A stretch of 64,000 nt of DNA from Rhodosorus marinus CCMP1338 (Eukaryota; Plantae; Rhodophyta): assembly GCA_029953675.1 (NCBI GenBank), contig JAMWBK010000001.1:3038001-3102000 (forward strand), read 5' to 3'. This document shows positions 1 through 64,000 of the stretch, in pieces (positions within the stretch are counted from its first letter, which is position 1; each line of letters opens with the position of its first letter). A program made the translations under genes and the position numbers. The notes beneath the pieces were generated by a model, which searched no databases, was not told the DNA's origin, and was given only the letters and a program-made list of their open reading frames with translations.

Positions 1-407
1 AGGTTAGGGCGGGGGGTTCAACTCTAGTGGGCCGCGTTCAAGTAGATTATACTCTAACAGGCGAAGATGGTATGGGTCCCGTGACTGTATTTGGTACTCT
101 TGTGAATTTTCGTATTCCATGCTTCAGTTCATCTACAACATCCTTGGAATTAGCGAAACTCCTCTTTGCCGGGAAATGGTCACGTCATTCGTCCCGCGCT
201 CGGGAGAGCTAAAGCGCGGGGAGCCCACTTCAGCCGCCGCATGATCGCGCCTTTTGTCGCTCGAATTTCGCACTAAATTTGGACTCAGAAAATTCTGTTC
301 ACAGTTCCTTACGAAGTCTGTACGCTGGCAAGGATGTCTATATAAAGCGCCCTCGGGACCCGGGAGACGTCAGGAGGGTCTAAGGAGAAGATCATTAGTT
401 AAGCAAA

Positions 408-3092
408 ATGGATATGAAATTGTATTCGAGAGTGAGCGTTGTTTTCATTCTACTGCTCAGCGCGAGCAACGCGGTTCCCTGCGGGCGAGCCTGGGAGAGT
501 GAGAGTATTCCTCTAGAGCTTGTACATAGCAGCCGACAGGTTAGCTGCAATGGTGTTGCACCTCTTCCAGAAGCGGTTCAGTTAAAGGGCATACCCGGCA
601 TTGACTCGAACTGTATCGCAGCGTCTGATGTGGTAACCTTACCCGGCACTCTTTCGGCGCTGGTGATGGACGAACTCGACGCTTCGCAGCAGGCCAAGGA
701 CATCGTTAGCGGCATTCTGAATCCGCTGGAGGCTGCCGTAAGAGTTGCGCTGAAGAACTTGACGCCGAGGGCAAATGACAACATCTGCTTTGGAAACTTC
801 CAAAGCAGCGAAATGAAGGGTGAATTCTCCCTGGACAAGAATCGAATGAGTGCTAACAAGTGCAGCAAATTGCCACTGGTCGCAGGACAGGAGTGGTCCA
901 CGTTTGCCTTCGCTTTAACAGCTCCGTTTCCGGGATGCGTGACGCAAGCAAACCAGACCGCAACCTTCTGTGCGGCAGTCAGCATTTGTCCACAAACGAA
1001 GCTGCCGACTGTCGCGGTAGTTGTGGGAGCAACAACAATGGCCTGTCTTGGAGAGAATATGGCTGCGGGAGATGGCGGTATCACGTGGGCCTTGACCAAG
1101 GTAGCGTCAGTGGGGCTTGATGCCATCGCTGGCGGTATCTCGTTGAGCAACGCATTGTACGCGAAGGCCAATGTTTACACGGGACATCAGGATAAGAAGT
1201 ACCGCTTGATTAACTATGAGATTCGCGGCAACTACTACGACTCGATTCTGTTTGCTCTCAAGCTTGAGAAATTCAAGGTTCCGCCAGTGCTCAGTCTGTC
1301 GGGTGCTTCTACGAGAATTGTTTCCGTTCGAGGGCTGGAGAATATTGCGTTCGAGAATACAATCAGCGCATTCAAGGGTGGGGAGGACTCGAACGGGTTC
1401 CAGGACGACATTTTGGATCTCTTCGAATCTATGTCCGGTGTTACTATTCAGGCAGCCATGATAATGAACCTGAAGTTGCAGTTCAAGTTTTCTAAAGTCC
1501 CGGGCTTGCATAAGATACTTCCAGACTCGGGGGTGATGACCATAGGGGAGATGAACATGTTTGTGAGTACGGGGTCGGCGACCCCACCCGGTGATGAATA
1601 CAAGGATCTCGTCGTTAAGCCGGGAGTCTATGCTTTCGTTGGCAGCAATGCAGTTCCGGCGATCATTAAGGGGATGTTGGAGTACCTGTTGAGCTTTGTT
1701 GGAGCTGTTCTGGACCTGTTCGGAGATTGGGTACCGTTTAAGCTTGATGCAAAGGATCTTCTTAGCGGATTCAACCCGGGAGCATCGGACCACTTCGCCT
1801 TTGGTTTCACGGCGAATGCGGACCAGACTGGGATTATGCTGAACGTGCCCTTGATTTTCGACTTTTTGGGGCACGCGACTTTTGAGTGCACGACAGACTA
1901 TAAATCGCTGAGGTGCCGCGTTGATACCAACTTCAACTCCAAGTTCTTCATAGCGATAGCGGAAACGATTGCAGAAGGAGTCTTGTGGGTTATCAAAGAG
2001 GCGGATGAGTTCTTCACTAATATTGGAAACGTTATTGGTGCCGCGCTCGAGGATGCTGTGGATAGTGTTGTCAGCGTGTTCTCTGAGGCGAACATGAAGA
2101 AGACTGCGAAAATGATAGAGAAAGGACTGGTCAGTGTTGGGTCCGACATTAAGGATGAACTTGAGGACTGGGCTCGATGGGCGGAAACCGTCTTCGATGA
2201 TTTCGGCGACATACTCGCAGACTTGACGGCTGACGCGATTCACGAGATCGCCAAGTTCGGCAAGAGCTTTGTTGACGACGCGAGAGACTTCTTTGAAAAT
2301 ATGGGGAAAGAGCTGGAGAATGCCGCCAAGTTTCTGGGAGATCAGTTCAAATGTGGCCCCAACAATGTTATCAGCAGCATCACCAAATGCCCCACCTGTT
2401 GTATTCCTATGAACTCCGTCGCGAAGTTCCTTAAGAACGCCGGGAACGACATCGCCAGTGCGTTTGACACCGTCCTGAAGACGCTTTCTAACGTCGCGTT
2501 GCAGGCCGGTGAGCTGTTCTGGAAGAAGAGAACGAGCTATTCGACGTCATTCATGAACCCCAATCGGTACGATCAATACCAGTGCCGCATGGTGCGTGTG
2601 TACAGGATTGAGAAGAAGTACCTCCTTGGCATCAAGATCAGCGAGAAGAGAAAGTACGCTGGAGATTCGTCGGATGAGAACTGCGTGAGACAGATATTGG
2701 AAAAAGCCAAGGAAGTTGTTGAAGATTATGACGAGTACGAGAAGGCGGAGAAGAATTACGAGAGCGTGGTAGAGGAGCATCAGGATGCCCTCTTTGCGTC
2801 AGAGCTTTCTAAGGAAGACTTGTGTGAAAAGGGCTCCTTCAAATGCACGAGGGATCTAGGGCGGGATAAGATCGTTCCAGGATCCAAATGGATTCCGGTG
2901 ACAATTACCTGCTCAGCAAAACAGATCGGAAAGGACGGAGGGTTCAGTGGAACGATCATAACTGAATCGTTGACCAAGGACGTGGACGTGACGAACACGA
3001 TCAACCGCGGCGAAGAAATTAAGGTCATGTGGAATGAGATGAAGGAGCTTATTGCAGAGAAGATGACCCCAACCCTTGCTCGTCGACGTTAA
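408..3092 (+). CDS. Secreted 894-aa protein of unknown function: Cys-containing N-terminal half, long amphipathic-helix C-terminal half
   Basis: Intronless 894-codon ORF; N-terminal signal peptide (VSVVFILLLSASNA|VP); no family recognised. Confidence 0.75.
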   Translation: MDMKLYSRVSVVFILLLSASNAVPCGRAWESESIPLELVHSSRQVSCNGVAPLPEAVQLKGIPGIDSNCIAASDVVTLPGTLSALVMDELDASQQAKDIVSGILNPLEAAVRVALKNLTPRANDNICFGNFQSSEMKGEFSLDKNRMSANKCSKLPLVAGQEWSTFAFALTAPFPGCVTQANQTATFCAAVSICPQTKLPTVAVVVGATTMACLGENMAAGDGGITWALTKVASVGLDAIAGGISLSNALYAKANVYTGHQDKKYRLINYEIRGNYYDSILFALKLEKFKVPPVLSLSGASTRIVSVRGLENIAFENTISAFKGGEDSNGFQDDILDLFESMSGVTIQAAMIMNLKLQFKFSKVPGLHKILPDSGVMTIGEMNMFVSTGSATPPGDEYKDLVVKPGVYAFVGSNAVPAIIKGMLEYLLSFVGAVLDLFGDWVPFKLDAKDLLSGFNPGASDHFAFGFTANADQTGIMLNVPLIFDFLGHATFECTTDYKSLRCRVDTNFNSKFFIAIAETIAEGVLWVIKEADEFFTNIGNVIGAALEDAVDSVVSVFSEANMKKTAKMIEKGLVSVGSDIKDELEDWARWAETVFDDFGDILADLTADAIHEIAKFGKSFVDDARDFFENMGKELENAAKFLGDQFKCGPNNVISSITKCPTCCIPMNSVAKFLKNAGNDIASAFDTVLKTLSNVALQAGELFWKKRTSYSTSFMNPNRYDQYQCRMVRVYRIEKKYLLGIKISEKRKYAGDSSDENCVRQILEKAKEVVEDYDEYEKAEKNYESVVEEHQDALFASELSKEDLCEKGSFKCTRDLGRDKIVPGSKWIPVTITCSAKQIGKDGGFSGTIITESLTKDVDVTNTINRGEEIKVMWNEMKELIAEKMTPTLARRR

Positions 3093-3167
3093 TCGGTCTT
3101 GCGGGTGGCTACTAGAGAGTTTCCGCAGTGAAAAAGAATCGATTGGGCCTGCAAATAGGTTTTTCCC

Positions 3168-3298
3168 CGTGCTGTACAGAGATTGCGCGAGTGGAGGTTG
3201 TGAATACCTGACTGGATTCCCGGATTTTACCCGCGTGCTGTACAGAGATTGCGCGAGTGGACGTTGCGAATACCTGACTGGATTCCTGGATTTTACCG
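3168..3298. repeat. Tandem duplication, 2 x 66 bp
   Basis: CGTGCTGTACAGAGATTGCGCGAGTGGA...GGATTTTACC starts at 3168 and 3234 with few mismatches. Confidence 0.9.
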
Positions 3299-4439
3299 CA
3301 GGATTGTATTTAGCCCACAGAAAAACCCAGTTAGACACTCATTTTTCATAATAAACAGTCACTCTATGAAGTTTCCGAATCCATAACTAGTCATTCTTTG
3401 ACTTGTCAAAGGAATGAAGCGAGATTGCTCCAACTCATGACAACTCCGGCACGACAGTGACGAGACTGTTAGAGTGCTGCGCTATCCCGACATTTGCAAT
3501 TGATTCTGCTCGCCGGTCATGCAGTTTTTAGGTTTTTGGTGCACTACTGTTCTTTGATGTTGCTCTAGTAGCCACCTTCTGAGGTTCATGATCGCCCATC
3601 GTCTTGAATTAGTTTATTGTACACACAAGGGTTCTCCTGAAATCGTCACAGTGCCTATAGTATGTCCGGAAAGTCACCGGTACCGCAAAAAGCGGCCGGT
3701 GGATTTTCGTGAGCGGGAATCTGCTGCAGGTGCTCAAGAGAAGCGTGGTCAACCTGCTCTCCATGAATGCGACGCCAGTACGTAACACCCATTGTCGAGG
3801 GGAGAAAGGGCCTCAGCAAAGCACGAATTGAAGGCAACTGCTTATTTGAGAGTCCAATTTGGTAATTAAATCCTCGCTACTCCCCCTCTAGGGTGCCATT
3901 TACTTGACTGATCCTCACTGCACCCAATGGAATCGTCCGCCGTGGTCCACACAGTTGCTATTGATCGCATCCAAATATTAGGATGCTATTAGAGGCAATA
4001 CCAAAGCTCACCCCTTGAATTTTCCCCCTCACTTCCTTTTCACAATCCAAAGAAGCATATAATATTTCATATTCATCCATCTGAGTCTCGGGTTAGGCAG
4101 GCTGCGGTAAGGGGGACTCATGTTTTCGAATGAATTTGTTCATTCATTCGAAAGGGGACCAGCAGACATAGCCGAGAATCCTGGACAATTTAGCGCCGTG
4201 TTGCCGAAATCACCTGCGAAGATAGACGTCTTACCATGAAGGAGTCGTTAAAATAGAGAAAAGAGTGGAACTAGGTATAAAAGTGCACAAGCCAAGGCGA
4301 CGGTACCGAGTCTCGGCAAGCATGTTGCTATAATATCACCATAAAACGACGCAGAACCAGCGAGGAGTAGGATATACTCGGTAACACGGCCATCAGAACA
4401 AATCCAAGAGTTGTTTGGCATGAATGAAGGAGCAGACTA

Positions 4440-4790
4440 GCGGAGAAGGGAGAAGCCATATTATCCCGTGAGGAGATTTTGAAAGCAGGCAGGGGGGGAG
4501 TAGGAGATCCTGACAGCCCTCGTTACAGCATTCGATGCAGTTGTGCGGAATGATGCGGGCAAATGGGCGAGTTACTGGCGGTTTTGACTGCTGCCGGTTT
4601 AGAGGAAGTTTTGGGCCTTCGCTTTTTTTTGACTTTTTCCACAATTGTGAAGTCATCTATGTGCAGAGTTGCGAACATATTCGTCCATCAGCTGCGAAAA
4701 GCGCTCACTATCGTCGTCTCTTAATTTTTTTGCAAAGACGCACAGGCAGCTGTGGTCGAGAAGCCTACAGTTCGGCATATCCTTCCACGG
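4440..4790 (+). mobile_element. Possible highly degraded non-LTR RT fragment (domains 0-2)
   Basis: Frameshifted pieces LSREEILKA / ILTALVTAF...LLPV*RK / CRVANIF loosely resemble the CRE RT N-terminal region. Confidence 0.25.
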
Positions 4791-4904
4791 AAGCACGCGG
4801 AGATCCGGTCGGGAGCCATCCTAAAAGGCGCTGGGCCAGGGGGAGGGTTGAGGGGGCGGGGAAGCGGCTAAATCCAGTCACAGATATTTGGTTGGCCGGA
4901 GCCA

Positions 4905-5420
4905 CCTTAGGCTGGGCTTAGATCTTGGAACCAGGTGACAACGAGGTCGGCAACACGGTGCTCGTTTTGTCACAAAGTCCACCAAGGGCTTGGGCTTCTC
5001 AGGCTCGATTTCAAGAATGGCTGGAGTCCTCATTACAGCAGGTTTCGGCTTGCTTCCAGGTGATGACGTTGCCAGCGGTTTAGTTTTCACAGTCCACTTT
5101 AATCAGAGATGCGCAATTTCCAGAATTGCGTTGAAAGATGCCGGGGGCTTTGTCTTCCCTAGGCATCCGTGCTTCGGATCTAGCTCATCGCCTGGTACCT
5201 CTGGTCATTGAGTGCTGTGGGTTTATGGGGGGTTCCGTTGGCTTGGGGAGTTGTTCCGCAAACGCCTTGACCGCCTCTCCTCGTTGTTTATCCGTTTAAG
5301 TTTCCTGCTGTTGCGTATGAACCCCGCTTTGATGTTTGAGGCGCGCGATCTTCGCCGCGCATAGTCTTTCTTTCCCCTCGGGCTGTTTCTTTCAGTCTCT
5401 GCTTAAACAAATTCATGCAT
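4905..5420. mobile_element. Family B RLE non-LTR relic: inverted internal piece (minus, ~4905-5160) plus 3' terminus (plus, ~5170-5420)
   Basis: Minus: LEIEPEKPKPLVD/QNEHRVADLVVT, matching LEIEREKPLPVADSQNDEHRVADLVVS at 49.7 kb. Plus: AHRLVPLVIEC...RLSFLLLRMNPALMFEARDLRRA* and 3' end TTCAGTCT..AAACAAATTCAT. Confidence 0.8.
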
Positions 5421-5529
5421 ATTGAAAAATGGGGAGCTTATTCATACGTCACTTTCTGAGTCTTTCTCCGTTCGTTTTTTTTTAAAAACACATTCAGTCA
5501 GTTATGCCAAATCGAAATGTGTAGTGACA

Positions 5530-5790
5530 CTCTCTGGCGATATTCTATCAACATGGTTCGCCCAGTCGCGCCATCGCCGCCTGGGTTTGCACGCTTTTCT
5601 CCTCAGTTTCTAGTTCCCTTGCAAGCCCTGGCGTAAGCGCTTCAGGCTATGCTAGTAAATCCATTTCTTTTCCACGCCTTGCGTAGCGCCTCAGGGTTTG
5701 CACGCTTCCCTACCTAGTTCTTAGTTCCTTTTCACGGTTTGCGTAGCGCTGTAGGCTATGCTAATAAAGCCAGTAAAGTCCAGTAAATCC
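5530..5790 (+). mobile_element. Stacked family A 3' termini (2 clear, 1 partial)
   Basis: HRRLGLHA C-terminus, TAGTTCCTTTTCACG, GCGTAGC-N7-GCTATGC hairpin and AATAAAGCCAGTAAAG tail, as at 50.8, 51.9, 56.6 and 59.8-59.9 kb. Confidence 0.9.
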
Positions 5791-5791
5791 A

Positions 5792-5888
5792 TCCATCCAA
5801 ATTCTATAAATGGACAAAACGAGATCGGACACTGAAATACTACCTTCCATCCGAATTCTATAAATGGACAAGCCGAACGGACACTGAA
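5792..5888. repeat. Tandem duplication, period 54 bp
   Basis: TCCATCC(A/G)AATTCTATAAATGGACAA...CGGACACTGAA at 5792 and 5846. Confidence 0.85.
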
Positions 5889-7349
5889 GCTAATATGATT
5901 TAGTTCAAATAAGTTCGGAAACTGCGCACCTACGATTCGTGATAAATGGGATGGGGTGGACTGTATGATAATTTTTCTATTAATTATGCCGCTGGGATTT
6001 CTATATATACGGGGACTATGTTTCTTTTTAATACAATATACGGGTTTGATTGAATGAATGGTTTGATTGAGGTGGTCCGAGGTCGGTTTTTATCACTTGT
6101 TTTTGGGAGGCGAGCATTGGCAACTGTGCGAAGCAAGGTGGGAGGCTCCATGTGGGAGGTTCCATTGCGTACGGTGAGGATCCTTCAAGTATATAGCACT
6201 AAATCGGTTGGAGTACTCATGCAAACTCGTGCCTTCTATTCTTGTGCTGTTGTGGGCTATCGCTCCTCCAACCACGGGTAGCCCAGTTAATTATATAGTG
6301 AAGCCAACTCTCTGGATTTTTTGTTGTAGTGTGTATATTTTTCATCTTATTCCGGGGCGCACTTTCGTAGGTTGGTGATGTTCTCTCTGTAGCTCCGTCC
6401 TACGCTTTATTTAGAATGCGGATCCTGCTACAATCTCAAGAGGACGGGTGCTGTGAGCTTAAACACGACTCAGGAATATGTGCCGAGTTGTCCTTCCGCT
6501 CTGGAGCGGGCCGCTACTCATCATTTTATTTTCTTATCAGTCGCACTGTCTTTGTCCACTTTTGGGATGTTATCTATAGCAACAACGCAGTTGAGGATAT
6601 GCGGTTCCACTACGTACGGTTGGTGACAATAGCAAACACTGTATCACTTTCCCTGATTGCTTGATAGTTTTCCCATTACCGAATCTGCTGAACTATCTTG
6701 CTTAGCTTACTAGACACTAGATACTTGAGTTGGTTGGTTAAGCTTGAATAAAGGCTAGCTGCAACGGATAAAGAACTTGACACATTGCAGCGGAATCTAG
6801 TGAAAGTATTGAGTTTTGAAGGTTTAAGGAAAAGGGACTGGTTTTGATCCGGCGACACACCTCTAAGCTTCCAACCTGCTAAATACAGGACCATATTTCA
6901 CCAGTTATGAGCCTGGACTGCGCCAACAAGCGTATAGGGCTGCTAACCACGTCGACAAAGGATGGTCAGACAGATTTTTTTCTGAATGAGTGAGCAAGAT
7001 CGAGAGGTGCCCATACCTCCGCAAAAACGACCCGATACAGAGGATACCGCGACGGAACAGAGCATTCAGCCTTGAGCAGGGTCCAACAGGGACGGCCCCT
7101 CTGACGGAGGAAGAGCTAGCGACGAAGACGGAGGTTGTAAACTCGTTAAGATAATATGCAACCCCAATCCTGCAAAGATCTTAGCTTTGCACGGCGGGTT
7201 GGTTTGGCGATTAGACGAAGTTTCTAAGTAGAGTTGTTATTTACGTCGGACAAGTTTGTATCGAACCTCAAGTTATGTGATAACTGGAGCGTTTGACTTC
7301 TGGCTCGCGTCCGATACAAGTTTATCGGACTTGAATAAAACGAAAAACA

Positions 7350-7440
7350 ACGCGCTCGGCAACACGGTGCTCTTTATTCTGGTAGTCTGTCGCAGCACTG
7401 AACACTCTCAACTTTTAGACCGCCTAGCCTCACTATAAGG
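7350..7440 (-). mobile_element. Short family B RLE-region fragment
   Basis: GAGCACCGTGTTGCCGA shared with the 4947-4965 and ~49670 family B copies. Confidence 0.5.
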
Positions 7441-7723
7441 CGAAGGTCACGATAAAACAGGTTCAGAATCCGTGTCTGGTGGCGGTTCCGCGCTCCTTTC
7501 AGAGCGAGCAGCTGGTTAACATGTGGGCGCCAAAATCAGCCTTTCCTTTGTCGTGGGTGCACAAACGGCATGGCGAACCCTGCTCGGTAGGCTGATGTAG
7601 CCCAACTACAGGCCGAGAGAAGTTCGCACCTCAAAGTCCGTGGCATGATCGGCGGAAAACCTGGGACAGCAATGAGTCACTGAGAGCTGAGGCAACCACC
7701 AAGAATGCTCATTCGTCCCCATT

Positions 7724-7837
7724 CATGGACTCGAGGCAGGTGCAGCCAGCTTGACCACAGCTGGCAGGGCGTTTCCTATAAAGAGGAAACGCCCTGCCAG
7801 CTGTGGTCAAGCTGGCTGCACCTGCCTCGAGTCCATG
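7724..7837. repeat. Perfect inverted repeat: 54-bp arms, 6-nt loop (ATAAAG)
   Basis: 7724-7777 is the exact reverse complement of 7784-7837. Confidence 0.97.
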
Positions 7838-8349
7838 CTCGGTCACGGGGAGATGAATAAGATTGTGTATGCACGTATGAGGATCTCAGGAATAAGCCAA
7901 ATTCAACAAATGAGAATGACAGTTTTGTCATCCCGAGAAGTAGTCGCGATTCATCCGTACTGGAGATGATTGATTATTAGACTGAAATGAATGAATGAAT
8001 GAATGAGCGAGGATTGATTATTACTAATAATATTAGACTAGCTAAAGGAACCGAGTATGACAGACTGTCTCTAAAATCGAGAACCATGTGATTAATAAAA
8101 CTGATTAGATTTAGGACGTGCTTTGGGTATTTGCTCAGCCGGAGAAAAGTGTAGACTAATACCGCAGCTACGACTCTCGTATTCGACTTAGGAGGAGAGG
8201 TGAGGAGTCACAACAAGGCTGAATGGGGAATAGATTTAACTATTGTCGTCTAGGCGGATCTAAAGCTAGACTAAATAAAGGAATGAGGTTTGTTCCTCTG
8301 GGAAAAGACTTTGTGGATCCTCATGGCTTCGGAAAGCCTAAGCCGTGTA

Positions 8350-9385
8350 GTGAATGCATGTGTTTAATCGGAGACTGGAGAAAAAAACCCGAGGGGGAAA
8401 TAAAGACTAAGCGCGGCGAAGATCGCGAGACTCTAACATCAAAGCAGCGTTCATACGCCACAGCAAGAAACTTAAACGAGCAAGCAACGAGGACAGACGG
8501 TCTGGGCGTGGCTGATGAAGCCGAGGTATAAGCGAGGAGAAGTGCGCACTTCGAAATCTATGAGTGTGAGTGGCGGAAAAGCGGGGATTGTCATGAGCCA
8601 CTGAGAGCTAATACAACCCCCCAAGACTGCGCAGGCGGGTGCGATCTCAGGAAGATGAGACCATCTGCGCGAGAAGTCGGCTGTAGCAACACGATGCAAT
8701 TCCCAAGAAAGGGTGCTTTGCAACGCATACGAGAAATGCTGGCGACGCGACTCCCAGAGCCCGGTCCATCATCAGGAGGATCGCGAGGGACCTCTGTATC
8801 CTCAGCCACCACAGGATTACGCGCGGCAGGTACAGGACCGGCAGCTGTTCGAGTCGCGGGGCCTCGAGCCCGCGAAAAAACGGCTCGCAGCCAGCCAGGG
8901 GTGGGTGGAGGTCGGAATGGAGACTGGTACAGGATGACATCGCAGATTGGAGCTCGAGAAACAAAACCACGGACACTTTCAGGGACGCTAGAGTGTAGAT
9001 CATTACTGGCAAGACTGACCTCCAAATTTCGGAAACTGGACACGCCCAACGCGCTCAACGCCGGGAGAGCGGTTTCCCAAGACCCGACCACGGCCGCTGG
9101 TTGGATAACAGCTAGACGTAGGGTGAGGCCCACTTTGGCACGAACGATATCACGGGTGGGGAGCGGAAGATGACCCAACTCCTCATCTAGGAAATATCCC
9201 AGATCACCAATCTCTCGTCATCGGCACGGGTTGCAAGCCACCGGCCCCAGTGATTCGGGAGCGAGCGGAACCAATATGGTGAGCCGCTGACTGCAGCAAT
9301 ATAGATAAACAACAGCGAGCATTGCAGGAAGCCACGAGGCAGTCGCTCTATGTCAAAGGTGGTCCAAATTAGACGCAGGGATGAA
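8350..9385 (-). mobile_element. Family B RLE non-LTR, 5'-truncated and internally deleted (lacks the CCHC knuckle and RLE core)
   Basis: ERLPRGFLQCS...YWFRSLPNHWGRW (thumb region, like family A ERLPDSMLQS...YWLRSLPPHWG); GCISSQWLMTIPAFPP...RLYLG as at 49.9 kb; ends RLSFLLWRMNAALMLESRDLRRA* plus the family B 3' UTR. Confidence 0.85.
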
Positions 9386-11309
9386 CGCTATCTTAACCTA
9401 AGCCAGAAGAAACTCTGTTTTTTTATTCTATTCCCTTTCTTCACTCCCTTTTTTTCCGCTTCCCAGTGAACTCGAAGCCCTTCAGTTCACTAGTATCCCT
9501 GAGACTCTCTGTGGGGAAGATCTGCTTCTAGCGTCGGCAGATCTAGTGTAACATCCATGGTGATTGATACTATAGTGATCGATTCCATAGGGATTGATAC
9601 TGTCGACGTTGCTATCGTTACTATGGTCGTAGCGTGTTCTCGTGGATCTTCACAATTCTCCCCCTTTCCCGGTTAATAGACCCCTGGAGGGGCCCAAAAG
9701 AACAAGTTCGTTTTTGGTTTCAGGTTAACCAGGCATTGAGGTAGGCTCTCACAACGACATACCAAGATGGATGACTTGAGGGAGCAAAGTTGGTGGTTAA
9801 AAGTGACGTCCTCTTCGAATTTTTGCTTCGGTTGATGAAGTATGCGCTTCACTTTTCAGTCTCCGAATAAACGCATTCACGATTACTTACTATCTGAACT
9901 GCTGGAAAAATCATGGAATGGGTGGAACTGTGTCCGTTTTTCATATACCCTTGGTTGAACCTCACCGTCGCGGCAATCGAACACGCTTAGTCCAAGTCAT
10001 TTGGACTTTGAAAGACTTTTTTCATGGAAACGTCGTGATCTCCGAGAGCTTAGCCTTTCCATCGCCGCTGGCAAGCGGTAGGGCTTTGGCTGTCATGCGG
10101 ACCTGCAAAACGTCTATTCGGATCTATGGCTGTGACGATAAGGGCGCTGAACTGCTGATTGGAAAACGCTGATTGTTTTGGCGGGGAAGATTGCCGCGGT
10201 TCGATGCTCCTGCGTTTTTTGGCGTGTGTGACTCTGATAGGCATTCGGAGAACATCACGAACTACCACAAGCTGTAGTGGTGCGGGACCGAGCCCCAATC
10301 CTCACCTCGCAGGGAAGAAAACAGGCTAATGTAGTCACTTCTTTTTCAACGGCGTATTTTCTGAGGGACAAAATAAAAGCATATGGATCCATAACCAGTT
10401 ATTCAACACACTAGCAACAACCGGAGTCAAGCCGAGCACTGCTAATCTCATTGGCATGCTGGTGTTCCACGGGCACTGAAATTCCACTCCAGTCAATCTA
10501 TTCAGACTGTTGTCCGTCTTCGGTTGACTGCGGACTACATAAGGTCCCTCAACTTTGTTTTCAGTTTTGGCGTTCCCCGCGAGAAAGCGATACGTTGCGG
10601 CTCATGTACATCTTTTACACTTTTTACAGTTTTTTACGTTTGTAAAAACTGCAAAAAAGTGTACTCCGCGAGGTAGGAGTGCCGCCCCCTTTGATTCCAT
10701 GCAGGTAGTTGCGGACGATCCAGAAAACTTGTGTTTGACTATTGCTACGGTCAGTCCGCCGGTAGAGCCAGAGCGTTTTGTGGGCGGAAGATCTAGACTT
10801 TAATCGAAGCTCTCGCGTCGTGTCTTCAGGACACGAAAAAGTAGTCATGAATGCGTCGAAAGTACTAAATAGTGCTGTTCGATATCTAGGGAGGATGCTC
10901 CCAAACCGGCCTTTGACTTCGAGAAGGGCTCTCGACAAGTTTTTGCCCACGGCACCGACTTCATTGGACAAGGAACGTGATCAGATCAATGAGATTCTGG
11001 GAGAACTTTGTGCTAGTTTCCACCGCCAGCGTCTTAAGAGAGCGGCGGAGACCCATCAACTCAAGCACCCGCGCAAGGAGAACAAGAAATTTCAAGGATG
11101 GTTTCTTTGAGCTATGAGGAGCATGTGATTTAGTCTTCAAGCTAAGAGACTAGGACTGCTAGGAAACCTCGAGGTAATCGCGGGAAAGCGTCTGCGTTCA
11201 TGCAAGCTAATGACAGTGACTATCCAACAGCTGCTTCACGATCTCTACTATCTTTAAGCATCTCTACTATCTTTCGCCATACTCGTCAGAATCTATACAC
11301 GCGAGCCAC

Positions 11310-13758
11310 TTAAACAATTTTTCCTACAGTCCTATTTGACTCTACAAAAATGGTTCTGGCCAAGTTGGTTACATCTTCTGGTTTCACTTCGTCCTGGACC
11401 ATGAAACGCTTACTATTGAGCAGCTGCACAGAAGTAGCGGTTGATTCAAGAAACACTTACCAGTGCGCTTAGAAGACGGAAAGCGTTCTTTGCGTCTCCA
11501 GTCTTTGCAGCAAATTCACAAAGAAACCCAGCCATTGTCTCGTTACTCTGGAACGCGTTGAGATAAGATACCTTCAAAGATCTCTACGGAAGCAGAAGAG
11601 GGTCATTGCTTAGGACTTGAAAAGCAGTAAATAGATGAGACATTTTACAAGTCCCTCGCACCTTAATCTGAGCCAATTCAGAAGGTCTCACCCCTTCTCT
11701 CTTCAGCGTTTCGATCTGCTCTCTGAGGGCGTCTCTTACTGAGTCCAACGACTTGCCAGGTGCCGGAAGGGCGAAAAGCAGCCCAAGAGACGCATACTTA
11801 TCACCAGGAAAACCTGATGAAAACGACGCCTGCAAAGCAATCCGCTTGTCCAATACCAGCGAACGAAACAGCCTCGATGTTCTACCACCGCTGAGGACAC
11901 CTTCTAGCAGTCGCAGAGCCTTGGTGGAGAGAACAAGTGGCTTAATTAACCAATGTACAAGGCCAGTCATAATACGCTTACTTATTTTTGGTGCGGTAAG
12001 TGGCTCACTGGATACTCTGGTGCCCCAAAGGCTGGGACATGATAGCCCTCCACATACCAAGGCTCGGAATCGAGTTTCATGACCACGGATTTCTCTTGTT
12101 TCTGAACCGGTTCTTCCGGTATTGACCTGTTACTTTTCTCTCCGGCCTCGAACCCTCCGAAGTATTTCTCCGCAAGTTTTTTCACCTGTTTTGTTTGATC
12201 CGTTCGTGTTTAAGGAATGTAAGATACTTAACACTGTTGGATGGACTCCTCAGGTCTCCGCTTTTGTTCACTTCGAGAGCAGTTTACCTCTTCTACATTA
12301 GTATCACCGACAATGCCAAACGTAATATTCTCTGGGCGATAGTACTTGCGAAAGAAACTCATGACGTCGGCTCTCGATAGTCCTATGAGCTCAATACAGC
12401 ACAAGTAGTCAGTCGCAGAGTTGAAGCTCGTTTTCCTCTTGTTCTGAGGAGATTTTACCTCGAATGTCTTGCTCAAACCCGATGACAGGACGTCTGTAAG
12501 GGTGCTCATCGTAAGCTTTCATGAGATATTGTTCAAGGAACTTGCCGACCGAATCATTGTCTACGCGCAGCTTTCGTTCTTCCAGAACCACCGCCCTAGA
12601 CTCAAACGAAATGAAATGGTTGGCCACTAAGATGGAGTAGGACAGGCAGGCTAGAGCTTGGAAGTCTTACTTTTCTTTTTCAAACTGTCGAAAGACCGGC
12701 TTTTGAAACCGTTCAGATTCCAGAGCAAACCAAAGTTCCGTCTTGTTGCTCGGAAAACTAAATAGAAGCAGAAACCTTGCGTGAGAGGTGCACTTTTGTG
12801 CTTGCACACCTCAAGGGGAAACTGGCTACTCACTTGTAAAAGTATTGGGTACTGTCGATCGAGGTTGCAGCGTTTAGACCAACTCCACCCCTAGTTTTCA
12901 GACGGAAGAAGCAACGAAAACGTGAGTGAGTTGATATATGAGCTCTGTGAGACGCGGGATTGATCATCTTCGTGCGTTGTCGTACTCCTGCTGGACGATT
13001 CTCGAAAAATCATTTGAAATCACAAGCTCCTCAGCTTGCGCGGTCGCAGACAGGATCTTCTCATCGATTGTGGACAGTTTTCTCTTTTTCTTATCACTGA
13101 TCTGCTTTTTTTGCTCGTTCAGGTCGTCGATTTCGTTGAGCAAAGCAATTTCCCTAGCGTAGTCCCTGTTCGTTGTGCGCCATCGTTAGATCTTTGATTT
13201 CGTATGTTGGCTTCCTGGTGAGCACATAGCATACTTTGTGCCGATCGTCTGTGTTCCTTTGAATGCAAGATGCTCCAGAAAGTGTGCTATGCCTGTCTTT
13301 CCAGCAACTTCGTCGGATGCTCCAACGTCAACATACGTAACGAACGAAACAGTCGGACTAACTCCTTTTTGAGCACACGAAATGCTCAACGTTAAACCCC
13401 AAGCGAGATAATCATGACTAAGATAGGATTCAAACTTTACCTCTTTCGAGTACGACAAACTTAAAACCGTTCGGGAGCGTGAAGCTATCCACTCTGCAAG
13501 GCGAAGGAGTGTGAGCTAATGAAGTTCCCATCAAAGAGAGCATTCAATTTGTCCACTTCCGTACCTAGATGCATATCCCCTGATATCCTCTGGAATCCGA
13601 TCATCATCCGCAAACGCAACCTTCACCGGGCCCGGAAGCATAAATGCCCCAAACGAAGATACTAGCTTCATGACAGATCTGCGTGACACCTGAGCCGGAT
13701 CTGAACGCTGCTCACCGCAGCGCATAACGACCGAGGTCGCAAACGCCATTCGATCCAT
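11310..13758 (-). CDS. M16 (insulinase-family) zinc peptidase, cyanobacterial-like, multi-exon, with predicted plastid and Tat targeting
   Basis: GIAHFLEHLAFKG (HxxEH), LNAATS, EERKLR, HPYRRPVIG, YYRPEN, GGRTSRL motifs in successive exons separated by GT-AG introns; stop TAA at 11310-11312. Confidence 0.92.
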
Positions 13759-14099
13759 CTAGAACTTCACTTGTAAATTGTTCTTTCTAGTAATCGGTAT
13801 TTTGTTCGCTCAATCGACTCCCGATCGCCCAACGTCCGACCCACTACGATCGCCAACAGTCATGCCGCTGGAGGAGTCACACACCATCGATCCCCGGAAA
13901 TCTCCTAGGGGACAGCTTGTCCCAAAGTAGTTTGTCCCATTGCATTGTGGGACAACATGGGGTCTGCCAATTGGCAATCAATTGCCTTCCATTGTCAGAA
14001 GCGTAGGAGTTTGATTTCGCTTCACGGGCCTAGTCTCACCAGGCCTGGGCGTTCTGGATGCTTGAGATATAGCTAAGGTAATCTGCTTGAGAAAAATAT

Positions 14100-15467
14100 C
14101 ATGCTGTAGCAGCCGATCAGCAGGAGCTGCGAGAAGCTATTTCTTGAATGCTCTGCATTTCGCGAAATTATCCTTGAGCTGAAACGAGCGAGGAACTATG
14201 GATCTATCGATTTTGGATTTAGTTCATGTCCCATGAAGTCCATTAAACTCCATCCTTGCCAAATGCTCAACGGACGGACTGAAATCGCATATTCCTCACA
14301 GTATTCCCCACACTTACTTTCGCAGTGAACCAGCGAAAGCCACCGTGTTCCCCATAGTTCCTCGCATAAAAGCGGAGAATATCGAAGAACCCGACCCACT
14401 TGACCCAACCCTACCTGCGGCGCAAGCGAACTGCTTCAGCAACTGCTTCAGCAGGCGGTCCAAAAAGAGGATCCCGTGTCGACAAAGTCGATCTGACCAT
14501 GTTGACATGGGAACCGAAGGATGTTGGACAGTGACAGAGTAGCAGTCACTGTCATGCGAGCTGAACATATGCAGGGCCCGTTCCTTTTCCACTTGGTCCA
14601 CATCTTCCGCGAAAAGCTGGCCAGCAACAACCTCTTTCCCCGATGTGCCTACCCGTCAATACCGAAACGGCTTTCTCGACCTGGGCTAGCATCGCGCTCT
14701 TCTCGGGTGCGTTGAACTGAAGAAGCGTTGCCGCGCTTCTGGGGAGAGCCTGGTACGTACTCTACGTCCTGCAAGCATCTTCTTCAAGCGCACTACATGG
14801 CTGTCGTTTTGCAAACTCGCTACGATGTAGCTCCTCTGATCGTCAAGATGCAAGGTTCCACTGTACAAGGTCGTGGTTTACTAATTGTGAACACGAGCTT
14901 CCCACCTGAATGCTAACCCCGAGAATGCGCACTTCTCTCAGCTAGTCGTTGCGTCTCATGGAAACCGATCTCATGTCGGGAGACCTCATACTATACCAAC
15001 AGGAAGTTGTTGCACAGAAGGCAAATCTTAACAGACTGCTTGACGAGTTGGCTTGCCAGAATGTCAAAAACGTCTTTGACATAGTGTACACTGAGGATCA
15101 GAGTGAGGACGGATTCGAGACCGTTATGCTGCTCGTCAAGCTCGACTATACCCCTCCCTCCGTGTCCAGCATCTCAGTGCTGTTATCGAGTCTTGACGGG
15201 TTTGCTGGCTTCGTAGTGTTAGCCTCTGCAACAAGGGGCCTGCGGAGGGGTGTGTGAGGAATTCGAGCAGAACCTGAGGTTGTGAGACGCTGGAACCAAC
15301 GAGGGAGCTCTCTTCGAATCCAAGAATGGGAAACGGTCTCGGGAGATCCCCATCGCGTTCATCTTGGACTTGAGATTCGACGGATCATTGTCGGAACCGT
15401 CAAGATCATCCAGGTGTGTATTTTCTATAAGATCGTGCGCAGAGCACGAACTTCCTTTATCAGTTGA
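14100..15467 (+). CDS. Possible spliced hypothetical gene or pseudogene (unresolved)
   Basis: Several protein-like ORF segments and one CTAAC..CAG intron-like stretch; no coherent model or homology found. Confidence 0.2.
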
Positions 15468-15620
15468 GAAACACTAGCGCCCAACGATGCGCAGCCAATC
15501 TTGTATTGGACAAGTAGACGTCAATGCTCAATCGCGTACATGAGAATCGCATTCATTGTTGGTCACACGTCCAGTAGAGGCCAGTCACGTAGAACAACGA
15601 ACAGCCGCCATCCTCGAGCA

Positions 15621-17492
15621 TCAAAGAGCTATTTGCAGAGCTGACAGCGCATAACCGGTCAGTTTCGCCCAAACGAAAAATTCAGCAAAGCTGACCGATG
15701 TAAGTTCCAAGCGAGGATCCCCTGGGTAAGACTCTTCGATTAATGCGTATACATTTTCGAACTCGGCTCTTAGTTTTTCCAGTAGTTCTTCATTAGTGGT
15801 TTCAAGAGAGAACGCCTGTCCTTTCATAGCCGATGTAGCCCGAACGAACTCACCGGCGGTCAAGAGCCCGTCGCTGTCTTGGTCGATCCTGTCAAATATG
15901 ATCCGATAGCGGATCTTCTCCATATTCATCTCCTTATCCTCATCGAGAGCTAGTTCTGAGAATGCTTCGCGGAAGATATTGATAGAGACTTCCTGTACAT
16001 CCTGCAATGGCTTGCCATCATCATCTTTCTTCCCTCCCCTAAAATCGTGCGTCTCAACGAGCTTGCTAGCGTAGTACAGCAGGTAAGTAGTGACCTCAAT
16101 GGTCACGGATTCTCCAAAGGCCTCCTTCAGTCTCGAAGAGTTTGCAGGACTCAAGCTCACAGGGGTGACTGGCAGCTTGATAAATCTGGCGATTTCCACT
16201 GATTTCGACTTCTCCGTTGGCGTTAGAACCTCCCATTCATAGGTCTGATCGAGCTGTGTCATGCTGACGAAGACATCCTCCAGCGCCTTTGACTGAGCTG
16301 CCGTTGACCGAATGCGGCTCTCCAGTCCGAGCAGGTTTGAGAGGTAGTTCGCCGTACCGTGATCAGAAACAAGTTCCCCGATCTTTTCTCGGTCGGATGT
16401 GAACCCTTTGGTCTCATCATAGTTGATGATAAACCGTAATTCATCCATGATGATCGGAATACCAACATGGTGACGATTTGGAGCTGGCAACCGGGCTACG
16501 ATGTCCTCATCGTTCCGCATACGATAGGTATGAGGCACACGCTTAAAATAATCGTTTCGCAGGCGCCAACCCATTCCCTTCGGAGATCCTATTGTATAGC
16601 AGACCAAGCGCTCCTCAAGCGGGAGCCCTGTAGCCTCCAGCTCAGTCTCCATTATGTATGACATGGCGTGAGCATTTAGGTGAGCCAAGATCCCCCCCAG
16701 ACTATGACCTGTTGTGAAGATGCGCTTGTATTTACCAGTGCTCCACATTTCCTTCACAACAGCGGTCAAATCATTGATCACAGCCTCATGACTTCTCACG
16801 AAGCCCCGGGAGGCGTAGAATTTCTCTCCACCCTGATGGCGGTATGGCCAGAAACGAGGAAAGAACCTGACATCATTGAGTCCATCGACTTTAGACTGTG
16901 TCCCTTGCCATATAATGTATATTGTCTCCCGGGCCACGTCGTGCATCACGAGCAAGTCTGTGTCCGTCTCGAATTCCTTAATGATACCGGAACTGACCCT
17001 ACCTTTACCGCGCGATAGGCTCCGGTTGTATTCTGGCCCAATTAGTTTTGGTGAAAATCCGCGGAAGAGAGCTGGAATCTTGTTTGACGCGAGCAGCATC
17101 CCTATGGATTGATGTTCAGGATGAGTCACGCTGAATCCTTCAATGGGCCTCGGCGCCGACTGCCAATAAGAGCCGGCTTCCAGGTACCCAAAAATGGCCA
17201 ATCGAACTGACAAATTGGCAAACTCCGAGCTAAACCTGCCATTTTCTCTTTTGGACTCGTCAACAAGTTCACTAAGCTCAGTATCCAGCTGGTACGTGAT
17301 CAAACTATCGACTGGCGCTGGTCTCCAGAATAGACCGACGACTCCACCAGCTCCCCTAACCGCCCCAATCGATGCTGCCTGGGCGAACCTTGCCGCATTC
17401 CCTGTCGCCGTCGAGACTCCCCCAAAGAAATTCGTAAACAAATTCCCCTGATTATCCCGCGGGTCCATCACTATCCCTGAGTCATCTGCCAT
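15621..17492 (-). CDS. Class 3 lipase with C-terminal EF-hand
   Basis: 623-aa ORF; TGHSLGG nucleophile elbow, DIVARLP (Asp), DHGT (His); EF loop DQDSDGLLTAGE. Confidence 0.92.
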   Translation of the reverse strand: MADDSGIVMDPRDNQGNLFTNFFGGVSTATGNAARFAQAASIGAVRGAGGVVGLFWRPAPVDSLITYQLDTELSELVDESKRENGRFSSEFANLSVRLAIFGYLEAGSYWQSAPRPIEGFSVTHPEHQSIGMLLASNKIPALFRGFSPKLIGPEYNRSLSRGKGRVSSGIIKEFETDTDLLVMHDVARETIYIIWQGTQSKVDGLNDVRFFPRFWPYRHQGGEKFYASRGFVRSHEAVINDLTAVVKEMWSTGKYKRIFTTGHSLGGILAHLNAHAMSYIMETELEATGLPLEERLVCYTIGSPKGMGWRLRNDYFKRVPHTYRMRNDEDIVARLPAPNRHHVGIPIIMDELRFIINYDETKGFTSDREKIGELVSDHGTANYLSNLLGLESRIRSTAAQSKALEDVFVSMTQLDQTYEWEVLTPTEKSKSVEIARFIKLPVTPVSLSPANSSRLKEAFGESVTIEVTTYLLYYASKLVETHDFRGGKKDDDGKPLQDVQEVSINIFREAFSELALDEDKEMNMEKIRYRIIFDRIDQDSDGLLTAGEFVRATSAMKGQAFSLETTNEELLEKLRAEFENVYALIEESYPGDPRLELTSVSFAEFFVWAKLTGYALSALQIAL

Positions 17493-19022
17493 GTCTCAAT
17501 CTCGGTCCTTTGCGGCCCGTGCCCGCTGAGAACTATGACGACCAACCTGCAACCCCCTGCCCCGGATCGGAAAAGACGAGCTCCGAGCGCGCGAATCCAC
17601 AACCGCAGTGACCTGCTGCAATTCCCAGTTCAACTTAGTCCACAGAATATTAAATCCCTTAATCCTCCGTCCAGCCAGTACTATCACCCACCGAATCCAC
17701 AGGCTGACCGAACCCCTCAACAGCAATCAGTCGATTTGCTCCTAACTACCACTGCCACATACCTTGATCAAAGAATCCGTCGATTGGCGATGAATGCAAA
17801 CGGTAACTGAAGCGCAAAACGTATCTCCAGTAGTAACGCCAATGCTTATAATAGAATTTAGGGCTCAACCCTCCGATGTACGTTTTGGACCCCCCCCCCC
17901 CTCCGTTATGCCCTCCCACCCCTTTTCCTATTCCACTCCGATCGACCGATCCGGATCTAATTGGCATAAACCGAACAATGCACTTCCTAAGCAGATCCTA
18001 GGTAAGGGGGGGGAGGGAGGGCGGGAGGAGAGGAAGGGGCCGGGGGGGGAGGGGTGTTTGGGATGTGGTCGCGGTTGGTGCTTCGATTTTGTTTGGTTTC
18101 TTGTTTTGCTTTTCCTTTATTATATTAGAAAAGAAAAAATCATTCGGTTTCAATTAAACGGCAACAATTTGATTGACTTCTCGGGATGGTGATGTATGTG
18201 CTCTTGACAGGGCGAATGGGGTCGCCAGGGACAGTCGCATCATGCTCGCGGGGAAGCCGGCAGGTGGCTCTTCTGGGGAAGATGAGGAGACATATCTTTG
18301 GTTGTCTTTGCACCTTTTGGTAAGGTCCTCCGGGTTTTTCTTTATCCATTCTCACGGAGCCCGCTTGTCGGTATTGAAGAAAACAACATGGTGGTGTGCA
18401 GATTCGATGCTGATGGAATGGCCGCTGAAGTTGGGCTTTTCCGGGCGTGTAAAACGGCGTAATATGGCGTGTATCAATCAAAGAATAGAAGTGAGTACGG
18501 TTAATTTCAGGTGCAGAATGCCTCGCTTTCTCCGGAGTTCGAGAGTGATCTGTAACTGCGGGTGACTGTACCAAGTCCCGGTACTTCCTGAAATTCGTAA
18601 CCTCTCGTCGTAGTTGCGAGTACGACCTGGACAGCTCGCAGTTATGCTTTGCTCAAACATTCCCATCTCAAGCTGGTGAGGGACCCGGACAAGCAGTTGC
18701 ACCGGGAATAGGATTCTGGAGCAAGCGTACCTGCCCGCCAAAAGCGGGAAAAAGCAAGCCTGCCCTTGCCCGCTCTTCATAGTCCACCATGAGTGTAAAA
18801 CTAAAAGCTTTTTGGCTTTCAGGTTTTTAGTAATTTACAACGGTGAAGCTCCTACAGGATCATCGGGACTTGATCGAAGTGGGTAGTCAGTGTGGTGGAG
18901 CCTTCCTCCATTTTCACACCTGTGGTCTCCCGCTTCGGGATCATTTGGAGTTCGATATTTGCTGAGCAAGTCACTGTGTCAGCTACGATAGCCTCATCCT
19001 TCGACTGAAGCACAGGTTAACG

Positions 19023-20126
19023 CTAAAGACTGGAGCCATCGGCTCCGAGAGAGAGCACAGACCGGAGGTTTTCGGTACCAAGATTCGACCCGCAGACTAC
19101 CGCCACCACTGACTTGCCTGCATAGTCCTTGGTCTGCTTGCAAGTCTTCAGTAACGCTGCGATCGCTACTGCCGCTGCTCCTTCGACAATTTTTGAATGA
19201 TGCTGTATCATCCCGAGAACGGCGGTAGCGATCTCCTCCTCACTCACCAGTACCCACTCGTCCACAAGGGTTTTGCACAAGTCGAAAGTAAAACCGCCAT
19301 CGTCCAACCCACCCGCACTTCCATCGCTGAGCGTTGGAAGCGAGGGTAGGTCTAAGATTCGCCCTGCCTTGACAGACTCTGACATCACCGCGCTGGCTTC
19401 AGGTTGGCAGCCAACGATGGTGGTCCCTGGTGAGAGCTTTCGAAAGTAGGAAGCGATACCTCCGATCATTCCCCCCCCTCCGACGCAGATAAATACGGCG
19501 TCGATCGTTGGTAGCTGCTGTACGAGCTCGCACGCAATTGTCCCCTGTCCAGCACAAACACTCAAGTCTGTATACGGAGAAATGTACACCCGATCGGACT
19601 GTTTTGCAGCGTCCACAGCGGCTCGCTCGGTCTCAAGGCAGTCGGAGCCACTTGTGAATTCAATATTCACGGTATAGCTCGAGAGAGCGAGAAGCTTTCC
19701 AGAGCTGACTTTCTCTGGAAGAAAGATGGAGTTTTGACTCCCGGAAGTGGTGAGGCCAGCAACCTCAAGAGCTTCTGCTACTGCCTTTCCGTGGTTCCCT
19801 GTTGAGGCAGTTACGAATCCACGCTCCCTCTCCCTCGCACTCGATGAAAGAATTTTGTTCATAGCTCCCCTGAACTTGAAGGAACCGGTCCTTTGCTCGC
19901 TCTCCAGCTTGAGATGTACGTCGGCTCCCGTTAGCGAACTCAGCCACTTGGACCGCACCAAAGGTGTGACGTAAGCATAACCGTTCAGAAGCTCACGAGC
20001 TTTTCGCACTTCGTTGAATACCTCGTCCAAGAGGTGCTCAATATTATTGTTTTCATCCATGGGCCCAACATTCGAAAGTCGTACCAATCCTTTACTCTCA
20101 ATTTTGATTCCCTGAACGTACCGCAA
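19023..20126 (-). CDS. PLP-dependent threonine dehydratase / serine racemase family enzyme (fold type II)
   Basis: LKLESEQRTGSFKFRGA (PLP Lys), ASTGNHG, VGGGGMIGG, EGAAA, CGSN; intronless; true start may be the downstream MDENN. Confidence 0.93.
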   Translation of the reverse strand: MRYVQGIKIESKGLVRLSNVGPMDENNNIEHLLDEVFNEVRKARELLNGYAYVTPLVRSKWLSSLTGADVHLKLESEQRTGSFKFRGAMNKILSSSARERERGFVTASTGNHGKAVAEALEVAGLTTSGSQNSIFLPEKVSSGKLLALSSYTVNIEFTSGSDCLETERAAVDAAKQSDRVYISPYTDLSVCAGQGTIACELVQQLPTIDAVFICVGGGGMIGGIASYFRKLSPGTTIVGCQPEASAVMSESVKAGRILDLPSLPTLSDGSAGGLDDGGFTFDLCKTLVDEWVLVSEEEIATAVLGMIQHHSKIVEGAAAVAIAALLKTCKQTKDYAGKSVVAVVCGSNLGTENLRSVLSLGADGSSL

Positions 20127-20540
20127 AAGTATGAAAGGTCATAGTGAAATTAACCTCCAACTACTGAGGCGTTCCAGGGGACCCAGACAAGGGCGGCTCT
20201 TCCTGCACAGCAAACAGAATCCCGCTTGGAAACGAACGTCGACCAACTTTCGATGTGTCCTCTTACAAAGTGCTTTTAGGTCGCATTTCCTTTTTAGGTT
20301 CAAGTAGTGGTTCAGTGCCAACCAGTGAGTTGGAAGTGTTTCCGGCTCCATGTTGCAACATGCTTCCCAGAGGAGGGCTCTTGAGGACTTCCCACAGGCC
20401 TGGAGATCGCTTCTGGAGAGGGAAGATTTTCGTTTCTACTACGTGCATGGATGATGGGCAATGTTCTGTTCGCGACAAGTCGCGTTCTGTTCAATGTTTA
20501 ATAGGCATTTCTCGCCGGCACTAGGATTCTCTGTCCGTTC

Positions 20541-21788
20541 TCACAGTGCTGGGAGTATTGTTAGCATTTTTTTGTTGTGGGAGATGCCGATGGTACCATG
20601 CTCGCTTGTGGGAAAAGTGAATTGGTCTGTTTCGCCATGGAAGCCAGGGATCGTCACCATCAGAATAAGCGCGCTGAAGCGCGATTTGTTCTCCCACTCG
20701 TAGAACTCCCCCGTCGTGAATCGAAATGCCGGCCACGGTCCAGTTACGGATGCGCGTTTAGCCGGGGAGCTTTCGTCCTTGGCCCGTCGTAGTTCAAGCT
20801 TTCCCGACAAGCACTTGGCGAAGTTTTGACCCTCCTTCACATGGAACTGAAGTTTTTCTCCCATCGTGACCACTGCGACACCAATAAAGTGGTCATCAGT
20901 GGAGTCCAGGACCAGCACATGCGAGGAGTGCTCCATCCTCATCGCCTTCCAGTGCACGCGGACCCTATCCGCCGATGTACCATCCAGATATCTCAAAAGT
21001 TTAGACGCTGAAGCGTCGTCACCGTTTTCGAGGAGCTTGACAACAGGTTGTAGGTCATATTGGACTGTCGATTCGCGAACGCCGCCGGACAACGGCCTGT
21101 ACGAGCTCGTGCGTCGAAACTTGGAATACATGTCCAGTGCAAGAAGTTTGCTTTCCACCTCGTTCATGAGCTTCCTCAGCGAGTTCGAGAGAAAGAAAGG
21201 GGTGTCGAGCACAGCCAGGAGAAAAGTATTCCGCAGGTCCAGACCCGTTTTCTTGTCATGCTTCTTCAGGATTTTCCTGAACCCTGTATAGTTGATCACC
21301 GAAAAGTTTTCTAGCAGCACCAACTCACTTTGAAAGTCTATGAGTTTTCTGCACAAGTCTTGGACTCGTCGTCGATCCACGGAGTCTTCCTTCTTCTACG
21401 CATGCATCGCACAGATAAGTGTTAGTGACCGAGGACTTCGCACCACATGTAGTTCTGAAGCCCGGCAGGATTTTCCTCAGCTTACCAGATCATCCACACG
21501 GGAAGCTAGGAGTTGACATCGAATAATAAAGTCCTCCTCCATGTCCAAGAAAAAGTTGTTCACCTTCTCCACTTCCGACCGCAATGCCTCTAGAAACTGG
21601 ACCGTATTGGGCCTATCGCTCCCGGGACGAATGACTCCTTCGGCGGAGGAGTCGCTGTTTCCCTCTACATCCTCCCCAGCTATCTCGCCATTGATCTTTT
21701 TCTTTAGGTCCTTGTAATCCATAAAGTTCGGCCGCCATTCAGGCAGGCTTTCCTCAACAGTCTGTTTCAACTGTTTCCCAAACTTCAT
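20541..21788 (-). CDS. SPX-domain protein with C-terminal degenerate ADO/PCO-like cupin (2 exons: 21788-21486, 21395-20541; 385 aa)
   Basis: MKFGK...W..FMDYKDLKKKI and NYTGFRKILKKHDK SPX signatures; GTAAG donor at 21485, CACTAAC branch, TAG acceptor, phase-0 in-frame join. Confidence 0.88.
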
Positions 21789-22271
21789 CCTTGGAAAATC
21801 AATTCCAGTAAATATCCTCCATCCCTCAGCACACACAGGCCTAAAGTTCTTTCCAAGCTGAGCCAGCACTTAACCGAAACAAGCCCGATCCTAGTGCGAG
21901 TTTCAGTCCCAGCTACCTTTACCCCTCCTGCGCCTCCACTGCGGGCACGACTACTGCCTCTCCACGCTCAGCTCATCCCCAGGCAACGCACGCGCCACCG
22001 GATGGCAGCTCCTGGTGTGTTGCCAAATAGAGACTATTCGGAATTAAATCCATAGAAAACGTTGACTGGAATCTATTGTCTACTTAGCCTATCCGTTTTA
22101 TTCTGCTCGGGCTGTTATTTCCGTCCAAAAAAAAACGTCCAACAATTCCCAATAACATATAATATATCACATAGGTCCGAAAAAAGTTTACCATACCTGA
22201 AATTATGTAATTAATAGGGGATTTAACTTTTGGGTCGTGTCCGATACAAGTTTATACTATAAAGAAGAAAC

Positions 22272-22455
22272 ATCAAACATCAATCGGTCGTTATCGGACA
22301 ATTATCGGACGAACTAAGTTTTTTGCTTCCCTATTTAGGTCCTAAATTGACCCCCCCGATATAGGATTGCCGATAAATTATAGGACCTAGATAAGAAAGC
22401 AAAAAAAAATTAATTCGTCCGATAATTGTCCGATAACGACGGATTGATGCCTGAC
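22272..22455. mobile_element. MITE-like foldback element with TATCGGAC sub-repeats
   Basis: Arms of ~65-70 bp; the outer 36 bp differ by 1 mismatch (CATCAATCGGTCGTTATCGGACAATTATCGGACGAA versus its reverse complement at ~22414-22449); no TSD seen. Confidence 0.7.
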
Positions 22456-25321
22456 AATTCCTCAATCAATAACAACTATTGATTGTGCCTCAATCTTCGT
22501 CTTCGGGGAAGTTGACGGGCGGGAACTGCTTTGTGCGCGATTCCCAGGTTAATCACTCCCCTCCCAGTCTGAGCATTTTGAAAATGCCATTAAATTGTAG
22601 TGAACCGTTCGGGACCTCAGAAGTAACCTTAATTCAATACATGAGAGTAAACAGCTTGTCATTTGATAAATGCTCATAATTCAATATCCACTCGCCGTGA
22701 GATCCTTTACTATTCGACTAGGGCTGATTGAATATCGGACGTTCTATCGGACTAGCAGTGGGAGTTTTTTTAGTAGTAATTCCACTCAAATACGCGATCT
22801 TTCTAATGTTTTTCAATAGTCTATCGTCCGGTATGAGACAGCCCGATCAGAATCTTCGGAGCATTGGGGATTGGGGGTGCCTAATTTATCTTATTGGGTG
22901 GAAATAGACGTTGGAGATTTTGTGGGGACGATGTCTGGATTACCTCGAGAAGGGGGCTCGGCTGCGTCCTGGTTTCCAGATACTAGCCCGTACTATTCCC
23001 GTTAGAAGTTGAAATATATTGGATTGTTCATGAGCCAGACTATATCGCCATTCCCGGCAATCAATTGGCGGATGCCGGATGAAACAACCGTAGAATATTT
23101 AAGCACTGTACCCAATTGGCCATAAAGAGGCTAATTAGCAGATCAATTTTTGATTTCTGGCAAAGGAGCGCGCACGGGAGGCAACAGCACGTGTCGCGGA
23201 GCTCCTCTAGCATAGCTTTCGGAGGGGACAAGTTCATGCACTTGTTTTTAAAATGATTGATATTCGTTTTGAAATCCTCTTGTTCGCCGCAAATCCACCT
23301 TTCGGATTAGTTATTGATTGTTGACGGAAAGCCGGTGTAGTGTGACTGACTGACTCAGCGCTGTGTTTCTTGGACGAACCACTTACTGGTCCTTTATTGG
23401 GTTTCTGGCGAGTGATATGAGCTATGATTGGGCGCGTCAATGTCACCCTCAAATATTTCTTAGGTTCGTTTTATTCAAAAAGGTTACTATTTGTAATAAC
23501 TATTCAATGGTCTCTTTCTATCGGGAATCTTCAAAGATCTTAAAAGATTCTGTTTTTGTCTCAGAAATCAATAAATAATTAAGAACGAGGCTCCTCATGA
23601 CGAAACGAATGTTTTCAAAGAATATTAACGGAGCAGGAGGGAATATGGACGTCGTGCGTCCAATTTCAACGAGGTTGGGTGGACTGCGGTGTACTGTAAA
23701 CAATAAACATTGGATTCAGCTCGTCCCTCACAGGAATATTCTCTCGCGACAATCTATGCATGTATATCCGCACGCCGAATACCCCCACACCTCCGGCGAA
23801 TAGCCTTTGCTCAGGACAAACTTCCTTGGGGAAGTTGCTCCTCGTAAGCATAGGGGTGCTGACCAACGGGCGAGCAATGGATCACAATCAGCCCATACCA
23901 TTGCGAAACAAATTTCTGTCCAAGAAGCAAAATCCACTAGCTCACGGTTAAGCAAAGAGAAGCGAATGAGATGAATGGCTTCATGGCGAAAACTCCTGCG
24001 AATACAGTGCACTACGCTCTAAATGGACCCTTTTTTCGCCAACATCCATTTGATGCGTTGCCAAGAACAGGGCATCCCCCTCTACCGCAGGTGCCTGTTC
24101 TAGTCCTCACCCCTGGAATTTTGAGCGTCAGAATTTGATGTCTTCGTTCTGTCATTCCATAAGATTTTTCAGCTTGATGGGAATCTCGACTCTCAATACA
24201 TATCTTCTATCTCCAAGGAGAATCAGTACCGTCGATGTATGTAGGAACCAATGTCCATTGCAAAGGGTATATAGCAGAGTTGTCGCGGGGTCGGGTTTTT
24301 CGCAGTTTACCCCTCCAAACCCCCCTGTTTTCGCGAGTTTAAACCACCTCTGGGTCGTAAACAGCAAAAAACCCGACGCACTAGGAGGCGGGCATACTCG
24401 GAGTGAACTGAAGCCCTGCAGACCACCAAAAGCGTTGATTCTGCAATGAAACCAAATCTCAGTTCGTTGTTGCTCGGTCTGCATATGCTTCCCTCCATTC
24501 AACGGAAGCTGTTGAGAGCTCCGTTTAATCGGATGCTAAGGCTCCCGAACAGGGAGGACGCCCACATAACCAAGGCAGCGTTACAGCGCCAGAGTTCGAA
24601 TAAAACAGAGTTTCAGATTAAAAAGAAGCGTACAGTCGAGGAAGAGCATAGAGGCGATCACGGTAACATTCCCACAACCAAGCACCCCGAACGAAAACGA
24701 ACGCTTCAGCGTACGATGATTGCTTATGAGAAGTGCGGCTTAGCATGCAATTTAGTGTTTGGCCATAAACTATCATCATGACGTTCAGTGGTGCTCGCCA
24801 ACGGAACTCACCTAACACGGTTGGGATATTTTGTACGTAGTCGCAACAGGTCGACTTGTGTCCTAACCGAAGATGTCTATGTTTAGATGTCTCGTATCCC
24901 TTCTGGCGATAAGGAGCACTCAACCCGATAAGGAAACAGGAAAAGATAAAATTCTTCAAGCCGGAAGCAAGCTAAATATCTTGACCGTTATTTACGCTCA
25001 AGGGCAAAGCACACTGTGTTAATCAACGATGTGGAGTGAAGCCTTCTCATCGACAGTTTGTACACGTTTCTAAGGCTCTAGGGAGTAGTAGGGCTAAAAA
25101 CTTCGGGAACCTCCCAAAGGTGTTGGAAGGTGTCAGGGAGCTAGTGCTGGTTCGGGTACTGTCGATCGCACAGAACAGGGGGGTGGGTGCGGCACGCTAG
25201 GTTTGACTTGGTAAGGTTAAAAGTTTTTCTTGTGAAAGCGTATGAGGGGATTCCTGGGGTCGTCCATTTTGAGGAGGAGAAAAATAAGATGAGAACGTAG
25301 GCGCATCTGCAGGTGTAAATA

Positions 25322-27058
25322 ATGAAACGCTGGAAAATCTGGGCGCTGGGTTTGCTTGTCTTGTCAGTTGTGGCGATTCCGCTCGAGGAGGATTCTGCAC
25401 CGCTGAAACTGAGGTTGGTGAAGAAAAATGTGAATAGAGTCCTAAGTCGCCGGCTGGTTGAGCACGAACCAAAGTGGAGGCATGTCAGGCGAACCGAGCG
25501 AGTTGGTCTAGATGGGACGGTCAGGACCGACGCCGCAATGGTTGCCATCCATGGCGGAATAACTGCGGTCGGTAAGTATCCATGGAAGCGATTCAAGTGC
25601 GCGCTTGCACGCAGCCTGTTCATAGGTCAATGCTCTGTATAGGAATGTACTATTCATACGTCATCGTGGGGGGTCAAAAGGTTGACCTCCAAATCGATAC
25701 TGGATCAGCCATGATGGCGCTCCCCCAACTGGACTGCTCGTCATGTAGAAAAGGCGATAATCGGTACAACCCAAGCAAGAGCAGCACCAGCTCAGAGGTG
25801 CAATGCCAGGACAAAAAATGCTCGTCGTCCAGCTATGGCGGGTGCACTGGAAACTTGTGCAAATTCAGCCTCGCCTATGCGGATTCTGCCTACGCGAACG
25901 GTGTTCTTATGTGCGATACTGTTGATTGGGGTAAGTTCTCGTTCGATGCACATGATAATTTGTTCTCTAAGAGTAGCGCCAGCTTGGAGAACGGGGTTAC
26001 AGGGAGTTATAGCCTCCGTCTAATGCTTCTCTGTCTTCGCTTGTTCCAAATTCACTTAGGTCAAGCGAAAGGCATCGATGCGTGCTTTGGAGCGATCACG
26101 AAAGAATCAGCAAACTTTGAAAGAGACCAAGTTGACGGAATACTGGGTATTGCGGGGGAATCACTCTCATGCAACCCATCATGCATTACCCCATTGTTTG
26201 ACGCCGCGCTGGAACAGAAGAAGATAAGAAAGAACATGTTTACGGTCTGTATGGACGAGAAAGGAGGAAGGTGAGAATTCTGTGTGACAATTTAGCCAAA
26301 TTCAGCTGGCGCTTAACAGCTGAGATGCATGTTTCCCCTCATTTTTGCCATCAGTCTGAGCCTGGGAGCTGCGGATGAGAGCGTTTTCGAGGATAAGGAT
26401 AAAATTGCTTATATCCCAATGGAGGAGTCATCATTTTATGAGATCAAATTGGACAGCGAAAAAAAAGGGGGTCAGATCAAGGTTGGGAACGTCGAAATCA
26501 TTTCCACGGTGCATAAAGTTGTGGTTGACACCGGTAAGAATCTTGCACGAACGTGTTGAGCTGCATAAACATTGTCGGCAGCTTTGGGCTGTATCTGAAA
26601 AGCTTGATTATTTGTCCACCATTCTGTCTACCTCTTCGGAAGGAACGACTCTGCTCAGTGTACCGAAAAGCGTCTTCGACAAGATGAAGGCAGTTTTCTT
26701 ACAGAGTTACTGTAGTGTAAAAGGCCTCTGCGGGGACGACTCGTGGTTTGATTCTGGACTCTGCGAAACGTTTGACCCCGCCGAGGAGGATGATATCCTT
26801 GACAACCAGCTCCCGGTTATCACATTGAGACTCAAAGGCGGTTTCATTATAGAACTAACTCCCAGAGATTACCTCTTGAGCTATGAATTCGGAAACGAGC
26901 ACTACATGTGTCTAGGAATAATGTACTTGGCGGGAACCAGCCATGAATTTCTGCTTGGAAACACCGTTAATCTGAAATACTCAATGATTTATGATCGTGA
27001 AAACCATCGACTGGGGATAGGAAAACGAGCGGCCTCCTGCACTGATGTAAAAGAATGA
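25322..27058 (+). CDS. Secreted pepsin-like (A1) aspartic protease, multi-exon
   Basis: Signal peptide; IDTGSA and intron-split VDT|GTT catalytic motifs; DGILG; LGNT..YSMIYDREN.RLG terminus. Confidence 0.93.
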
Positions 27059-27520
27059 CGAATGTCTCCTTAGAACGTTAGTTATCGTTGGTAAACGTTA
27101 GAAGCCCCATGAATGGAACGACTTTCTGTGCGCTAGTTGTCTATAGGCTCCGAGTTCCCGGGAGAGTCGAACCCCTTTACGGAGAGCGAGGTGCAAGACG
27201 GTTACCATCAGGGCATTTAGCACTTTTATTTCTACTTCCGCAATCGGGACACTGCAACCGAATATATACTTACTTAACGGCGGCAACGGACAGGGCTGGT
27301 TGAGCAGGAGCATTCCTCCTTTTCACTCGAAACAAAGTTGTGTTGGTTTCTGCTAAAATAAATTCTTCAACGGTTCATAACACTTTCGAAAAAGTACTAT
27401 GAACCGTTGAAGAATACTCGCAGCTCGTGATCGCCCTTTGCAAAATCGTCGAAGATTGCAACACCTCAACTTGACACGAGCAAACGGAACGTGACGATTA
27501 CGTTCATACCGAATAAAAAA

Positions 27521-27593
27521 TGGAGATGCCGGGCTTCGATCCCGGTACCTCGCGCATGCTAAGCGCGCACTCTACCAATTGAGCTACACCCCC
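27521..27593 (-). tRNA. tRNA-Ala(AGC)
   Basis: 73-nt cloverleaf GGGGGTGTAGCTCAATTGGTAGAG...CATCTCCA; anticodon AGC; G3:U70 Ala identity pair; followed by a T6 Pol III terminator (27515-27520). Confidence 0.97.
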
Positions 27594-27759
27594 ACGCATT
27601 GAGAACGTGAAAAATATACAGCTAATAATAAAAGTAGTTTTTGAGCGTTTTTCCAGTTCACAGGAAAATGTATTGTATCCACCCAGGAAAAGAAGGTGCC
27701 ATAGCGTCCAATAAACGTTTTTATCGATGCGGAAATAAAATAATATTCGTGTTGTCATG

Positions 27760-28735
27760 GGCTGTCCGATAGCATTTTTCGGACGGTTCGATATTTTTTG
27801 AAGTGGATACACTATCGAAAAGCAGTATAAAAGTGTCCCGCGTCGCATTGAAAGTCTTCGAAAAAACAGGTCTGATTAGTGGTCCGATATTCAATCAACC
27901 TTGGATAATCCGCAGAACTTAATCCCTAGGTTCAAATTCCTTGGAACTGGTTCATACTTTCACGCCCTCCTCAGAAGATAGTTGGCCACCGCCTTCTCTC
28001 CTCTTTCTACCCCTTGCTCTGTTCCTTACGCGATGGCTACTCGGACTTGGAGATATTCTTAGCTGGTCAACAACCTGCTGCTTGTGCGAGTGATTAGTCG
28101 AGCGAGAGTCCCAAAGCCTCTAACGAAAACCGCGCAGAAAGAGGTCAGACAGCACCACAGAACACAAAAATTCCACTGCCATATTATTCAGAGTACTCTA
28201 TAGCCATTGAACAAAAATCTCGATTAGTCTCTCGCTAGGAAGCCTTCGCTTTCAGAGACGGTTCAGCTTCAAAGAACACGCGATTAATAAAACCGAATTG
28301 AATGGAATGGAAGCCTTCCAAGAACCTAGGTCGCGATTAGCTGCATAATCAATCCGCTTCCTCCTCTCCTTTTGCTAGACTCCGATGGCGTCGATCAAGC
28401 TCGCTTAGCGTTCATCACGGATCACGGTGGACTACTGATTCTGAGCATTGTGAGAAACCTAAAACCTGTAAACAAACGATGAGATTGTAGTTGACAGCCT
28501 GTCTATATGAAAAATAATCAAAATGGCATACATGAAAGTGACTGCCTATCATAGCGAAAAGTAATCATACTTCAATAGTATTTAGAAATGATTGATTATT
28601 ACGCTAACGTTGATTGAATATTGGACGTTATATCGGACGGGAAACCCACCGTTTTCTTTTCATAACTGTAATCAGACGCTGCTAATCTTCTAGATTTATC
28701 TTACGGTCCATCCGGGAAACTTTTATCGGACGGTT
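27760..28735. mobile_element. Putative degraded TIR/MITE-family element bounded by TATCGGAC-rich inverted repeats
   Basis: GTCCGATATTCAATCAA (27882-27898) versus TTGATTGAATATTGGAC (28611-28627), 1 mismatch; further motif copies outside both arms. Confidence 0.45.
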
Positions 28736-28929
28736 TATGACTTTTCCGTATGAACAGGTTGCTGGATATGACACTTAAACGTAATCGAGAAAACGTGAAG
28801 GTCGGGGATGCTCGGTTGCGCGCGCCGGGGCCACTGGCGCGATTGTACGAAGTCTGAGTTTAGAAGGTTGAGTAGCTAGTGAATGCGCCGAAAAGCAGAG
28901 GGGGAGTTTGCATATAGAAGAGATTTAGA

Positions 28930-29748
28930 ATGTCGGCGTCAAAGACAGACAAGCTAGGTATGCTGAGAACGAAAGCTCGTGCTTTGCCTTTTCATTGTGT
29001 GTTGAGTGGACTTAATTGCGGTTTAGCACTGGACGCTTCCTCCTTTTTTGTAGACATTGGAGCGCGAAGGAGGGGTGACCCTCTTAAATTCCCGCACAAA
29101 TGCAACACGCGCAAGTGTTCTGATTGATTCCATTCTGTTTGTGCTTTTTCTCTCGCTCGGTGCAGTGCCGAATGCAGGAAACGGCGGTGAGACTGAGAAA
29201 TACAAATGGACTCAGACCCTTGCAGATTTGAATGTTGGGATAAAGTTCCCCGTACTACCCAATAAGAAGAGTATTTCCTGTATAATAGAAGAATCTAGGA
29301 TCTCCGTTGGTGTTCTGGGACAGGACCCGATACTTAGCGGAGAACTATTTGCGAACGTGAACGCTGACGAGTCATTTTGGCAATTGGATCGCGATGAGAG
29401 CACCTTGGAACTCTACTTGGAGAAGGAGAATAAAATGGAATGGTGGAAATCTGTGGTTAAAGGTGAGATCTGCAGTACCTATTGTACTCCGAGCGTGTTT
29501 TGATGTATGGTAATTGTTTTTGTGTTGCAGGTGAACCTGAACTTGACACCACGAAAGTAGAACCAGAGAATTCAAAACTCTCAGATTTGGATGGGGAAAC
29601 TCGAGGCATGGTTGAGAAGATGATGTTCGACCAGAGACAAAAAGCTTCTGGGCTTCCAACAAGCGATGAACTCCAAAAAGAGCAGATGTTTGAAAAGTTC
29701 AAGTCGCAGCACCCGGAGATGGACTTCAGCAATGTAAAATTTAGTTGA
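28930..29748 (+). CDS. NUDC: NudC/BOB-like CS-domain co-chaperone (3 exons)
   Basis: [64 protein letters not shown]. Confidence 0.92.
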
Positions 29749-30414
29749 GAAAAGAATCGAGAATTCTGAAAAGCGGTAGTGCGCCTGCAGAACCAGAAGT
29801 GCCCACCCAATACTTTGTGGAGTGTTCAAAAGTGGATGTGAGGGAAAATAAACGCGAATGAACATACTTTGCCGTCGGGGCGAGGCCTCTTCTATTCGAC
29901 GCCGTGATGTGATTCGTGTGCAAGATAAAAAACCCTAGCAAAACCTCACCAGACCTTATTCTAGCATATTTTAGTGTTCTGGGAAACCTTCGCCTCCCGA
30001 GAGCATCACTTAGAAAGTCTTGGATCCACAACAGGAACATGTCCAGGAACCCATCTAAACTAGTATCGCGACTTCAAATACTCCCAAGCTCTCAAGGCAG
30101 GAGCACAATTTGCAAAACCCCTTTAGGACGCGAGACATCCAGCTACACAGACCACTCAATTGCTTCCCCAAAGCGCACCGTGTACGGGTATTCAGTTCCG
30201 CAAGAAATCCAAAATCCTGTTTTTTTTTTACGAACTCGCTATCGATTTCTGCCTACGGATCGAGCGTTTTTAATGCGAAGACATCTATCCATGGCAAAAG
30301 GCGGCTTCGCAACCGAAAACCTCAAACCTACATGACACTTAGAAAATGAGATCTAAACAAAGAAAAGTACAATGCAACCGCTTATTAATGTCTTATTTTC
30401 TCCATAAGCTGGAA

Positions 30415-30488
30415 GCCGGCGTAGCTCAGTCGGCTAGAGCGCCAGGCTTTTAACCTGGTGGTCGAGGGTTCGAGCCCCTCCGCCGGCG
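30415..30488 (+). tRNA. tRNA-Lys(UUU)
   Basis: GCCGGCG/CGCCGGC acceptor stem, CCAGG-CT-TTT-AA-CCTGG anticodon arm, GGTTCGAGCCC T-arm, downstream T-tract. Confidence 0.97.
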
Positions 30489-30756
30489 GAATATTTAATT
30501 TTTAGTCCCGCCTCGGTAATGTCTACCTGGAGTTCTCTGAGCATTGTGGTCGAAATTTGCACATCATGTCTGAAAAGGTTGCAGTAATTCGCGGACCCAT
30601 TTCATCTCTATTGAACCCTATCCCTTGCCACGAAAGTCCCAAGCCTCTGGCGTCCTTTGTTTCCCTTCCACCCTTTGTTTTAGTAGTGAGGACTAAAACT
30701 TGTGGCGAATTGGTTTCCATAGAGACGACAAGCTAACGGCTTCGACTATCTCATCA

Positions 30757-31440
30757 GAGTAATACAGCTGAAACTGCTGAATCAATGCCAGCGTTTGGCT
30801 GCGCTAGGTATAACTTTAAAGATTCCAACAAACGAGCGAGTCCCATATCGGTCCCGGGTACTGACAAGCCGCGATACAAGTCAGTGATCCTGTCGTTGAC
30901 ACTGAAACACTTGTTACCAATTAGTTGTTAGTGGCGGTTTGATTTCACTAAGCTCGACGTTGAAGGTGCGTGTTTTGAATTGGTGATTGCAAGGCTGATC
31001 ATAACCTGGATAACGTAGGCTACAGCGTATTCTAGGAGGCGAACATGGTGGGAACTACTTCGTGATTAAATTGAGTATTTGACCTCGCTGAGAAGGTGGT
31101 TGGGCGGACATGTGAGGACTGATCGCGAGTGTTCGTTTTTCTTGGTTGAACTGACCTTGGCAGTCGTACACAAAACGCAACGCAGCGATTGCCCAGCATT
31201 CTGATTCTTGAATTACCGTTTTCAAGTACGTGAGCACTGGCTCCTTCAAGTTCGGCTTGATATCAACGGGAGACTCATTCTAGGAGCATTGACGGAAGGC
31301 AGATTTAGCCTGGTCAGCACCAGTGAGACAGACGAGTGCTTAGGAACGGTCCCGGAGATTGCTTTTGAAGAGACTTGAGGTAGAGGCAGACTGCCGAGTG
31401 GAGGTTGTTAGGGTGAACCAAGTCGTTGTGAAAGGGTTAT
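30757..31440 (-). CDS. Possible spliced hypothetical gene divergent from TFIIF-beta
   Basis: Two open exon-like segments after CTCCTAG acceptors (NESPVDIKPNLKEPVL...; RYPGYDQPCNHQFKTRTF...SAVSAVLL*); start not resolved. Confidence 0.3.
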
Positions 31441-31483
31441 CAAAACGGATTGGCTTTTTCGAAGTAGATAAGGAATTCAGGGA

Positions 31484-32514
31484 ATGAAGCGAGGATCAGA
31501 CGAAGATGGATACGAAGAGGATGACGATGGCTTCGGGGAGTTCGCTGCTGTTGAGGAGGGTGAGAAGGTTGTTGGGAAGCGAACCGGAGAAGTAGATTTC
31601 TCTAGTTATGGAAGAGGCCTCTATCTCGTGAAGGTGCCCGCGCGAGTGATCGATGCATTGAAGAAGGGAGACGAGGGTAAGCTCCGGTTGCCGACAGCGG
31701 CGGACGAGGAGACCGGGATTGCGAAGGGAGAGCTCTTGCTTGGTGGGGACGCGGCTGAACATCCTACGAGCAAGTTTGAAGTGCAGATAAAGCCTGAAGC
31801 TCAGGACGTGATCGTCTTCAGCTCGGACAGAAAGGATGATGATGGTAAGGTTAGAATTGAGGGTAAGGTGAGCCACCAGTGTGTGGCGCGACCTGTCATC
31901 GATTCCAAATTCCGGTCTCGCCTAAAACAAAACGTCAAGTCGAAGGCCGCAGCTCCACAGAGGAAGATGCAAATCCTTAACGATGAAGAGTATCGCAAGG
32001 CCGAACACCGAGTAGTGAAGATAAAGACTGCCCAGGAGATTCGAGAACTGAAATACCAGCGGGAGCAGAAACGCAGATATGTGGATCTCCCTGAAGCGCA
32101 GTGGAAAGAGAGAACAACGACCAGGTTATTCCAGCTTTTTGAGAAGCGTTCACATTGGTAAGTGCTGTTTTGACTCTTCACAAGAGAAAATTCTTTGCCG
32201 TAGAAGATCACGGGCTTAATAGACCCATCTGAATGGGCGATCTTCTTTTCAGGTCACTCACGGAGATTGCAGATGCCCTGGATGAACCGCAGCAGCGCCT
32301 CAAAGCGCTGCTTGGGGAGGCGTGTGTCTACAATAAGAGTGGGCCTCACAGAAACATGTACGAGCTCAGGGATGAATTCAAAACGGTTGAACAGCGGAAG
32401 CAGAAAGAAGATGAGATCGAGGCAAGACGCGAAGCCCGCTTAGCTGAGCAGGAGAAACAGCGAAGACTTAGGGAGGAGAAGGAAGCGTACGAGAAACAGT
32501 TTCGGGATAAGTAA
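31484..32514 (+). CDS. GTF2F2: Transcription factor IIF beta subunit (RAP30/Tfg2), 2 exons
   Basis: LYLVKVP, IEGKVSHQC, winged helix LFQLFEKRSHW|SLTEI...LKALLGEACVYNKSGPHRNMYELRDEF. Confidence 0.92.
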
Positions 32515-32822
32515 CTACAGTGCCTAGTGCTCCCGCCAAGAGGAATGCTGATACAGCCTTCAACTGGGGGCAGCAATTCCGCGATGTTGATTTTTTTTTA
32601 TTTTTCTGTATAAAATTGATGTGTTGGTACGCATGCCGCTGGAAATCTTGATGCAGAAGCCTGCCCCAGGCGTTGGAAGGATTTTCCTGTTAAGCTTCAA
32701 GCTCATCAGCACCCTGTATGTCGCTGATTAATTTCTGCGGCCGAGTTCAGCTGTCCTGAACTTGAAGGCAGGTTCTTTCTTGACCTGATCCGTCCCAGTC
32801 GTCCTCCCGGAAGACGATTTCT

Positions 32823-33845
32823 TCACTCGTCCTTCTTAGCTACTTCAGACTCATCCGTGCCATCCCTTTCCAGTTTCTGGAGGCTCAGAGCTCGAAAACC
32901 AGATGGAAGCAGGGGGACCATGATGAACAAGATCCATTTTGCGGTCTGGATGATGTTCCATTCTAACCAGAACCGAATAAGAACAACAAGAACAGCAGCC
33001 AGAGATAGGAGGAAGATCCCTACAGAAGGAGATGCTGGTACTCGGGGGGGTAGCGCTCCCAACACGGACCAAACAATGATCAACCCAAGAAACGGGGTCA
33101 CTGTTAGAATGCAGAATAGGAAAACGATCGGTGCTGGCGCTGTCGGGACAATGGAGCTTCGATCAACTGCGAACTCAGGTTGCAGCGATTTCTTCACAGA
33201 AATGTCAAAATCGAAAGCACTTTTCAGAGGAGGACTTTCAGGTCGATTGTACACAAACAATACGTCTTCACAAACTGTCCAAATATTTACTCCATCCATC
33301 CTCACATCGCCGACGAGAATGCTCATTGTGAAAGAAGCAAAGTCACGCCAGAGCTCCGGCTCCTGAGCGGAGAACTTTTGAAAAGGCTGAGAGACGATAG
33401 ATCCGTTTGACTCAGTACCAAAATTTTCAGAAACTCAAAGCGTGCTATTTGTTGGAGGGCGGGGGGACCAAACACTTACCAAATCGGTAAGGACGCTCGA
33501 TCCGCTCTTCTTAGTGATGAAGTCTGCAAACTCACCACTGTCATTGTCGCGGAACCGTACAAAGACCTGCTTTGGGAAAACCGGAGAATCAGCATTTGAA
33601 TCAAAAAACTCCATCGAAACTTTCATTTTGTGATCCTCGGACAAAATGATTTGCGGAGAGACAGGCGGCGCATCCCATCCCTTGCTACCAAAAGCCTCAA
33701 CGTTGACTGACTTCTTCTTCTCGATCTTGGTTATCGCAAGCCTCGCTTTTCTCAACGATATCGTTGATCCGCCGACGCCATGAACCAGCAAAAGGAAGAG
33801 GATCCCAATTGTACTCAAGCGCCCTGCCACGATCTTGCACATCAT
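32823..33845 (-). CDS. RPN2: Oligosaccharyltransferase subunit ribophorin II (Swp1), 2 exons
   Basis: Signal peptide, PKQVFVRF, three C-terminal TM helices with FWLEWNIIQT and GFRALS. Confidence 0.85.
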
Positions 33846-35024
33846 CGTAGTCAAACCGCACTTTCCAAGACTGCGAGTCTATGCTCCGTTCCAAACCGTT
33901 CCGGCGAATCTTATTCGTGTGAGTCTAAAATCTCGTCTAGCAGCGACTCTCCAGCATGAGGATTGCTAACAGCTTGCACAATCCTGCCCTGCTCGCCAAC
34001 GCGTACAACCTTCCAAGCTCTGCCTTTCATTTGAGCAATACGTGCCCAGTGCCAACTGAAGAATGGTAAGGGCAGGTTCTTTGAAGCTCTGGGTGGGGTC
34101 TAGGAGCTGAGTTTTCACGTGGCTCGGATAGATTCTAACCGGTAGTCATTACTACGAAAAAATGTCGTACTCCAACGCTGTGGAACCGCAGAACTGCGTC
34201 TGTATCACAGACGGACGCCTCAGTCCAAACCCCTCGGCTTTTATTCTCGAATGAGGAGGGAGGTCATACTAACGAACATGGCTGCCAAGTTGGATTCTTA
34301 GTGGGAGCGGGTAATCAGAATCATGTGGACTACTGCAGAGAACTAACAGCAACAGGGCTATGCAACTCCTATTCTCAGGACCTGTATCATAGTCTAGAAC
34401 GATTGCTCTCGCAAAATCTCAGACACTGCGAACGTAGCTCAACTCAGCAGGTGAAACTTGACCTTGACCGGCGGATGAAAGACATTCTGAACATGGGATT
34501 CTACACTTGTTGGTATATACAGCCACGGTGAGTTCAGCTCACTTGAGTAGCTCTGAGGGATATGAAGCCCTTAGCAAAGATATATCGATTTTCTCACCCA
34601 GGAAACGAGGTTCTGAAACCCTTATGCGCTTGCGATGCATTAAGTAGCTTTCAAAAGACTTAGAAGGATCCAATGCAGCTCAGGATAGAGCCAAGGCAGC
34701 ACTCCCACCCGATCTCCTCCGTCTTCCCCAAACCCCGCCAACATTCGGTTTTTGGAAATTTTTGAGAGGGTTCTGGAGGAATAGATGTTGAAGCACGCAA
34801 ATCCAACGAGTCCGCGTCGATCGCCGGGAGGAAATGGTATTTGCTTGCATATTTGGTTTGGCGTTGGGTTGCAGAGGTCAGCGAGGTCTGCTTTGGTTTG
34901 GCGGGAGGGAGGATGGGAAACGGGGTAGATAGAGCGTGGCTACCGGATTTTGAATTTGGAGTTGTATTCTTTGAGCTTTTGCTGAGGCTTCTGCTTTGCT
35001 TTCTGCTCGGACAGCGGAGATAAA

Positions 35025-36347
35025 ATGACGGATTTTGAGGTGAAAGACGCGGCTATGGTTGGTGCCTACCTTGGCTTGTTCGAAGCACTACTCTTGGTTC
35101 CTTGGTTTCTTTCTTTCTAACGTTTGATTTTACGTCCTTTTGTTGTTATCAATTTTGCAGCCGCTACTGTTTGACCCAAATCAGAAGAAGAAGAAGAAGA
35201 AGAAGAAGGTTTTGACGGAAGAGGAAGAGGTTGTGGAGGCAGCCGCTGGGGTGGAAGAAGTCTCGATCGGTGCCGATGGTGAAGATGCGCGGAAGGATGG
35301 GGAGCTGGAGGATGCAGGAGTTGGCACCACGTTGGACCCTGGTGTTGGCGGTCTAATGGATTTTGGGAAGAAGAAGAAGAAGAAGAAGCCGAAGGTACAA
35401 TTTAGTGGTGGGGAAGATCTCGAGGCAAACACGCAAGGACCTAAAGTCGACGATGAGGATGAATCAGCGTTGCCGTGGGCCGGTACAGACCGGGACTACA
35501 TTTACAAGGAAATGCTAGATAGGACCCTATTTTTACTCCATGGGAAGCACGCCGGAGTGGAAACGAAAAAGACCTTCAGATCACGGCCACCTGTGGTCAA
35601 GAAAGAATCTAACAAGAAGAGTTTGCTCGTCAACTTCACAGACATTTGCAAAGGGTGAGTTGCACTTAGTCCGTACCAGAGCACGTCATGAAACTCAAGA
35701 CAAGAGGTCAACGCGGGTTTTTTGTCTAGGTATCGGAGACAACCGGAGCATCTCCGTGCGTACTTGTGTGCAGAGCTCGGAACTACAGGATCTTTGCAAA
35801 GCAACGGCTCCCTCGTAATGAAAGGCAACTTCAACGAGGCGGGTATTGAAAGCGTTCTTAAGAGATATATCAAGGAGTACGTAGCATGTGGTTCATGTCG
35901 CAGTCCCGATACGGTATGTTGTTCCCGAACATCCCCTTGCAATGATTTCGAGAACCACCACTGGACATTAGCACAAGTAGACATTTTCCCAGCGTACGCG
36001 GGCCGCAGTTTTCCTCTGATTGCACCGTAAAGGTGCAGCCTTTGGTGAAGTGTGACGTCCAAGGACACCCATTGCTCTTTCGACGTCATGCGGGCATGCA
36101 ATGCCAGGCAGTAATTACCATAGACACCTATCGGTGGTAATCGATTTTCTTCTGGTTGTATTTTTGATCTACATGAACCACTGAATCGCTGGTCGCGCAT
36201 TTCTGTGTTTACTGAAAACTGCAGGTGCTGATTCGAGACGCAAGTTCGCGATTGTATTTCCTTCAGTGTGAAAGTTGCGGTGCGAGTAGATCTGTAGCTG
36301 GAATTAAGCAAGGCTATGTGGCACAAATCGGCAAGAGAAAGCATTAG
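35025..36347 (+). CDS. EIF2S2: Translation initiation factor eIF2 beta, multi-exon
   Basis: Two poly-Lys tracts, RDY.Y.EML.R, NF.DICK, R.PEHL..YL.AELGT.GS, C4 zinc finger CGSCRSPDT...[10 protein letters not shown]. Confidence 0.95.
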
Positions 36348-37044
36348 GGGGAAAGCGAATCTTTTCTGTCGTCCGCCAATGTTGTTCGAAAATATTTGCT
36401 CGTTCCGCTTCTTTCTCTCTATCAAGTACCACAAAAAATCACTGCCATGGCAGTTGGTACCCTTTTCGCTGAACCGGATTTGCTCGACTACATTTTTAAA
36501 AGATTTCAGATTTCCCTAGAATTGATCTGCTCTCTGTTGGACTTGGACCTTTGCCTTCCGCCAAAGTCCCTGCGCCGTAGGGACCCAATAGGGGGTTTCA
36601 ATCTTTTTATCCCCCCCCCCGATATACCTTTTGAGAGTATTCAGATGAGTACTGGACCCACTGGTCATTTGGACCGATTAGTCGCTTACAACCGGAACCG
36701 GGATATCATGGGTGATTGGAGTTTAGCCTTCCTCATTCAACTACGTCGAACTGATGGATAGAGAAATTCGAATTCTTTTCTTTCCAGGGAACCTGTGAAA
36801 TCCATACTTCAAACGCTGGTCATTTACAACTTTATTTGAGACTCTTTGGCGACATGGATTTTCGGCTTATTTCGTTGATTCTTCAGCTGCCCTGAAGTAG
36901 TATGATACGAGGACTCTCCGCGGGAGGAACGCTGCATTGTGCGCAGTCTCGAAAGTTTATCCACAAATTCTCCAAGCTAAATGGAGCATCGAGTGCCAGA
37001 ACGTAAAACTCGTCCTCACAATGAAAGAAGACCTGACCAACTGA

Positions 37045-37689
37045 TCACCCTCGTGAAGCTTGCGACTCCATAGCGCAGAGGTTCGTGTACATCTTTGCCA
37101 TTGACCGAAAACCCCGGTTGTCGCCGTTTCTCAGCAGGTTACCTGCGTCACAATTTAACGGACTGTCTGGTTCAGGGTGTGAGAGAAGCAGCAGTATTGC
37201 CCTGCAAGTGGACGACAAAGTCCATGCAGGACTCCACGCGGTCTTCAGAATGTCCAGACAGATTTCCCCCGTCTAGTATGCGGCGGAAGGCAAAGTGAGG
37301 TTAGCCATAGAAACTCCTAGAAGTTTCCTCGCAGAGAGGTGGTTGAGGAAGCCACCTACCTTCGCATGTACATTCGGGTGAAATATTTTTGTAACAAACC
37401 TAATATGCGGTGGTGACAACGGGTATTGCCTCGGAACGCTCAAGTCTAGCTTGAACGTGCCCCCCTATACATCGAACGAAGTTCTCAAAAGCTAAGATGC
37501 ATTGTAGAAGGCCACGTCCGAAGCAAAGTACTCGCTCACCTCGTACGGAGTACCCTCAGGGCCTTTAATGCTCCCGCGCCAGTGGTACAGGTTGCTCTCG
37601 TCCGGTATTAAGATAATCTCCGGATCATTGCTCTTCGCCATTTCAGCCCGAAGGTCGCGAGACTCCTTTAACAGCCGGTTGGAGCTCAT
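37045..37689 (-). CDS. PEX4: Peroxisomal ubiquitin-conjugating enzyme PEX4-like, 3 exons
   Basis: GPEGTPYE|[11 protein letters not shown]|[42 protein letters not shown]. Confidence 0.9.
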
Positions 37690-38528
37690 AATCGAGAACT
37701 TTGTGCAAAACCCAAAATTCTAAAAAACAACAGTCACGACCTCACCAAAGCATGGACCACCTGCTTCACCCGCCTCACTCCGTCCACATCCCTCCCTCCC
37801 ACTCGACCCTCTCGCAGTCGAGCACGAGATGCTCTCACCCCCTTCGCATAGAAAATTCCATTCGCCAGCCATGACAACCCCAAGACAGCTGTCAAAAAAG
37901 TTGCGACAACCTGTCCTAGTGTTGGATTTCAATGTGCTGGTGGAACTGCCGCGTTACGGCATACATTGTCATATAGGTTTGTTCCCGTCATCATCGAGTG
38001 CTTTGGCTTATCGAGTGCTTTGGCTTAGTTGATAGTGCAGGTTCTCGTTGGCTTCGTACGCTCTTTCGTAGCAACCCAGGGCGTCTTGAGAGCCTCCGTA
38101 GGGAGCTCTCTTCGACCCTATGGCGGTTCCAAAGCTGCTTTATTGTTGGACGCGCGTCATCAGCGGCTGGCTTCTCGCTTCTCAGGGTAGTTAGGGTCTG
38201 AAAAAACGGATGACGAACGTCACATGGAAAAAGAGGGTCCATCTGTTAAAAAGTCAAGCTGGAACGTCACGTGAAAAGTGTGTGGATGTGCTAAATGTGA
38301 AGCTGGAACTTTTCACCTCAAAGTGAAAAGTGTGAAAAGTGTGGATTACCTACTACATGAGCGTGTGTTTGGTTACTGTTTCTGCTGTCTCCTGGACAAT
38401 GATCTGAGCTCACACACCCCAATAAGTTTGCAGGTCCGAGGAAGTGCGATTATTTTTCTGGGAGCAGCAGACGAAGAATAGAAGAGCTTCAGTTTAGTTC
38501 TGTCTTAGGGCATAGCCTTAAGAGGAAA

Positions 38529-38944
38529 ATGGAAGGGGGTGATGTACCCCCGGGGTATGTTTGCCTTGTGAGCTGCGATAAGCATGAATTTCTGATCGAA
38601 CGAAAATATGCGGAGGTCTCGAAGCTGGTGAAGAGGACGCTGGAGAGTAAGGTCTCCCAGAACTGCCCTCGGGATGATTCACTTTCGGTTGTAAGTTCTA
38701 ATCGAATCACCGCATGTCTGCGTTCTTCATCTTGTTTCGCTATCTTGATCCAGGCGGGTTTGGCGAGGCATTATCCAGAAGAATTGAGCTCCCAACCGTT
38801 TCCAAAGAGTGCTTGCTGCTAGTTTGTCAGTTTTTCTATTACCGCATAAAGTACAAGGACGTACGGGGTCCCAAACCCGAGTTCGAGATTCCGCTGAAGG
38901 ATACTGTGGACCTGATGATGGCGAGCGATTTCCTTGATGCGTAG
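38529..38944 (+). CDS. ELOC: Elongin C, 2 exons
   Basis: V.LVSCD.HEFLI, F.EA...IELP, VCQFFYYR.KY, PEFEIP...DLMMASDFLD. Confidence 0.93.
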
Positions 38945-39334
38945 TCTACCAGCCATAGCCTACTTGAACTGGTTTAGTCCCTCTCTTTTTTGTTTTTGCA
39001 CCTCACAGAATTCCTGACCGATTGCAGTTGTAGCCGGTTCGTCTGCTCGCATCTGGTCCTTTGTTTTACACGCGGTATGAAACCCAGTGCGATGATGAAA
39101 CCCCAGTAAACGGGGTGAACAGTTTCCTTGCGGGATTTGCCGTTCTAGCTTCTCGGGATTGCTAGCCCTCAAATAAAGTCCTGGTGCTAACCTGACCGTT
39201 ACCCGTAGAAAGTGATAGAAATGGTGTGAGGTTTCGGTAGTTTGAAGTACATAGTATTTCGAAGTAGGATTTTAGCCCGTTTACCGTGAGCTTAACCTTA
39301 CGCACTTTTTGCTATAAAGGTTGCTCTCGGTGAA

Positions 39335-40075
39335 AGGAAAGGTTACGGAGCTCTCTGCGAGGTGCCGTTGCTTCTCTCGGCGGAATGCAGCGGCTGTCGT
39401 TCCAAGTCGCTTGACGGTGTAGACTTGTCGGCTGCTGCACGGACCGGTGAGTGTGTTGGTGTGCAAATCATCCCATTCAACCAATCTTCCTTGTATTTTT
39501 GAGTTGCATTCCTCTTCTGAAGGTGCTGCTATCTGGACTACCCTCGTGCTCTGTACTGCTGCGATGAACGCTTGCTTGTGCCTCAAAAACAAGAGGCGAG
39601 GATTGATCACGCTGATAGTACCGGATGCGGACCGAAAGACATTGAACGAATTGAGTGCCAAAGTTCGCGAACTTGCTCAAAAGGCGAAGGAAAACACTTT
39701 CTCCGAGCGGAATTCATAGGCTGTACATTCACAGCCAGATCGGACCTCAAAAAAATCCGCAAATACGCATCGGCAAGTAGCTGGTTTCCGGTTGGTTGCT
39801 CCTTGATGGGCTTAAATCGCTGCTTCACTTCACAGGTCAGAAACTTGGGCATGTTTTAGCATTGATGAGTTCTCCGCTGTCATAAATACACACCTGAATC
39901 CGCAATTTTGGCTGTTGGGACGGGCCGCCAGAGGGTTGTTCCCAACGGCGACGGTGGGTTTACTAACATGACTGCAACTTTGAGCTGTGACCATCGCGTA
40001 ATTGACGGCGCTCTCGGAAGTCCCTGGTTAGCCTGCTTCCAGGAGAATATTGAAGATACAATGAACATTCTGTGA
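39335..40075 (+). pseudogene. DLAT: Pyruvate dehydrogenase E2 (dihydrolipoamide acetyltransferase) catalytic-domain pseudogene fragment
   Basis: GLITLIVPDADRKTLNELSAKVRELA, NLGMF/SIDEFSAVIN/PESAILAVG, ATLSCDHRVIDGA; +1 T at ~39855 (creates TAG) and a +2 insertion at ~39890; intron remnants retained. Confidence 0.82.
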
Positions 40076-41870
40076 TAAGCAAATTTGCTACTTGAGTGTA
40101 GCGGACAAAGCACAGGTCTACTGCGCCCACGGCTATAGATCAAGTCCAGGATTTCTTTGAAGCAATCAAGCAAAAGGCTGAGGTTTATTCACTGTCAGAA
40201 TGATGTGAGATCATGAAAGCACGACAGAGCTCGCATTGCTAGCACGGCTGCAACTACGAAAACAAGCACGTCCCTAGCTCGGGTATAAATTACACATTGC
40301 CTGGTTCTGACCGAGCTTCCTTCCCGCGTGAGTCAATGAAGCAGCACATCACATAGTCTTCGACGAGAGTACCTGAACTCCAGATGAAAGGGGAGCTTTG
40401 GGTTCAGCGGATCCTCACGGGCCGAAATGCAGCTGTACCCAGCATGTGGAAACTCATAATTTACGTACAGGTAGCAACGAGCAGTTCGAAGTCAAAATCT
40501 GGAGCGATACTTCTGATAGTCAAAACAGTCTCTGGGCTAGGCGGTGAATGCTTTCCTACGGATGAGAAGACGCGTTTAGCCACCTCCTACATTCCATTTG
40601 TGCTTTCTAAATCCAATTTGCGTGACAGTTACCATTGCGAATTGATCCGGATAGCATCGCCAGTCTTTGTAACTCTTCATGGCTAACGTGGAGAAGAACC
40701 CGTTTTTGGCTCATCTTGCGCAATGGCGAGGAGTTCCACCCGAATCCCTCTTATGGACGAAACTGGGGCAGTCTGAAATGTTTTCAACTAGCTCCACAGC
40801 AAGGTCCCTCTGCGGGCGACACAGAGTTCGAACGTTTGCTCAATTCGAAAGGCCGTAGCAAAACGTAGCACTTGTAAGCACCCTACCGCCCCCCCCCGCG
40901 CATGTAGAGAACGGCTTCGGCAAAAGGGAAGAGAGAACCGGAAACGTAAACCATGAAACTTGTCTCTCCCAAGACGTCCTCCAAGTTGGACAAAGCGACA
41001 CGTCCCCATGCTTCTTGTGGCAAGGCAAATCAGGCCTAGGTCCGTGTACCACATGAAACGTACATACTGCCTTACTTCAGCCTGGCATAGTTTTTCTAGC
41101 CCCGGGGTAGTTGGAACCATCCGCTCTGGTCAGTGGGAGGGGCTTGGCACAGCTGGACATTGGGTGGCTGCTTTGGCCAGAACGCGGAGAATTATGTTCG
41201 ATCGTCAAATAATGATGCGCGAGTTATTTCTCACAATTGAGAGGAAACCTATTCATGTTGGTGACTGAGGCGCTACTGGAATCTCTGGCATTTCCTTTGT
41301 TTTCGCCTCAGCTGCGGGAGGATAAACTTGCGGTTTCAGAACACAAAGTCCGCGCGTGGGGCCGACGTTCACGGTTAGCGGTGACTTAGCTGAAGCGCTC
41401 GCACGGTTGACGAGGTAGATGGGCAATAGTGGTTTGTCTCGCGCGTACCGGAGGGAGTTTGCTGAAGGGGACTTAGTTACGAGTGCGCAGTCGTTTGACC
41501 GATGGCCCCGAATGGGCTTCTAAGCTCGGCTTTCCTCGGTGCAGTGACATCGTGTATACTACAGGGGTTTCTCGCTCAAGGCAATGCCCGAAGTACGGGT
41601 GCTGTCCAGAAGTTGTAAGCCATGAATTAGTTAGGTTGCTTGAACAATGCAAGCGATCAATACATCATCTACGGTGTTCCAGACGTCTTGTCGTACGTGG
41701 TTACTTTTTTTTACTTTTTTTTAACGGAAATGGTTACGCGGAAACTATTCTTGGCAAAGCTAAACCCCAGCATGGCGCTCTACCTTTTAAGAAGTGTTCA
41801 GACATCCTGTTTATGCACTCTTGCTCATTCAGCTCCCTTGCGCGGTTGCCCTCCAGAGTTTTGCAAAGAA

Positions 41871-42647
41871 TCAATTGACGAAGTCAGCAGCAGCAGTGGC
41901 ATATTTTGATCCCTGAACGACCCTGAAGTTTGTCCTACGCTCTTCTAGCGGTGGCAACGCTCCCTTCGGATGCCCAGTTGCTAGAAGGTTGCCTGCATCA
42001 TCGACGAGCACAAAACTTGTGAATTTTGAGGGTATCCACACGAGCTTGAATGCTATCCTGCTGCGGAACTGGACATGGGCCACGTCTTGAGGAGGGTCCT
42101 TATTGCATCCAATCATGCATGTTGACCAACTGCCTCCCCCACCCAGCTCTGGAAGAGAAGCGATTTTTATTCCGGGACCGAGCTGGTTGCTCCATGCCAT
42201 CCCCTCAACTTTTCCTTCGTTTTCGTTATCAGCCTCGTCATCCCTCATCGTAGTTAAGTCACAATGGTTATAATCGTTAAACGAATGGCCCGTATATCCA
42301 GCTCCTGGCTTTGCGTCTGGGAGGTCTCGGAGTCCCCCAGCCCATAGGAGTTTCCTCCGAACTTCATCCCAGCTACCACTCAGGTCCTGCTGTGAGAGCT
42401 GTTCGACACGTTCATGGACAGATCGCAGTCGTACTGTTGCAGTTCCCGGGTATGTCTCGTCCACGAACGGTTCATGACGACTATTCGCGTCCGGGTGCGG
42501 ATCGCTGCCCGTGCTCATTTCCCTCGACGCCAAATTCCTGACAGAAGAACAAATTATTGAACTCGCCAGGGACACAATGAGCGCAAAAAGTAATAGAGAA
42601 GCGAACTTACCCACTCCGGGAATACCTCCGTTTCCCATTGGTTTCAA
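41871..42647 (-). CDS. Hypothetical protein, probably conserved, with N-terminal hydrophobic targeting segment (258 aa)
   Basis: Intronless ORF with enzyme-like motifs GHSFNDYNHCDLTTM, GSWSTC..GC, DVAHVQFRSRIAFKLVW, FVLVDD. Confidence 0.75.
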   Translation of the reverse strand: MKPMGNGGIPGVGKFASLLLFALIVSLASSIICSSVRNLASREMSTGSDPHPDANSRHEPFVDETYPGTATVRLRSVHERVEQLSQQDLSGSWDEVRRKLLWAGGLRDLPDAKPGAGYTGHSFNDYNHCDLTTMRDDEADNENEGKVEGMAWSNQLGPGIKIASLPELGGGGSWSTCMIGCNKDPPQDVAHVQFRSRIAFKLVWIPSKFTSFVLVDDAGNLLATGHPKGALPPLEERRTNFRVVQGSKYATAAADFVN

Positions 42648-43377
42648 TGCATGGAAGCCTCCCCGTCTTTCTTATTGACGTGTTTTGATGAAGAGCCTTG
42701 CCCTTCCAACATGAACTAAGAAGGCTGCGGGAGATATCCCAGGTACTGACAAAGCACAACATTCTTCGAACCGTTTCCCACAGCGTTTCCCAGGGATCGG
42801 GACTTGCTTCACGTACACCAGAATAGAGGAGCAACACCTCGATTAAGATATCTTCCGCAAAAAAGCTTTATAGATCCTCAAAGCATCCAATGGATTCAGT
42901 TCGCCCTTCCATGCAACAACCTAAATAGCCTGGACTGTGTGAAGTCTCAACGAAGCTAAAGGGAAGATCTTCAAACTAGGAAAAAGTGCCTAGCGCTGCG
43001 AGGTCACTAGAACGCCTGAGCTCCTAGGTGCAAATCAAAGCAATGGAAAACCCCGGGCAAGGTACATACGCTTTTACTCTTGCCAGAGAATTACGGAGTA
43101 CGTCCCCAAAGGACCGACGTCATGGATGCTGACGCAGCAAGCTGTTGGTTATCTAATGGGCCGGCACTCGTAGAGGCACTACAGAACAAAATACGAGTAT
43201 AAAGAAGCGTTAACTTTCTACAAAAGTAGAAAGAAGTGTAAAGAAGTGTAAAGAAGTGTAAGATTGTCAAGAGAGTACCACATAAAACAAGAGTCAGCCC
43301 TTGGACTATGCATTGCCCTCCTAATCAACTTAAAGATCCCTAGACTGCTATTACCACATGAAGCTCAAGAACGTGCT

Positions 43378-43530
43378 GGGTCCAAAACCCGAGTTTTAGA
43401 TTCCGCTGAAGGATACTGTGGACATGGTGGAGAGGTATTTCCTTGATGTGTAGTCTAGTGCTTTCCACATGCATGCCCTGTCTACCAGCCATAGCATGCT
43501 TGAGCTGGTTTTAGCTCCTTGACCTTTCCT
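43378..43530 (+). pseudogene. Duplicated fragment of the Elongin C last exon and 3' UTR
   Basis: GGGTCCAAAACCCGAGTT..GATTCCGCTGAAGGATACTGTGGAC...CTACCAGCCATAGC matches 38866-38990, with an extra ~26 bp. Confidence 0.85.
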
Positions 43531-43939
43531 TTTCTTTGGTGCGACCTCTTCAGGCGCTCGACGCCGAAGGATCGGCCGCAAAGTGCGAGAAAGGAAACGA
43601 TTGATCTGAGTATGGCGGCGCGTTCTAGTGCTTTTTACTGAGGCCTTCGCTTTTTTTCTTCAAGAGCTAGCAACCCCGTGAAGGAACAACTACACACTGC
43701 AGATAGCTTGGTCAACACAGACAGCTTGCCTGACTCCTTGGTCCGAGATATGCACGTCACGAGGGAGCAACATTCGACTTCGCCGGTACAGTCAACTCAG
43801 GTGAGTTGCTCACTCAGACTTCAAAACCGTCACAGAAGAAAAGGTGGTTTGATCGGCAGCCGTTGCCCAGCGTCGGGGGTGAGAGCGGGAAGCTCTGATG
43901 AGCTCATTGCTTCGATGCGCTTCGTGCTTGAAGAGATGC

Positions 43940-45421
43940 CTATTCCAAGATAGGGTTTCTGATGGGCCTGCCGGGGTATACTCCTTCCACAATCGTTGAG
44001 TTCCGCACAATCGGAATGCCGTTGACGATCACGTGCGGTATCCCTGACGACGCTGCAGCTCCATTTTCTCTTGTCGCGTTGTCCGTAATCGTCTCCGGGT
44101 CAAAGATTGTTATGTCGGCATCACAACCCACCTTGATTCTTCCCTTTTTCGCCATCTGCGCTACTCCGTTGTCCTCCAAGAACTTGCAGAGTAGGTAACT
44201 TGTTTTCGACACTGCAGTCATAAGCGGCATGGTCTTCTGCTCGCGAGCATAGCGGAATACCTTAGCGTATGTTCCCGCGCCACGCGGGTGTCCGTGGGCT
44301 TCTTCATCGGGTGTGTCATAAGGAACTGTCGTCGCACCCTCTTCGTTGTGGCAACCATCGGCATCGATATAGGGCACTGCGTCGCTTCCAATACAGACCG
44401 TGGGCCAGGCCATGGCTTTGACCATGTCTTCCTCCCGGCAGTGCTCGAACAGTATTGTCGCCCCAGGGTTCTCTCTTAACTCGGTCTCGTAAATCTCCTT
44501 GGTCAGAGGCTTCATCGTCTTGACCAAGGTGATATCCTCATAGGTATGTCCCATGTTGTTCTGGTAGTTGTCGGGATGGAGATAATCTGCCATCAAAATG
44601 GACGATCCAAAAGTGTACGGGTACATCTCAAGGATAAATTTAGCCCCATTTGCGTTGGCGTCGTCGACAAGTCTTGCCATCTCTTCGACCTGGCTAAGCA
44701 CTTGCGCGTGATAATGGTGCACAATCAACCCAGCCCCGACCACCCTGGAGTTTCCTATTGCTTCCAGAATCCCGAGCATACCCTCCGTTGGAAGGGACTT
44801 GCTTGAAAAACGCCCGTGTACTGTTGCGAAAGACTTGTACTTGCCCGCTACGGCCCACACACGGTTCAGCTCGTAGGCTGAAATGCCTGTTACGGCGTAC
44901 CCAACGGGTGTGCCGATACCGAGAGCGCCTTTCTTAAGGCCAGTTTCAGCAAGGTTCACTATGATTTCCACCTCCTCGTTGGTAGCCGTTCGCACTGACC
45001 ACTGGTTCTTCGATTTCCACATCTCGAGAAACAAGTTCCCAGTATTCGGGACGATATTACTGAACACATCATCCCGTATAGGTAAGTGCCCAACCGTAGC
45101 ACCGTAGTTGGCCTGCGCCCGGCCTTCCATCCGATTGTAGTAAACGTCAACTGGCCATGCGCCTGCTTCAAGGTCCAGCTGAGTAGTCCTCCCATCCAGA
45201 ATCCCTTTTTTCACCCCAAACCAATCGTTAGAGCTATGCGAATGCCCGTCCACAAACCCAGGCGCAACTACCAACCCAGAGGCGTCAATCCAATCCTTTC
45301 CATCCAAAGAGTCTGTCGAGATAGCCGCAATCTGGCCATCTAAGACTCCCACATTAGCCACTGAGTCAAACCCAGTTTCAGGGTCCATAACCCTCCCATT
45401 TGCTATCACCAGATCGTACAT
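43940..45421 (-). CDS. N-acyl-D-amino-acid deacylase-like amidohydrolase (bacterial type)
   Basis: 493-aa intronless ORF; YDLVIANGRVMDP, VAPGFVDGHSH, TVHGR, GSDA, HPRGAGTY, KGRIKVGCDADITIFDP. Confidence 0.92.
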   Translation of the reverse strand: MYDLVIANGRVMDPETGFDSVANVGVLDGQIAAISTDSLDGKDWIDASGLVVAPGFVDGHSHSSNDWFGVKKGILDGRTTQLDLEAGAWPVDVYYNRMEGRAQANYGATVGHLPIRDDVFSNIVPNTGNLFLEMWKSKNQWSVRTATNEEVEIIVNLAETGLKKGALGIGTPVGYAVTGISAYELNRVWAVAGKYKSFATVHGRFSSKSLPTEGMLGILEAIGNSRVVGAGLIVHHYHAQVLSQVEEMARLVDDANANGAKFILEMYPYTFGSSILMADYLHPDNYQNNMGHTYEDITLVKTMKPLTKEIYETELRENPGATILFEHCREEDMVKAMAWPTVCIGSDAVPYIDADGCHNEEGATTVPYDTPDEEAHGHPRGAGTYAKVFRYAREQKTMPLMTAVSKTSYLLCKFLEDNGVAQMAKKGRIKVGCDADITIFDPETITDNATRENGAAASSGIPHVIVNGIPIVRNSTIVEGVYPGRPIRNPILE

Positions 45422-46289
45422 TTTTGCGCACCCTTCCTGTTTTTCAGTACAATATTAACCTCCCGATGCAATTCTAACCGTCCCAAAATTCACCCCTCCC
45501 GTTTGATCAGTCTCCATCAAGCTGCATCGCCGCCATCCTGCCCCATCTTGGAAAGGTTGCTCGATCGCAATATGATGATTCATACCTAAACATATCGGTT
45601 TGTTAACCTCAAAGCAAACCAAGTGGGAGCGAATTCCCAGCCGTCTCAACACACAGATACTGAATTTTCAGAATGAAAAAAAGAAGAAAAAAAGAAGAGA
45701 TAAGGAATACGTTATTTCAACATGTGTTTATTCAGCGCCTAATTAACCCCTGAGAAGTGAGAAAAACGAGATGCGCGTGATGCTGCGCGTCCAACAGTAA
45801 AGCGGCTTTGGAGTAGGAGCGCCGTCTGGTCTAAGAGACCAATGTACTATTGGTCTCTTCGAGGTCGCTCTCAAGACGCCCTAGATAACTTCAGACTTAC
45901 GAGAGACGCATTTCCGTGAGCTGGGTGTGTACCACGAAAGAACAAAACAAAATGGCAAAAAAAGGAAAGTAAAAGTTTCTGGAAGGTCTACTCCTGGAAT
46001 TAATAAACGAAAAAGCAAAAGTTTCAAAAGGAAAAAGGAACTCCGCTTTTGTTTCCTGTTTTTGGTCAGTGGCACAACGCAACCGTCAAATTTTTTCCCC
46101 GACCATCAATATCTGCCTGGTTTTGCTCAATCCGATGTGTTACGCATTTCTAGGCTTGACGTACCGAAAAACAAAAAGCCAACGCCGTTGGAAAGTTAGT
46201 ATTAGGGGAAAAAAATCTCCCCAAACGTGCGACTAAGTGTCATTCAACTACTCAGTCATTTATGCTATTTTGATTCATACAAGATTGCC

Positions 46290-46410
46290 ATCTCCGTCCG
46301 ATAAAAAATGTCCGATTGCGTCCGATAAACGTTTATCGGTCCTGTTTGTAGTAATAAAAGAGAGCATTTTGTGTGGACCCTCGTCCGATAAGTGGTCCGA
46401 TAAACCGATT
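46290..46410. repeat. Cluster of GTCCGAT(A) motifs
   Basis: Five or more GTCCGAT(A) copies in ~120 bp; CCGTCCGATAAAA is the reverse complement of TTTTATCGGACGG at ~28721. Confidence 0.75.
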
Positions 46411-46545
46411 GCGTCGGATATTTTTCAATGAGTTTTTTCATCTTTTTCAGTGGTTGGTCGTGTTTGCGGACTCGACGAGGTTTGATTTTCAGGTGTTACG
46501 GGGTTACGTTAGTCCGCGAGAGCGACCATAGAGTAGTGGTATTGT

Positions 46546-48262
46546 GCTGCGGTAGCTAGCTGCCTAATAAAGGCTACGGGGTTAAGTTAGTCTGGGGTTG
46601 TATTCTCCGAGTCTTGGAGAGAACGTACAAGAGTTTACTGGAGAGACAAAGTGAAAGAGTTTACTGGAGAGAACGTACAAATTAGTGCTAATGGCAGACA
46701 GAGAGACCTTACCTCCGAAAGGAGGGGGCGCTCCGATGGACGTAAGGATGGACCGTGCGCCTTCGGCTCATGGACCAGCACCTGACTCTGCCGGTGTTTC
46801 GGAACCGACTTTTGTGCCTACATCTGGAGCTGAGGCACTGCCCCTGCTCGGAGTTGACATGAGATGTGGACCACTACAGCTCCGCTTCGAGATTTCGTAA
46901 GCCCAGGCAGAGATCTGATCTACAACATACTGATGTTGAAATTCATGGAGGTCCTCAGTCAAGCACGTGCGATTCGTCTGGGCTGTCCCAGTTGCGATTG
47001 TCCCATGGTGGACTGCATCTCTCGCTGTTCCGCCCCAAACTGCTCTGTTGACTGATCTGTGGATTGACTTCCAAGTTGATAGGGTATCTTGTGGTTCTGT
47101 CCACCTTGCAAGTGACCTCTTTACGCACTGGAATCTGGTCTGGGGTAAGATGTCTGCGGCTGCTTGAGAGTGATGACGAATGTTGGACAACCCCCCCGGG
47201 TTGGGAGGGAATCGGGTTTTCGTTAATGTCGACTGGTTGTACACCAGGGCAGGCACGACGGCCGACCTGAAGGGGATTCAGGATCATCTGGAGCGGTTGG
47301 GCGGAAACCCCATGCTTTGCAACCTCTCAGGGTTGCCGCAAGGAGGTCACCTGCACCGTGAACAGAACCGCAAGATACCCTATCAACTTGGAAGTCAATC
47401 CACAGATCAGTCAACAAAGCATTTTGGGATAGGACCTCGAGAGATGCAGGGCACCATTGGCACCATGGGACAATCGCAACTGGGACAATCGCAACTGGGA
47501 CAACAGCAGCTGGGACAATCGCAACTGGGACAGCAGAGTCCGGGACAGCGTGCGGCTAGGGCAGCCGGGATGCGTCAGCGGGCATCCCTCCGACAACTGC
47601 ACGCAACGGTTGGAGGAAGTAGATGGGGCCCTGATACACACCGGGTGCTCGCGATTAGTCTGGAGGTCTACTTCGAGAACTACCAACTAAGACCGGATAT
47701 CATTGCCACTCATCCCAGGACGTTCCAAAGGTATGCGCTGGATGTGACGGTTACATCGCCACTGCAGGAGAAATACATGAATCGGAATGGGTCAGAGAAT
47801 GGATATGCAGCGAAACGAGCGGAGAGGTGGAAAATGGGTACATTACAACGAGGCGATGTCAGTGGAGAAGCCAGACGACAAGCTCATTCCCATTGCGATC
47901 GAGAGCTTTGGGCGTACAGGACAAATGGCCCAAGAAATTTCTACGAGATGGCTGCAAGCGTTCGTTGCACCGGAGCTTAGAACTGAGCGATGTTCGGGCT
48001 CAGATCAACGGCAAATTATGGCAGGGGAACGCGGAGATAGCGATAGGCGGTCTGCGAGTGGACCAGTTGGCGAATCCACTGGTCCATGTTTTTTCGTTTG
48101 AACGTAGCATGAGACCCCGGTAGCGGGGTCGGCGTAAGTTTTTCCCTAGATAGTAGTAGAACTAGTGATACGCTGCAGTAGGCAGCTGCCAGTAAAGTTT
48201 ACGGTTACGCTGCAGTAGGCAGCTGCCCAATAAAGCTTACGGTTACGTTAGCCTGGGGTTAC
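46546..48262 (+). mobile_element. Family C RLE non-LTR derivative lacking RT, flanked by ~54-bp direct repeats of its own 3' end
   Basis: Short 5' ORF start (MADRETLPP), internal inverted duplication, then RPDII..YALDVTVTSP..AAKRAERWK..LIPIAIESFG (PD-D-K); 46546-46599 matches 48209-48260 at about 80%. Confidence 0.75.
47466..47550 (+). repeat. 15-bp minisatellite, about 6 units (GQSQL repeats)
   Basis: TGGGACAATCGCAAC-type units at 47466, 47481, 47496, 47511, 47526, 47541. Confidence 0.92.
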
Positions 48263-49535
48263 CCCAGACTAAAGCAAGCTCTGCATTCCCAGACCAAACT
48301 GTCCCGTGTAGTTGAGCCCTCACGTTGCTCAACTCGTACTGCTTGGTGAGCATGTGGCCGCAACCTTCTCGTAGGAAATCCTGTGTCATCTGACCAGTCC
48401 TCCCGAAGGTTTCAATAGCAATCGGAATCAGTCTGTCATCTGGATGCTGTAGCCATCGCCTCCTTATAGTGCGCAAGTTTCCAGCGCTCTGCCTGTTTCG
48501 CTGCGTATCCATTATTGTCTTTGCTCTTGGGTAGGTGTCTCGCCTGTAGGGGTGACACCTACCGTCACATCGCAAATCTTTGCCATGTTCGAGGGTGGAC
48601 AGCCACCAGATCCGGTCTCAGATTCGAGTTTGTGAAGTAACCTGTAGGTTCTTTCTGAACGTCTCTGAAGTGCCATCTGTTAAGCCAGCGCGCCAGCTCA
48701 GTGCAGATCTCATCATGTCGCCGTTGACACAGCCCAGTCGAAGGCTGACAATGGTGGAATCTTTGTACGGCGTTTGTACGGTATGTACTATTGTACCTAG
48801 TACACTTCTCCGTCGCCCGCAATCCCGGAATCGGGAGCCCAAGCGACTGTCGTAGGCAAATCCCTGAACCAGACGCCTGAACCCGCTCCTGCTGCGGAGC
48901 GGTACGAGCTCTGTGTTCGGGGTCCACTAGGGGATCAGTGACCAGAGGGTTTGTTTTATTGAACCATGCTTCACCACGGGCTGGTCAGGATTTTGTGGGT
49001 TAAGAGCGGTCCCCGTCATGTACGCAACGCAGGCCAGTCTGCGACTTCGGGGGGAGGTCTCTGGGTTGAGGCGTCTCTGTATCGAAGAGCTCGCATGTAG
49101 GATTTGCTCGATGAGGGAGTCGGTAGAGCAGGGTAGATTGGTGGTTCTGGGGGTGGGGTGTGTAGCAGCCTCCACGGTTCTTTCTTGCAGGGTTTTGACG
49201 TACGGCCAGTAGCCTTGGTTCTCCTGGAAGGTGCGGATCCATGCCGTGTAGAAGGCAATGGGTTGAATACGTCTTCGAGTGCAGAATCCAGGGCCTCCCC
49301 ACCTGCAGGGGCGGGCGACCTGCTGCCATGAAGGCGGCGTTCAATGAGAGTCCGTAGTAGTAGCTGTATGTAGACAGCCTAGGAGTCTTTTCAGTTGTAT
49401 TCCTGTGATGGAGTCTGCTCACGTGCCAGACTTCTTCCGTAGTTGAAAGCCACTGTCCGCAGCGTATAGTCCAGCCTAGTTTCCGAACAGAATCGGAACA
49501 GGGCGAGTTTCGTATTGAGCTCCTCGGGAGGCAGT
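48243..49535 (-). mobile_element. Family C RLE non-LTR fragment (thumb to RLE), frameshifted
   Basis: ELNTKLALFRFCSETRLDY; RRHDEIC; LRPDLVAVHP..FAM/DVTV; LIPIAIETFG. Confidence 0.85.
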
Positions 49536-49589
49536 CGGCGGTCGCCTCCTGGGCTACCGCGCTTCGCACCTTGGTGAGTTTTCGGATGG

Positions 49590-50255
49590 ATCCTGGGGAT
49601 TCGGAACGGCCAGCTCAACGTATGTGGTGCGGCGGCTATCATCGCAGCTAACCACTAGGTCGGCCACTCGGTGCTCATCGTTTTGGGAGTCTGCGACAGG
49701 CAGGGGCTTCTCACGTTCAATTTCGAGACCGGCTTGCCGAACGATGGGCCGAACTTCCCTGTATAATAAGGTCAAGAACCGCGCATAGCGACGGTTTCGC
49801 GTACATTGCACCGCTGGGCAACTGGCGAGCAGGTGAGCGCCAAAATCTGCGGTGTCTTCAGTCAGGGAGCAGAGAGGGCACGGCGAACCCATCTCGTACG
49901 GCCAGTGGGGTTGACGTATCTCGAGGTATAAGCGCAAAGAAGTACGCACTTCGAAATCCGTGAATGTCCGGGGCGGAAAGGCTGGAACCGTCATGAGCCA
50001 CTGTGAGCTTATACACGCTCCAAGACTACGTAGGCGGCGCGGTTGAAGCTGGTCATATGCAGCACGGTGCAAGTCCCAAGAGGGGGTGTTTTGTAACGCA
50101 TTGGTCCGGGCGCGAGAAGTCGGTCATATGCAGCACGGTGCAAGTCCCAAGAGGCGGTGTCTTGTAACGCATTGGTGCGTGCGGTGGCACGGCTGCCAGA
50201 GCCCAGTCCATCAGGAGGAGGATCACGAGAGACCTCCGGTTCCTGCTCCACAACA
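49590..50255 (-). mobile_element. Family B fragment with CCHC knuckle and RLE start; contains a 71-bp tandem duplication (50051-50176)
   Basis: CPLC-x11-H-x4-C (CPLCSLTEDTADFGAHLLASC), RVADLVVS..TYVELAV; shares SSQWLMT.PAFPP with the 8.6-kb copy. Confidence 0.87.
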
Positions 50256-50446
50256 GGATATGCGTTTTGGAATGTTATGGCTAATCTACGAGGATTCAGT
50301 TACTTTTATCTGAAGCCGATGGGGTGGGCTCTATCGGCTTTCATTAAAGGTAACTCACTAGGATCCTCTAGCAAACGACAAAAACGGACGATCAGGGTAT
50401 AAAAACATAGAAAATATGCATTACAAAGAATAGTAAGAGAACGGCG

Positions 50447-50700
50447 CTAGCTCATCGCTTGGTTCCCCTGATCATTGAGTGCTTGGGCTTTTCGGACTCT
50501 GTTGGCTCTCGCTGGCTCTTCGGGAGTTGTTCCGCGAACGCCCTGACCGTCTCCAATCGCTGTTTTACCCGCTTAAGTTCCCGCGTGGCGCATGAATGCT
50601 GGATTGATGCTGGACCCGCGCGATCTTCGCCTCGCGCTTAGTCTTTGTTTCCCCCCTCGGGGTTGCTTCTTTCAGCCTCCGATTGAACCATTCATTCAAC
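50447..50700 (+). mobile_element. Family B 3' terminus
   Basis: AHRLVPLIIECLG; GCGCGATCTTCGCC..TAGTCTT; ends GATTGAACCATTCATTC. Confidence 0.85.
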
Positions 50701-51878
50701 GGCTTCCGATGGATTGTAACTCAGTAGGATTTAAAAAAAAAGCATTATTTCGTGTATTTCGGATGGACGGCCGGATAAGCTGGAAGTGCCGATGCTCTGT
50801 TTCTTACAATAGGGTTTTATTAGCATAGCGCTACGCAAACCGTGAAAAGCAACTAAGAACTAGGTAGGGAAGCGTGCAAACCCAGGCGCCGATGGCGCGC
50901 CTCGCCAAGCATGCTCCTCAAATATCGCCTCAGGGAGGCACTTAAACGCCGCAAAAGTGCCAAGTATTCAATAGGATGCTCAGTAAAACATTTCCGCAAC
51001 CACTCCAAACCCGCCTTCTCCACGTGACCACAGCTTTCCACAATGAAAGGCTGGAACCGGTGGGAGCGACCCTCAGCGCGAGGCAGACTGGCCATACTCT
51101 CAGCATACCGTCGTTCCTTCACGCGGCGAAGGGCCGAAGCAGCTGCTTCCCGGCGGCGGGCGGCAGCCGTGAGATGGGCGCTTGCCACAGGGCATGTAAT
51201 CGCGAGGTCAACATATGCTGAGCGTCTGGCGGCAGCATCGGAGACGAGGAGATCTGCGATAGAGCGGGGCGGTGCCCTATCCGAGACCGATCTGGGTACT
51301 TCCGATTCCACCTCAACCCGTTGCCCTACCCGAGTCAAACATTCGCTGAGAATGTACTTGAAGCGAGTGTAACGCCTCGAACGAAGACCTCTCAACAGTC
51401 CGCATGAACCTAAGAAGTGGTAGCCACAAGCATCGATCCGACTCTCACATCCCTGACAGAAAGACGGCCGATTAGAGTGCCACGGAGCTTGTGGCAAACC
51501 CAGATAGATCCGTGCAGCAGAGCAGAACTGAAAGGCATCGAGACGATGACCCAGTGAAGAAGGCAGCGTGGTTAACCACAAGTGCGACAGGTTGCCTCCC
51601 ATGCCGCGGAGGCGCGGCGGTGGTAGGCGGTGTGAAGGGGCAGTTGAGCAAGATTGCCTGAGCGGCACTGTGTTGGCCCAAGGTGAGGCTATGTTGAATC
51701 ACATCAGCGCGAGCTCCACAATCGGCTCAGACCCTGGTAATCCGCAACCGGTGACCCGGGGCTAGCTTCCCCCTCGTCGGCGAGTACTCTGTCGATGGGA
51801 GAGTCCTCGATCGCCTCAGTTCGTCCCCATAACAGCTGCGAAATCTGGATCGGCTCTCGTCCGGCACGGCGTTGCACT

Positions 51879-52312
51879 GGCTTTATTGGCATAGCCTACA
51901 GCGCTACGCAAACCGTGAAAAGGAACTAAGAACTAGGCAGGGAAGCGTGCAAACCCAGGCGTGGCGCGCCTCGCCATGCATGCTGCTCGAATATCGCCAC
52001 AGAGAGAGACTTAAACGCCGCAAAAGTTCCAAGTATTCAACAGGATGCTCAGTAAAATATTTACGCAACCACTCCAAACCCGCCTTCTCCACGTGACCAA
52101 AGCTTTCCAAAATGAAAGGCTGGAACCGGTGGGAGCGACCCTCAGCGCGAGGCAGGCTGGCCATACCCTCAGCATACCGTCGTTCCTTCACGCGGCGAAG
52201 GGCCGAAGCAGCTGCTCCCCGGCGGCAGGCGGCAGCCGTGAGATGGGCGCTTGCCACAGGGCATGTAATCGCGAGGTCAACATATGCTGAGCGTCTGGCG
52301 GCAGTATCGGAG
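51879..52312 (-). mobile_element. 5'-truncated family A copy (434 bp) nested in the full-length family A element
   Basis: Host sequence ...CAGTAAGT|GCAACGCC (compare the uninterrupted copy at 58750-58765) is split, with AGT repeated on both sides. Confidence 0.85.
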
Positions 52313-52766
52313 ACTTACTGAACGCCTGTTGCAGGGCATCCTAGATACTCAAAAATCGGGGCCTTAAGGGTCACGGGGTCTTTCCTAGTCAGTGCTCTAG
52401 CCAAAAGGCAGGCACTTCGCATCCGAAAACTCACCAAGGTGCGAAGCGCGGTAGCCGAGGATGCGACCGCCGCAGCCGAGCATACGATTCCATTGTCGGC
52501 CACTCCAAATCCGCCTAATCGTAAAGGTAGGGCAATCTGGCCACGAATTAGGTCCCTGTCAGGAGCCGCTTCCACATCCAGGGGTTCATCCAAGAGCGTT
52601 TCCAAGTGCTTCAGCGTCGCCTCGTCCGCCTTGGCTACCATCCACGAGCCCCAGTGCGGTGGAAGGCTTCGCAGCCAGTAATTCAGTCAGGGACCGGCAC
52701 AAAAGCGGGAGAGCGGGCAAGCCGATTGGAGCATGCTGTCCGGTAGGCGCTCAATGGCGTCGGTGA

Positions 52767-52946
52767 GCTGCTTATGGCGTGCTAAAACTCGTTCGCAAGA
52801 GTCTTGGAAAAAGTTGTCCCTCCCCAAACCGACGCCATGGTGCTCGAGCCCCGCACGCTGCTTATGGCGCGCTAAAACTCGTTCGCAGGAGTCTTGCACG
52901 AAATTGTCACTCCCCAAACCGACGTCATGGTGCTCGAGCTCCTCAC
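52767..52946 (-). repeat. In-frame 90-bp (30-aa) tandem duplication inside the family A ORF
   Basis: LEHH(D/G)VGLG.DNF.QDSCERVLARHKQ occurs twice; single copy at ~58230-58310. Confidence 0.9.
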
Positions 52947-55900
52947 GTTCACCAAAGACTCGGAGACTTGGTGGCAGGGAGCCCCTCGAAACTTCAGGCG
53001 GGGAGAGAAAACGGCATTTTTCGGGTTCCACGGTTAGACCTACTCAACGTGCGATTGCTTCGATCTGGGTCCAAAAAAAAAAAACCGAGCCAAGTGCTCA
53101 GGGGTGCCCAGCAACGTCACGTCGTCATGGTAGGCACAGATGCGAAGCTCCCGCACCTCAGCCGCCAGTCGCTGGAGCACGAGCTGCAAGGCACAGGCGT
53201 GAAGTACAGGCCCACAACGATCACCCTGTTGAACGCCAGTACGTGCTGCAAAAGCAGAGCCCTGCGTTGTCAAGTAAGGGAGGCTCCCCCCTCCGTAAAT
53301 ACCGAATAGGAACAGCCACGCCTCCGGGAATACCCTTCGAATCACCTCCAAAGCATGCGTCCGCGAGAAGCTGCTGAACGCGTTACGGAATTCAACCACC
53401 AAAACGCCCCAATCGGGCCTACTGGCTCGCTCGAGCTCGATCGCATGAGTGATCAGTTCGCAACCCCCCGGAAAATCCCACTCCTACCTGCCAAGGCGCC
53501 ATAAAAACGGTGACTCGCTGGCGTAGGCGCTGGCATAGCCACCTCCCGGCGAGCTTCCGTAGGCTCTCGACCATGCCGATCGGCCGGAGACGCGAGTGTG
53601 CCCGCTCGTGGTCGGGTTTCGTTAGCAAGCAAAGCTGTGCCCATCTCAGATGGTCCCAAGGGGGAGACGCACGCCCTGCGCCCTGGAACAGCGTATTCAG
53701 GATCTTCACCAGTGCGTTCTGGCCAGGCTTGCTCAAGGCCTGCAGTAATTCCGTTTGTAGCCCAGAGGGTCCACGGCAGCGTCCACGCCGGGAGGTCCGG
53801 AGCAAATCCTCCAGATCAAGGAGCGTCAGGTCGATGCGGAACCTGGCCAACTCTGGACGGTCTAAAAATGCCCGAATTCGGGGAGCCAGTCCACGTCGGA
53901 GGAGGGGAACAACCCTGACACAGTCTGGTCGAGGCTCTCGCCGTAGGGGAGTACAGGCACCTGACCCTCCAAGACCCGTGCCGCTCGACTCGGGTCGCCA
54001 ACCGCCACCAATTTCTGCACTCGAGTCGTCCTAGGCGAGGCTGTCCCAGCACGAGTCCTCCGGCCGGAATCCTCGGATGACGCCAAGTAGCTCTGCTGCG
54101 ACACCTCAAATTCCCCCTTCAGGAACATGGCGAGTCGTTCTCGGACGCGCCATCTGCGCTCCGATGTGTGAGTGGGTGACAGAATCAGGCGCGGCATGAT
54201 CCCCAAAAATTCCCACATGACGGTGTCGCGAAGGTTACGCGCCAGGCTCGTGAAGATGAAGTCCAGGATGGTCCCCTCCACTAAGAGCTCTCCGCGAGGT
54301 AGAACGACAGGCGGAATCCTGCCACTGAAGGGAAGCGAACCGCCTCCCAAAGAAATCCATCGCCGGAGCCAACTCCGCAGGCGCGTACGACAGATGCCCC
54401 AGTCTCCGCCCTCCTTCAGGACATAAGACTGCAGGTCCATGGGCTGCGACCTCGCAGCCGTGCCCGGGGAGCTAATCGTGCTTCTCCCCCTTAGACCCGG
54501 GGGAGTCGGTCCTCGCGCGCTTGCCTCCTATCCTCACCAAACTGGTCAACCGGCCACTCCGCGAGGCTCGCGGGATGGCTCCCCCGGGATTCAACAAAGT
54601 AATAGGGGCGTTCTCGACCGACATGCCCTCCGGCTCCCCTTCCTCGCCACTCGCACTGGAAGTGGTGCTTGGAGCGAGGCCCTCGAATACTCCCAAACTC
54701 CGTAGCTCTGCCTTGTGGCTGGAGGTCAGCGCAAGGTTCCTCCCTGTCGAAAAAGGTAGAGGCGGCTGCGCGCATATGGCGTGAACCCGACGCGAAACGC
54801 TCCGAAAGTATCCGCTCCATGCGATCAATGCGAAGCCAATGGATGGCTGCAGCTTTCACGTTGGTCTCGTGCTCAGAGAGCCCTGCTGTTTCTCCGGGAG
54901 AGAGGAAAGTGCCCGAAAAACGGTCGAACCCGAAATGCAATACGACCTGGGGTAGAGAACGCAACCAGCGGGAGCTCTCAGGCCACTGCTCGTAGGCCTC
55001 TCCAGAAGAGCCTGCAGGTAAGTGGCCGCGGTTGCAGTGACCACAAAGAGGACATCGCGACCCTCATAATTTGCGAAGATGAAGTCTTCGCGGCTACAGA
55101 CCAAAGACTCCGCAAAAGTATCCCGAAAATCTCGCATGGACGGGACCTGGCCTTGTGTAGCCTGGGGCCGGACGTTGCGCACCCAGAGTATTTGCAAAGT
55201 AGTCGCCGCAGGTCCGCAGTGCTGCTCGCGAGAGGGCAAATAAGCATAGCATAGCCGCCGTCCGTGCGGCTGTGGTACCCTTCCGGAAAACTGAGACGTA
55301 AGACGGGCCCCCCTTGGGACCACCGCGTGCCCCCGCCTTGGCCTGGAGCTGTCGTCCACCTGAGTGCTGGCCCAGGACGGGAAAGTCCGCTCCCGCTGAG
55401 GGAACATTCGAAGGATTAGGCAGCTCTGCACCCCTCCGAAGAGGCCCCAGCCGCGGAACCACCTTTGTCACCTCCGGATCCTGGAGCTGCCCTCGCCTGT
55501 CCCGGAACAGGTTGTTGATTGACCTGGGGAAGTTGACTGTCTTCCGCCAACTTGGCCACCCGGCTGGAATTCCACCCGAATTTGACTTCTCCCTCGCCAG
55601 GAGACCCGATTCCACCCCCCGCTAGCTTCTGGGTGAGCTGAGGAATGACATGTCGATCCCCGCGGCCGTAATTAGGCTTGTTACAGCAGAGAGCAGGGCA
55701 CGCATTTGTGTACCAGAGGCGCCCTGTAACTCCACCCGTGTGGAGAAACGGCCCGCGCGAAGAGACACTCTGTGTCCACCCTCAGTAGACACCTCCGCCC
55801 GCGGGATCTCCGGACCCTCAGGAGTGGAGCGCGGGGGGACCCCAGCCATCGCGGAAGAGTGTGTTGAAGAAGAGTTTCACGAAGGAACCCGGCCAAAAAA

Positions 55901-56099
55901 TCCCACACAAACCAGCGCCTCAGACCGAAAACTCCGGATCGAACACACCCAAAGGAGGAGAATCCCCGATAACCAACCACGAAACCCGAAAAAGCGGGGG
56001 GGAAGACAGCAAGAGGATGCGCCTGCAACGAGGAACACTCTCGGACCCGAACACGACTCCAATCGCAACCAAAAACCAAGTCAAACCCCCCAGTCACTC

Positions 56100-56254
56100 G
56101 TTTTCTGTCATGGTCTTCTTAGGCTTTATTCTGGTTTCTTATCGTGGCGCATGAACGCTGCGTTACTATTGGAGGCGCGCGACCTTCGCGGGGCTTGGTC
56201 TTCTTTCCCATTGGGGGCTTTCTCTTTCAGTCTCCGACTAAACAATTCATTCAT
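56100..56254 (+). mobile_element. Family B 3' terminus
   Basis: FLSWRMNAALLLEARDLR; TTCAGTCTCCGACTAAACAATTCATTCAT. Confidence 0.85.
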
Positions 56255-56374
56255 ACTGGCGGCAGCAGATACGGATATAACGGGCCAGCCTTCTCGCTTG
56301 GCTGTAGCAAGAAGGAAAAAAAAACAGCCTGACCTAAAAAATATAAGGCGGGCATGTGGCTTGCTATAGCGAGC

Positions 56375-56645
56375 CGGGGTCGCTCCCACCGGTTCCCGCC
56401 TTTCATTGTGGAAAAGCTTTGGGCACATGGAGAAGTCGGGTTTGGAGTGGTTGCGGAAATGTTTTACTGAGCATCCTCATGAATACTTGGAACTTTTGCG
56501 GCGTTGAAATGCCTCTCTGTGGCGATATTCGAGCAGCATGCTTGCCGAAGCGCGCCATTGGCGCCTGGGTTGGCACGCTTCCCTACCTAGTTCTTAGTTC
56601 CTTTTCACGCCTTGCGTAGCGCTTCAGGCTAGGCTAATAAAGCAA
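56375..56645 (+). mobile_element. Family A 3' fragment
   Basis: GRSHRF.PFIVESFG nucleotide match to 59570-59830; ends GCGTAGCGCTTCAGGCT..CTAATAAAGC. Confidence 0.9.
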
Positions 56646-57396
56646 GTGTGTAAAGAGAAGAGGGGCAGTCCCTTTACGAACTTGGCTGGTGGGTTTTGGC
56701 GGCTGGTCTTGGTCATGAACGGATGTAGAGCGCTCCATTAAAAACCACAAAAAACACAACCAATATAATGCAATCCATACAATAAATAATAAAACAAAAG
56801 GAGGCCAAGACCCCTCTGCCGTTTTTACGGTGAAGTTTTCTGCATTTTGTGCTCGCTCAACATCGAACGGTTGGCTTTGTATTTCGACTTCGGCTTGCGG
56901 GGTCTCCAATTGGATGTAAGCGGTCGTCATGGTTGGAGAATCTGGAGAGGAAGGTTTTGGAGTCAAAACAGTCCCTTGCTGTTGTAGTACCCTGCCTAGA
57001 TTCGCGCTTTGATGGGATGAAAGTGGCAAGGGTGCCCTCTGCCAACTCCTGCATGGCCGGCTGACCTCCGTCCACAACGTGCCCAGGTGAACTTTCCGTG
57101 GCACTCGCCTTCGAGAGGGGTTGTATTCCAGGAGGATTATTATGCGTTTGTAGTATGCACATCCCACACAACTGGTTACCTGGTATCCCAACGAATTCTT
57201 TGTCACTTGCAGTTCCTCAACTTCTTACCGTTTATTCCAACTTGCCCTACCGAACCGAACTACCGAATGCAGCGCTAGCTATGAAACTTGCTGCGCGTTC
57301 TGCAGATTGCGACTACCGTCAACTACAGCAAGCGGGCGGCTGAGCGACCAGGTGAATACTCGAACTGTTCAGAGACATATACCTTCCAGGAGCAGT

Positions 57397-58210
57397 CTAT
57401 GTACAAATCAAGGGCACACTACATTGACTGAATTCGCCAATGCCCGCGTCCTCGCAACCATTTCCGCCTTCCTTTGGAGAAGCCGTAACCGGACCTGCAT
57501 TCTCATTACTCGTGTCCACAGCAGACGCCCGCGAGAACGCGCAAATGTTGTCATTGCAGCATCCTTCATTTTTAACTCCGGGCGGCGAGCTGAACTTATT
57601 CAGGCACACGTAAACTGCCTTGAACGTGAATGGACCTTCCCTCGCGACCTGGAAGGGGTTATCGACGATTTCATCCCGGCATTCATTGGCTAAGCCTGCC
57701 TAGGCGCCTCTGAACTCCCACGGTGCGAACGCGATGAAAGCAAACTTAACGCAAGTTTTCTCGCCAAGCTCTACTATTCTTAGGCACAGAGTTCCCACGC
57801 GGACACCGTCAAGAGATCCGTTGCCCACCAGCTGGAAGCATGTCTGTTTCTCTTCGTTTCCAACCACGACACTGGAAAACTCATCCGCGTAGTCCTGGCA
57901 TGACAATTCATCTGCTATAGGGTCCTCACAGGTCAAGGGAAGAGCGCAACCAACTCTTCTGCGACCGAAAGCTCCCGTAGCCCTGGTCTCACAATGATCC
58001 ACACCAACAACCGGATACGCAGTTACCTCTAAGGTTCCACCGCCTGTGTCCCGCCCTGCTATCACGAACGAGTAGATACAGGCGGTATCGTTGCAGCACC
58101 CATCCTCGTTTGCTTCGGAAGACGCCTCGAATGTGTCCAGGCACACATTGAATGTCTTCGTCTGAAATTCTCCCTCCTCAGTAACCACCATGGGGTTGTC
58201 AGAAAAAGCT
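57397..58210 (-). pseudogene. Cys-rich repeat-domain gene interrupted by a nonsense codon and 5'-truncated at a family A insertion
   Basis: About 1.5 copies of a domain (GT+.+R...C+.F ... +C+ ... GCC ... C.+PL.C) homologous to the 61.5-62.2 kb protein; in-frame TAG at 57700-57702 with the frame continuing after it. Confidence 0.7.
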
Positions 58211-58224
58211 TCAAATTCGCATCC

Positions 58225-59982
58225 AAGGGTTGGAGCACCACGGCGTCGGTTTCGGGAGCAACAACTTCGTCCAAGCCTCTTGCGAACGAGTTTTTGACTC
58301 GGCACAAGCAGCTCACTGACGCCATTGAGCGCCTCCCAGACAGCATGCTGCAATCGGTCTGCTTGCTTTCCCGCTGTTGTGCCGGTCCCCGACTCAACTA
58401 CTGGTTGCGTAGCCGACTGGGGTTCGTGGATCGCCGCCAAGGCCGACGAGATGACGCTGAACCACTGGGGCACGCTCTTGGATGAACCCCTCGACCTTGA
58501 AGCGGCTCCCGACCGGGACTTAATTCGTTGCCAGCTCGCTCTACCGTTGCGCTTAGAGGGATTTGGTGTCGCAGATCGGGGGCTCGTTTACTCGCCTGCA
58601 GCGGTCGCCTCCTGGGCAACCGCGCTCCGTACCTTGGTGACTTTCCGGATACAAAGTGCCTGCCTTTTGGCTCCAGCACTGACTAGCGAGGACCCAGTGA
58701 CCCTTTCGCCCCGGATTTTGACGATCTATGATGGTCTACAACAGGCGTTCCAGAAGTGCAACGCCGGACGAGAATCGATCCCGTTTTCGCTCCTGGCGGG
58801 AACTGCTATGGGGACGAACTGAGGCGATTGAGGACTCACCCATTGACAACGTTCTTGCCGATGAGGGAGAAGCTAGCCCCGGGTCACCTGTTGCAGATCA
58901 CCTAGGTCTGAGCTAATTGTGGAGCTCCCGCATTGATGTGATTCAACATAGCCTCACCTGGGGCCAACACAGTGCCGCTCACGCAATCTTGCTCAACTCT
59001 CCCCTCACACCGCCTACCACCCCCGCTCAGCTTCGCGGCATGGGAGGCCATCTCTCGCACCTGTGGTTAACCACTCTGCCTTCGTCGCCGGGTCACCGTC
59101 TCGATGCCTTCCAGTTCCGCTTCGCCGCAAGGATCTACTTAGGTTTTCCACAAGCCCCGTGGCACTCTAATCGTCCTTCTTTCTGTCAGGGATGTGAGAG
59201 CCGGATTGACGCTTGTGGCTACCACTTCTTGGGTTCATGCGGACTGTTGCGAGGTCTCCGCACTAGCGCCACACTCGTCTCAAGCACATCCTAAGCGGGG
59301 ATGTTTAACTCGGGTAGGGCATACGGTTGACGTGGAATCGGAACTACCCAGATCGGTCTCGGACACAGCGCCGCCCCGCTGTATCGCAGATCTTCTTGCA
59401 TCAGACTCTGCCGCCCGACGCTCAGCATATGTTGACCTCGCGATTACATGCCCTGTGGCGAGCGCCCATTTCACGGCTGCCGCCCGCCGCCGAGGGGCAG
59501 CCGCTTCGGCTCTTCGACGAGTGAAGGAACGACGGTATGCTGAGAGCATGGCCGCGTCTGCCCTACGCCGAGGGTCGCTCCCACCGGTTCCAGCCTTTCA
59601 TTGTGGAAAGCTTTGGTCATAGGGATAAGTCGGGTTTGGAGTGGTTGCGGAAATGTTTCGCTGAGCATCCTACTCAGTACTTGGTGCTTTTACGGCGTTT
59701 GAGTGCCGCCCTGTGGCGATATTCTAGCAGCATGCTTGCCGAGGCGCGCCATCGGCGCCTGGGTTTGCACGCCTCCCTCCCTAGTTCTTAGTTCCTTTTC
59801 ACGCCTGGCGTAGCGCTTCAGGCTATGCTAGTAAAGCCCAATGCCCTTGGCGCCTGGGTTTGCACGCTTCCCTACCTAGTTCTTAGTTCCTTTTCACGGA
59901 TTGCGTAGCGCTGTAGGCTATGCTAATAAAGCCAGTAAAGCCCAATAAAGCACAATAAAACCAGTACCAATAAAGCCAGTAC
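58225..59982 (+). mobile_element. 5'-truncated family A copy (thumb, CCHC, RLE) with duplicated 3' terminus and AATAAAGCC-type tail
   Basis: Colinear with 50.8-52.9 kb; the 3' ~90 bp is repeated at ~59850-59940; tail at 59924-59982. Confidence 0.93.
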
Positions 59983-60081
59983 TGACTTGGGGGGGAGTGC
60001 TGAAAACCAAGTCAAAATCGTAAATGATTGACCAATGATTCAATCAACGATCAGCGGAGCCGGTCCGCTGAAGGTTATCCC

Positions 60082-60140
60082 GATGTAAGCGTGAGCGCCC
60101 TCGGGATGTAAGCGTGATTGTATTCCAGATGTAAGTGTGA
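60082..60140. repeat. Three GATGTAAGYGTGA 13-mers at an exact 23-bp period with unique 10-bp spacers
   Basis: Copies at 60082, 60105 and 60128. Confidence 0.8.
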
Positions 60141-60514
60141 CTGTCATCCAAATGATGACTGTGACCCATCAAAGTGAGCTGTTTACAATTAGCAGTTGTG
60201 GTTTTGCACGCGGGTAGCTAGTACCCTGAACGTTTCCACAAGCGTATAAGTACGCATCGATTAGCGTTGTGCTTGTTGATCTGGCTTTGAATAAAGAGGA
60301 AGAAGTTTCATTGAATCGAAAGGCTTACTATACCCTGAGGACAGGATTTTATTGCACGACAACCTTGGCAAAGGAAGGGCGATTGGAATATGTACCGTGA
60401 TCCTAGAAGCGATCAGGTGTGGTTGGTTTGGAATAAAGTAGTAGACTCGGATCTACAAAACTCATCCATCTGGTTTTGTTAACAGTTTTAACGTACTACA
60501 ATGTCGCTCTCAGG

Positions 60515-60750
60515 CGATATTCTAACAATATGCTCCCCGAGGCCCGGCCACCACCGCCTGGGTTTGCATGCTCTTCTCCATAGTCCCTTTTACATTCGGC
60601 CAGCGCATCAGGCGATTTTAGTAAAAAACCCCGACTACAATCCGTCCCGGTTGTCCCTCAAATCACGTCGCTATTCAGAACGCATTTTCATTTTTCGTCC
60701 TTAGTCCGCATTACACCTTGCGTAGCGCTTAAGGCTATATTAGTAAAACC
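60515..60750 (+). mobile_element. Degraded family A 3' fragments
   Basis: GGCGATATTCTA..CACCGCCTGGGTTTGCATGC and TTGCGTAGCGCTTAAGGCTATATTAGTAAAACC. Confidence 0.75.
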
Positions 60751-61019
60751 ACAACGGAAGGTAGCACAGCACTGTGGATAGGACTGATGATGTTCAAGTA
60801 TTGCATTCCGTCAATGTCCTCACCGGGGGCCTAGTCGCTGAGAACGTCATCCCCTGCACCAGGATTGAAATGATCAATCCAAACGTAGCCGTCAAGGACG
60901 TCATTTCCCCTCTTCCACTCCCTCCTTCTTCACTCCCCCGCCGTTCAATCTGTCATCTCCTCCATTGGACAGATCGGTTTCATATCCACTATCACTGGTT
61001 TAGCTAGCTAGCTGAGCTA

Positions 61020-62220
61020 CTAGTCGTAAAGTAAATCATCACCACTACCGCCGTCTAATGAGTCGACACCGTCGTCTCCCGACAAGATGTCGTTGTCATC
61101 CCCACCATAAAGACGGTCATTACCCCTTTGGCCATAAAGACGGTCATCACCAGCAAAGCCAAAAATAACGTCATCCCCTGAACCGCCGAAGATACGGTCA
61201 TTACCGTCCCCACCGGAGATAATGTCATAACCCTCATCGCCGTAGATATAGTCATCTCCACCAAGACCAAAGATCTCGTCATTGCCAGCGTACCCGAAGA
61301 TTATGTCGTCTTGCTCCGTACCAAGGATCAATTCGCTGTCACTAGTTCCGCGGATAATGCATGCGCACGAGCCAGGGCTCTTTATAATCTGGTGAAACGA
61401 GAATTCCCAAGCGGTGAGTTATCGACCAACCCAGTCCCATTTCGAGCAAAGGATATCGGCAAACACTCACCGCCACCTCGGGGCACAACGATGCTTCAAA
61501 ATCGTCGAGCTCAAGGCACATCGCATCGGGGCCGTCGCCAACGGCGCATTCGTCCCCAACATCGCCGCAGCAGCGGCACGTACCATCATCTCCCGTAAGA
61601 GCCATGCAGGAATTATTCAGCCCAAACGCATTGCAGCTGCACACGACCGGAAGCTCACAAACCGGAACGTCGAGTCCATAAGCGACTCTGAGCTCGCATG
61701 TACCGTCCGGAGTGGTCTCTACCCTAAACTCTTCGCCATCTAGTCCCTTGACGATGGCGTGGCCAATCCAGAACAGAGAGGAGTTTTCACAACATCCCAT
61801 CTCGTCCGCCACCATCTCGTCCTGACAGATGACCAAGCTCAATCTGTTCAATAAAGTGCCCTCCGGCTGCCCCCTAGAGGCCACCACCTTCGCAGCATTC
61901 CTTCGGTTGCGGTATTTCACCGGTTCAGGGATGAGCTCCTTCTTCGTGAAGATCCCCCCCCTGATGCTCACTAACGAGAACGAGTCAACCACATCGAATT
62001 CCATACGCACGCATAGTGGTTCTTTGTTGGGTTGGACCCGAACCGTGACAGTGCCAACCGTTTCCCCGTTGAAAACGAGGTCTTTGCTTACTCCCTCTAT
62101 GCTCTCAAGAAGCTGACCGGTGGTCACGGAGGCATCAGCACATGTCCTGGCGTCATTGGCATCCACGGATACAGCACAGATAAACAGTACCGCAAAATAC
62201 CACACCACCACCGCCTTCAT
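61020..62220 (-). CDS. Secreted Cys-rich protein with 11 C-terminal RTX (hemolysin-type) Ca2+-binding nonapeptide repeats; exons 62220-61471 and 61388-61020 (372 aa)
   Basis: Signal peptide MKAVVVWYFAVLFICAVSVDA; 82-nt GTGAGT...TAACTCAC...CACCAG intron gives a phase-0 join ..CPEVA|IIKSPGSCAC..LILGTEQDD; GGxGxDxLx repeats run to the stop. Confidence 0.88.
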
Positions 62221-62764
62221 CTCTTCGAAACGTTCTCAAGGGACTAGGGAAAAAATTGACCCCTCGATCGATAAAACTGATGACAAGAAACCCAAAAACC
62301 TCTCTCACGGCGTGCTGAATCCTTGCTTCTCATCCTCCGCTTACCCCACACCGCCTCCACGAAAGGGAACTAGCTCTTCGTACCTGATATATCATCCGCC
62401 AGGCCCTGTCCCTTGTAGTTTAGCTTATAGAAAATCAAACCCCCCCTTCCGCATTTATAGTAAACCAGCAAACCCTCCAATTAAACAAATTTATTCATAA
62501 GGACCACAACCACCATTTAGCGCGAAGTCATCCGGCCAACTTCTCTTTGTAGATTTTCATTCTTACTGCTTGTTGTCAGGAAAAAAAAAAAATTCGATCA
62601 TTGCACTGAATTGTGCTAGTAATTAGTCGGAACCAGACGGGACGGGCATAAATATTTAATTGTTTATTGATAATTCATGGATGACTTCTCATCGTAGTCG
62701 ACCAAGATACTACAGACCAACGTTACAGCGTTGCGACCTTAACCCCGGGGGGGGGGCTACAGGC

Positions 62765-62956
62765 CCTAGCAACACCTTCGGGAAGTGTTCTGCGAACGCC
62801 CTGAGCGTCTGTCGTCTTTGTTTACCCGTTTAAGTTTCTTGCTGTGGCGTATGAACGCTGTTTTGATGTTGGAAGCGCGATATCTTCGCCGCACTTAGTC
62901 TTTTTTTCCCCCTAGCGGTTTTGTCTTCAGTCCCTGATTAAACAAATTCATTCATT
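62765..62956 (+). mobile_element. Family B 3' terminus
   Basis: ERLSSLFTRLSFLLWRMNAVLMLEARYLRRT*; TTCAGTCCCTGATTAAACAAATTCATTCATT. Confidence 0.87.
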
Positions 62957-63369
62957 TTCAACACCTGGGTCCTGCTCGCAGCTTCCAAACAATCGTTTAC
63001 AAATTAACAACATTTTGGCTTTACGACATTTTGGCTTTACAACATTTTTCGAGCTACTATTGCATCGACATCATGTCCCCAGAGCCTGATACTCTGCCTC
63101 TGTGGTTGATTGGGCTACCGAACGTTGCCGCCATGACCTGTAGCTCACAACAGAAACAATCAGAGTTATCACTATCCCTCTGGTGCTCCGTCTGCTCTCC
63201 TGATCAACGCCCAATCCGAATCGCTATATTCGATTATCTGGTACGTGCGATCAGATTCTGATATGCTACCAGATTCCGAATATCCCGTAGCCTTTATTCG
63301 GCTGCTACCTACCGTACACTACTAAAACACTATGTACGCTCCATACCCAGACCCCTGTCCAGGGGTAGA

Positions 63370-63765
63370 CATGAGGAGTGGTTAAGTGTCCCTTGCAGGT
63401 AACGGACGACTCTTTTCGCCTGTTCGTAATCACCTACCCTGTAACTACTCATCTTTCTCGCCAACTGTCCTACGGCGTGGGCAATGCTCGAGCGGGTTCT
63501 CGTGCTAATGTAGAGCAGAGAACCCACGAGCGCCTGGTAAGGTAAATTCGTCATCAGGTTCGCTGTAACGGTCTCTGCGCGCTCTTGGGTCGCCAGTGTT
63601 TTGAACTTCCGGCATCCAGACATGGCATAGGAGTGAATTAGCTCCTGCAAGTGCCCGCTCTGGTTGAGGTAGACAAATTTTCTCGGCCTATCCCTCACTA
63701 TCTTGACGCCCAAGAATCGTCCTCGCCAAGGAACTTCATTTCATACAGTTCGTTGAGCACCCTCT
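63370..63765 (-). mobile_element. Ty1/copia reverse transcriptase C-terminal fragment
   Basis: YEMKFLGE../LGVKIVRD..YLNQSG; PYQALVGSLLYISTRTRSSIAHAVGQLAR; AKRVVRYLQGT. Confidence 0.88.
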
Positions 63766-63769
63766 TCGC

Positions 63770-64000
63770 ATCCGCTACGTCAGCCTTCCTACCGATCACC
63801 AGCCTCGTCAGGGAGTCGGCTTCACTTGCCAATGTCCGTCCAAATTGGAATGGCATCGTCGGCAATGTGTAGTCCAGTCTAGTCTCAGACGAGAAGCGGA
63901 ATAGAGCTACTTGCGTGTTCAGTTCTTGCGAGGGAAGATGTGCAATCTCCTCGAAGAGCTTGGCGTGGGTATTTTGGAGCTGACGTAAGGCTTCTTCCAC
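63770..64000 (-). mobile_element. Family C thumb-region fragment (runs off the window)
   Basis: ELNTQVALFRFSSETRLDYTL matches ELNTKLALFRFCSETRLDYTL at 49.5 kb. Confidence 0.85.

Follow-up and report, generated by a model that had tools for sequence, protein, structure and literature searches.

The window, that is, the whole stretch of 64,000 nucleotides analysed here, comes from the red alga Rhodosorus marinus and holds a nuclear gene, intact and spliced, in which the N-terminal part of a lineage-restricted secreted protein is followed by a C-terminal block of RTX repeats. Taking gene, graft and role together, we consider it rather probable that in this spliced nuclear gene the body of a terminal Cys-unit exon has given way to bacterial RTX sequence and that the product acts as a Ca2+-dependent secreted element of the matrix or of adhesion. 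To our knowledge, RTX beta-rolls have been studied almost exclusively as type I secretion substrates of bacteria. The earlier note on this DNA had left room for the architecture being already described: the protein is indeed deposited, as a hypothetical one, but our search of the searchable literature found no paper that describes this architecture, none that joins Rhodosorus with RTX and none on a eukaryotic RTX architecture. The features of the gene and its immediate surroundings are as follows.

61020..62220, minus strand: complete gene in two exons, from the ATG to the stop codon; this is NDN08_005749 of R. marinus CCMP1338
62220..61471, minus strand: exon 1, 750 nt or 250 codons, with the ATG at 62220
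62158..62220, minus strand: signal peptide, residues 1-21, MKAVVVWYFAVLFICAVSVDA, cleavage probably after VDA (sequence reading)
61633..62151, minus strand: Rhodosorus-specific N-terminal domain (N-domain), residues 24-196, a predicted beta-sandwich (profile search, AF2)
61471..61632, minus strand: Cys-rich acidic spacer, residues 197-250, at the end of exon 1
61389..61470, minus strand: spliceosomal intron, phase 0, 82 nt, GTGAGT..CCAG, with homologues at the junctions of two paralogous loci
61388..61020, minus strand: exon 2, 122 codons plus TAG
61359..61388, minus strand: opening of exon 2, 10 codons (IIKSPGSCAC), left over from the beginning of a Cys-unit exon (comparison with 17 Cys-unit exons)
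61023..61358, minus strand: RTX module, residues 261-372, a predicted beta-roll (Pfam, register, AF2, PDB matches, dN/dS)
61349..61026, minus strand: twelve RTX nonapeptides in register, residues 264-371
61001..61023, no strand: (TAGC)n microsatellite of 5.8 copies, which holds the stop codon and closes all frames
60762..61007, minus strand: decayed RTX-like units after the stop, in two frames and with stop codons inside (tblastn)

Splicing of the two exons gives a product of 372 amino acids that is identical (100% over the full length) to the NCBI entry 'hypothetical protein NDN08_005749 [Rhodosorus marinus]', and the deposited gene, which spans 1201 nt and has one intron of 82 nt, is the same model. 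Because this model sits on contig JAMWBK010000001.1 (3.8 Mb) of assembly GCA_029953675.1, the window belongs to the nuclear genome of R. marinus CCMP1338, a marine red alga that is unicellular. The assembly is chromosome-level, with 31.2 Mb, 8392 genes and 24,821 introns, and its annotation was made with BRAKER trained on RNA-seq (PMC10250338). The intron fits 19 others that were mapped across the gene family (70-182 nt, median 97), among which GTGAGT is the commonest donor, and it has been kept in three loci, since a homologous intron that can be aligned at the DNA level is found at the same place in the paralogous loci L001 (NDN08_001934, intron 6890-6984) and L002 (NDN08_005352). The in-frame join, the identical deposited model and the retention of the intron in paralogs bear out the proposal that the two separately listed ORFs are one spliced gene. 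In a manual reading of the DNA past the stop we found no GT..AG pair that restores a stop-free frame and could add a third exon, and the decayed units downstream contain stops.

The deposited model splices 61471 to 61388, no stop interrupts the RTX frame over its 122 codons and the Asp at position 6 is intact in 11/11 units, which is not what would be expected if the ORFs were left unjoined, that is, if the intron were retained, the protein stopped at 61342 and the RTX ORF were an untranslated fossil. The dN/dS values between paralogs point the same way, as they are 0.25-0.43 in the RTX part and 0.26-0.35 in the N-domain, although the repeats have a dS close to saturation and may be misaligned in their register. 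Judged from these sequence comparisons, the RTX tail is under purifying selection of a strength similar to that acting on the N-domain. Moreover, a transcript from another R. marinus strain (L005; 2268 nt with a 5' UTR of 201 nt) carries the fusion in frame and without intron, as a single ORF of 502 amino acids that comprises signal peptide, N-domain, Cys-rich units and ~25 RTX units; its protein, from an R. marinus transcriptome assembly, clusters with an MMETSP0315 entry. The fused architecture is expressed in this related strain. What speaks for a retained intron is that decayed RTX units are present immediately downstream of the gene, that the evidence for splicing at the NDN08_005749 locus comes from the deposited RNA-seq-trained model and from relatives, and that in another transcript (L004) the junction has been spliced out, yet a 1-nt shift in a G-run breaks the frame, so that the called ORF ends soon after the seam. 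We judge a retained intron to be very unlikely and keep to the spliced gene in what follows.

The tail encoded by exon 2 contains twelve nonapeptides in an unbroken 9-residue register, 11/12 of which are canonical GGxGxDxUx units, in which position 6 is Asp and position 8 is hydrophobic. The first is a degenerate leader, GTSDSELIL. The eleven consecutive repeats that had been reported to run up to the stop are thus present, with one residue (D372) between the last of them and the stop codon. The Pfam model PF00353 (HemolysinCabind) matches with an E value of 3.9e-27 (94 bits, the cut-off being 23), and sequence comparison with RTX beta-rolls of solved structure gave E values down to 2.7e-42, so the sequence similarity is far beyond chance. 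Structure prediction, which the earlier note had named as a check, gave short strands every 9 residues (AF2, pLDDT 75-92). When the predicted roll was submitted to Foldseek the matches were RTX beta-rolls, with rmsd values of 2.2-2.5 A to alkaline protease and to the R1 module of AlgE6. The modelled tail therefore has the parallel beta-roll fold, and the view that it is a genuine RTX beta-roll module of the bacterial kind is well founded on the Pfam match, the matches to solved structures and the predicted roll. The protein is also strongly acidic: 67 Asp+Glu residues face 25 Lys+Arg in the mature form, and 29 face 4 in the RTX part.

At the other end, the protein begins with MK, 17 hydrophobic residues and V-D-A followed by N, a layout read from the sequence as a signal peptide, and AF2 predicted a helix at residues 3-19. 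An N-terminal hydrophobic segment is common to every full-length member of the family, one of which is called 'Secreted protein' by UniRef. By sequence, then, the ER-type signal peptide that the earlier note had recognised is present and shared by the full-length family. The N-domain that follows matches the family profile, which hits exon 1 with an E value of 2.9e-82, and shows the pattern T-C...C.R..F...L..R.G.F...C...CC...A...R...C...VC...C of the 14-member alignment after the signal peptide, with conserved Cys at positions 27, 70, 132, 143/144, 175, 188 and 194. Its AF2 model, made with 14 aligned family members, is a beta-sandwich (pLDDT 86, pTM 0.80). A Foldseek search of the PDB gave no match below E 1e-3; generic Ig-like and ApaG-like beta-sandwiches were the only hits (E >= 1.2e-3, TM <= 0.33), and we rejected them as an identification of the fold. 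Pfam had no match to the N-domain at E up to 10, and within the window no further copies of the domain were found. The N-domain is followed by the Cys-rich acidic spacer, which in the whole protein reaches residue 260 (residues 197-260) and so continues across the exon junction.

The earlier note had called this a eukaryotic 'GCC domain', but its occurrence is not eukaryote-wide. The N-domain profile found 12 proteins among 1.84 billion representative proteins, and 12/12 were from R. marinus; two word-indexed searches of 5.8 billion clusters gave the same restriction, save for P0132, which comes from a Logan assembly without organism name. The membership of the N-terminal part in an algal secreted Cys-rich family with interchangeable tails, also proposed before, has been upheld by the members that the profile search retrieved and by their differing tails. 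The family has at least 14 members: P0121 and P0122 are without tail, P0123, P0125 and P0130 have arrays of Cys-rich units, P0127 has another repeat type, and an RTX tail is present in NDN08_005749, P0002, P0005 and P0003/P0131. At least 9 members have the N-domain without RTX. The common plan is a signal peptide, a disulfide-rich beta-sandwich domain of ~170 residues and a variable tail, in a secreted family that is restricted to one lineage. In most members this tail is an array of Cys-rich units of ~40 residues, one per exon, with phase-0 introns between them. NDN08_002098 (P0125), for instance, has 14 introns, 14/14 in phase 0, and one Cys unit of ~36-47 residues per exon, and the two introns of NDN08_004880 (P0123) are both in phase 0 and lie between units. 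These two proteins, NDN08_002777 and others share with NDN08_005749 the signal peptide, the N-domain, the Cys-rich units and the phase-0 introns between units, but their tails are made of Cys units or other repeats, whereas RTX is confined to the subfamily of NDN08_005749. The latter comprises NDN08_005749 itself, NDN08_001934, the decayed copy NDN08_005352 and transcripts of other strains.

The structure of the unit exons shows where the RTX sequence was grafted. All of the 17 unit exons compared start 7-11 residues ahead of a CxC or CxCC motif. Exon 2 of NDN08_005749 does the same, as it opens 7 residues before CAC after an intron of phase 0, and the starts of the RTX exons are alike in NDN08_005749 (IIKSPGSCAC), P0002 (AEVRNGSCTC) and P0131 (VTRKGLCAC). 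After this leader, which resembles that of a Cys unit, the RTX exon reads IIRGT... and then RTX. In NDN08_001934, furthermore, an ordinary Cys-unit exon of 35 residues stands between two phase-0 introns directly before the RTX exon. As exon 2 opens in the manner of a Cys-unit exon, native sequence passes into RTX ~10 codons inside it, at a seam near 61359/61358, and as phase-0 introns between units occur family-wide, the junction intron is an ancestral inter-unit intron. It follows that RTX sequence took the place of the body of a terminal Cys-unit exon instead of coming in as an exon complete in itself. The earlier idea of an exon shuffled in by way of the intron does not agree with these data, given that the intron is of the ordinary inter-repeat kind (phase 0, like those of NDN08_002098 and NDN08_004880) and that the seam is inside exon 2. 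A layout with one unit per exon and all introns in phase 0 makes the family intrinsically prone to remodelling of its tails.

With regard to the origin of the graft, exon 2 has 47-57% identity over 100-130 residues to bacterial and metagenomic proteins named 'calcium-binding' or 'RTX toxin-like', and its identity to a Grimontia protein (57% over 105 residues) compares with 53% for the paralog. Among named organisms, the best relatives come from Gemmobacter and Yoonia (both Rhodobacterales), Fulvimarina and Grimontia, with cyanobacteria lower down. Because RTX repeats are short and constrained, such similarity ranks are unreliable and no donor can be inferred from them; our attempt to identify one ended with best named matches scattered over Rhodobacterales, Hyphomicrobiales, Vibrionaceae and cyanobacteria. 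Base composition was also discarded as a signal of transfer, since the difference in GC3 (0.64 in exon 1 vs 0.50 in exon 2) means little where the RTX codon content (Gly, Asp) is so biased. The host domain family is found in one species and most of its members are without RTX, so that a late acquisition from bacteria is the most economical reading, and we infer that the RTX block is bacterial and came by horizontal transfer.

The same observations bear on an array of the alga's own making, produced by expansion of a short motif (convergence) or inherited from an ancient eukaryotic or plastid source, in which case no recent bacterial transfer would have occurred. The unit has merely 9 residues, its copy number within the family goes from 11-12 here up to ~25, which means that expansion and contraction do occur, no donor can be named, and cyanobacteria, the source of plastids, are among the RTX-bearing matches. 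The similarity to bacterial proteins, however, includes the typical xIxGTxxxDxLxG lead-in, and the late acquisition suggested by the family distribution is also at odds with an origin in the alga. Furthermore, the units are old and divergent in their DNA, with a weak 27-nt periodicity at 72-76% matches (TRF), so the array did not expand recently in situ from one unit; a recent internal amplification of the repeats was rejected on this evidence. We regard an origin within the alga as unlikely. A transfer of N-domain and RTX together from a bacterium, with introns gained later, would agree with the fact that many bacterial RTX proteins consist of an N-terminal functional domain and a C-terminal RTX block, but it is highly improbable: the N-domain is without bacterial or other non-Rhodosorus relative among the representatives and clusters searched, it occurs without RTX in the members mentioned above, and the seam is within an exon of the family type.

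RTX repeats are overwhelmingly bacterial and Rhodobacterales are present in algal cultures, so bacterial contamination or an assembly chimera also had to be considered. In fact, a spliceosomal intron precedes the RTX exon, the RTX frame is fused to an alga-specific domain, the gene is on a contig of 3.8 Mb, three paralogous loci are distributed over two chromosome-scale contigs, the same fusion is found in independent transcriptome assemblies of other strains and the flanking DNA contains eukaryotic dispersed repeats. We take contamination to be excluded by the intron, the fusion, the contig, the paralogous loci and the transcriptomes taken together, its probability being negligible, and return to acquisition of bacterial RTX sequence by an algal gene.

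The gene lies in a repeat-rich stretch, and several of the dispersed repeat families of the window recur near the paralogous loci. ORF fragments at 63333-64000 look retrotransposon-like by eye, and Pfam gave no match for them. The decayed RTX-like units past the stop were detected weakly, by tblastn with E about 1e-4 in a small search space, and at the DNA level they share 80% identity with the corresponding region of L002, the paralogous locus. The gene at that locus, NDN08_005352, is clearly degenerating: a repeat of 1.1 kb has been inserted into its exon 1, and cysteines have been lost. These three circumstances (the dispersed repeats around, the decayed units past the stop and a degenerating paralog) suggest that the NDN08_005749 copy could itself be on its way out despite its intact ORF. 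The downstream relic was also considered as a vestige of a bacterial secretion-signal region. A post-repeat motif, G.D.I.DF..G.D.IDL, is present in 8/119 of the bacterial matches and in 0 shuffles; a profile made from these 8 matches gave no score above noise against the relic (E >= 35), NCBIfam had no match in the relic region, and this interpretation was rejected.

The end of the protein raises the question of how it is exported and folded. Beyond the last repeat NDN08_005749 has a single residue, and its paralogs end within 1-7 residues of theirs, whereas in 119/119 bacterial and metagenomic matches at least 42 residues (median 194) follow the best-matching stretch. It is therefore confirmed that the protein lacks any C-terminal extension in the place of a type I secretion signal. 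RTX proteins in the strict sense belong to Gram-negative bacteria, are usually linked to genes for an ABC transporter, an MFP and an OMP, have no N-terminal signal peptide and are directed to type I secretion by an uncleaved C-terminal signal in the ~60 residues after the repeats (PMC3034196). [quoted passage not shown] As long as Ca2+ is low the repeats stay unfolded, and they take up their fold when they bind it (PMC3034196); for the RTX domain of Bordetella adenylate cyclase toxin a C-terminal capping structure has been described as critical for folding (PMC9120197).

Without a type I signal, export of NDN08_005749 must use the N-terminal signal peptide, and the C-terminal extension of the RTX block may have been lost because export now goes by way of this ER signal peptide. 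The chain would enter the Ca2+-rich ER lumen through Sec61 with its N-terminus first, the reverse of type I secretion, so that the beta-roll would load Ca2+ and fold in the secretory pathway or in seawater. Seawater contains ~10 mM Ca2+. In a roll that lacks a C-terminal cap, folding may be weak or may depend on anchoring, and the disulfide knot that adjoins the first repeat could act as an N-terminal folding nucleus in place of the missing cap. The full sequence of events, in which RTX was captured in a terminal exon, is exported through Sec61, folds with Ca2+ without a cap from the disulfide-knot nucleus and now forms an element of the cell covering, is put forward tentatively, as a possibility that we would not yet call likely.

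As to function, a rigid and highly acidic beta-roll outside the cell might be a Ca2+-dependent structural or adhesive element of the mucilaginous cell covering. We think that such a structural or adhesive role is the most likely one, because the protein is acidic, Cys-rich and secreted and belongs to an expanded, lineage-specific family. The beta-roll may form a bridge to the anionic polysaccharides of the mucilage, as the R-modules of AlgE do with alginate, so that binding of polysaccharide by the algal RTX protein is a hypothesis suggested by this analogy.

The main value of the gene lies in the folding question that it raises, together with the clean view that it gives of how the graft happened. 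The combination of an ER signal peptide with the lack of any C-terminal extension amounts to a natural experiment on what a beta-roll needs to fold, and a eukaryotic RTX tail that is both selected and expressed is of interest for the engineering of beta-roll switches. It is also a well-resolved example of foreign coding DNA being domesticated, through a graft into the last exon and not as a free exon. For the extracellular matrix of unicellular red algae, of which little is known, it provides a candidate for a Ca2+-dependent component.

Several known systems resemble this protein in part. The pherophorins of volvocine green algae are likewise a lineage-expanded secreted family with a globular domain and variable repetitive tails, and UniRef labels the family member P0128 'Pherophorin domain-containing protein'. 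This label could not be reproduced: the Pfam Pherophorin model (PF12499) matched 0/14 family members, P0128 with its label included, at E up to 1 and up to 10, the profile search retrieved no green-algal protein, and no Pfam model besides PF00353 matched any member (E up to 1-10). Unlike pherophorins, the Rhodosorus family is without a hydroxyproline-rich rod, and the likeness between the two is one of analogy only. RTX R-modules of bacterial alginate epimerases bind alginate, and those of AlgE, in the mannuronan C5-epimerases of Azotobacter vinelandii (PDB 2ml1-2ml3), are likewise RTX accessory modules of a secreted protein in a matrix of anionic polysaccharide. The predicted roll superposes on AlgE6 R1 with 2.4 A over 88 columns, and the sequence match has an E value of 5e-07; NDN08_005749, unlike AlgE, has no catalytic partner domain, and organism and export route differ.

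The closest comparison is that with the bacterial RTX proteins at large, which include serralysin-type proteases, family I.3 lipases, RTX cytolysins, S-layer proteins and adhesins. In these proteins the disorder at low Ca2+, the vectorial folding from C to N and the C-terminal cap are explained by the type I export route. NDN08_005749 differs from them in being the product of a eukaryotic nuclear gene with a spliceosomal intron, in having an N-terminal ER signal peptide where they have an uncleaved C-terminal signal, and in lacking both secretion signal and C-terminal cap; partners of the ABC transporter, MFP or OMP type are not expected, and the order of folding is presumably from N to C. What the algal protein has in common with them is a tandem array of GGxGxDxUx units at the C-terminal end of an extracellular protein, with a predicted parallel beta-roll.

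Sequences at the 3' end of NDN08_005749 suggest that the ancestral RTX tail was longer than the present one. Two features are located there:

Window 60762-61007, minus strand: RTX-like units that have decayed, such as ..NGGDDRLNGG.., ..GNDVLDG.. and ..GAGDDVLSD...
Window 61001-61023: (TAGC)n microsatellite of 5.8 copies, at the exact end of the ORF.

This suggestion is based on the decayed units, which lie 3' of the stop codon in two frames, are broken by stops, and show 80% DNA identity to the matching region of L002, the locus of the paralog NDN08_005352. The microsatellite supplies the stop codon of the gene as well as stops in the other frames, and therefore it may have caused the truncation of the RTX array.

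The paralog itself is a full-length copy in degeneration:

L002 4400-6710: NDN08_005352, annotated as 206 aa, located some 1.6 Mb away from the window on the same R. marinus contig, JAMWBK010000001.1.

Its exon 1 is interrupted by a dispersed-repeat insertion of ∼1.1 kb, Cys has been replaced by Phe at conserved positions, and the annotated intron donor is 4 nt off the homologous GTGAGT. L002 5664-12710 is collinear with window 62075-53420 over at least 8 kb, and this suggests that the two regions are related through a segmental duplication. Several copies of dispersed repeat families (75-96% identity) are present in the window and also around L002 and L001, the locus of the paralog NDN08_001934. 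These repeats are listed below with two tRNA genes in the window, each of which was detected by both ARAGORN and Rfam:

Window 5.1-5.8, 8.3-8.8, 49.6-52.3, 56.1-56.6, 58.2-59.9 and 62.78-62.96 kb: dispersed repeat families.
Window 27520-27594, minus strand: tRNA-Ala(AGC) gene.
Window 30415-30488, plus strand: tRNA-Lys(TTT) gene.

In addition, ORF fragments on the minus strand at window 63333-64000 resemble a retrotransposon polyprotein by eye (..LLYISTRTR..AHAVGQLARKM..); a Pfam search of these fragments gave no matches at E ≤ 0.01.

In L004, a transcript of the RTX subfamily from a related R. marinus strain, the intron has been removed at about position 950 and the N-domain is joined to the RTX part. 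The junction carries a 1-nt frame offset in a G-run, and for this reason the ORF called on it (P0004, 287 aa) stops shortly past the seam between the two parts. An error in the assembly may explain this offset, as may a non-productive splice variant.

One family member carries a tail of Cys units instead of RTX repeats:

L006 1501-5311: NDN08_002098, with 14 introns, all in phase 0, and one Cys-rich unit per exon.

Residues 484-619 and 650-785 are a near-exact repeat of three complete exons plus a truncated fourth, and the protein ends at residue 785. The near-exact exon copies, together with intron lengths that are equal between them (89, 122, and 96 nt), point to a very recent tandem duplication.
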